Shown here in pieces: positions 1-20,000 of a stretch of DNA of 20,000 bases. Numbering within the stretch: the first letter of the stretch is position 1; each line of letters opens with the position of its first letter. Origin of the DNA: an uncultured virus (IMG/VR IMGVR_UViG_3300030099_006113). Taxonomy: Duplodnaviria > Heunggongvirae > Uroviricota > Caudoviricetes. The translations under genes and the position numbers were made by a program. The stretch is from positions 48,174 to 68,173 of the IMG/VR virus record IMGVR_UViG_3300030099_006113; one strand, given 5' to 3'. Below the pieces are notes generated by a model. It did not search any database, had not been told where the DNA came from, and worked only from the letters and a program-made list of their open reading frames with translations.

Positions 1-310
1 AGAAAGGAACTGCCTGGGCAGTTGTTCCATCACCATCATATGTTTGAAATGCTACAGTTGCTCCTGCCGCAGAAGCAGGAAAAGCGCTAACTGCGTCAAC
101 AACACCAATTACATCGCCACTTGTATGAAGCGGTGTAATTTGAGCAGAAAGAAGTCCATTGTACTCACGGTCAAGCGTAAGCGTATAAAGACTAGTTCCT
201 GACAAGGCTACTGAAAATCCACTGCCAGCAGTAACAGATCCATCAGCAGCAATAGTACCAGCAATAACTTCAATGTTATCGCTTTCAGAACTCATATTAG
301 GAAAACCCAT
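1..310 (-). CDS. Probable capsid decoration/minor head protein (runs off window edge)
   Basis: Not in ORF track. Read by hand: AGGAGA RBS right after the capsid stop, ATG at 310, MGFPNMSSESDNIEVIAGTIAADGSVTAGSGFSVALSGTSLYTLTLD..., open to base 1; G/A/S/T-rich, directly downstream of the capsid gene. Confidence 0.6.
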   Translation of the reverse strand, partial: MGFPNMSSESDNIEVIAGTIAADGSVTAGSGFSVALSGTSLYTLTLDREYNGLLSAQITPLHTSGDVIGVVDAVSAFPASAAGATVAFQTYDGDGTTAQAVPF

Positions 311-321
311 AACTACTCTCC

Positions 322-1563
322 TTATGCCAGCGCAATGCGGCAGTTGTAACCAGGAGCCTTGCAAAGCAAGTTTCCGTAGTAACCCCAGCGGTACTCAACA
401 CCATCTTCGTTTGCCTGCCGGATACCAGTGAGGCCATCCATATCAAGCATACGAGGAGCAGAGCCAAGGGACTTAAATTCCCAAGTATCAAGCTGAAGCA
501 AGTAAGCTACATTGATTGGGCAGTTATGATCTGCATAACACTCAACCATTCCAGTTGGAGTAGCAACGCTAAGGCTTGAGAAACCAAATGATGCAGAGTC
601 TTCACCAGCGCCATAGCGACGGCGATGATTTGCACCAGCAACAGCAGCACGGCCTTCGAGGTCAAGCGCAAGCTCAGCCCAGTCTGTTGGGTTCATAAAC
701 AAAGCATCAGGACGGCCACCTTCACGAGCAACCTTAACGCCTGCTTTAATAATAGTGTCCATCATGCTGCTTGAAAAACTCTCACGCTGACCACCAAGGC
801 GGGTGCTATCAAGAGTTCTATCAACACCAAAAAATGAATCAGATGTAACAGTAGCAGGCAGCCAAGCATCAAGACCGGCAAGCTTAATGTTTGATCCACC
901 ATTTGCAGCATCACCCTCAACATAAAGAAAATCATCCGCTGAAAGGCTTGGAATTGCAGTTGTTCCAGCAATGCTCGTAGTCAATACATCATTGTCTCGG
1001 TCAACAGCAGTAACTTCAAGCACTCCGCTATAAAGAGCGCTACCATCAGTTGCACTTGCCTTTAGTCGCATGCCAACTTCAAAGTTAATTGCATGACCAG
1101 CAACAAGCTCAATGCTTGTATTGCCAAGGCTTGGACTTGCATGGATTTGACCAATAGAGCCAGTGCCACTGCGGTAGATATCTCGTCCCATTGTTCGGGC
1201 AAGAGCATGGAGCGCAGAGTCAGTCTTTGCTTTTGCTACATCAAGGAGAGATCCTTCATTACCATCAGCAGCAAGCAACGTTTCGTTGTCTACACTAACG
1301 ATTGAATAATCTTTTACTCGAGTAACAACAAAATCTTCAATCTTTGTTCCACCACGGTTGTTTTGAGCTGTTGCAAAGCTAGCGCTTCGACCTGTAGTAA
1401 GGCCATATTCAACAGCATACGTAGCGTTTCGCCCTGGAAAACTAGTGTTTTTAGGGATCATCGCAAAAGCTGGGTTGTTTTTGTAAACAAGATTTTCCAC
1501 CTTCTTATACGGGTACATGTGCTTCATGGCCGCATCGAAGTTGGTCAAGTTAAAGGAAGCCAT
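322..1563 (-). CDS. Major capsid protein
   Basis: 413 aa, GGAG RBS, follows terminase-portal-scaffold; C-terminal 'RWGYYGNLLCKAPGYNCRI' and 'PDALFMNPTDWAEL' are typical of HK97-fold coat proteins. Confidence 0.85.
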   Translation of the reverse strand: MASFNLTNFDAAMKHMYPYKKVENLVYKNNPAFAMIPKNTSFPGRNATYAVEYGLTTGRSASFATAQNNRGGTKIEDFVVTRVKDYSIVSVDNETLLAADGNEGSLLDVAKAKTDSALHALARTMGRDIYRSGTGSIGQIHASPSLGNTSIELVAGHAINFEVGMRLKASATDGSALYSGVLEVTAVDRDNDVLTTSIAGTTAIPSLSADDFLYVEGDAANGGSNIKLAGLDAWLPATVTSDSFFGVDRTLDSTRLGGQRESFSSSMMDTIIKAGVKVAREGGRPDALFMNPTDWAELALDLEGRAAVAGANHRRRYGAGEDSASFGFSSLSVATPTGMVECYADHNCPINVAYLLQLDTWEFKSLGSAPRMLDMDGLTGIRQANEDGVEYRWGYYGNLLCKAPGYNCRIALA

Positions 1564-1578
1564 TGCTTCACTCCTTTT

Positions 1579-2481
1579 TTAGCTGAACAGCTTGCCTTTA
1601 TACATTTCGCGGATTTGCTCGTAAGACATATCCTCAACAGCTGTTCTAGTTGGTTGTTCTTTCCATGAGGAGGACAGGGTGGCTTGTGGTCCCTTCACTT
1701 GTTGACTTGCTAGTCCTGGATTGTATCGCTTGAATTTTTCAATAACTGCTGGGTCATTGTAAAACTCTGTTTCATTCTTCTTTAGTGCTGTTTCTAGCTT
1801 TGAAAAAGCCTGCTCAAGCGTAAGCTGTTCACCAGTATCTCGATAATGTTCTCCCATGCCTTGAGCAATTTCTTGAGCACTTAGAGATTCCGTTACAAGA
1901 GGATAAGACTCTGCGTTGCTGCTTCTGAAATTATCAACGTTTGAAACGAACTTATTGATAGCGGCTTGTTGCTTTTGTTTTTCTGCTCTTAGCGTTTCTT
2001 GCTTTTCTTTTTCAGCTAACTGAGTTTTCAGTTTAGCTAGCTCCATCTGAGTCTTTTCGATTTTTACTGAGTCTGAGTCTTGAATGGCTCCCTCAAGCGC
2101 AGACTCTGCAAGCATCCTTTGAAAGTTTAGCGGATCAATTCCTTGTTCCTTGAGATACTTGTTTGGGTTTGAGCGAAGAAGCTCTTGGTTTTGAGCGGCT
2201 TTTTCAGCCTGGCTCTGAGCGTTCCTTAGCTCAATTTCTTTCTTTTTAAGCTCAATCTCATGTGCTCTTTTTTGTCGGTCATATTTAACCTTGTCGAGAA
2301 ACTCTTTTCTTTTCTCACTGACAGGCTCCTCAGCACTTTCTTCAACTTGCTGAGCTTCTTGGGCAACAGGCTCTGAAGTTTCTTCTGAGAAAATATTAAA
2401 GCTTTCTGGTGCTGCTTCACCCATTGTTTGGGGTGCAACTGGCTGCTTGCTAGTACTTGTTGTTTCTACTGCTTCAGACAT
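1579..2481 (-). CDS. Capsid scaffolding protein
   Basis: 300 aa, E/K/Q-rich coiled coil with acidic N-terminus, between portal and capsid genes; AGGAG RBS. Confidence 0.7.
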   Translation of the reverse strand: MSEAVETTSTSKQPVAPQTMGEAAPESFNIFSEETSEPVAQEAQQVEESAEEPVSEKRKEFLDKVKYDRQKRAHEIELKKKEIELRNAQSQAEKAAQNQELLRSNPNKYLKEQGIDPLNFQRMLAESALEGAIQDSDSVKIEKTQMELAKLKTQLAEKEKQETLRAEKQKQQAAINKFVSNVDNFRSSNAESYPLVTESLSAQEIAQGMGEHYRDTGEQLTLEQAFSKLETALKKNETEFYNDPAVIEKFKRYNPGLASQQVKGPQATLSSSWKEQPTRTAVEDMSYEQIREMYKGKLFS

Positions 2482-2490
2482 TCAAATCTC

Positions 2491-4314
2491 CTAGATAGGT
2501 AATCCACCTGGTGGCATGCCTGGTGGTAAAGCTGGCGATCCAGGGGCTCCTCCCATTGGAGCAGCTCCAGGCATCGGTTGTGGTGGTTGCGCCATTTGAA
2601 TCAAAGCTTCTGCTTGAGAAATCCATCGCCTAAGTAGCTCTAGTCTTTCTTCAGGTACCTGGTTTAAGATTGCCAGGTTATATGCTTGTTGAAATCGGAC
2701 AATTCCATACTCAAGATTCATGTATGGCTCAGGTGACACAAAGTTTCCGTTTTCAACCATTTCCTCAATGGCCATATCAAGCACTTCGATATGGGCATTT
2801 TTAAGCTTGTTTGCTCTTTCAAGATCAGGAAAATCTAAAAGCCTATGAGCTTCTTCTTTTGTGAACAATCCATTCTGAGTCATCTCAGTAACAGATGCTA
2901 GCTTTGCTGCTGGGGTCTGAGGCAATGAGCCAATTGGTTTGATTTGCATGACATACTGATCTTCATCGAGATCTACATCACCCCATGAAATTTTATCTAA
3001 ACCAGACTTAGAATCAAAACTCATGGATGTGTAAGGAGAGCCTGGACTGTGAAGGTCCCTTACAAGATCAATAATTTTTTCTGCTGTTTTTATGAAAAGG
3101 CTCTCATACGATTGGCCAACAACCATAAAACGCTCTGACTCAATGTCTGAAAACTCTCTAAGAGCTCGGCCAGATTCAAGACCCGCTGGCTTTTTAGATT
3201 GAGCAGAAAGCTGAGAAATGCCTGTCATCTCATAAGCACGGGCAACAAGTCGGTCTAGGTGTGCAAACATCTCACCAGAAACAGCCCTGGGCACAAAAAA
3301 CTGAGGAGGGCTACCCCTGTATTTTATTGCTCCCCAAACTCTATTGTTTAAATGAGACTGCACAATCCTACTAGTGTCTTCAATAAACACCTTGGGAGTT
3401 GCTAGGTGCATTTGCTCTTGGATCCTAGCAAGGAGCTTATTAATCTCTACCTGAATACCTTTTACTTCCTTTGCCAGGCCATTACCCCAGAAAGAATTAG
3501 GGTCTTCAGTCCAACGAACAAAGACAAAAGGAAAATGGTGCTTCTCATATTCACCATCATAAAGAGTCACGTTTTCAGTGCATATAACGTGTCTGCCGTC
3601 TTTTGCTTCTGGCCCAGAGGGCAAGTGCCAAGCCTCATGGCAAAACACCATATCATTGTCTCGAGTATTATCACTGTAGCTATCGTTCTGAGACTCAATG
3701 ACTTCCATCAGAATCTCTTCCCTTTTATCCGGGAACATCTCAGCTAAAACATGCTTTGAGACTTTTTTAGTCTGGAACATCTGCCGGGGCATTGAGCCAA
3801 ACTCAGACTCATAATGATCAATTGTGATCTCATGAAGAGGGACACGCTCAATCTTTACTTTGCCAAACTCAGAGAAAACCTTAAGAATTCCTGTTCCAGT
3901 AATGCATGAATCAAGAAAACATTTTTGAGCTAATGGATAAATATCAAGAGAGTAAAATTGTCCCTGTATAAACTTGTTAAAGTTCTTTGCTTTTTTCTTC
4001 TGAGAGAAATCACCGCCTTCAGTTAAAAAACTAATTGCAGGTTTATGCTTTGCAATCTTGGCAGTAGCAGCCTGGCATATAGAGTGGATAATGTTAAAAG
4101 TAAGTCGAGGTTGACGCATCATGGCATAACCAGTTGATGCAATGTATCCCTTGTAACTTACAGGCTGGCCATTATAGAGGCCTGAGTGAGTTGCAGCTTC
4201 AGAGTAAAAAGATTCCTGCTCCTCTCTTAATACAGAGATAAAGCTGGAGATTTGATCGGCTGGCTCACTATCTGCCTGCCACCAAAACTTATTATCGTAT
4301 ACTCCGTAGCTCAT
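2491..4314 (-). CDS. Portal protein (P22-like size)
   Basis: 607 aa downstream of terL; 'FNIIHSIC', 'ITGTGILKV', 'FPFV...FWGNG', 'EMTGISQLS...ESGRAL' portal-type motifs; P/M/G-rich C-terminal tail. Confidence 0.85.
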   Translation of the reverse strand: MSYGVYDNKFWWQADSEPADQISSFISVLREEQESFYSEAATHSGLYNGQPVSYKGYIASTGYAMMRQPRLTFNIIHSICQAATAKIAKHKPAISFLTEGGDFSQKKKAKNFNKFIQGQFYSLDIYPLAQKCFLDSCITGTGILKVFSEFGKVKIERVPLHEITIDHYESEFGSMPRQMFQTKKVSKHVLAEMFPDKREEILMEVIESQNDSYSDNTRDNDMVFCHEAWHLPSGPEAKDGRHVICTENVTLYDGEYEKHHFPFVFVRWTEDPNSFWGNGLAKEVKGIQVEINKLLARIQEQMHLATPKVFIEDTSRIVQSHLNNRVWGAIKYRGSPPQFFVPRAVSGEMFAHLDRLVARAYEMTGISQLSAQSKKPAGLESGRALREFSDIESERFMVVGQSYESLFIKTAEKIIDLVRDLHSPGSPYTSMSFDSKSGLDKISWGDVDLDEDQYVMQIKPIGSLPQTPAAKLASVTEMTQNGLFTKEEAHRLLDFPDLERANKLKNAHIEVLDMAIEEMVENGNFVSPEPYMNLEYGIVRFQQAYNLAILNQVPEERLELLRRWISQAEALIQMAQPPQPMPGAAPMGGAPGSPALPPGMPPGGLPI

Positions 4315-4577
4315 GAGTTATTAGCACTCCAGTAAAGGTAATCCTCTTCCGTAAAACCAAGGTCGTCTTTAGATTCATCGCTTATCTTCTTTTGCTGTGC
4401 TGCGTCATAGTTAGAGAAGTTAAACTCTTTTGGCTGCTCTTCGGCTGCTTTAAGGAAATCCATATTGGGCGCAAATTGAATCTCAATTTCCGAGTCCTTG
4501 TATTTGGCAACATTATGCTCTGAAAGCATTTTTAACATACTTTTCAGTTTTTTTGTAGAAGGACTATTTTCACTCAT
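4311..4577 (-). CDS. Hypothetical protein between terL and portal
   Basis: 88 aa, GAGG RBS, ATGA overlap with the portal start. Confidence 0.65.
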   Translation of the reverse strand: MSENSPSTKKLKSMLKMLSEHNVAKYKDSEIEIQFAPNMDFLKAAEEQPKEFNFSNYDAAQQKKISDESKDDLGFTEEDYLYWSANNS

Positions 4578-4584
4578 TTTTTCC

Positions 4585-6081
4585 TCAGTTTACCCACAGA
4601 TCTTCTTCTGAAATCCCAATTCCCCATAGATCTGGATCATACTTATCCTGGCTGTCTCTCTCAAGAAGATTATCAGCAATACGCTCCTCAAGCTGCTTGA
4701 AGTAATCTTTTGTACCCACTTCGGGTCCCGATCCCTCATATTCATGTAGAAAGTGACGACTTTCTGTCCAAGCATAAAGAGCGGCATCCGAAAGGTGATT
4801 ATCAAACCTTCTATCTTCTGCTGTTCTTGATTTGTTGTACTGTAGCTTGTCCCACTCTTTTAGCAGGTCCATTCCACTGGCTACTTTGATTACACCGTTC
4901 TTGATGTCTGAGTTCATGAGTTTAATCATGCCCATTTTGTCGGATGACTTTTTGGCTGGCTTAATTGGTAGCCCAGAGCGCTCTTTGAATGTCTCAAGCA
5001 ACATTCTTGATGAACCACCGCCAGTATCCATTACAATGGAAGAGAAATCATAATCGCCCATAAATGCGTGGATTTTTTCTTCAACCTCAGAAGTCAGCAT
5101 CTTGGTTTGCTTGTATTCATCAATGAAGAAAAGGAATGGATGATCTGGTGACCAAGCAGCGACGACAAAGGCGGTAGCATCATGGTAACCGAGGTCGATA
5201 CCGAGGACGAACTCCCAGTCATTACTTTCGGGAGTATCCTCAAGCAAGTTGTCCTCAGAGTACTCGTAGACGATATCTTGGTCGTTTCTTACCCAGAGTC
5301 CCAAGTACTCGCGCTTATAGGAGGAATCAGTTGGGTCAAGAACCCCACTTTTGATGTCAGCCTCTATGGATCTGACAGCGTGCGCCATGTAGGGATTATT
5401 TTTAACTGTCCACCTGTGAACTGAAAAGCTGTATTTATCCTTTTCAGTAATGTCATAAAAAAATCCTGAACAAGAACTATTAGGCGTAGAAATTAAAACC
5501 AGTGCGCCGTCTCTATCAAGCAAAGCAGGAGTTAAAACTTCGTTTACGAGCTCGCGTAAGTTGATGTTAAAAAAAGCAGCTTCATCAAGAACAGCCAAGG
5601 AAAATGCTGCACCGCGTAATTTATCCACGTCACTTGCATCGTTGGCACCAGTAAAAAGAATCTGAGATCCATTAGGAAAGGTAGCTACAAGGTCTGCATT
5701 ATTAAACTTAATACCAATCCTAAATCTTTGGTTAGCCTCCTTAAGGGAAGCCCACAAAATCCTTTTAGCCGCCTCTCTTGTCCTAGCAATGTAGACACAC
5801 ATGGTGCCTTCGTTCTCAAGGGCCTCTTTGATTAAATAACGCCCTGCAGCATAACTCTTTCCACTTCTTCGACTGCATATAGCAGCCTTCCTCTTTGAAG
5901 GGTCGTTAATGAAATCAAGCTGCTCTTTAAACAAGTTACGAGTCATGTTGAGCATTCGGCTATGCTCAGATCTTCGCTGGGCTTTGTTCTTAGAGGGACC
6001 GGTATGGCCAGACCTGGACACAAAAGCCTCATAAAGCTCTCGACTAGTAAGGCTAATCGTTGGCAGCTTGGTCTTAGCCAT
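4585..6081 (-). CDS. terL: Terminase large subunit
   Basis: Walker A 'SRRSGKS', Walker B 'AVLDEA', 'LISTP' coupling motif, RNase H-like nuclease 'GIDLG..D' and 'FDNHLSDA'. ATG at 6081 (MAKTKLP) preferred over the longer track start at 6120. Confidence 0.95.
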   Translation of the reverse strand: MAKTKLPTISLTSRELYEAFVSRSGHTGPSKNKAQRRSEHSRMLNMTRNLFKEQLDFINDPSKRKAAICSRRSGKSYAAGRYLIKEALENEGTMCVYIARTREAAKRILWASLKEANQRFRIGIKFNNADLVATFPNGSQILFTGANDASDVDKLRGAAFSLAVLDEAAFFNINLRELVNEVLTPALLDRDGALVLISTPNSSCSGFFYDITEKDKYSFSVHRWTVKNNPYMAHAVRSIEADIKSGVLDPTDSSYKREYLGLWVRNDQDIVYEYSEDNLLEDTPESNDWEFVLGIDLGYHDATAFVVAAWSPDHPFLFFIDEYKQTKMLTSEVEEKIHAFMGDYDFSSIVMDTGGGSSRMLLETFKERSGLPIKPAKKSSDKMGMIKLMNSDIKNGVIKVASGMDLLKEWDKLQYNKSRTAEDRRFDNHLSDAALYAWTESRHFLHEYEGSGPEVGTKDYFKQLEERIADNLLERDSQDKYDPDLWGIGISEEDLWVN

Positions 6082-6532
6082 AAGCAACTCTTTGCTCTTC
6101 AGGCGAAGACATAAGCTCAAATATAAAAGCAGGAAGAAGACTACTTACAAAACGAGTGTGCCATTTAGACCGAGCATCCATTTTCTGCATATGAAAGGAC
6201 CAATAAGAGCAAAAAACAGGGTTATCTCTATTACGCACTGTGTCAGGGTATACCTCATTGAGCATTTCACTGCCAATACCATTACCTCTGAAGCTTTTTT
6301 TAACAAAAAGAAAGTGCAGTAATTTTGTTTCTTCTATCTGGCCATAGGCAATCCAGCCTAAAATATGGTCAGCATCGTCTCGGTCGCAGTAAATAAGGAC
6401 TTTTTCGTCCTCAATAACTTTATCAATGAGGTGCCTAGTCATAGCAGTTACTGCTTTTGTGGGGCATTTCACAGATCTAATCCACGAATCATAGACAAAA
6501 TCGTGGTCAATGGGTCTGATTCCTCTAATCAT
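6074..6532 (-). CDS. GNAT-family acetyltransferase
   Basis: 152 aa with acetyl-CoA-binding motif A 'FLFVKKSFRGNGIGSEMLNEV'; overlaps both neighbours. Confidence 0.75.
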   Translation of the reverse strand: MIRGIRPIDHDFVYDSWIRSVKCPTKAVTAMTRHLIDKVIEDEKVLIYCDRDDADHILGWIAYGQIEETKLLHFLFVKKSFRGNGIGSEMLNEVYPDTVRNRDNPVFCSYWSFHMQKMDARSKWHTRFVSSLLPAFIFELMSSPEEQRVAYG

Positions 6533-6857
6533 TGCTTGCCTTCCTTTCCCGAAGTGCCTTTTTCACGAGCTTTTCCAGCTCTTCATTCGACATCTTAGCA
6601 ATAGCATCAGACTTTAATTGCGATTCAATCTCTAACAATCGCTTTAAACCCCCGAAACAACTGTCTAATTTCTGCATATCTTTATTATCTAGCTCGCCAT
6701 TATTGTCTACCTTGTCTTTTAAAAGGGATATCTGGCTTTCTGTTATGTGAAATAAATCATCCCAAAGCTTATGCTTGTCTCTTGATTGAACAATCTGAGG
6801 CTTCTGCCCCATTACGCTGTAGGAACCAGTGGCTCTAGTCTTTTTTGTAGCTGTCAT
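6525..6857 (-). CDS. Putative terminase small subunit / first late gene
   Basis: 110 aa helical protein heading the packaging operon; C-terminal 'MSNEELEKLV' resembles the 'LSDEEL' tail common in TerS. Function mostly from position. Confidence 0.45.
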   Translation of the reverse strand: MTATKKTRATGSYSVMGQKPQIVQSRDKHKLWDDLFHITESQISLLKDKVDNNGELDNKDMQKLDSCFGGLKRLLEIESQLKSDAIAKMSNEELEKLVKKALRERKASND

Positions 6858-6939
6858 AAGAAAAGATTAGACGATGATTTGATCTACAGGCAAGTCAAAG
6901 CTAGAATACAAAGACCCCACAGCTACGGAGTAGACGCCA

Positions 6940-7066
6940 GTGACCCAACGGGTCACCCTTTAGGCGGACACGCAACCCTTGTCGCCCTTCTGTCCGTTTC
7001 GTACCTAACGATAAGACATTACCCAGTTGGATATCGGCAAGGGCAACGGGCGTAGCTCACCGTTGC
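6940..7066. other. Structured non-coding segment (hairpins plus possible pseudoknot)
   Basis: GTGACCC/GGGTCAC (6940-6956), CGGACA/TGTCCG (6965-6996), loop CCCTTGTCG (6976-84) complementary to CGGCAAGGG (7035-43), GCAACGG/CCGTTGC (7043-7066). Confidence 0.45.
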
Positions 7067-7479
7067 AGCACAATATAGGTATCCAATCCTACGGGCTTTT
7101 TAGGTCAATCCGAGGGGGGGTGCTTGAGGGATCTCGATAACGCACTGCGATAAACGAAAATTAGGCAAAAATTCGTAGAGGGTATTTAACACTCTATTGA
7201 CTTTGCTCTCTGGGGGGTACCCCCTGACTATATTGCACTGTAACCGGCAGTAGCGGATGTCCACTGTCATTCCTTGGGCCGTCAGACCTCCGCTCATCGC
7301 TCGGCCTGGTCGCTCCGCGAGTGAATTACACCTCACGAAAATAAACAACTTTCCCATGTTTTCCCTGTATTCCTTGGTATTTTAACCTTTCGTACAGATC
7401 AAAACAGTTCGGTTAATTCACAAAAGGTGCCCGGATACGTTCGTCACTTCCCACCCTCCCACCCTACGGCGTGCGTTGC

Positions 7480-8242
7480 CCTCACGATGCCTCCGGCGGC
7501 GCCTACCCGGCGGGGGCAAACGTGCGACGTTTGATCCGACACCCCCGCCCCCTAGAGAACCTGCGACTCTCGAGCAGGACTACCGACGCTCCCGAAGCCA
7601 TTGAGTACAATGTCTCCGACAGCTTACGAGTCCTGCACTCGGCCACACGTTCTCTCCACCGCAAGTCCGAGAACCTTGGCAATGTTCTTCGCGGGATCTG
7701 CATGCCTCATTAGTCGATAGGCCCGCTCAATGGACTAACGACGCCTGAGTACAGGCTTACGAGTCCATGGGCAGCTACCTGCATCTCTCCGGGATACTAT
7801 CAAGCTGAATTACCCGCTAGAATCAGAGCCACTAACGACGCCTCCGGCTTACGAGTGGCCCTAGATTCGCTACCAGCTCAGAACACTCCGGGCAGGCGAG
7901 TACGCCCGCCTTGCCTCGGAATCGGACGTAGGGTTGTGACAGGAAGGTCTAATCCTACACTCCTGTGCTCTATCTATCTCTATCTCTCGAATTAATCGGC
8001 GTGAGTCTACCAGCCGTCGTCGGGCGGTAAAGGACGGGCGAGTACGCCCGCCAGCCTCTGCGAATAGACACAAAAGATACGGAGTACCGTACTTTTGCAT
8101 CGATTCTTGATTCTGGTTAACGAAGGCCCACACGACTGCTTGGCTGAGTACAGCCAATCAGGCGCTTAATCGGGCCTTCTAATCCTTGACCGTCCTCCTC
8201 CGTCTGGGTCTGCAAGGCCTCACTTAATTCAAGAAGAAATCG
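7480..8242. ncRNA. Candidate large structured ncRNA (or folded ssDNA element) with repeated internal-loop motif and AGTA-capped hairpins
   Basis: Near-continuous stems; three copies of ACT-A(A/C)CGAC-GC..GC-TTACG-AGT in different flanking helices; six G-AGTA-C hairpins; no credible ORF. Strand unresolved. Confidence 0.65.
7574..7859. repeat. Three structural repeats of one internal-loop motif
   Basis: 7574-7636 GCAGGACT-ACCGAC-GCT..AGC-TTACG-AGTCCTGC; 7730-7768 ATGGACT-AACGAC-GCCTG-AGTA-CAGGC-TTACG-AGTCCAT; 7828-7859 GCCACT-AACGAC-GCC-TCC-GGC-TTACG-AGTGGC. Confidence 0.85.
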
Positions 8243-8296
8243 TAAAAAACATAAACAAAACTTACGGTTTCGTAACACTCAAAAAAGGAAGACAAC

Positions 8297-8929
8297 ATGT
8301 CATTGACTCAAAAGTTACTAGCTAAGCACGGCGCTAAGATGTCCAACAAAGCACTGTCCGCTGCAACAACTGGCCAGCACAAGCCAGCGCCTCTTGACCA
8401 GTCTCGCCTGTCCATTGCCTTCGAATTCATTGAGGTGGTAGCCACCATCCAGGTGATGTTTGAGCGTCAAATGGCTCCCGCAGGGTCAGGTGAAGCCTGC
8501 AAGGAAGCATGGAAGGAAATCAAGCAGGCTCTTCGCAAGCCTAGCGGTGAACACGGCCGCTTTTGGCGCGAGATACACACAGCCTGCGACGCGCACGGCG
8601 TCGACTGGTTCGCAGACGGCGGCGCTGACGCTAAGCTGGCTGCGGTCCACTCCATCCGGGTATCACGCGGAGACGTTACGGAAGACGGTCGTGAGGCTCC
8701 GACCCCGGACATGGCGGACTTGCCCCAGGATCCCGAGCCGCGATGGATTGACTGTCCGGCACCGGACGTCACCGACGCCGTGCACGAGGACTACGACGAG
8801 GTCCAGGCTAACCGACTCAGCGAGGTCGGGGCGCACTTCGCCGCAGTTGCGGAGGATGTCGCGTCGTACGGACGCATGTGCAACGGGGTCTGGGTGATGG
8901 ATCACCTGGACACCGACCCGCTCCTCTAA
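8297..8929 (+). CDS. GC-rich orphan hypothetical protein, first early gene
   Basis: 210 aa, AAGGAAG RBS before ATG, basic N-terminus, acidic C-terminal half, followed by a terminator; no family recognised. Confidence 0.7.
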   Translation: MSLTQKLLAKHGAKMSNKALSAATTGQHKPAPLDQSRLSIAFEFIEVVATIQVMFERQMAPAGSGEACKEAWKEIKQALRKPSGEHGRFWREIHTACDAHGVDWFADGGADAKLAAVHSIRVSRGDVTEDGREAPTPDMADLPQDPEPRWIDCPAPDVTDAVHEDYDEVQANRLSEVGAHFAAVAEDVASYGRMCNGVWVMDHLDTDPLL

Positions 8930-8943
8930 GCTTCTTCCAACAT

Positions 8944-8983
8944 CCCCTGGCCCGCTATCGCGGGTTCGGGGGTTCCTTTTTTT
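8944..8983 (+). terminator. Rho-independent terminator
   Basis: CCCCTGGCCCGC-TATC-GCGGGTTCGGGG stem then TTCCTTTTTTT, just after the 8929 stop. Confidence 0.75.
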
Positions 8984-9186
8984 ATGTTCGCTCCTCTAAA
9001 AGAAAATAAAAAAAAGGAAATAAACAAAACGAACTAAAGCTCTTCGAGTTTTCGAAATAAAAAAAAGAAAACAAAAAAAACGAATTGCGTAAGTTCCTTC
9101 ATCGCTCGCTGCCCTCGCTGGGGAGCATTGGGGTCGTCGTGCGCTAAAACCTCTCATAGCGAAAAATCTTTACAGAAAGTAAATCC

Positions 9187-9552
9187 ATGAAAAGAAACGG
9201 CTCAATCAAGAACGCAGGAAGAGTCAGCAAGTGGCTCTACCAAGAGTTCAAGTCTCTCTATGAGGAAACGATTAACAGCTTAGTCCACGAAGCAAGGCGA
9301 AGCAGGTTTGTAGCTGACCGTTTGGTTGAGCGTGGATTTGCTGAAATAACAACAGATCACCCCTCTTCGCCAACAGTCAAAATAACCAACGAAGGCGTCA
9401 GGTACTGCATTACCAACTACGGTATAAAAGACTGCCCTTGCAGTCAGTGCCTGGACGTAAAAAACCTAAGCGGAGACCTGAACGTTGTTGGCTCGTTCTG
9501 GGACTGGGGAGTCATCGATGACTTCGGAGAAGTTTACCTCCGTAAAAAATGA
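9187..9552 (+). CDS. Hypothetical protein, possible winged-helix DNA-binding domain
   Basis: 121 aa; 'LVERGFAEI...VKITNEG' resembles a wHTH wing; CPCSQC cluster. Confidence 0.5.
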   Translation: MKRNGSIKNAGRVSKWLYQEFKSLYEETINSLVHEARRSRFVADRLVERGFAEITTDHPSSPTVKITNEGVRYCITNYGIKDCPCSQCLDVKNLSGDLNVVGSFWDWGVIDDFGEVYLRKK

Positions 9553-9564
9553 AAGGATAGAAAA

Positions 9565-9720
9565 ATGAACGATTATTACAAGAAGATGGGTTGGAACCAG
9601 AAACAAATCGAACAGCACATATCCATGATGAGCTCAATGCACAGCCATCAACTAGTCAGTGTTGTACCTCAGAAAGAACAAATAAATGAAAAAGAAAGGA
9701 GCAAGGAATTTAATGGATAA
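9565..9720 (+). CDS. Small hypothetical protein (51 aa)
   Basis: Not in track; AAGGA RBS, MNDYYKKMGWNQKQIEQHIS...EFNG*. Confidence 0.45.
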   Translation: MNDYYKKMGWNQKQIEQHISMMSSMHSHQLVSVVPQKEQINEKERSKEFNG

Positions 9721-9825
9721 ATTAAATCCCAAAAATATGTTTAAAGAAAATCTGCTAAAAAGGTTTCTAAAAATTATCTTGATGTAGTATCCTAAAAACA
9801 ACTTGAAGCAAAGAAGGAGGCGATT

Positions 9826-10086
9826 ATGCCTGAAGCAAACAAAGAAACTCTTAGAACTTCCTACCCAACCCATGATGTTTTTTCACTGGTGGACCATGCC
9901 ACTGGCACAAAATGGATTAACATTGGGGTTGCCTTTACGAACCGAGATAGCTCGTTGAACATCGTCCTTGATGTCCTGCCGATGCCCGGGAGTAGGGTAA
10001 ACGTTCGCAAGAAAGAACCTCGCTACAAAAACCCACCCCTCAAGGAACAAGCAGTTTCTTGCTCTGAAGATAGCGTTTTCTTCTAA
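9826..10086 (+). CDS. Small conserved phage protein, possibly ssDNA-binding beta-fold
   Basis: 86 aa, strong AAGGAGG RBS; 'WINIGVAFTNRDSSLNIVLDVLP' matches a W..IG.AF.N.D.S..I.LD.LP pattern I recognise from phage/bacterial hypotheticals; ends in acidic/FF tail as SSBs do. Confidence 0.6.
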   Translation: MPEANKETLRTSYPTHDVFSLVDHATGTKWINIGVAFTNRDSSLNIVLDVLPMPGSRVNVRKKEPRYKNPPLKEQAVSCSEDSVFF

Positions 10087-10132
10087 CGGTTGAAACACTG
10101 AGCAACAGGCGACAGCCTGCAGCAACCATTCA

Positions 10133-10166
10133 ACTGGGGCCCAGCAGACGCGGGCCCTAGTTTTTT
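10133..10166 (+). terminator. Rho-independent terminator
   Basis: ACTGGGGCCC...GGGCCCTAGT stem followed by T run. Confidence 0.7.
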
Positions 10167-10187
10167 ATCTATGAGGAGTTGGGAGCA

Positions 10188-10355
10188 ATGGAAGACAGTG
10201 AAGATCAGTCAAAAGCTTATGACAAAGCCTGTCTCTATCATGATCTATGCGTGGCCATTGAGCGTTTGATGCTTGTTCACGGAGTCTCACATTGGGACTT
10301 ACGTAAAGTAATTGACCTTGAGATGATGAAAGCTGAGGGAGTCACAGATGGCTAA
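10188..10355 (+). CDS. Small hypothetical protein (55 aa)
   Basis: Not in track; GAGGAG/GGGAG upstream, MEDSEDQSKAYDKACLYHDLCVAIERL...VTDG*, overlaps next start. Confidence 0.5.
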   Translation: MEDSEDQSKAYDKACLYHDLCVAIERLMLVHGVSHWDLRKVIDLEMMKAEGVTDG

Positions 10356-10593
10356 AGAAAGAGACTATATGCTGACATGGCAGCGCAATATGTCTTACGA
10401 AAAAAGCAGGCCACCTGAAGACCCAAAGGAAAAACAAGAAAGAATTGACTACTACAAATCCCGCATCGACAAAACTAAGTGTTGGGTTTGTCGCAAAAAA
10501 CTAAACAGCCAAGAAGCACAAAACACTTACAGGGAGACTCCTTACTGCAAGGAGCATCACCCCAGGACATGGCAGATAAAATGGGAGCAATGA
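10348..10593 (+). CDS. Hypothetical zinc-finger protein
   Basis: 81 aa, GGGAG RBS, CWVC...YCKEHH. Confidence 0.6.
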   Translation: MAKERDYMLTWQRNMSYEKSRPPEDPKEKQERIDYYKSRIDKTKCWVCRKKLNSQEAQNTYRETPYCKEHHPRTWQIKWEQ

Positions 10594-10739
10594 AAAACAT
10601 CTTAATAAAGATGCAGCAAGGAGAGTTACTTACTGTTCACGAGCGAGCGGTAGTAAATCAAGCCTACTTTACACCTTCAAACAGCGATGAGGAAAAGAAT
10701 GATAACTGTGTCGAAGAAAGTACCAGCGAAGCTGACTGA
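10590..10739 (+). CDS. Small hypothetical protein (49 aa)
   Basis: ATGA overlap with previous stop; MKNILIKMQQGELLTVHERA... Confidence 0.4.
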   Translation: MKNILIKMQQGELLTVHERAVVNQAYFTPSNSDEEKNDNCVEESTSEAD

Positions 10740-11058
10740 TTTAACTTTGGAAATAACAGCAGGTGGCATGAAAGATATTGTTGCGGTTCATATCGAACGA
10801 GCAGCAAGAATCATAAGATGTAAAAAAGATGCGATGGCTCAAGTAGATCCATCTAAAATAGAAAGTTATCCGGTCGAAGTATTTAATGCTGTCAAAGATC
10901 TTAAAAACTTTTTCACCGTAATCCTTGATGACGGCCTTTATAAGGCACCCGTCTTTGATGAGGAAGAGCTCTACTTGGCATTTCTGCTTTGTGGACATCT
11001 AGAACGCAGTCAGTTTGACTGGCTGCGCAAATTAGCCGCAGACCAAAACATGAACTGA
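10699..11058 (+). CDS. Hypothetical protein
   Basis: Open frame 10687-11058; GAGGA RBS favours the ATG at 10699. Confidence 0.6.
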   Translation: MITVSKKVPAKLTDLTLEITAGGMKDIVAVHIERAARIIRCKKDAMAQVDPSKIESYPVEVFNAVKDLKNFFTVILDDGLYKAPVFDEEELYLAFLLCGHLERSQFDWLRKLAADQNMN

Positions 11059-11071
11059 AGCGAGGAAAGAA

Positions 11072-11890
11072 ATGAGTAAGAAGGTACAAGAAATTGTAAC
11101 GAGCAAGATTATTGAGGCTCTTGAAGCGGGAGTGGCTCCATGGAGAAAGACATGGAAAACGGCAAGATCCAAGAACCTGATTAGCGGTCGTCCATATTCA
11201 GGTGCCAATGCCCTGCTTACTCATCCGATGGTTACAGGATTCAAGGAGCCATCCTTTGTAACCAAGAATCAAATCAAACAAATGGGCATGAAGGTTAAAG
11301 AGGGTGAGAGATACATTCCTATTATTTTTTATGGAACTGGTAAAAACAAAGAGACGGAAAAATCATTCCGTTTTCAAAGATTTTATCCTGTTTATAACGT
11401 TGAACAAATTGAAGGATTTGAGATCTCAGAACAGAAAGAAAACAGAGAAGAATGCATCAACAAGAATGCTGAAGAAATAATTGCAGAATGGGCAGGTAAA
11501 CTACCAATTAGGTATGGCAATCATAACCCATGCTACTCTCCAATGGTTGATACAATCTTTATGCCTGAAATAAAATCCTTTGAATCAGATGCTGAGTATT
11601 ACAGCACAATATTCCATGAGTTATCTCATGCGACTGGTCATGGATCTAGGCTTAACCGCGAAAGCGTTGCCTCACTAAAGAGGGACTCTCACAAGTATTC
11701 TGAAGAGGAACTTGTAGCAGAGTTAGGTAGTGCATTCCTCTGCCATTACACAGGCGTTGAAGGCGTATTCGACAACCAAGCGAGCTACTGTCAGAACTGG
11801 CTTTATGCCCTTAAGAATGACCGTAGCATTATCCTGCGAGCCGCAAGGCAAGCAGATAAATCTTTTAAACTAATAATTGGAGAATCTTAA
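11072..11890 (+). CDS. ardC: ArdC-like antirestriction protein (ssDNA-binding domain plus zincin-like metallopeptidase domain)
   Basis: 'IIEALEAGVAPWRKTW', 'NLISGRPYSGANALL', HExxH 'FHELSHATGH..RLNR', 'YSEEELVAELGSAFL', 'ASYCQNWL'. Confidence 0.92.
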   Translation: MSKKVQEIVTSKIIEALEAGVAPWRKTWKTARSKNLISGRPYSGANALLTHPMVTGFKEPSFVTKNQIKQMGMKVKEGERYIPIIFYGTGKNKETEKSFRFQRFYPVYNVEQIEGFEISEQKENREECINKNAEEIIAEWAGKLPIRYGNHNPCYSPMVDTIFMPEIKSFESDAEYYSTIFHELSHATGHGSRLNRESVASLKRDSHKYSEEELVAELGSAFLCHYTGVEGVFDNQASYCQNWLYALKNDRSIILRAARQADKSFKLIIGES

Positions 11891-11891
11891 A

Positions 11892-12161
11892 ATGGAAATT
11901 TCAACATGTCGTGTATGTGATGATGTTCTTGTCAAAGAAGACTACGAATGGATTGGGACATATACAACAATATGCAGAAACTGTTGGCATAAACCAGTAC
12001 TTGAAATGGAGCAGCAAATTAAACACTTAAAGCTACGCCTTTCTGAGGCAAGAAAAGACTTAAAAGAAGCAGAGAAAGAAAAAAGAAATGAGCGCAAAAA
12101 AGCAAGGAAAAAGCCAGTCCACAAGGACAAACAAAAGCAACCAATCTTACAGCGGGTTTGA
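11892..12161 (+). CDS. Hypothetical zinc-ribbon plus coiled-coil protein
   Basis: GGAGA RBS then ATG 11892; CRVC...CRNC, basic coiled-coil tail. Confidence 0.6.
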   Translation: MEISTCRVCDDVLVKEDYEWIGTYTTICRNCWHKPVLEMEQQIKHLKLRLSEARKDLKEAEKEKRNERKKARKKPVHKDKQKQPILQRV

Positions 12162-12448
12162 TGGATTCAGATGGGCTGAGCCATCACCAGAGGAGTTTTA
12201 CCATGTCGGTCCAGGACCTCTACACATTTCTCCGGAACTATCAGAGCGCCCTAGCCTTGCTGGTGGGATCACAGCAGGAGAACAAGTTCACAAAGAACAT
12301 AGACGAGGTGTGCAAAGTGTTAAGCGCATTGATGGTTCTTTACGGAAAACACACAAGCACAATGGAAGTGATAGACAAGCTTCATGACGATGCTCATGAG
12401 TTGTATTGTTCTAACTCTCAAGAACTTGATTACAGGGAAAGCACATGA
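12158..12448 (+). CDS. Hypothetical protein
   Basis: 96 aa, 4-nt overlaps with both neighbours; real start may be the ATG at 12203 after GAGGAG. Confidence 0.55.
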   Translation: MMDSDGLSHHQRSFTMSVQDLYTFLRNYQSALALLVGSQQENKFTKNIDEVCKVLSALMVLYGKHTSTMEVIDKLHDDAHELYCSNSQELDYREST

Positions 12449-13191
12449 GTAGATTTGAAATTAATTTACCAGATGAAAAGCTCCGCATAAAGCCACCTAG
12501 GTCAATCTATTACGGGCCACCCAAGATTGGTAAGTCTACATTTGCCAGCAAGTTTCCATCTCCCATTTTTATTCAAGCAGAAGATGGTGTGTCTGGCCTA
12601 AATGTTTCCAAGATACCAAGGACTCCTTTGGTTTCGTGGGATGAGCTCATGAAATGCTGTGATCAAGTACTTAAATCACCCCATGAAATGAAAACCTTGG
12701 TTGTAGATACTATCGACCGAGTTGAGCACTTATCTCGCCAGTGGGTTCTTAAGCATACATATTCAAATAACAAAAAAGACTTTATGGCTTACTTCAAAGG
12801 ACCAGTTGAAGCAGGTCAGAAGATATCCGAGCTACTCGCTTGTCTTGATCAGATCAGAGATGAGCGAGGAATGAATATCATTGTTCTTAGTCATGAAGGT
12901 CTGCACAAAGGGGCTGATGAGCTTGGCGAAGAGTTCAAGAAAACGGCCCCATCTGTTTCTCGCTATGCATGGGAGCAGCTACACAACTGGGCAGATCAAA
13001 TAGGCCACATCACGAATGACTTCAGAGTTGTTCAAGGTAAGGCACGTCAGGCCAACAAAGGCAGACACATTGTATTTTCGGGTCACCCAGGCAAAGAGGC
13101 CGGTACTCGAGCTGGCTATGAAATGCCAAAAGAAATCAAACTAAACTTTGAGGAATATCTCAAACACACAAAGGAGTACCTTGCATGCTAG
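12445..13191 (+). CDS. AAA_24 / Sak4-like phage ATPase (recombination)
   Basis: Walker A 'YGPPKIGKST', 'FIQAEDG', Walker B 'TLVVDTID', 'IIVLSH'; followed by an SSB-like gene as is usual for Sak4. Confidence 0.85.
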   Translation: MSRFEINLPDEKLRIKPPRSIYYGPPKIGKSTFASKFPSPIFIQAEDGVSGLNVSKIPRTPLVSWDELMKCCDQVLKSPHEMKTLVVDTIDRVEHLSRQWVLKHTYSNNKKDFMAYFKGPVEAGQKISELLACLDQIRDERGMNIIVLSHEGLHKGADELGEEFKKTAPSVSRYAWEQLHNWADQIGHITNDFRVVQGKARQANKGRHIVFSGHPGKEAGTRAGYEMPKEIKLNFEEYLKHTKEYLAC

Positions 13192-13673
13192 TACAACCAC
13201 CAGAAGGTATGTCAAAAGCAAAACAAATGAACACCCGTTTTCAGCCTGGAGTTTACCTTTACGAGGTACAGCAGGCAGATCTTGAGTGGGATATTAACGG
13301 TGATAACACTTGGCATGAAGACAGCACTATTGAGGACAGCTCAATGAAAGAAGGTGCTCGTCGCCGAGTTGTTCTTACTATCTCCCTTTCTAATCCAGAT
13401 AATACTGAACCATTCACAAATAAGGTTTGGTGTTATTTTGAATCTCATAACCGATGGAAGCATGATTCTTTATGCTCCTCGCAGGGCAAAGACCCTGATG
13501 AGCCAATGCAGTACAAGGATGAATTTGGGGACATTGTTCTTGAGCATGGCCTTGTAAGCATGAAGAAAGATGGATCTTATCTTGACGTTCAACGATTTAT
13601 CAAGAAAGACCAGGAAGCTATTGATGCAATGGTAGAGTCAATCGAGGAAGCTAGACAAACAATCCCATTCTGA
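13185..13673 (+). CDS. Putative single-stranded DNA-binding protein
   Basis: 162 aa, acidic, 'PGVYLYEV' N-terminal strand, ends 'IPF', immediately after the Sak4-like gene; AAGGAG RBS. Confidence 0.6.
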   Translation: MLVQPPEGMSKAKQMNTRFQPGVYLYEVQQADLEWDINGDNTWHEDSTIEDSSMKEGARRRVVLTISLSNPDNTEPFTNKVWCYFESHNRWKHDSLCSSQGKDPDEPMQYKDEFGDIVLEHGLVSMKKDGSYLDVQRFIKKDQEAIDAMVESIEEARQTIPF

Positions 13674-13681
13674 GGTGAGCA

Positions 13682-14122
13682 ATGGTAAGAATCACAAAGT
13701 CTCAAATTGATAAGCTAAGAAAAGGCGTGCAGATGATCATTGATATTCTTGATGAGCTAGATGCTATGCCTGCAAAGAATCGCTTTCGACAAGATGCTTT
13801 TGAGGTTCTTTCCTACTATCAAAAAGTTCACCCCAGGAAGGGCCGTAACGTTGTTGCTGGTCACCCATCATTCAAGCTCATCATTGCAAGACTAAAAGAC
13901 GGGTTCTCTGTCTCGGAATTGAACAAAGCAATTGATGGCAACTTGAAAGATGAGTGGCACAGCAGCAACCCTGGCGGCCATGGTCTTACCTACGTATTTA
14001 GAAACCAAGAAAAAGTAGAACGATTCATTGAAGTAGCGGGTGGTAAAACACCAAACAAAAAAGGAAACCATGCAGGCAGCAAGGAGTTTAAGCATGGCAA
14101 GCAAAGACTTGACTTCGATTAG
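13682..14122 (+). CDS. Putative replication initiator (conserved phage C-terminal-type domain)
   Basis: 'IIARLKDGFSVSELNKAID...W...LTYVFR...ERF' pattern; directly upstream of a DnaC-like ATPase; GAGGTG RBS. Confidence 0.65.
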   Translation: MVRITKSQIDKLRKGVQMIIDILDELDAMPAKNRFRQDAFEVLSYYQKVHPRKGRNVVAGHPSFKLIIARLKDGFSVSELNKAIDGNLKDEWHSSNPGGHGLTYVFRNQEKVERFIEVAGGKTPNKKGNHAGSKEFKHGKQRLDFD

Positions 14123-14807
14123 TGAGCAAGTGATGAGCGCCTATGAGCGTCTCAAGAACGATGGAAGAATTGAGATTGTAGATGAATCAAAGTTTGAAAT
14201 GGATCTTGAAAGTGTTTCTAAGTTTGACTTGCTTTCATCTCAGGGTTTACCAAAAAGACTTTTGAAGAATCTTCATTCATCTTTTCAGTCTACCTATGCA
14301 ACTAAAAGTGTTGATGAGTTTCATGGATCTGATGATAACGCCTGGTGTCTTGTTTTGTCTGGAGACAAAGGTTGCGGCAAAAGCACCGCAGCAGCTTATT
14401 GGCTGTACAGCATCCTAACCTACCCTCGAACAGAGTATGACAAAAGAAGAGTCACCACCAAGACTCGCCGATGGTACTCCTCTTCTCGTATACAAAGAAT
14501 CTCTGATTACAAAGAGAATGGATCTGAGCTCGAGAAATTGTTTGTTGTCCCTCATCTGGTTATTGATGATCTTGGAGTGGAGTACCTTGATGCCAAAGGA
14601 TACACCCAGAAGAGATTTGATGAGATCCTTGATGAGCGATACAGCAACTTTCGCAAGACCCTAATTACCACTAACCTGAATGCAAGAGACTTCAGGGATA
14701 GATATGGAACCCGGATCTTTGATAGAATCAGGGAGGGACTTTCAAGCGGGGGAGCATTTGTCGAAATCGGAGAAAAATCTTACAGGGCAGAAAAGAATGG
14801 TAAGTGA
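14094..14807 (+). CDS. DnaC/IstB-like helicase loader ATPase
   Basis: Walker A 'GDKGCGKS', Walker B 'LVIDDLGVE', 'ILDERY', 'TLITTNL', 'YGTRIFDRI'; AAGGAG RBS favours ATG 14094. Confidence 0.88.
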   Translation: MASKDLTSISEQVMSAYERLKNDGRIEIVDESKFEMDLESVSKFDLLSSQGLPKRLLKNLHSSFQSTYATKSVDEFHGSDDNAWCLVLSGDKGCGKSTAAAYWLYSILTYPRTEYDKRRVTTKTRRWYSSSRIQRISDYKENGSELEKLFVVPHLVIDDLGVEYLDAKGYTQKRFDEILDERYSNFRKTLITTNLNARDFRDRYGTRIFDRIREGLSSGGAFVEIGEKSYRAEKNGK

Positions 14808-14897
14808 GTTTAGACTGCCTGGAGATAAAACGTGGATGAAGGCCATATCCAAATGGCCAATGAGCAGGGAAGAACAGGAAGCGAGGCTAAGGAGAAC

Positions 14898-15293
14898 ATG
14901 GGGAAGCTCAGTAGAAATAAGGGTGCCAGGTTCGAAAGATTCGTTGCCAACAAACTCAAAAGAGTCTTCGGGGAAAACACCACAAGAAGCTCAGGCCAGT
15001 GCTTTAGTGGGGACACAAGGGCCGATGTCGACTGCCCAGAAATCTGGGTCGAGTGCAAAGTTGGCAAAAGGCCAAACATCAAAGCAGCGCTTGAACAAGC
15101 AGAAGAAGCTGCCGGAAGTTCCGGGTCAGAGAAAACTGCTGTAGCAATATGCAAATGGGATAGAGGGGAACCAATAGCCTCAATGAGATTGGATGATTTT
15201 ATAGATATACTTTGTCGTGCTTACTTGGGGGGAAACAATGGAAGCATGGGAACTAGCATATGTGAACAAGAGGATGTCAATTCCAGTAGCTAA
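14898..15293 (+). CDS. Hjc-like Holliday junction resolvase (PD-(D/E)XK nuclease)
   Basis: 'SRNKGARFER', 'ADV', 'WVECK'; AAGGAG RBS before ATG 14898. Confidence 0.8.
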   Translation: MGKLSRNKGARFERFVANKLKRVFGENTTRSSGQCFSGDTRADVDCPEIWVECKVGKRPNIKAALEQAEEAAGSSGSEKTAVAICKWDRGEPIASMRLDDFIDILCRAYLGGNNGSMGTSICEQEDVNSSS

Positions 15294-15546
15294 AGAAAAG
15301 CATTCTGGATGTAGCTCAATAACAATTACCCAGTTTGGGAAAACAAAAGAAGAAGCTGAAGATAGATATATATCCACTGTAGACGAAACAAAGAGACTGT
15401 CTGAACCTTGTTATGAAAAAATAAGTAAAGGCTACTCTGTAAAGTGGAAAGAAAAAGCGTGTTTAGAACCAAAAACAACTTGGACATGGAAAAAATCAAG
15501 CAGAAGATATGAGCTATCTAAAAACAAAAACAAGCATGAGGAATAA
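15238..15546 (+). CDS. Hypothetical protein
   Basis: Open frame 15217-15546; G-rich RBS before ATG 15238. Confidence 0.5.
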   Translation: MEAWELAYVNKRMSIPVAKEKHSGCSSITITQFGKTKEEAEDRYISTVDETKRLSEPCYEKISKGYSVKWKEKACLEPKTTWTWKKSSRRYELSKNKNKHEE

Positions 15547-15549
15547 AAA

Positions 15550-16044
15550 ATGGAACAAGAAGAACAACAGGTACATCAATTACCACCAAGAAAGCCTAGT
15601 TACTCAGAGATTGCAATCATGTGGTGGTTCCACCCAATCAACGCTATTGTTTATCTTATTATTTTTACCACGGGCATTCTTACTACTGGGGCGTTTAGCT
15701 ATGCCGTTGGTCTTGAGAGGGATGCACTTCGTAATATCCTTGGTGAAGATCTGGCTATCTCACATAAAGAAGTTCTTTACAGGGGATTTGGTTATAGGAT
15801 TGTTAGGGAAAGAGACACGCCAGGGCAAATCTATAGCCCAGGTGAAGTGCTCGTCAATCTCGAATCTAGAGAGTCAGTTAAAAGAGTTCGAGAAGATGAA
15901 AGGTTTGACCGTTCGGCACGAGTTGGGGCAGTTAAAGCTGAGGCCGAACGCTACTCCGCTAGAGACAGATACACAGAAAGATATGTCAATCATCTTAGCG
16001 ACGAGGACGCTGAGACGCTCTCTGAAATAGGTTTAATTGATTAA
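15550..16044 (+). CDS. Hypothetical membrane-anchored protein
   Basis: 164 aa, GAGGA RBS, hydrophobic segment 'INAIVYLIIFTTGILTTGAFSYAVGL'. Confidence 0.65.
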   Translation: MEQEEQQVHQLPPRKPSYSEIAIMWWFHPINAIVYLIIFTTGILTTGAFSYAVGLERDALRNILGEDLAISHKEVLYRGFGYRIVRERDTPGQIYSPGEVLVNLESRESVKRVREDERFDRSARVGAVKAEAERYSARDRYTERYVNHLSDEDAETLSEIGLID

Positions 16045-16051
16045 ATAAATT

Positions 16052-16240
16052 GTCCGGGCAAGTCTTTCCAGGTTCATGCCCCGGCTGCGGTTCCAAGTCA
16101 GGATTAAATGTTTATGGGCCCCGGGAGCCTGCTTAACCAGCCGCACTCACGATTTAACGAGGGGTGGACCTTTCCTTACCCGCCCCTTGTAGGTCTCGTC
16201 AGGCAATTTTTTGTCATGTTGTTTTTTGCCTGGCGAGGCC
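16052..16240 (+). ncRNA. Candidate four-hairpin small RNA / structured 3' region between convergent operons
   Basis: Stems 16054-16084, 16086-16145, 16157-16190, 16192-16240; wobble pairs are G-T on the plus strand. Confidence 0.45.
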
Positions 16241-16294
16241 GCTTAAACTAAAGCACACATGTAAATTCCACATATGAAATACAAGCCAACCATT

Positions 16295-16678
16295 TTATGT
16301 TCCAAAGATTAAAACATCACAGTCAACAGCAGCACTATTCGCAACAAGAGCAAGATTGTTTGCCACTGTGAAGTCTGTGATAATTAAAAATCCTCCAGCA
16401 TGAACTCTTATCACATTGTCATTCGTGCTGTTTCCTGCACTTCTGAATGTTGCTGTAACGTAATTTGTTGAGTCATTGTTTTTAACGACGACTGCTGTTG
16501 CCGAGGAAAGATGGCTTGTCGTTACTGTAGTTCCTCCAGTATTTGCCTGCACTTCCATGTGCATAAACTCATCTGGTGTTACTGCATATTCTGCTGGATT
16601 AAATGAGACCTTTGGTGACTTGTAAGTAGAAAAGGTAGAGTAGGTGCCTTCTAGCTCTAGCTTTGCGTAGTCTGCCAT
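16295..16678 (-). CDS. Hypothetical (probably virion structural) protein
   Basis: 127 aa, AGGAG RBS, beta-rich T/N/V composition, last gene of the late operon. Confidence 0.6.
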   Translation of the reverse strand: MADYAKLELEGTYSTFSTYKSPKVSFNPAEYAVTPDEFMHMEVQANTGGTTVTTSHLSSATAVVVKNNDSTNYVTATFRSAGNSTNDNVIRVHAGGFLIITDFTVANNLALVANSAAVDCDVLIFGT

Positions 16679-17388
16679 TTATTATCTCCTAGTATCCCAT
16701 CTTCTTGCTGGTTTTCTTTTTTGGCATTGTTTTCTTCTTTGCCTTTTTCTTTACCTTCTTCATTGGCTTGCTCTTCATCGCCTTCATAGAACCATTTTTC
16801 ATCATGACAGTAATTCCTTAATGTGTTTGAAAAGTATACTTCTTCGCATGCTTCAAAGTCTGGTGGACCTTGTACTTTGGTTAGACTTTGTTCAGTCCAG
16901 AGAATTCTGTTGTTAGGCATTGAGCAGTATTGGCCATTCTCTAGGGCTAGTATGTTTTGGCTCTTGTGCTCTTTAGGTATAGATGCGCATGTTGGCATTA
17001 GCTCTCCGTTGGCATCACATTGATCTACAGTGCAAATGTATGTACCGCCAACTAGCTCGTTCCCAATCCTTACCTTTGCGTCAAGGTGCCTAAGAGCGTC
17101 TTTAACAATCGTAGTAATAAACCAGGTATCAATATCCCAAAGAGCAAGATCAGACTGCTCAAACCTAAAATCGCCTTCTCTGTCGTGGACAAAGGCCTCA
17201 ATGGGTAGCTTGTCATAAAGAGCGCCATTCTCGAGTAAAGTCTCAAACAAAAGAGCTCGATGTTTCTGGGCCTTAACGCTTACCCAGTAACCCTTCATGA
17301 ATTCTCCATGGCCTTTCTTTCCATTGTAAAGGAATTCCTTCCTTACAAAGACAGGCTCAAGGGGTAAGTTTGCTACTAAAAAACTCAC
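16657..17388 (-). CDS. Conserved phage hypothetical protein
   Basis: 243 aa, GTGA overlap with upstream gene; 'VRKEFLY...WVSVK...FETLLENGALYDKLPIEAF', 'EHKS...LENGQ...PNNRILW' resemble a family seen in aquatic phages. Confidence 0.7.
   Translation of the reverse strand: MSFLVANLPLEPVFVRKEFLYNGKKGHGEFMKGYWVSVKAQKHRALLFETLLENGALYDKLPIEAFVHDREGDFRFEQSDLALWDIDTWFITTIVKDALRHLDAKVRIGNELVGGTYICTVDQCDANGELMPTCASIPKEHKSQNILALENGQYCSMPNNRILWTEQSLTKVQGPPDFEACEEVYFSNTLRNYCHDEKWFYEGDEEQANEEGKEKGKEENNAKKENQQEDGILGDNKWQTTQS
16689..16763 (-). CDS. Possible lysine-rich peptide (24 aa) nested in the tail of 16657-17388
   Basis: MKKVKKKAKKKTMPKKKTSKKMGY*, stop abuts the RBS of the next gene. Confidence 0.3.
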   Translation of the reverse strand: MKKVKKKAKKKTMPKKKTSKKMGY

Positions 17389-17639
17389 TTCCTGTGTCTC
17401 CTGGTTTTTTTAGCAATCTTCTTTGGTTGCTTGCTATGCTGCTTGCCCTTCTTAGTGTCTGCCCTTTTCTTTCTTGATGTGGCAGCATACTCGGAAGCAG
17501 AGAGAGACTTGATCGCAGATGTCGGGAGATATCTTTCACCAGTAGCCTTTGGACCCTGAGTACTAGGCTTACCTGATTTAGTTCTCCACTTTTGCTTGCC
17601 CCATTTTTTAAGGCTTTTCTGTGGTTTCTTAAGGGCCAT
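17385..17639 (-). CDS. Small basic protein, DUF5872-like C-terminal half
   Basis: 'QKSLKKWGKQKWRTKSG...GERYLP' motif; very K/R-rich. Confidence 0.7.
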   Translation of the reverse strand: MALKKPQKSLKKWGKQKWRTKSGKPSTQGPKATGERYLPTSAIKSLSASEYAATSRKKRADTKKGKQHSKQPKKIAKKTRRHRK

Positions 17640-17641
17640 AT

Positions 17642-17770
17642 CTATTTCTTCTTTTTCTTGGAAACCTTCTTCTTTTTCCTGGAAATACCCTCAAGCGTCT
17701 TAGCCTGTGAAGCATGCAGCTTTGATGCTTTTTTTAGGCCCTTGATTACTTTTTTAATTTTTTTTTGCAT
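17642..17770 (-). CDS. Lysine-rich small protein (42 aa)
   Basis: Not in track; TAATG overlap with upstream gene; MQKKIKKVIKGLKKASKLHASQAKTLEGISRKKKKVSKKKKK*; fills the gap exactly. Confidence 0.6.
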   Translation of the reverse strand: MQKKIKKVIKGLKKASKLHASQAKTLEGISRKKKKVSKKKKK

Positions 17771-17961
17771 TAGTTTTTATAACCTCCGCCAGCGGCTTTG
17801 TATTGCTTAGCCAGCATTTGAGCTTTTCTTGCAGACCATTGGCCTGGTTTACCACCTTTTCCGCCTGCTTTGATTTTATTGAAAAGCCTTTTACGCATAG
17901 CTGGCTTTGTATAGTTGCCAGACTGATTGACTTTGCTTTTTGTTTTTCTCTTTGCAGCCAT
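17770..17961 (-). CDS. Small basic protein, DUF5872-like N-terminal half
   Basis: 'YTKPAMRKRLFNKIKAGGKGGKPGQWSARKAQMLAKQYKAAGGGY'; starts right after the lysin stop (TAGATG). Confidence 0.75.
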   Translation of the reverse strand: MAAKRKTKSKVNQSGNYTKPAMRKRLFNKIKAGGKGGKPGQWSARKAQMLAKQYKAAGGGYKN

Positions 17962-18528
17962 CTACCATTCCTCAAGTAGCGTGTATGAGAATGACTCACA
18001 GCCGAGTGTAGCTATTTGCATTCTTGCAAGCCTCATCATCTCATCGAAGTCTGACTCATTAGCCAATACCTGGCAACCAGCAGACCATCTATCTACTCTT
18101 GAGCTGCTTTCACCTGCTTTATGACAATTGATTCCAAAGAAGCCAGTGTCCTTTGGTCCATTCATATCTGCCTGGTTGTCCCTGTCGGCATCTCTCCATA
18201 CGGTAACTTCGGCTCCTCTTTGGCAGAGTGCTTCATACTTGCCAGCATGTAAGCCAATCTCCCATACTCCCGGGTAATGGCCAGGGCAGAGTATTGCTGT
18301 TCCTTTTATTTGTAGAGGATTTAGCAGGTAATACTGACCAGGATCAGTAGTAGCGGTCCAGTAATGAGCCATCCATTGGCCACCCTGGCGATACGTGCAG
18401 GTTAACATGTCGTCGAATTTGTTTGGCGCACCGTTTTTTTTTCTCACACCTACAATGTTGAGATCGTATTGTCCGTCGAAGACAGGGTAACCCATCGCCT
18501 TCTTCTGGGCTAATATTGGGGGCAGCAT
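17962..18528 (-). CDS. Putative endolysin, L,D-transpeptidase-like His/Cys catalytic motif
   Basis: 188 aa; 'LNIVGVR', 'NKFDD', 'TTDPG', 'GINCH...WSAGCQV' (H...SxGC as in YkuD-like enzymes); adjacent to holin-like genes; GGAGG RBS. Confidence 0.65.
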   Translation of the reverse strand: MLPPILAQKKAMGYPVFDGQYDLNIVGVRKKNGAPNKFDDMLTCTYRQGGQWMAHYWTATTDPGQYYLLNPLQIKGTAILCPGHYPGVWEIGLHAGKYEALCQRGAEVTVWRDADRDNQADMNGPKDTGFFGINCHKAGESSSRVDRWSAGCQVLANESDFDEMMRLARMQIATLGCESFSYTLLEEW

Positions 18529-18759
18529 CTAAAACCTCCACTTTATTCCTGCCGTTGTTTGCCAATCTAAACCTTCATTCAACTCTATGCCTGCATCAAC
18601 AAAGGCACTTAACCCTTCAGTAATTTCTCCGCTAATCTCTGCAAAGGCTTCGGCGCGTACTTCAAAAGCACTAGACCCGAGAACACGTAAGCCGAGATCA
18701 AAAGCACCGTTAGACGCGTTCCTCGACTTAACGGCATCTCTTATTCCTCCGGCGACTTT
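18529..18759 (-). CDS. Start-less reading frame, predicted -1 frameshift extension of the holin-like gene
   Basis: KVAGGIRDAVKSRNASNGAFDLGLRVLGSSAFEVRAEAFAEISGEITEGLSAFVDAGIELNEGLDWQTTAGIKWRF*; begins at A-AAA-AAG (18762-18756), stop abuts lysin ATG. Confidence 0.6.
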   Translation of the reverse strand, partial: KVAGGIRDAVKSRNASNGAFDLGLRVLGSSAFEVRAEAFAEISGEITEGLSAFVDAGIELNEGLDWQTTAGIKWRF

Positions 18760-18974
18760 TTTACTTGAGACACAGCCTCCGCAGATGCAAGAGCTCGTTT
18801 TACTGTAGCCCTGGATTGAGAGTAGCTAGCCCCACAAACAGCAGCTAGGATAGGCCCTCCGACTTGAGCCCACTGGGAATCGGAGAAGATGGCACAGAGG
18901 CAACCACCAATCATACCTAATAATGTCATTAGGAACTCTGAACTCTTAAGGCCGTTAGTCTTGCCTTGAATCAT
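18741..18974 (-). CDS. Holin-like two-TM membrane protein
   Basis: 77 aa; 'GLKSSEFLMTLLGMIGG' and 'VGGPILAAVCGASYSQSR' hydrophobic segments; upstream of lysin. Confidence 0.65.
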   Translation of the reverse strand: MIQGKTNGLKSSEFLMTLLGMIGGCLCAIFSDSQWAQVGGPILAAVCGASYSQSRATVKRALASAEAVSQVKKSPEE

Positions 18975-19245
18975 CGCGTTCTCTCCTATCCCGCTCTACT
19001 GCGTCTTTGATATCCATGCGGCGAATAATCTCATACGTATTGCTCAACGCCTCACGCGTCTTGTCGCTTACATCGTCAACCCTGTCGCTTAACGCCTCTA
19101 GCTTTTCCTCGTTAACCGCTAGCTTAGATGCAAGTCCATTGCCGTTATGCTTTGGGTTTCGCTTGTCACTGAATCTTTCGGCCAGGCGCATGCCTACAAC
19201 GATTGCCGCAACAACGCCCCCGCCGAGTGCCGATTCAGGATCCAC
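18955..19245 (-). CDS. Membrane-anchored coiled-coil protein (lysis module)
   Basis: 96 aa, N-terminal hydrophobic helix 'ALGGGVVAAIVVGM' then coiled coil; GAGGA RBS. Confidence 0.6.
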   Translation of the reverse strand: MDPESALGGGVVAAIVVGMRLAERFSDKRNPKHNGNGLASKLAVNEEKLEALSDRVDDVSDKTREALSNTYEIIRRMDIKDAVERDRRERDDSRQD

Positions 19246-19246
19246 G

Positions 19247-19492
19247 TTAGTCCTCGCTTGCCGTTGCGTCTTCGACGGTGTGGCCGCCTTCGCTCATTTT
19301 GGCTTTTAGCGCGTCAACGGCACTGTCAATTAGCGATGTGACGCCGTCGCCTTCAAGCGGTAGGTTAACGCCGAAGCGCGTGTTGTCCACTTCAGGTAGC
19401 GTTGCAATTGCTTGACATGATGCGCTTACGCTGTTGTCAGCGATTGATTTAGTGATAGTCACCTGGACGGTGTGTAAGGTTTTAGTCGCCAT
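19247..19492 (-). CDS. Hypothetical protein downstream of tail fibre
   Basis: 81 aa, AGGAG RBS, overlaps tail fibre stop. Confidence 0.6.
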   Translation of the reverse strand: MATKTLHTVQVTITKSIADNSVSASCQAIATLPEVDNTRFGVNLPLEGDGVTSLIDSAVDALKAKMSEGGHTVEDATASED

Positions 19493-20000
19493 TTTTCAAC
19501 TCCTGGATTTGGCCATGCATCTCTTGCAGGGCGCGGGTCAAGACAGCAACCAGATGCCCGTAAGACATCGACTTGCTGCCGTTTTCGCCAAAAACAACCT
19601 CGGGAATAATTTGCTCAACCTCTTGAGCGATAAAGCCGATGTCTGCTTGGCCGGTTTTTTTGTAGTCGTAACCAACGGGCCTTAGCTGCAAAACAGTTTC
19701 AAGACCGTAAGGGATTGTCTCAATGTCAGACTTTAACGCAACGTCAGAAGCATCCGTGAAAACTCCGGCAGCAGTTAGCTTTGCACCGCTGTCGTCAAGG
19801 ATTGAATCACCAGTCCCTGCATTCTGAATTTCTAGTGCAACGGGATTGTTGGTCGAATCATTCTGATCGACAACGACACACGGCACGTTGGCGCCGTCCG
19901 GGCAATTGACTTGCAGCTGCCCACTTGCATCAACACACTCGTGATTTACGCCAAGCTTGTGATCATGGTCTACATTTATCGCAACCGAGTTTTGCATAAT
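19482..20000 (-). CDS. Tail fibre/spike C-terminus with Peptidase_S74 intramolecular chaperone (5' end outside window)
   Basis: 'SDVALKSDI...GLETVLQLRPVGY...IGFIAQEVEQIIPEVV...MSYGHLVAVLTRALQE' plus terminal coiled coil; frame open to the window edge. Confidence 0.9.
   Translation of the reverse strand: MMQNSVAINVDHDHKLGVNHECVDASGQLQVNCPDGANVPCVVVDQNDSTNNPVALEIQNAGTGDSILDDSGAKLTAAGVFTDASDVALKSDIETIPYGLETVLQLRPVGYDYKKTGQADIGFIAQEVEQIIPEVVFGENGSKSMSYGHLVAVLTRALQEMHGQIQELKNGD

Follow-up and report, generated by a model that had tools for sequence, protein, structure and literature searches.

The late operon of an uncultured, podovirus-like marine phage, about 23 kb of packaging and structural genes on the minus strand, is separated from a divergent early operon on the plus strand by a 1.4-kb gap without genes. 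A reading made earlier from the sequence alone had found in this gap three hairpins that share a near-invariant internal loop. The locus raises the question of whether these hairpins stand by themselves, on which strand they fold and what a structure of this kind could do for the phage. The analysis covered a stretch of 20,000 nucleotides (the window) of a 68,173-bp viral record; the record also contains a second phage.

The three hairpins lay at the positions reported for them, 7574-7636, 7730-7768 and 7828-7859, and had the reported letters. The pattern ACTAMCGACN{5,35}CTTACGAGT matched three times in the window, compared with a mean of 0.00 and a maximum of 0 in 200 shuffles, and a script scan of the 68,173-bp record gave no copy of the module beyond these three. 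A covariance model of the module, built from 14 distinct copies, gave the three the scores listed in Table 1 when run on the minus strand; the plus-strand scores were just 9.8, 5.6 and 5.2 bits. The minus-sense sequence of the module is 5'-ACU CGUAA G...Y GUCGKU AGU-3'. From the outside in, it consists of an outer helix that ends in ACU/AGU, a bulge of 2 nt (KU), a CG/CG mini-helix of 2 bp, an internal loop of 3x2 (UAA/GU) and an inner helix of free sequence, topped by an equally free apical part; the minimum-energy fold of copy 2 contains the outer helix, the bulge, the mini-helix, the 3x2 loop and the inner helix.

The description of the loop as almost invariant was borne out by all 14 distinct copies, which carried the same loop letters apart from a G/U alternation; ACUCGUAAG and GUCG(G/U)UAGU were common to all of them (five sequences), and the letters CGUAA and GUCGNU were constant in 16 copies from two phage lineages, with covarying helices around them. 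The apical part varied, as had also been claimed, between a triloop (GGA, GCA or CUU), a G-UACU-C hairpin, a 36-nt extended hairpin and a whole nested module. The statement that the outer stems differ and still pair was correct for copy 3, which differs by two compensated pairs, but copies 1 and 2 share GGACU/AGUCC. Over the 14 copies 94.4% of 160 cells were paired, 7 of the 12 pairs were changed on both sides, a count reached by 1 of 500 shuffles, and the covariation score was 0.417 versus 0.146 in shuffles (0 of 500 reached 0.417). The apical helices of copy 1 had compensatory changes in the related sequences L150, L151, L148 and X9.

Rather than forming a free-standing trio, the hairpins are peripheral arms of a larger fold, a conserved single-stranded structure of about 680 nt on the minus strand with three domains, each of which has its own long-range closing helix (Table 1). 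The modules of the window are interspersed in this scaffold at a spacing of 97-156 nt and their stems differ. The consensus fold comprises 186 pairs, and 98.1% of its 734 cells are paired. Both sides had changed in 11 of the 186 pairs; shuffling yielded 5.4 +/- 1.5 such pairs and did not reach 11 in any of 500 trials, and 0-3 were left when the partners were slid as a control. Candidate pseudoknots lie around 7924-7965. Most pairs never vary because the full-length sequences number only four (the window, L150, L151 and L154). Taken over element and module, compensatory base changes exceeded shuffled and slid controls, and the occurrence of such changes within and between genomes supports the earlier view that selection has acted on a folded single strand rather than on a double-stranded DNA site.

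The motif had been written on the plus strand, but the strand that folds is the minus strand. The alifold energy was -210.7 kcal/mol in the minus sense versus -144.5 kcal/mol in the plus sense, and the fold z-scores were -6.3 and -4.1, respectively. G-U pairs outnumbered A-C pairs by 32 to 2 in the minus sense, compared with 10 to 10 in the best structure of the plus sense itself. Since G-T pairs also form in single-stranded DNA, the strand test alone cannot separate RNA from DNA.

Table 1. Coordinates of the conserved element, its parts and its surroundings in the window
Feature	Position	Strand	Remarks
Whole conserved structured element, 682 nt	7551..8232	minus (RNA sense)	boundaries from alignments with L150, L151, L154, L148 and L146
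Domain 1	7989..8230	minus	closed by long-range helices, 8182-8230 with 7989-8035; helices 1-3; 3 pairs changed on both sides
Domain 2, contains copies 2 and 3	7658..7934	minus	closed by 7873-7934 with 7658-7695; helices 9, 10 and 12; 2 pairs changed on both sides
Domain 3, contains copy 1	7554..7655	minus	closed by 7628-7655 with 7554-7583; helices 20-21
Module copy 1	7574..7636	minus	GCAGGACU-CGUAA-GCU[36-nt extended hairpin, G-UACU-C tip]AGC-GUCGGU-AGUCCUGC; 45.5 bits
Module copy 2	7730..7768	minus	AUGGACU-CGUAA-GCCUG-UACU-CAGGC-GUCGUU-AGUCCAU; 59.3 bits
Module copy 3	7827..7860	minus	GCCACU-CGUAA-GCC-GGA-GGC-GUCGUU-AGUGGC; 46.7 bits
G-UACU-C hairpin, tip of copy 1	7599..7612	minus	CAUUG/CAAUG becomes CAUGG/CCAUG in L150
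G-UACU-C hairpin, tip of copy 2	7743..7756	minus	loop is UACC in the X9 contig, CUU in L151, GCA in L154
G-UACU-C hairpin	7891..7910	minus	within a 25-nt insert that L150 and L146 lack
G-UACU-C hairpin	8033..8052	minus	8037 G>A and 8048 C>T in the X9 contig, pair kept
G-UACU-C hairpin	8077..8092	minus	caps the long helix 8062-8106
Lineage-specific hairpin insert	8122..8179	minus	G-UACU-C tip and degraded module-like loop (GAUUAA / G)
Variable G+C-rich spacer, unconserved	7358..7550		half-copy 7484-7497 and strong hairpin 7509-7549 (hairpin lacking in the X9 contig)
Second conserved structured element	6900..7190	not assigned	immediately ahead of the first late gene
First late gene	start 6857	minus	second conserved element just upstream

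Two further sites had been suggested as degenerate relatives of the module, and neither is supported as a copy. The one at 7484-7497 is a partial match of 3.5 bits outside the conserved element, and in the one at 8122-8179 just the apical hairpin scores (1.7 bits), with GUCGUG and GAUUAAG kept by eye. The latter site is a lineage-specific insert absent from L150 and L154, and L151 has two nested true modules there. The G-UACU-C tips also occur outside the modules (Table 1). Six of the nine AGTA-loop hairpins of the 68-kb record fall in 7599-8157, all on the same strand, and GAGTAC was observed 16 times in the window versus 4.96 expected. The shared tips may present a second repeated contact surface. 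Pairing of the tip with the loop (UAC of the tip with GUA of CGUAA) was considered and dropped, the tips of a distant relative, G001, being without UAC.

The element was 593-903 nt long among the full-length sequences, and fragments of it also occur in marine metagenomes. The number of modules was three in the window, three in L150, seven in L151 and five in L154, with one copy nested in the apical stem of another, and copies 1-3 held fixed, conserved positions in all relatives. The DNA of the element was 84.5% identical to L150 over 588 nt and 95% identical to L148 over 151 nt. In the same contigs, the proteins were 69% (TerL), 69% (portal), 58% (MCP), 53% (GNAT) and 63% (orf110) identical; overall, neighbouring proteins were about 54-71% identical, as opposed to 84-95% for the DNA of the element, and the DNA directly outside it could not be aligned with the relatives. 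Its insertions and deletions comprise whole hairpins (25 nt, 59 nt and more), so a coding frame does not fit. Three open reading frames, at 7471-7713 on the plus strand and at 7503-7703 and 7870-8157 on the minus strand, were rejected as genes, their frames being broken by hairpin-sized indels and, in X9, by indels of 1-2 nt; they have matches in relatives because the DNA is conserved. These comparisons point to selection acting on the nucleic acid itself.

Contigs from X9, X10, X11 and X13 proved on comparison to be sequence variants of the element, and the variants known so far number about six, all from marine samples. Sequence of the element was listed for 20 runs in 11 studies, none of them recorded as RNA. 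In the collection searched for cultured relatives ('phages'), neither the gap nor the window as a whole was matched at the DNA level, and the best TerL match among cultured phages was 26-27% identical (Vibrio phages). The contigs L124-L136, with TerL 59-71% identical, showed no blastn similarity, no module in a relaxed structural scan and no repeated loop, with the exception of L134, which was picked up afterwards with the covariance model. A loose pattern scan matched at least 119 stretches, and among those listed only L061 and L074 had two matches at a spacing like that of the window. The single matches among those listed were judged from their flanks to be chance. Single pattern matches elsewhere were judged likewise; they lie in L149, which looks coding, in L152, L155-L159 (metagenome) and in three MAG sequences, L160-L162, of Actinomycetota, Dehalococcoidia and Anaerolineales. 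These scored 17.9-29.8 bits, as is expected because the pattern had selected them, the outer stem was missing in most, and the best, L157, lay inside an ORF of 346 aa. An 18-mer from the scaffold core retrieved eight stretches in IMG/VR, four already known and four chance matches without the module.

The distant phage G001 (TerL 59% identical) bears two modules in which the loop is unchanged and the closing pairs differ (ACC/GGU and GCU/AG-C), set in a scaffold without other similarity to the element of the window. Their tips carry another 4-nt palindrome, UGCA, and their orientation is flipped, along the early genes and opposite to that in the window, though the gene order is the same. All copies lay inside the element, with none in the rest of G001 or in G004, and a degenerate 25-mer of the G001 module matched G001 alone. 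In the sister lineage L166, the same place is occupied by eight copies of a different mini-hairpin, YCCCGCG(N1-4)AGCGU, which suggests that arrays of small folded modules are a common habit of this region.

The reading that we favor, at a probability of roughly 45%, is that the three-domain fold of the minus strand is transcribed as RNA, with the arms as multivalent docking sites for a putative partner, most likely a protein. The transcript would be a stand-alone non-coding RNA or a long leader. Each arm would dock the same sequence-specific partner, probably a phage or host protein, and the RNA could work as a ribonucleoprotein scaffold or sponge whose capacity is set by the number of arms (3, 3, 5, 7), a variation that fits multivalent binding. 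The sequence-only reading had suggested a multivalent module for binding a protein or ligand or for catalysis, such as a decoy; no observation pointed to catalysis or to a small ligand. No candidate binding protein was singled out when the ORFs were compared with those of G001, G004, G005, the second phage in the record and four TerL loci; the gene adjoining the element differs among relatives, and G005 is without the entire early region. Several points count against this reading: the G001 modules have the opposite orientation, no promoter-like site was found (see below), and the 3' end of the element has no intrinsic terminator. The sequence 5' of the element (right of 8232) is unconserved, and a plus-strand early gene begins about 10-25 nt from the element in L150, L151, L154 and X9, so plus-strand transcripts probably run through at least part of it. 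Conservation of the whole element and not of the arms alone, unlike the usual sponge RNA, favors a precise three-dimensional machine.

This last consideration leads to the possibility, which we consider unlikely, that the element is an ornate RNA whose own tertiary or quaternary structure does the work, in the manner of GOLLD, ROOL and OLE. In that case the invariant loop would serve for tertiary contacts, as a receptor or bend, and the GUAC-containing tips would make loop-loop contacts within or between molecules. Several observations are consistent with this idea: 1) the element has 593-903 nt in three closed domains and is conserved over its full length, 2) each RNA would have 4-8 identical tips, every one with a self-complementary GUAC, 3) both G001 modules have a different palindrome at the tip, and 4) palindromes are switched among OLE and GOLLD homologues, GOLLD and ROOL being borne by phages or prophages (PMC12286853, in excerpt). 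However, the variable number of arms and their nesting are hard to square with the fixed geometry of a cage, and some copies have CUU, GCA, GGA or GGUA in place of the tip. In addition, the G of GUAC is the closing pair of the 4-nt loop, so that kissing requires the pair to open, GNRA loops are absent, and the palindrome argument is post hoc and drawn from two lineages.

It is less probable still that the modules belong to a leader that acts in cis on the polymerase or on its own transcript, by processive antitermination of the put/nut type or by protecting or processing the operon mRNA. They are located upstream of, and co-oriented with, a long operon with no terminator between (the late operon of about 23 kb in the window, the early operon in G001). 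Nevertheless, the two lineages would differ in the operon served, late in the window and early in G001, the conserved scaffold of 600-900 nt far exceeds the put and nut sites, and the element is separated from the first late gene by an unconserved spacer of about 190 nt and by the second conserved element. Nor was a promoter found in front of the element: a consensus scan of 7000-8600 gave no promoter-like site on either strand, and inspection of both strands by eye at the two ends of the element revealed nothing convincing.

A function at the level of DNA, in which the hairpins form in single-stranded or extruded DNA for replication, packaging (pac/cos) or site-specific recombination, appears decidedly improbable. 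In its favor, the element is flanked by divergent operons, with the terminase genes 1.3 kb downstream; 8 of the 12 IMG/VR contigs with the second conserved element end at most 1 kb upstream of it, and L146, L147 and L148 end inside the element under study. The strand test is compatible with DNA as well, G-T being the most tolerated DNA mismatch. The long-range helices that close domains of 230-370 nt, with compensatory changes, nevertheless suit a free single strand of 680 nt and not a transient bubble. The contig ends are scattered (window positions 7993, 7731 and others) and five contigs pass straight through (G000, L150, L151, L154 and X9), which argues for assembly breaks at repeats or variable DNA and not for a physical end. 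Furthermore, the flipped orientation in G001 with the same gene order would be odd for a directional pac site, and no integrase, HUH or Y1 enzyme was present among the ORFs scanned. Least credible of all is the spread through the gap of selfish small palindromic repeats (REP- or MITE-like) without function for the phage, for although the copy number varies between close relatives, one copy lies inside another and hairpin inserts come and go, no copy occurs beyond the element, be it in the 68-kb record, in G001 or in G004, copies 1-3 occupy fixed positions in all relatives, and the invariant loop with drifting stems is the reverse of the decay of dead repeats.

Apart from rRNA, introns and RNase P, very few structured RNAs of large size have, to our knowledge, been described in bacteria and phages. 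GOLLD and ROOL were recently shown to form RNA-only cages. A phage RNA of 600-900 nt whose pairs show compensatory changes and whose three-domain core carries a module that is multiplied and portable would extend this short list. We entertain, with considerable doubt, the bolder proposal that the element represents a new phage-borne class of ornate RNA, in which plug-in arms (the 11-nt loop module and the GUAC tip) are mounted on a three-domain core and the RNA self-assembles or titrates a putative host RNA-binding or defence protein. If that were so, the number of arms would evolve quickly, as in an arms race, and the module, given that its loop recurs in the unrelated scaffold of G001, would count as a portable RNA building block that has a dedicated partner. 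The element is short enough for transcription in vitro, and the module (CGUAA/GUCGNU with fixed flanks) offers a defined 11-nt target for finding the partner. The different mini-hairpin arrays of sister phages suggest that RNA-based control or counter-defence is general in the early-late gap of this marine group, as a layer that has gone unstudied.

The element belongs to no RNA family in the Rfam library, in line with the sequence-only reading, which had not recognised the module as a known riboswitch, ribozyme, K-turn or tetraloop receptor. Rfam 15 gave no match in the whole window at the gathering threshold, and with E up to 10 the regions 7300-8350 and 6800-7600 gave just PhotoRC-I at 17.2 bits (threshold 45), MIR168 at 13 (66) and snoZ169 at 20.2 (55). 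In these scans, neither the GOLLD, ROOL and OLE models nor put matched.

Several known structures were set aside on closer comparison. A K-turn consists of a 3-nt bulge followed by tandem sheared G-A/A-G pairs, and CGUAA / GUCGKU has no GA/AG tandem beside either helix. A type III toxin-antitoxin RNA (ToxI-like) has identical repeats arranged head to tail beside an endoribonuclease toxin gene; it was rejected, the modules being interspersed with differing stems and no such toxin gene being found among the ORFs scanned (Pfam, PHROGs). Mobile hairpins of the REP/REPIN type, which are dispersed in many copies over intergenic regions, were rejected as well, all copies lying within one element and no RAYT-type transposase being found among the scanned ORFs. 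Hairpin promoters like those of N4 were rejected because the record is without a giant virion RNA polymerase (largest ORF, 1248 aa). Presumed resemblances of the loop to the decoding-site CGU/UCG step, the tRNA-Thr anticodon loop, the UAA/GAN motif and T7 RNase III sites were given no weight.

The 11-nt GAAA tetraloop receptor (CCUAAG/UAUGG) is similar in size and outline, in its 5'-C-N-U-A-A-G strand and in its closing G-Y pair, and the U-A-A present in all copies of the module could form a platform-like stack, as the A4-A5 dinucleotide does in the receptor. However, the core pair C2-G10 is G-C in the module and A8 (of U3-A8, the UA-handle) is G, in all 14 copies, on which grounds the receptor was rejected; substitutions in its core abolish binding without rescue (PMC10243134, in excerpt). 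The module further differs in that the G-U step is mostly G-C (11 of 14 copies), in its extra 2-nt bulge, and in that no GNRA hairpin, and hence no GNRA partner, is found in the element of the window; one GAAA-loop candidate with a stem of at least 4 pairs was listed in L151.

The put site of HK022 is an RNA of two stem-loops that makes RNA polymerase terminator-resistant in cis; put and the nut sites of lambda each occur singly, span roughly 15-70 nt and follow a promoter directly. They share with the element small folded modules with conserved unpaired letters in a phage control region between divergent operons, within the leader (a presumed one for the element) of a long operon, but the element has 3-7 modules on a scaffold of 600-900 nt, the promoter scan was empty and the orientation to the operons differs by lineage. 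Sponge RNAs of the CsrB/RsmZ type capture one protein multivalently through many copies of GGA in apical loops, the number of copies differing among relatives. The element resembles them in its multiple short motifs on hairpins and in their variable number. It is unlike them in that it is phage-encoded, that its motif is an asymmetric internal loop of 11 nt flanked by fixed pairs, and that strong conservation and a high degree of structure extend to the scaffold linking the motifs.

The remaining comparison is with GOLLD, ROOL and OLE, all of which have Rfam models and of which OLE and GOLLD are described with symmetric kissing loops that swap palindromes among homologues (PMC12286853, in excerpt). 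Unlike these three, the element is built round a multiplied internal-loop module that is not known from them, and unlike GOLLD and ROOL it has no tRNA genes nearby (none in the 20-kb window) and is situated between divergent early and late operons. Like these RNAs, it extends over hundreds of nucleotides with many hairpin arms on multi-helix junctions, and a variable periphery with repeated loops able to make loop-loop contacts surrounds a conserved core; like GOLLD and ROOL, it is borne by phages (PMC12286853).

Direct inspection of the window confirmed, letter for letter, the three hairpins in which the sequence-only reading had noticed a shared asymmetric internal loop (copies 1 to 3 in the table). 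The two loop strands and three closing pairs, used as a pattern, matched three times in the window and never in 200 dinucleotide-preserving shuffles, and when the full 68,173-bp record was scanned by script a fourth copy was not found. The hairpins sit in a 939-nt stretch without credible genes, which has a G+C content of 55-57% vs approximately 42% in the surroundings. To its left, the minus strand carries small ORFs and the genes for a GNAT acetyltransferase, the terminase large subunit (TerL), the portal and the major capsid protein (MCP), and to its right plus-strand genes include those for ArdC-like, Sak4-like, O-like and DnaC-like proteins. There were no tRNA genes in the window. Near the starts of the genes on either side of the gap are direct repeats that could act as promoters or as translation signals in this phage. 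The GNAT gene, an unusual member of a packaging module, lies between a small late ORF and the TerL gene and is kept at the same place in all relatives (29-53% identical).

The sequence-only reading had not recognized the hairpins as a known riboswitch, ribozyme, K-turn or tetraloop receptor, and Rfam 15 gave no matches to the window at gathering thresholds and, at permissive E-values, only three weak ones that were judged to be chance. Similar DNA was not found in a collection of cultured phages, in which the closest terminase was 26-27% identical; the source is an uncultured marine lineage. Pattern scans detected the element to which the hairpins belong in the IMG/VR contigs L146, L147 (near-identical to one another), L148 and L150 and in two metagenome contigs, L151 and L154, and contigs of one marine run, X9, had a variant of it. 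The sequencing runs found in a search for it were all DNA runs. Isolated matches to the pattern in other sequences, three MAGs among them, were set aside as probable chance. Because the scans gave few members and an 18-mer from the scaffold gave no additional one, the family appears to be rare among the sequences searched, with approximately six sequence variants.

Conservation of the element begins sharply at 7551 (7539 in the L150 and L146 alignments) and stops at 8232, beyond which the DNA was not alignable between relatives. The element is 682 nt long in the window and 593, 691 and 903 nt in the full-length relatives L150, L154 and L151, respectively, and these differences consist of whole hairpins; L150 is without the hairpins 7887-7915 and 8122-8180, and extra hairpins are present in L151 and L154. 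The DNA identity of the element was 84.5% to L150 and 95% to L148, whereas the proteins of the same contigs were far more diverged (TerL 69%, portal 69%, MCP 58%, GNAT 53% and orf110 63% identical), showing that, as judged by sequence identity, the element is far more strongly constrained than the genes next to it. Immediately 3' of the element in the minus sense is a strong G+C hairpin, GGCGGGGG...CCCCCGCC, without a U tail, and the X9 variant is without the stretch 7486-7542.

Features of the window (window coordinates unless another contig is named) and of the distant phage contig G001
Feature	Coordinates	Strand	Description
Copy 1	7574-7636	minus	arm of the main element
Copy 2	7730-7768	minus	arm of the main element
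Copy 3	7828-7859	minus	arm of the main element
Domain 1	8182-8230 pairs with 7989-8035	minus	long-range closing helix, consensus fold
Domain 2	7873-7934 pairs with 7658-7695	minus	long-range closing helix, consensus fold; copies 2 and 3
Domain 3	7628-7655 pairs with 7554-7583	minus	long-range closing helix, consensus fold; filled by copy 1
Possible H-type pseudoknot	7924-7965	minus	candidate
Strong G+C hairpin	7509-7549		immediately 3' of the element in the minus sense
Gene-free stretch	7358-8296		939 nt
Direct repeats	7388-7407 and 8268-8287 (also 7331-7348 and 8241-8258)		TTTCGTA(N)CA..TCAAAA.AG and ATAAACAA
Second element	~6900-7190		conserved, covarying, non-coding
GNAT acetyltransferase gene	6074-6532	minus	
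Mini-hairpin array	~1530-2150 (L166)	reverse	upstream of the second element
G001 module 1			GUGAGCU-CGUAA-...-GUCGAU-AG(u)CUCAC; 16.1 bits
G001 module 2			UGGGACC-CGUAA-...-GUCGCU-GGUCCCA; 20.4 bits
Two sets of three repeats	1566-1703 and 2756-2909 (L179, G001)		

The motif had been written in the plus sense, an assignment that the G-U and A-C counts and the consensus energy reversed. At several positions, a single change between relatives results in a G-U pair if the minus strand is read but in an A-C mismatch if the plus strand is read; examples are CAUUG/CGAUG in L148 and X9, GGUUGG/CCGACC in L151, and the first pair of the inner helix, both in copy 1 of L150 and in the extra copy of L148. 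In the consensus fold of the four full-length sequences, the minus sense had G-U in at least one sequence at 32 of 186 pairs and A-C at two, and the plus sense, in its own best consensus structure, had 10 of each. There is a bias in that the prediction of the structure was made on the very strand favoured by it; the prediction nevertheless tolerated 14 pair-breaking cells, of which only two were A-C. The consensus energy was -210.7 kcal/mol (minus) vs -144.5 kcal/mol (plus), and the single-sequence z-scores were -6.3 and -4.1, respectively. On the basis of these predictions, the folding strand can be taken as settled to be the minus strand.

The consensus fold revealed that the hairpins are arms of a three-domain element, with standard pairs in 98.1% of 734 pair cells. 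Both-side changes were found at 11 pairs vs 5.4 +/- 1.5 in shuffles (none of 500 reached 11) and fell to 0-3 when the partners were slid by 1-3 columns. In the X9 contig, 8037 G>A is accompanied by 8048 C>T, which makes one further compensated pair. Covariation support for the whole predicted fold is good but not deep, because most pairs never vary among the four sequences. The modelling nevertheless establishes a strand-specific, conserved, three-domain fold as the predicted structure of the element. The possible pseudoknot would interleave ACAGGAG...CUUCCUGU with GUAGG...CCUAC; in the consensus fold the same stretch forms two small covarying hairpins (helices 7 and 8) instead.

Each arm reads, on the minus strand, 5'-(outer helix)ACU-CG-UAA-G(inner helix, free apical part)Y-GU-CG-KU-AGU(outer helix)-3', and its thermodynamic fold has an outer helix, a 2-nt bulge, a CG/CG mini-helix, a 3x2 loop and an inner helix. 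The alignment of this module comprised 14 distinct copies, leaving out duplicates and the 91-nt outer copy of a nested pair in L151, and all 14 had ACUCGUAAG and GUCG(G/U)UAGU in common. Both-side changes occurred at 7 of 12 pairs and 94.4% of the 160 cells pair; the covariation claimed from the three copies was upheld, with a score of 0.417 vs 0.146 in shuffles (0 of 500 reached 0.417). There are three modules in the window and in L150, five in L154 and seven in L151, where one is nested in the apical stem of another. The apical part is free and takes the form of a triloop, a G-UACU-C hairpin, a long hairpin or an entire module, so it is the internal loop, together with the pairs next to it, that is the determinant. 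With a covariance model, only the minus strand gave matches for the three window copies, at 45-59 bits, and the two stretches that had been suggested as degenerate relatives were not accepted. Six hairpins with different stems share one loop, G-AGTA-C on the plus strand and G-UACU-C on the minus strand. Nine such hairpins with at least four perfect pairs occur in the whole record, six of them within 7599-8157, all on one strand, and GAGTAC was observed 16 times in the window vs 4.96 expected.

The module model also matched a stretch (L134) of G001, a 38.7-kb contig whose terminase is 59% identical to that of the window. The loop letters CGUAA and GUCGNU are retained in its two modules, and the loop-adjacent closing pair is changed with compensation from U-A to C-G. 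In the remainder of the 1.6-kb gene-free, G+C-rich gap of G001, nhmmer detected no similarity to the window element. The gene order matches that of the window: the late genes occupy one strand and the early genes, ArdC among them, the other. The modules, however, run in the direction of the early genes, opposite to what is seen in the window. Since the same loop occurs in a dissimilar gap and in reversed orientation, the module is a portable unit with an orientation not tied to one operon. In L179, another stretch of G001, a 46-nt unit is repeated three times in tandem; every unit has a perfect 8-bp G+C hairpin and, after it, a T-rich tail, and so resembles a plus-strand terminator. L179 also has three 38-nt repeats, CGTAAGTGCGCGTCTAG..ACGGAACTGGAAAACTTC, just upstream of early genes.

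Approximately 190 nt of unconserved spacer separates the main element from the second element, located downstream of it on the minus strand, which stops immediately ahead of the ribosome-binding site belonging to the first conserved late gene (start 6857). An 8-sequence alignment, including an unrelated chance match (L176), gave 60 consensus pairs with both-side changes in 14, and no Rfam match was found for the second element. The overlapping ORF 7100-7357, for which no protein-level relative was found, is probably spurious. An 18-mer of the second element occurred in 12 IMG/VR stretches, 11 of them relatives, and several of these contigs are without modules. In L166, their place is taken by a mini-hairpin, YCCCGCG(N1-4)AGCGU, present in eight copies of the same sense; its 3-bp stem is CGC/GCG, its closing G..A and its loop variable. 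L171 has two G-UACU-C hairpins. Of the 12 stretches, 8 run into a contig end no more than 1 kb upstream of the second element. The main element itself contains the ends of three contigs; because these ends differ in place and five sequences read through, the contig ends in the gap are probably assembly breaks at repeats or strain-variable DNA, not a genome terminus. Two assemblies, L146 and L147, share their end point, at window 7993.

The full record contains two full packaging/structural gene sets (e.g. 10380-17291 and 47169-54293 of the record) that are mutually 35-47% identical, with two each of TerL, portal, SU10-type adaptor, AAA_24 and S74 fibre tip, and near-identical genes (88-96%) are common to regions near both of its ends. 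From its gene content, it looks like two related phage genomes of approximately 34 kb joined in one record; no such element was found in the first.

The element represents a real and new family, probably of large structured phage RNA and less likely of single-stranded DNA, that carries a new portable internal-loop module and has a narrow known distribution. Several observations suggest, with a probability of roughly 0.45, that the arms of a structured RNA are multivalent docking sites, 1) approximately 10 unpaired or mini-helix letters are strictly invariant in 16 copies from two lineages, 2) the apical parts are free, 3) arms are added, lost and nested between close relatives and 4) a sister lineage has a different mini-hairpin array at the same place. 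Each arm would dock the same sequence-specific partner, most likely a protein, and the docked RNA would act as a scaffold or sponge. A simple sponge is disfavoured, in that both the conservation of the scaffold along its whole length and, by analogy, an ornateness equal to that of the GOLLD and ROOL phage RNAs count against it.

The same two features speak for an RNA-only architecture, as in the ornate phage RNAs, as do the palindromes in the hairpin tips, GUAC in the window element and UGCA in G001; this alternative is nonetheless rather unlikely. GOLLD and ROOL RNAs assemble without protein via kissing loops and A-minor contacts, and symmetric kissing loops switch between palindromes in RNAs of this type (PMC12286853). 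In the relatives an early gene begins approximately 10-25 nt from the 5' border of the element. A scan of 7000-8600 on both strands found no promoter-like signal, nor does a terminator-like signal mark the element. A cis-acting leader of the put/nut kind is doubtful. A role at the level of the DNA is improbable. Selfish repeats are a very improbable explanation of the arms.

The module is like the 11-nt GAAA receptor in its outline, C-N-U-A-A-G opposite a 5-nt strand, but neither core step agrees with that of the receptor and a GNRA partner is absent. Because substitutions at those core steps of the receptor abolish binding without rescue (PMC10243134), the module was rejected as such a receptor, and it was rejected as a K-turn because it has no tandem G-A pairs. 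The known systems closest to the element are the ornate phage RNAs in kind and the multivalent sponge RNAs in logic.

Follow-up and report, generated by a model that had tools for sequence, protein, structure and literature searches.

Six hairpins with a shared G-AGTA-C cap at the tips of a large predicted RNA element in an uncultured marine podophage

The six G-AGTA-C hairpins found in a non-coding gap of an uncultured marine podophage are real and occur far beyond chance expectation. Comparative modeling places them at the exposed tips of peripheral helices on one large folded element, and the molecule that folds is predicted to be an RNA. Our leading explanation, which we hold at slightly less than an even chance, is that the hairpins are tips of an RNA scaffold and provide repeated docking points for one partner, with a protein favored, following the logic of a sponge or platform rather than of an array of processing sites.

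The phage occupies about 33 kb of a 68-kb contig, and the window (the whole 20,000-nt stretch of DNA analyzed) includes a gap flanked by packaging and late genes on the minus strand, running leftward, and by early genes on the plus strand, running rightward. The genome encodes a terminase, a portal, and an HK97-type capsid protein, marking it as a dsDNA tailed phage; it has no cultured relative, since the portal search returned a Bacillus phage at 22% identity as its sole match. A DNA search with the gap found no match in the GenBank phage collection. GC content reaches 0.50-0.57 in the bins of 7201-8400, against about 0.39-0.48 in adjacent coding bins. The lone ORF of the gap (7100-7357, 85 aa) is without a protein-level relative in related phages, while its neighbors have relatives; two other ORFs, at 7471-7713 (plus strand) and 7503-7703 (minus strand), were rejected as coding because comparison with the related record L071 showed no three-base periodicity and indels that were not multiples of three. 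No tRNA or tmRNA match was found, and the search detected no promoter-like site beside the element on either strand. A sigma-70-like site at 6879-6907 was discarded as a conserved rightward promoter, being unconserved in L071, L008, and L007. The left part of the gap is shared more widely: positions 6910-7187 are 79% identical to L071, and conserved blocks are common to L008 and L007, the latter lacking the element. The features, in window coordinates, are as follows.

6858-8296, unstranded: non-coding gap of 1.44 kb, as defined from the ORF list
6910-7230, unstranded: left part of the gap, kept across the broader phage group, with the palindrome GGGGGGTACCCCC (7212-7224) at its end
7539-8240, unstranded (minus strand favored): conserved structured element, about 700 nt, GC-rich, with three domains
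7554-7655, unstranded: domain I, closed by 7554-7563 and 7646-7655, with module M1 and hairpin 1; consensus helices 1-3
7574-7636, unstranded: module M1, with P1 stem, A-N-CGAC/TTACG internal loop, and long capped insert; covariance model R1, 37.7 bits, E 8e-9
7599-7612, plus strand: hairpin 1, CATTG-AGTA-CAATG, within M1
7656-7938, unstranded: domain II, in which 7656-7688 pairs with 7880-7938, with modules M2 and M3 and hairpins 2 and 3; helices 4-12
7729-7769, unstranded: module M2; model R1, 66.3 bits
7743-7756, plus strand: hairpin 2, GCCTG-AGTA-CAGGC, within M2
7826-7861, unstranded: module M3; model R1, 47.8 bits; inner hairpin GCC-TCC-GGC, without the AGTA loop
7895-7906, plus strand: hairpin 3, GGCG-AGTA-CGCC
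7968-7988, plus strand: polypyrimidine (CT-rich) tract between domains II and III
7978-8240, unstranded: domain III, in which 7978-8034 pairs with 8183-8240, with hairpins 4, 5, and 6; helices 15-21
8035-8050, plus strand: hairpin 4, CGGGCG-AGTA-CGCCCG
8071-8097, plus strand: hairpin 5, a two-tier stem with bulged A8077, CAAAAG-a-TACGG-AGTA-CCGTA-CTTTTG
8140-8157, plus strand: hairpin 6, TTGGCTG-AGTA-CAGCCAA, at the tip of the insert 8122-8179

The original prediction listed six hairpins with one loop, one G-C closing pair, and one orientation; all six were recovered exactly, in position, sequence, and plus-strand orientation, and the three shared traits hold in each. It had proposed comparison with shuffled sequence and with the rest of the genome, and both comparisons set the hairpins apart. 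When the 939-nt gap was dinucleotide-shuffled 1000 times, the largest set of hairpins with a common loop and closing pair (4-nt loops, at least four Watson-Crick pairs) was zero in 44, one in 950, and two in 6, against the six observed. Beyond these six, the 68,173-nt contig holds 25 of its 31 GAGTAC hexamers, of which one forms a weak 4-pair stem (window position 13174, overlapping a ribosome-binding site) and the rest form at most 2 pairs. The hexamer itself is concentrated in the element: 16 occurrences on both strands of the window compare with 4.96 ± 2.39 in 200 shuffles (maximum 12), and the 694-nt element has 6 against 0.2 expected, as opposed to 5 against 3.7 in the remaining phage sequence. 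There is no genome-wide avoidance of GTAC. In 245 kb of background from unrelated or element-free sequence, three of 106 GAGTAC hexamers formed a stem with 4 or more pairs, and none reached 5. Dispersal of the kind seen for REP or BIME palindromes was not found, the six hairpins and all module matches lying at one locus.

The element that carries the hairpins is 84.5% identical to its counterpart in L071 (7539-8121 plus 8181-8232), likewise 84.5% identical to those in L031/L032, and about 76% identical to those in L074 and L080. Further copies comprise a truncated one in L105 and a variant in run X9, the one extra variant obtained from four DNA sequencing runs, in which no joints or ends were found; of the 20 sequencing runs listed, none is recorded as RNA. 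The CT-rich tract is kept in L071, L074, and L080, and CT-rich tracts also occur in L008 and phage A. The predicted global fold has 151 base pairs on both strands, with 97.6% of alignment cells paired. Two-sided changes affect six of its pairs, five of them long-range, a level reached by 0 of 500 shuffles; these values come from four full sequences, all 76% or more identical, which are also the sequences from which the fold was predicted. The compensatory long-range pairs lie in domain II (7681-7912 and 7685-7883) and domain III (7990-8229, 8003-8213, and 8016-8201). Folding z-scores are −4.1 on the plus strand and −6.2 on the minus strand. The element appears to belong to no described family: Rfam covariance models gave no match in the window at gathering score and, at E up to 10, two chance-level matches in 7200-8400, and a scan of L074, L080, L016, and L071 produced nothing real. 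Among 10,006 viral candidate RNAs (PMC10690425), the five sample prefixes taken from related contigs were absent from six supplementary files of that work. A scan of bacterial genomes with the 3′-core pattern gave two chance matches, neither with a module, and four of nine metagenome matches to the same pattern (L075, L078, L081, and L082) were also due to chance.

Within the element, a module of about 40 nt—a stem, a conserved internal loop, and a capped hairpin—recurs as M1, M2, and M3 and hosts three window hairpins or their neighbors. Over ten copies, the module fold pairs 93.0% of cells (shuffles: 80.0 ± 2.1), and two-sided changes are seen at 6 of its 12 pairs. The P1 stem reads GGACT/AGTCC in M1 and M2 and CCACT/AGTGG in M3. 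Copies of the capped stem have likewise diverged by compensation (GCCTG, GCTTG, GTCTG, and CCTGG, each with a matching 3′ arm), while the loop and the internal-loop core stayed constant. The AGTA loop is never present in M3.

Capped hairpins number six in the window, four in L071, eight in L074, and five in L080, and all 23 GAGTAC hexamers in these four full elements sit at hairpin tips on one strand, with at least four of the first five arm positions in Watson-Crick register. They occupy nine sites on at least ten different stems, with sites gained and lost between close relatives. Hairpin formation at the single-strand level is supported by stems that change on both sides: a T-A pair of hairpin 1 becomes G-C in L071, L074, and L080, and in run X9 the change G8037>A of hairpin 4 is matched by C8048>T. 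The constancy of the loop is more nuanced, for it is kept across those sites and stems but replaced at some homologous positions. Hairpin 2 has AAG in L074 and GGTA in run X9, and is almost deleted in L080; hairpin 4 has TACC in L080 and is missing in L008; and hairpin 5 keeps its stem in the distant L008 with the loop CACG. Hairpin 3 is present in L074 and L080 and missing in L071. The insert bearing hairpin 6 is self-contained and closed by GAAGGCCC/GGGCCTTC; its site holds 58 nt in the window, nothing in L071 and L080, and about 190 nt with nested modules in L074. A distant copy in L016 retains the internal-loop core beneath a different conserved insert in place of the cap. The idea that the L008 element carries a single lineage-specific loop of its own was rejected, its hairpins bearing several different loops. 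Single GAGTAC-capped hairpins of at least five pairs also occur in the gaps of the element-free relatives L111, L113/L114, and L123; given that none of the 106 background hexamers has such a stem, the partner may be common to the wider phage group or its host. The L111 gap additionally contains about nine iteron-like repeats of the ACGCGGGAG type.

If the element is indeed transcribed, the minus strand is the more probable source of the RNA, in which case the loop becomes UACU. This strand is favored because the mismatches within helices are A.C on the plus strand and never G.U: the shared helices contain 9 A.C, 0 G.U, and 5 other non-Watson-Crick cells on the plus strand, and the hairpin arms 13 A.C, 0 G.T, and 18 other. 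A 9-pair helix of L008 carries a tandem C.A/A.C on the plus strand, and T7602>C in hairpin 1 of run X9 and L105 gives a C.A on the plus strand that equates to a G.U on the minus strand. The structure conservation index is higher on the minus strand (0.657 vs. 0.581), and GC skew across the gap matches that of leftward genes in sign. L113 has a GC-rich non-coding stretch with GGGCG-AGTA-CGCCC; downstream of it in the minus orientation come a 9-pair hairpin resembling a terminator and then a run of Ts. Counting single mismatches across every short inverted repeat (AC 13, GT 3, other 48, vs. 9.6, 7.9, and 37 in shuffles) is too noisy to weigh, and GGTTAA/TTGACC was rejected as evidence for plus-strand G.U pairs, the conserved partner of TCCTTGA being TCAAGGA. 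The gene layout, however, points away from the minus strand. In L071, L074, and L080, the element lies flush against the ribosome-binding site that serves the first rightward gene, with no space at that point for a leftward promoter; moreover, the L016 copy has the same orientation relative to its downstream gene and folds better in the orientation of that gene (z −3.0 vs. −1.25).

The choice of strand bears on the analogies first drawn for the loop, to AGNN loops read by Rnt1p-type RNase III and to ANYA loops read by MS2-type coat proteins, neither of which applies if the minus strand (UACU) is read. On the plus strand, AGUA does fit the four-base ANYA loop of the MS2 operator in all six hairpins, and the notion of a protein recognizing a tetraloop is common to both analogies and the present proposal. 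That operator, however, has an unpaired A two pairs below the loop, a bulge present in none of the six; hairpin 5 alone is bulged, with an A five pairs below its loop, and the present phage is a dsDNA tailed phage with no ssRNA-phage coat protein or coat-protein operator system. Lambda-type boxB hairpins, bound by N, have a five-base GNRA-like loop, unlike the four-base loops here, which are non-GNRA on either strand. The literature search for AGUA tetraloops yielded hammerhead ribozymes only, and that for UACU tetraloops in phages yielded nothing relevant.

The suggestion that the hairpins form an array of sites for one protein survives in part. A loop and closing pair that are kept while stems compensate and copy number ranges from four to eight fit repeated recognition sites for one partner; the hairpins are, however, the tips of a large fold with long-range covariation and not a simple array. 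A small clade of uncultured marine podophages carries the element between late/packaging and early genes, and under our leading explanation selection would hold all four bases of the loop and its G-C closing pair while stems drift by compensation and whole hairpins or modules of about 40 nt duplicate, insert, and disappear. A constant loop on drifting stems, in hairpins that come and go, most likely represents docking points for a single partner, probably a protein, with the remaining RNA as scaffold. The RNA itself, if read from the minus strand, could be a long leader or an independent non-coding RNA that begins near the start of the early genes and heads toward the late ones. CsrB and RsmZ offer the nearest model for such a multivalent sponge or platform: these RNAs are strings of local hairpins with many stem-loops and a constant loop motif, the GGA core read by CsrA/RsmA. 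The present element resembles them in setting one loop motif on at least ten stems in copy numbers that differ among four relatives, but GGA is found in 0 of 6 loops on either strand (the M3 hairpin alone shows it, on the minus strand only), and long-range covarying helices and three closed domains replace the string of hairpins.

It is also possible, although rather unlikely, that no protein is involved and that the tetraloops dock into RNA receptors, such as the A-N-CGAC/TTACG internal loop, to build a compact fold or a multimer. GOLLD, ROOL, and OLE, which are reported to form RNA-only complexes (10.1101/2024.12.08.627333), provide a precedent. The large, multi-domain architecture with covarying long-range helices would suit such a role, as would the make-up of the modules, each with a single capped hairpin and a single conserved internal loop. 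Numbers of loops and internal-loop cores increase together, from 6 and 3 in the window and 4 and 3 in L071 to 5 and 5 in L080 and 8 and 7 in L074, and when the ORFs of phage B (50 aa or longer) were compared with phage A and five related records, no protein proved to be confined to element-bearing genomes. Sites that stabilize a unique fold are, however, usually fixed, whereas here new tip positions appear and the number of tips moves between four and eight at 76-85% identity. The L016 core persists under a different cap, so that loop and putative receptor do not change together, and the single capped hairpins of element-free relatives occur without any module. To our knowledge, neither AGUA nor UACU is among the known receptor-binding loop classes.

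Shared descent must account for some of the pattern. A 12-mer, GGCGAGTACGCC, is identical at three sites in L074, indicating that some copies are recent duplicates and, therefore, that part of the loop identity reflects ancestry and not selection. It is conceivable that the shared loop has no function of its own and is a by-product of this process, with palindromes and modules multiplying by duplication or slippage in a tolerant non-coding region, much as expansion segments of rRNA and other large RNAs are self-contained helices of varying length at fixed points of a core. The variable site at 8122-8179 and its nested module copies in L074 fit this description, as do the 21-nt repeat of 7890-7910 and 8032-8052 (90% identity), the status of hairpins 3 and 6 as indels relative to L071, and the loss of the loop at some sites while the element stays. 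But we consider this distinctly improbable: module stems have diverged by compensation around an unchanged loop and internal-loop core, other phages of the group bear GAGTAC caps over unrelated stems, for which the background count is 0 of 106, and all copies share one orientation. Unlike expansion segments, the inserted helices here end again and again in this one loop and this one internal-loop module.

A role at the DNA level is very unlikely. Hairpins or cruciforms could in principle act as N4-type promoters for an injected RNA polymerase, as origin priming signals, or as packaging signals near the terminase genes; the region lies beside packaging genes and between divergent operons, relatives such as L111 have iteron-like repeats in the same gap, and both DNA strands are equally able to form hairpins. 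Several short hairpins with conserved loop features ahead of podophage early genes do recall N4, whose promoters have a stem of 5-7 pairs and a three-base loop. All six loops here have four bases, however, and the hairpins are embedded in covarying helices that span 200-260 nt, as expected of a folded RNA and not of local DNA extrusion, with an asymmetry of mismatches (9 A.C vs. 0 G.T) that DNA hairpins would not favor. No polymerase-like match was found in Pfam or PHROGs for the virion proteins of 1084 and 1112 aa, where a very divergent enzyme could escape, or in any window protein; large virion proteins, including that of 1112 aa, also occur in hairpin-free relatives. Least likely of all is that each hairpin directs a cut by an RNase III-like or phage endoribonuclease, dividing a leader into defined pieces: hairpins 1-4 are regularly spaced (144, 151, and 142 nt) and the plus-strand loop fits the AGNN class of yeast Rnt1p, but that enzyme is eukaryotic and needs about 14-16 pairs of duplex below the loop, while the uninterrupted stems of hairpins 1-6 have 5, 5, 4, 6, 5, and 7 pairs, the spacing is lost in relatives through hairpin gain and loss, no nuclease gene co-occurs with the element, and the placement of the hairpins inside larger helices with conserved pairing points to an intact folded molecule.

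A bolder reading, and an unlikely one, is that the element represents a novel class among the large ornate RNAs of phages, a multivalent device in which the G-UACU-C (or G-AGUA-C) tips form a clade-specific address label for one conserved factor. An RNA of 0.6-0.9 kb might then, early in infection, soak up a host protein such as a global RNA-binding or defense factor; alternatively, it might self-assemble through tips and internal loops into a higher-order particle like those of GOLLD and ROOL. The single copies in element-free relatives would be the minimal form of the signal. RNAs of the GOLLD/ROOL type are known mainly from Firmicutes prophages, and we know of no description of a repeated module or a constant tetraloop in them. 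The element shares with them, as they are reported (PMC5737381; 10.1101/2024.12.08.627333), a length of 0.6-0.9 kb, multiple domains, a GC content above that of its surroundings, carriage by phages, and variable peripheral helices. It matches no Rfam model, whether of GOLLD, ROOL, OLE, raiA, or any other family, and differs from GOLLD and ROOL in its host group, marine podophages.

Few large structured RNAs are known from phages, and their functions remain largely open. The design of this element is unusually readable, combining a conserved core, a repeated module of about 40 nt, a constant four-base tip, and a copy number that varies between close relatives, and it lends itself directly to pull-downs, loop mutants, and structural work. 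The element would add a marine podophage case to a class represented chiefly by Firmicutes prophages. With a host factor as the ligand of its tips, it would be an RNA-based device for takeover or counter-defense; tips that instead engage one another or the loops of the modules would make it a further natural RNA assembly.

All six hairpins lie exactly where the original prediction placed them (hairpins 1-6 at 7599-7612, 7743-7756, 7895-7906, 8035-8050, 8071-8097 and 8140-8157), each with the loop AGTA, a G-C closing pair and plus-strand orientation; the stems number five, as claimed, GGCG/CGCC being common to hairpins 3 and 4. Comparison with shuffles and with the rest of the genome, as proposed with that prediction, puts the hairpins well outside chance. 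Counting hairpins with a 4-nt loop, at least 4 Watson-Crick pairs and the same loop and closing pair, the surrounding gap holds 6, while the maximum among 1000 dinucleotide shuffles was 2, reached by 6 shuffles. The hexamer GAGTAC occurs 16 times on both strands of the window, against 4.96 ± 2.39 in shuffles, and 31 times across all 68,173 nt of the contig (G000); the six hairpin sites have stems of 4-7 pairs, and among the other 25 occurrences only one reaches 4 pairs, at window position 13174, where it overlaps a ribosome-binding site. As background, 245 kb of sequence that is unrelated or lacks the element has 106 occurrences; three form stems of 4 or more pairs, and none forms one of 5 or more. 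GTAC is not avoided genome-wide, which excludes a restriction-site effect.

The contig looks like two related podophage genomes of ~34 kb in tandem, head to tail, and the window belongs to the second, phage B. GC is about 0.52 in the first (phage A) and about 0.43 in phage B. The contig also matches itself in two places, its final 2 kb to 31897-33959 (84.5%) and its bases 1-111 to 34725-34835 (94.6%), and proteins of the lysis and tail-fibre end are 88-98% identical between halves, the remainder being much more distant. Either a tandem pair or a chimeric assembly may lie behind this layout. Each of the 20 runs that contain the stretch is on record as DNA, from a marine or seawater metagenome. 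The hairpins lie in a gap between divergent gene blocks:

Ending at 6857, minus strand: leftward block, with capsid, portal, large terminase, GNAT acetyltransferase and a 110-aa protein
6858-8296: gap
From 8297, plus strand: rightward block of early and replication genes (ArdC-like, Sak4-like, DnaC-like loader)

The gap is taken to be non-coding because the sole ORF between the blocks (7100-7357), unlike its neighbours, is without protein-level relatives in related phages. The gap is richer in GC (0.50-0.57) than the adjoining coding bins (about 0.39-0.48), and no Rfam family, tRNA or cultured relative was found.

Within the gap, a structured element of ~700 nt (7539-8240), including repeated units of ~40 nt (modules), is shared to differing extents with related contigs:

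L071, a 30.7-kb viral contig: 84.5% over 7539-8121, plus 8181-8232
L031/L032: match over the 5' 460 nt
L074 and L080, metagenome contigs: about 76%
L105: truncated copy
Sequencing run X9: further variant
L008 (terminase 71% identical): 3' core alone aligns
L016 (terminase 60% identical): a divergent gap of similar kind holds two module-like copies

The element is taken to start at 7539 because L071 shares no sequence to the left, and its right end is a mosaic junction, since the first early gene (window 8297-8929; L071 from 2428) is wholly different between phages that share the element. Modules were found in one of 25 further loci reached via the neighbouring 110-aa protein (L105), and in neither the L007 nor the L009 record. 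This makes the element an optional insertion, missing from other group members, in a gap whose left part is widely conserved. That left part (6910-7230), present also in relatives without the element, has the shared blocks ACGGAGTAGACGC, GGGGGGGTGCT, TAACGCACTGCG and AAAAATTCATGGAGGGT and a palindrome, GGGGGGTACCCCC, at 7212-7224, and may be a packaging or late-regulatory region. Directly left of the element stands a strong GC-rich hairpin (7509-7549; GGCGGGGG...CCCCCGCC, inner stem AAACGT/ACGTTT) that is not common to L071. A pyrimidine-rich CT tract recurs in the gap of phage B, its element-bearing relatives and phage A (window 7968-7988; L001 4270-4390), and at the equivalent place L007 (about 4590-4650) has a purine-rich tract on the same strand.

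Hairpins 1 and 2 lie within modules, in which a P1 stem ending ACT/AGT is followed by an internal loop, A-N-CGAC facing TTACG, with the capped hairpin beyond it; a third unit has GCC-TCC-GGC in its place. Ten short copies, taken from three sequences, gave a clean alignment; the drawn structure pairs 93.0% of cells (80.0 ± 2.1 in shuffles), 6 of 12 pairs are changed on both sides, and slid controls collapse. A covariance model recovers 20 copies, all within the element, and a further two, weaker, in L016, where the innermost P1 pair is C-G, not T-A, a variable core position is G or T, and a different conserved insert replaces the cap. Downstream of the first gene after its module region, L016 (2255-2390) also has the hairpin GCGCCCCC-TTAT-GGGTGGGGGCGC three times in tandem, with AAACACAAACACAAATAAGGAA spacers between.

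GAGTAC occurs 6, 4, 8 and 5 times inside the element in four full sequences, and all 23 occurrences are at hairpin tips, in one orientation, at nine sites. Hairpins 3 and 6 are missing from L071; L074 and L080 have two additional capped modules, and L074 also a 12-nt capped mini-hairpin and, at the hairpin 6 site, a ~190-nt insert with nested modules. Compensatory changes appear in hairpin 1 (T-A to G-C in three relatives) and in hairpin 4 of X9 (G8037>A with C8048>T). A loop varying freely in related phages, which the original prediction named as counting against it, is not what this clade displays: the loop is usually kept, with exceptions in hairpin 2 (AAG in L074, GGTA in X9, the hairpin nearly deleted in L080), hairpin 4 (TACC in L080) and hairpin 5 (CACG on a kept stem in L008).

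RNAalifold on the four sequences predicts 151 base pairs on both strands, forming three closed domains:

7554-7655: domain I
7656-7938: domain II
7978-8240: domain III

Standard pairs fill 97.6% of cells. Six pairs are changed on both sides, five of them long-range (7681-7912, 7685-7883, 7990-8229, 8003-8213 and 8016-8201), a count equalled by 0 of 500 shuffles in a test of four sequences against a structure predicted from those same four. Long-range covarying helices, together with helix inserts that are self-contained and enter at fixed points, characterise a large folded RNA and would not be seen with local DNA hairpins.

Several observations favour transcription from the minus strand. Non-Watson-Crick cells comprise 9 A.C (in nine different columns), no G.U and 5 others at the 151 shared pairs, and 13 A.C, no G.T and 18 others in the arms of the 23 hairpins, an overlapping set; T7602>C in X9 and L105 gives C.A on the plus strand, and unpaired columns show no substitution bias matching the A.C excess. 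Folding z-scores are -6.2 (minus) and -4.1 (plus) for the window and -4.8 and -2.9 in L008, and structure conservation also comes out higher on the minus strand (index 0.657, against 0.581 on the plus). GC skew in the gap agrees with that of the leftward genes. Read in minus orientation, a GC-rich part of L113 that is non-coding and contains a capped hairpin runs into a terminator-like hairpin of 9 pairs and then a T run. The plus strand is favoured by L071, L074 and L080, where the first rightward gene has its start codon 12-15 nt beyond the end of the element, and by L016, where the plus orientation to the downstream gene is retained (z -3.0 that way, -1.25 the other). No convincing promoter was found on either strand. 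On balance, the RNA is somewhat more probably read from the minus strand. The loop would then be UACU, and the earlier analogies with AGNN (Rnt1p) and ANYA (MS2) loops, drawn from an AGTA that is correct for the plus strand, fall away.

A constant tip on free stems, in variable number and position but a single orientation, fits multivalent recognition sites, and the scaffold indicates that these are displayed on folded RNA, not strung along a leader. The proposed array of sites for one protein is not a simple one, the tips sitting on a folded scaffold. Taking sponge RNAs of the CsrB/RsmZ kind as a guide, our first choice, with the account as a whole held tentatively, is that the tips serve a putative protein partner; no phage protein co-occurring with the element was found, so this partner would be a group-common protein or a host factor. 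Docking or assembly by RNA alone is an unlikely second account, and proliferating palindromes, with a loop devoid of function, are more doubtful still. Hairpins acting as DNA fit poorly with long-range covarying helices and seem highly improbable; processing sites, part of the original prediction, seem slightly less probable again. The element is a member of no tested family: Rfam models gave no match, and we found no MS2-operator bulge, CsrA GGA core, N4 three-base loop, boxB five-base loop or REP-type dispersal. In function it would come closest to a multivalent hairpin sponge, in appearance to the large ornate RNAs of phages. We found no account of the loop in phages in the literature; the element may be listed unnamed in a 2023 catalogue of viral candidate RNAs, of which part was covered.

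The cap also occurs beyond the element. Behind the first early gene of L113 (440-720) lie about 250 nt of GC-rich non-coding sequence with one GAGTAC-capped hairpin and the words GTCTCCGAC and GCCTCCGGC, which the element shares. Read against the direction of the early genes, this stretch ends in a strong terminator-like hairpin, and it may represent a small antisense-oriented RNA. The L111 gap, at 620-1040 of the upstream region in window orientation, has about nine iteron-like repeats of ACGC(N)ACGCGGGAG type, possibly an origin or regulator-binding array, and a similar word is present in L113. Among gaps of element-free relatives, single capped hairpins with at least 5 Watson-Crick pairs and unrelated stems occur in L111, L113/L114 (two, plus one inverted) and L123, where the hairpin may lie inside an ORF. 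Because relatives without the element have such hairpins, against 0 of 106 in background, the cap appears to be a signal used by the wider phage group, and the element a place where that signal has been multiplied.

What the first reader, a model, noticed from the sequence alone, without database searches (positions are those of the whole stretch)
7480..8983. GC-rich cassette: ~800-nt folded element, orphan ORF and terminator at the head of the early region
Seen: further stems tile the gap (GGCGGGGG/CCCCCGCC enclosing CAAACGT/ACGTTTG 7509-7549; GCGGG/CCCGC 7691-7726; AGCTG/CAGCT and GAATC/GATTC extending motif copy 3; GAAGGCCC/GGGCCTTC 8122-8179; CCTTG/CAAGG; closing TTCTTGA/TCAAGAA 8104-8235). 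Then come an A-rich spacer, the 210-aa ORF and a terminator. Composition differs from flanks: line 8581-8640 is 44/60 G+C, versus 22/60 for line 11281-11340 in ardC. Wobble orientation is mixed (some G-T, some A-C on plus), so the strand is unclear and folded ssDNA remains possible. Inference: a self-contained large ncRNA plus partner protein, comparable in scale to GOLLD/ROOL-type phage RNAs but not recognised as either. An antitermination leader or an ssDNA promoter/origin region are alternatives.
Basis: partly seen in the sequence, partly recalled or inferred. Interest (0 to 1): 0.85.

Follow-up and report, generated by a model that had tools for sequence, protein, structure and literature searches.

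The report
Large modular RNA in marine phage
The GC-rich gap holds a roughly 680-base, highly folded non-coding RNA of a new family, read from the opposite strand to the neighbouring gene, found so far only in a few uncultured marine phages and of unknown job.

Summary
Window 7553-8235 folds far better than shuffles on both strands. It is 76-85% identical to four independent marine contigs whose terminase gene is only about 70% identical. It has no coding signal and no Rfam match.

The structure is kept on the minus strand, the sense of the terS-like/terL/portal/capsid genes (76 G.U against 2 A.C cells; strand-neutral test 11 against 0).

The RNA ("E1") has three parts:
- a 5' core domain, shared with two further lineages of the phage clade;
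- a purine-rich linker;
- a 3' array built from two repeated units.

The first unit is a hairpin with an invariant G-UACU-C loop on differing stems (6 copies here, 4-8 in relatives by my reading). The second is an asymmetric internal-loop module (3 here, 3-7 in relatives). Whole hairpins come and go between relatives.

ORF 8297-8929 is a real but rare early gene with its own terminator. It is not an obligate partner: the three closest E1 relatives carry a different gene there.

Function is inferred only. My best guess is a multivalent docking RNA at the head of the late gene block. No expression data could be obtained.

The parts
7553..8235 (-). E1: conserved modular structured RNA, about 680 nt. 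This is the whole element.
   Evidence: Identity is 84.5% over 588 nt to L005, 76.2% over 660 nt to L056 and 75.8% over 674 nt to L034, and 95.4% over 151 nt to L072. The consensus has 192 pairs with 98.3% of cells paired. 11 pairs changed on both sides, against 5.1+-1.5 in shuffles (0 of 500 reach it) and 0-3 in slid controls. Strand comes from G.U asymmetry. There is no codon periodicity and the indels are not multiples of 3.
7996..8235 (-). 5' core domain. It is closed by pairing of 8225-8235 with 7985-7995.
   Evidence: Inverted repeat I25; helices 1-6. It is homologous in L010/L103, L089 and L108, which lack the 3' array. In that wider alignment there are 18 G.U against 1 A.C in the terL sense, and 3 against 4 in the antisense.
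8063..8104 (-). The most widely conserved arm (AUCGAUGC.AAAG-cap-CUUU.GUGUCUAUU). It is capped here by a GUACUC hairpin at 8077-8092.
   Evidence: A regex finds it in the window, L005, L034, L056, L010 and L089, with different caps. Helix 5 has 18 pairs, 100% paired.
8117..8179 (-). Arm with a GUACUC hairpin (8140-8157). It is absent from L005 and L056 and replaced by a larger branched insert in L034.
   Evidence: Clean 59-nt indel in the alignments.
8033..8052 (-). GUACUC-loop hairpin (GGCGGGC stem). In L056 and L034 a full internal-loop module sits at this place.
7970..7988 (-). Purine-rich, apparently unpaired linker (GAGAGAUAGAGAUAGAUAG on the minus strand).
   Evidence: Conserved and left unpaired in the consensus. 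GA-rich tracts lie at the same place in L010, L089 and L108.
7891..7910 (-). GUACUC-loop hairpin, absent from L005 as a clean hairpin-sized deletion.
7826..7860 (-). Internal-loop module, copy 3. The outer stem is CCACU/AGUGG and the cap is a GGA loop.
   Evidence: R1 hit of 48.6 bits, E 1.9e-12. The outer stem differs from the other copies by compensatory changes, GG/CC to CC/GG.
7729..7768 (-). Internal-loop module, copy 2, capped by a GUACUC hairpin (7743-7756).
   Evidence: R1 hit of 66.4 bits, E 3.5e-18.
7553..7658 (-). 3' long arm. It holds module copy 1 (7574-7635) and a GUACUC hairpin (7599-7612).
   Evidence: Helices 20-21: 38 pairs, 100% paired. Compensatory CAUUG/CAAUG against CAUGG/CCAUG. 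R1 hit of 37.2 bits.
7227..7552 (-). Variable spacer between E1 and block B. It has a window-specific GC hairpin (7509-7549) and the G-tract GGGUGGGAGGGUGGG (minus strand of 7450-7464).
   Evidence: No detectable similarity to L083, L072 or L010. Hairpin -29.2 kcal/mol, z -2.43.
6858..7226 (-). Block B: a second conserved non-coding block directly upstream of the terS-like ORF. It opens with the perfect palindrome GGGGGTACCCCC (7213-7224).
   Evidence: Its signature occurs in 24 IMG/VR stretches. All 23 B-bearing loci queried have orf110-GNAT-terL downstream. Hairpins with fully covarying stems: 19 of 35 predicted pairs show two or more Watson-Crick types. The strand is not settled.
8236..8296 (.). 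A/T-rich spacer between the 5' end of E1 and ORF210. This is the presumed site of the divergent promoters.
   Evidence: Sequence. No sigma-70-type match there. The spacer is absent in L005, L056 and L034, where the early gene's ribosome site abuts E1.
8297..8929 (+). ORF210: a rare early protein of unknown function. It is not part of the RNA element.
   Evidence: Two homologue clusters, 91% and 34% identity, both 210 aa. Conserved APDVTDAVHEDY block. No Pfam or PHROG family.
8942..8983 (+). Terminator-like hairpin plus U7 run after ORF210.
   Evidence: The simple scanner did not list it because the U run starts 4 nt after the stem.

Best explanation
Window 7553-8235 encodes a roughly 680-nt structured non-coding RNA on the minus strand. 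I call it E1. It lies in the divergent control region between the rightward early genes and the leftward packaging and structural genes of a small uncultured marine tailed phage.

Shown:
- It is non-coding.
- It is more conserved than the terminase gene.
- Its helices are kept through compensatory and G.U changes that work only on the minus strand.
- It is modular, with three parts: a 5' core domain shared with other lineages of the clade, a purine-rich linker, and a 3' array.
- The array reiterates two units. One is a hairpin with an invariant G-UACU-C loop on unrelated stems. The other is an asymmetric internal-loop module, 5'-ACU CG UAA G...C GU CG KU AGU-3'.
- Copy number differs between relatives through gain and loss of whole hairpins.

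Inferred:
- It is transcribed leftward from the A/T-rich spacer at 8236-8296. It is either a separate RNA or the far-upstream part of the long leader that continues through block B into the terS-like gene.
- It acts as a multivalent docking platform. Each invariant loop or module is one binding site, either for a protein (phage or host) or for another loop or module.
- Dosage of sites matters more than one fixed global fold.
- It is accessory: most clade members with the same block B and late genes lack it.

ORF 8297-8929 is a separate early gene with its own terminator.

My odds: structured RNA on the minus strand, about 0.85. Multivalent docking role, about 0.45.
For: Excess folding: z -7.49 on the minus strand and -5.35 on the plus strand.

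Homologues lie in independent contigs: L005/L047, L002/L003, L034, L056 and L072.

Nucleotide identity to the L005 contig (L083) by segment:
- E1: 84.5%
- block B: 79%
- terL: 70.5%
- orf110: 70%
- GNAT: 65%
- spacer and right flank: no detectable similarity

Strand:
- In a consensus built without G.U, the non-Watson-Crick cells are 11 G.U on the minus strand against 0 on the plus strand.
- With G.U allowed, the minus strand has 76 G.U and 2 A.C; the plus strand has 21 G.U and 11 A.C.
- The wider 5'-core alignment gives 18 G.U against 1 A.C in the same sense.

Structure:
- 192 pairs, 98.3% of cells paired.
- 11 pairs changed on both sides, reached by 0 of 500 shuffles; slid controls give 0-3.

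Non-coding:
- Substitutions by codon position are 12/23/20, 23/30/33 and 37/42/42.
- Indel lengths include 1, 2, 7, 10, 13, 22, 25, 42, 59 and 132.

Repeated units:
- GTACTC occurs 16 times in the window, against 5.2+-2.35 expected. 0 of 200 shuffles reach 16.
- Six of them cluster on the minus strand at 7603-8151, and each is the loop of a hairpin with a different stem.
- Across 9 paralogous module copies, 95.1% of cells pair and 6 of 14 pairs changed on both sides (5 of 500 shuffles reach that). 17 columns are invariant, in the internal loops and the adjacent stem bases.
- The module model R1 hits 19 sites in the E1 family and 2 in an unrelated 1-kb non-coding region of another marine phage, L018. 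There they lie on the strand of the gene that follows.

Accessory status: of 24 IMG/VR stretches with block B, nhmmer finds E1 in 4 (L109, L092, L093, L097) and a weak partial match in L103.
Against: - There is no direct evidence of transcription. No RNA run was listed, so the strand rests on substitution patterns alone.
- No sigma-70-type promoter was found at the inferred 5' end, and no intrinsic terminator at the 3' end. The host is unknown. The transcript limits are therefore inferred from where conservation stops.
- In L005, L056 and L034 the early gene's ribosome site abuts E1. A plus-strand transcript must then also cross at least part of the element.
- The comparative depth is small: 4 full and 2 partial sequences, 76-95% identical. 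Many helices never vary.
- High identity could partly reflect recent exchange between phages rather than purifying selection alone.
- The docking role has no tested partner.
Confidence: 0.6

Rival explanations
1. E1 is purely a cis-acting 5' leader of the late (packaging and structural) operon. It is made as one transcript with block B and the terS-like gene. It works on that transcript only, for example by making RNA polymerase terminator-resistant over the long late unit, or by protecting or timing the mRNA.
For: - It has the same sense as terS-like/terL/portal/capsid and lies directly upstream of them.
- No terminator was detected between E1 and block B in this window.
- In L018 the module-bearing region also runs straight into a gene on the same strand.
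Against: - Most clade members with the same block B and late genes lack E1, so the late operon does not need it.
- In most relatives the GGGGGUACCCCC hairpin at the head of block B is followed by a U-rich tail, and conserved promoter-like spacing follows it (my reading of the alignment). That would separate E1 from the late mRNA.
- Known cis antitermination RNAs are far smaller and not built of variable-copy repeats (recalled).
Confidence: 0.2
2. The element functions on the plus strand as a long structured leader of the early operon.
For: - In L005, L056 and L034 the first early gene's ribosome site lies within about 15 nt of the element, so early transcripts must start in or left of it.
- The plus strand also folds better than shuffles, z -5.35.
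Against: - On the plus strand the same helices carry A.C mismatches where the minus strand has G.U: 76 such cells.
- The strand-neutral test gives 11 against 0 for the minus strand.
- Alifold energy is better on the minus strand, -435.8 against -366.2.
- The right-flank genes differ between relatives while the left flank is syntenic.
Confidence: 0.07
3. It is a DNA-level element: a packaging or replication site, hairpin promoters on extruded or single-stranded DNA, or a cluster of small mobile palindromic repeats.
For: - It lies next to the packaging genes.
- Whole hairpins are gained and lost between relatives.
- Three contigs end inside the element: L002, L003 and L072.
- G.T wobble would also be tolerated in single-stranded DNA.
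Against: - Loops are invariant while stems differ and covary. This is the reverse of what protein-bound DNA palindromes or copied mobile repeats show.
- Long-range helices hundreds of nt apart are conserved.
- The phage is a dsDNA tailed phage with no ORF above about 1,100 aa in its half of the record, so there is no giant virion polymerase of the N4 kind (size recalled).
- The contig break points differ (model positions 241 and 495), so they do not mark one fixed genome end.
Confidence: 0.06
4. The island is an assembly artefact or a chance GC-rich stretch with no function.
For: The 68-kb record itself looks like two related genomes of about 34 kb joined head to tail.
Against: - The element recurs in the same synteny in independent contigs from other samples.
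- It is the best-conserved stretch of the locus.
Confidence: 0.02

Closest known systems
GOLLD and ROOL (large ornate RNAs, often in phages and prophages)
   Same: - Several hundred nt long.
- Many conserved helices.
- Phage-borne.
- No known function.
- Stands out from a lower-GC genome.
- According to the abstract of PMC12286853 (seen in the search listing), GOLLD, ROOL and OLE form homo-oligomeric RNA-only complexes. E1's repeated, partly self-complementary loops would allow something similar. That last point is inference.
   Different: - No match to any of the 4,227 Rfam models, at gathering score or at a meaningful E-value.
- E1 is built from reiterated units whose copy number varies between close relatives, rather than one fixed ornate fold.
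- It sits at the early/late divergent region, not beside tRNA genes (0 tRNAs in the window).
Multi-site decoy or scaffold RNAs of the CsrB/RsmZ type (recalled)
   Same: One short conserved loop motif is displayed on many hairpins with unrelated stems, and the number of sites varies between relatives.
   Different: - The motifs differ: G-UACU-C loops and a CGUAAG/CGUCGKU internal loop, not GGA loops.
- E1 also has long-range helices and a conserved core.
- No partner protein is known.
- It is phage-encoded.
11-nt GAAA-tetraloop receptor and loop-receptor self-assembly (recalled motif: CCUAAG on one strand, UAUGG on the other)
   Same: The E1 module has the same 6-nt/5-nt layout, with UAA in the long strand: CGUAAG facing CGUCG. 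As I read it, 10 of 11 positions are identical or changed compensatorily.
   Different: - The position that is A in the short strand of the receptor is G here.
- There is an extra 2-nt bulge (KU) below.
- I saw no GAAA loops in E1.
- This is a resemblance from memory. No tool tested it.
phi29-type packaging RNA (pRNA) and HK022 put antitermination RNAs
   Same: Phage non-coding RNAs that serve packaging or late transcription. pRNA multimerises through loop-loop pairing (recalled).
   Different: - Both are much smaller (recalled).
- Rfam scans of the window returned no such family.
- E1 is dispensable within its clade, unlike an essential motor part.

Membership tests
GOLLD / ROOL / OLE / HEARO and any other Rfam 15 family | The sequence and structure score at or above the family's gathering threshold. 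| tested here: not met
   There were 0 matches in the whole window at gathering score. The permissive scan of 6900-9300 gave 4 matches, all far below gathering: mir-737, Scr6925, XIST intron and PhotoRC-I, with best E 0.28.
Structured non-coding RNA (generic) | Base pairs are kept through compensatory change, beyond controls. | tested here: met
   11 pairs changed on both sides against 5.1+-1.5 in shuffles (0 of 500 reach it), and 0-3 in slid controls. 98.3% of cells are paired. Paralogous module copies: 6 of 14 pairs changed on both sides.
Structured non-coding RNA (generic) | Not protein-coding. | tested here: met
   No third-position excess. The indels are not multiples of three. No frame is open across the element in all four sequences.
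Structured non-coding RNA (generic) | It is transcribed. | not testable with these tools
   No RNA holder was listed for 7539-8235, so no reads could be laid.
Conjugative leading-region ssDNA promoter (Frpo/ssi type) | It lies in the leading region of a conjugative element, next to oriT, and folds as single-stranded DNA into a promoter-like hairpin. | tested here: not met
   The context is a tailed phage with capsid, portal and terminase genes. No sigma-70-like hexamers were found in the element. The ArdC-like gene at 11072-11890 here is a phage early gene.
   0 of 3 E1 relatives with right flank have the ORF. Both other ORF-bearing loci, L089 and L108, lack the array. They do carry the 5' core.
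11-nt tetraloop receptor | The exact receptor consensus, together with a cognate GAAA loop in the same RNA. | tested here: inconclusive
   Only the layout was compared, by eye, with a recalled motif. One key position differs. No three-dimensional or biochemical test was possible.
Intrinsic terminator (after ORF210) | A GC-rich hairpin followed by a U run. | tested here: met
   Hairpin at 8942-8973, -22.9 kcal/mol, z -3.26, then U7 at 8977-8983.

The most novel reading that the evidence does not exclude
E1 is a self-associating or decoy RNA. One version: its four to eight GUACUC loops contain the self-complementary GUAC and, together with the receptor-like CGUAAG/CGUCG modules, dock on each other within and between molecules. 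This would build an RNA-only assembly in the infected cell, a marine-phage counterpart of the ROOL/GOLLD cages with a different, repeat-based design. The other version: the repeated sites soak up a host RNA-binding defence or regulatory protein. Either way it would be an accessory RNA weapon or scaffold placed at the early/late switch.
Probability: 0.15. Interest if true: 0.85.

Novelty: new variant of a known kind. Interest (0 to 1): 0.62.

Why it matters
Very few large structured RNAs without a known job are known in bacteria and phages. Each has turned out to be structurally unusual.

This one adds a family with a distinct building principle: a conserved core plus a variable-copy array of two small invariant motifs. 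That makes it easy to test. One can mutate loops against stems, change copy number, or pull down partners.

It also shows that the early/late control region of a whole clade of uncultured marine phages is occupied by about 1-1.4 kb of conserved, folded non-coding sequence (E1 plus block B). Gene callers fill this stretch with spurious ORFs.

It is rare so far (about five independent contigs). Its host and its expression are unknown, which limits its immediate impact.

Tried and rejected
- **Rfam**, gathering and permissive: nothing usable.
- **tRNA/tmRNA scan:** none.
- **Phage GenBank collection:** DNA searches in near and distant modes found no match. terL by tblastn reaches only about 26% identity, to Vibrio phages, so there is no cultured relative and no host.
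- **RNA sequencing runs:** none was listed.
- **Bacterial and archaeal species genomes:** 0 hits for the module pattern and 0 for the block B pattern. This gives no prophage copy and no host clue.
- **Chance pattern matches discarded:**
  - L004/L030/L048 lie inside an ORF of more than 1,600 aa.
  - Of the 36 metagenome loci, only L034, L047 and L056 gave BLAST matches to the element.
  - L117, L119, L120, L125 and L139 carry the same weak match; L117, the only one examined, lies inside a 666-aa ORF. L135 lies inside a 719-aa ORF.
- **ORF210:**
  - No Pfam or PHROG family.
  - No close relative in IMG/VR by the search for related loci.
  - The AlphaFold model had mean pLDDT 44.2, too poor for a fold search, so none was run.
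  - No usable hit in the protein atlas.
  - No PDB hit at E up to 1.
- **ORF 7100-7357 (85 aa):** tblastn hits cover only residues about 45-75, where it overlaps conserved block B. I judge it spurious.
- **Promoter scan:** no sigma-70-type site at either end of E1.
- **Literature:**
  - One full-text search for large structured phage RNAs.
  - Passages and searchable supplements of PMC10690425. No hit for the related contig numbers, but files 1, 2 and 4 were not searched, so that catalogue may still hold fragments of this element.
  - A search for the motif strings returned only unrelated siRNA papers.
- **More distant terL relatives (about 60% identity):** their large upstream gaps show no similarity to E1.
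- **Earlier notes of this scan:** none for this place or sequence.
Full report
**Setting**

The window is bases 48174-68173 of a 68,173-bp IMG/VR virus record. A self-comparison shows that 64887-68173 resembles 30341-33959 (80-85% identity) and that 1-111 resembles 34725-34835. The record therefore looks like two related genomes of about 34 kb joined head to tail. The window lies in the second one.

- Minus-strand genes in the window encode a capsid protein (322-1563), a portal (2491-4314), the large terminase (4585-6120), a GNAT acetyltransferase (6074-6532) and a 110-aa protein (6525-6857).
- Plus-strand genes from 8297 onward are early-type. They include an ArdC-like anti-restriction protein at 11072-11890, a Sak4-like annealing protein, an O-like initiator and a DnaC-like loader.
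- The finding lies in the 1.44-kb gap (6858-8296) between these divergent blocks.
- No cultured phage is close. terL reaches only about 26% identity, to Vibrio phages.

**Observation check**

- The GC rise, the 210-aa ORF and a terminator-like hairpin with a U7 run after it are all present.
- The gap folds much better than dinucleotide shuffles on both strands: z -5.35 on plus and z -7.49 on minus, with 0 of 20 shuffles as good in each case.
The proposed closing stem and the stems at 7509-7549 and 7691-7726 are not kept in relatives.

**Relatives**

- A pattern taken from the repeated motif found the element in IMG/VR contigs L005, L002 and L003, and in metagenome contigs L034 and L056. A second pattern added L072.
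- All other pattern matches gave no BLAST or nhmmer match to the element. The ones I opened (L004, L117, L135) lie in long ORFs.
- Identity to the window is 84.5% (L005), 76.2% (L056), 75.8% (L034) and 95.4% for the 3' arm of L072.
- In the same L005 contig (L083), terL is 70.5% identical at the nucleotide level, GNAT 65% and orf110 70%. The spacer at 7231-7538 and everything right of 8235 show no detectable similarity.
- The left flank (orf110, GNAT, terL) is syntenic in the three relatives whose contigs reach it (L083, L068, L072). The right flank is not.
- The conserved core is 7553-8235.

**Not coding**

Substitutions show no third-position excess. Indel lengths are mostly not multiples of three. 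No frame stays open in all four sequences. The ORFs that a mechanical list places here (7471-7713, 7503-7703, 7870-8157) are therefore spurious.

**Strand**

The same helices exist on both strands, except that G.U on one strand is A.C on the other.

- In a consensus computed with G.U forbidden, which is neutral between the strands, the non-Watson-Crick cells are 11 G.U on the minus strand and 0 on the plus strand.
- With G.U allowed, the minus strand has 76 G.U and 2 A.C cells. The plus strand has 21 G.U and 11 A.C.
- The minus alignment folds with lower energy.
- One-sided changes in the pair table are G-C to G-U or A-U to G-U on the minus strand.
- A wider alignment of the 5' domain gives 18 G.U against 1 A.C in the same sense, and 3 against 4 in the other.

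So the folded molecule is the minus strand, in the sense of the packaging genes.

**Structure**

On four sequences the consensus has 192 pairs, with 98.3% of cells paired. 11 pairs changed on both sides, against 5.1+-1.5 in column shuffles (0 of 500 reach it) and 0-3 when partners are slid by 1-3 columns. Many helices never vary, so the details are provisional. Reading 5' to 3' on the minus strand:

- A 5' domain (8235-7996), closed by 8225-8235 pairing with 7985-7995. It holds a long imperfect helix, the well-conserved arm at 8063-8104 and two further hairpins.
- A purine-rich unpaired tract (plus coordinates 7970-7988).
- A central multi-branch domain with module copies 3 and 2.
- A long 3' arm with module copy 1 (7553-7658).

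Whole hairpins differ between relatives as clean indels:

- 7891-7910 is missing in L005.
- 8117-8179 is missing in L005 and L056 and is replaced by a branched insert in L034.
- The simple hairpin at 8033-8052 is replaced by a full module in L056 and L034.

**Two reiterated units**

The first unit is a hairpin with the loop G-UACU-C.

- The window holds 16 GTACTC words, against 5.2+-2.35 expected (0 of 200 shuffles reach 16).
- Six of them lie on the minus strand between 7603 and 8151. Each caps a hairpin whose stem differs from the others.
- With a stem of at least 3 pairs, the script counts 3 such hairpins in L005, 4 in L056 and 8 in L034. One more, with a mismatched stem, is visible in L005 and in L056.
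- A few lone hairpins of this kind also sit upstream of block B in clade members without E1: L090, L099/L110 and L101.

The second unit is an asymmetric internal-loop module.

- Its layout is: outer stem, a 2-bp CG/CG step, UAA facing GU, then an inner stem with a variable cap. A KU bulge lies on the 3' side.
- Counts are 3 in the window and L005, 5 in L056, 7 in L034 and 2 in the L072 fragment.
- Across nine paralogous copies, the internal-loop letters and the adjacent stem bases are invariant (17 columns in all). The outermost stem pairs and the inner stem vary with compensation, and 6 of 14 pairs changed on both sides.
- The caps range from a 2-bp stem with a triloop, to a 20-bp arm, to a nested module. 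The internal loop is therefore a motif in its own right.
- A covariance model of the module (R1) found only the three copies in the whole 68-kb record.
- Outside the family it found two copies in L018. There they lie in another GC-rich non-coding stretch of about 1 kb between divergent genes, on the strand of the gene that follows.

**Wider family and block B**

- The 5' domain is also present in L010/L103, L089 and L108 (and L105 is nearly identical to L089 over its last 424 nt upstream of block B), with a different 3' region instead of the module array.
- Downstream of E1, just before the terS-like ORF, lies a second conserved non-coding block (6858-7226).
- Block B opens with the perfect palindrome GGGGGTACCCCC and holds several hairpins whose stems covary completely.
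- Its signature occurs in 24 IMG/VR stretches, and each of the 23 B-bearing loci queried is followed by orf110-GNAT-terL.
- nhmmer finds E1 in only 4 of these stretches, plus a weak partial match in L103.
- E1 is thus an accessory expansion within a clade-wide, largely non-coding control region.
- The strand of block B could not be settled.

**The ORF**

- ORF210 is a real but rare protein. It has two homologue clusters, both of 210 aa, at 91% and 34% identity, with a conserved acidic block.
- Nothing could be learned about its function.
- It has its own terminator.
- The three E1 relatives with right-flank sequence have a different first early gene.
- Homologues at 31-34% identity occur in L089 and L108, next to the RNA's 5' core but without the array.
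- Co-occurrence with the array therefore fails. The partial co-occurrence with the core is what shared gene order would give by itself.

**How it probably works (inference)**

- The combination is typical of a platform that presents many equivalent docking sites: invariant loops on free stems, an invariant internal loop under free caps, and copy number that drifts between close relatives.
- I therefore favour a multivalent docking RNA made from the minus strand at the head of the late block.
- The partner may be a protein, or the loops and modules may dock on each other. GUAC in the loop is self-complementary. The module also has the 6/5-nt layout of the classical tetraloop receptor, but that is a recalled resemblance and was not tested.
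- A purely cis leader role is the main rival.
- A plus-strand leader, a DNA-level site and an artefact are each disfavoured by specific results (see the rival explanations).
- Promoter, terminator, host and expression remain unknown.

**Novelty and verdict**

- No described RNA family matches.
- The literature searches I could run found no description. Three supplementary files of the IMG/VR structured-RNA catalogue could not be searched.
- I rate it a new family of large phage RNA with an unusual repeat-based design.
- The existence of a conserved, folded, minus-strand element is well supported. Its function is open.

Noticed in passing
window 6858-7226 (minus sense); L089-L112: Block B is a second conserved non-coding block directly upstream of the terS-like ORF. 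It is present in 24 IMG/VR stretches. It opens with the perfect palindrome GGGGGTACCCCC (7213-7224), which is followed by a U-rich tail in most relatives. It holds several hairpins with fully covarying stems. It could be the late promoter or operator plus a structured 5' UTR, or a packaging site. The strand is not settled.
   Followed up: partly
whole record G000 (window = 48174-68173): The 68-kb record looks like two related genomes of about 34 kb joined in tandem: 64887-68173 resembles 30341-33959 and 1-111 resembles 34725-34835. The first copy has only about 270 nt between its terL-like ORF and the first plus-strand ORF, so it has no room for an E1-sized element.
   Followed up: partly
L018 950-2010 (minus strand); same contig as L128: Another marine phage has a GC-rich non-coding region of about 1 kb between divergent genes. 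It holds two hits of the E1 module model. It also holds a different repeated unit (CGUAAGUGCGCGUCUAG ... GGAACUGGAAAACUUC) and long purine tracts before the next gene. It may be a distant cousin of E1.
   Followed up: partly
L089 3814-4771 and L108 about 600-1480: This lineage has about 950 nt of non-coding sequence at the E1 position. It carries the E1 5' core but a different 3' region, and it lies next to an ORF210 homologue. Folding z-scores are modest: -2.13 in the terL sense and -3.17 in the antisense.
   Followed up: partly
window 7450-7464 (minus strand): GGGUGGGAGGGUGGG: four G3 runs with 1-nt spacers, a textbook G-quadruplex pattern. It lies in the non-conserved spacer just downstream of E1. 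The 3' edge of E1 in L005 and L056 is also G-run rich.
   Followed up: no
window 6074-6532 (minus strand): A GNAT acetyltransferase gene sits between the terS-like gene and terL. It is conserved at that place in all 23 block-B loci queried (47-70% identity) and, at 36%, in L018. This is an unusual fixed member of a packaging module.
   Followed up: partly
window 7100-7357 (minus strand): This 85-aa ORF is probably not a gene. Similarity in relatives covers only the roughly 30 residues that overlap conserved block B.
   Followed up: yes
window 13171-13182 (minus strand): One more GUACUC-loop hairpin (AAG GUACUC CUU) lies outside E1. It sits at the junction of the Sak4-like gene and the next ORF. 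It may be chance.
   Followed up: no
L005 2925-3386: In the L005, L056 and L034 lineage the first early gene, which abuts E1, encodes a 153-aa protein. It has a weak sub-threshold match to a YspA/SLOG-type family (E 0.001, 19.3 bits against a cutoff of 28.2).
   Followed up: no
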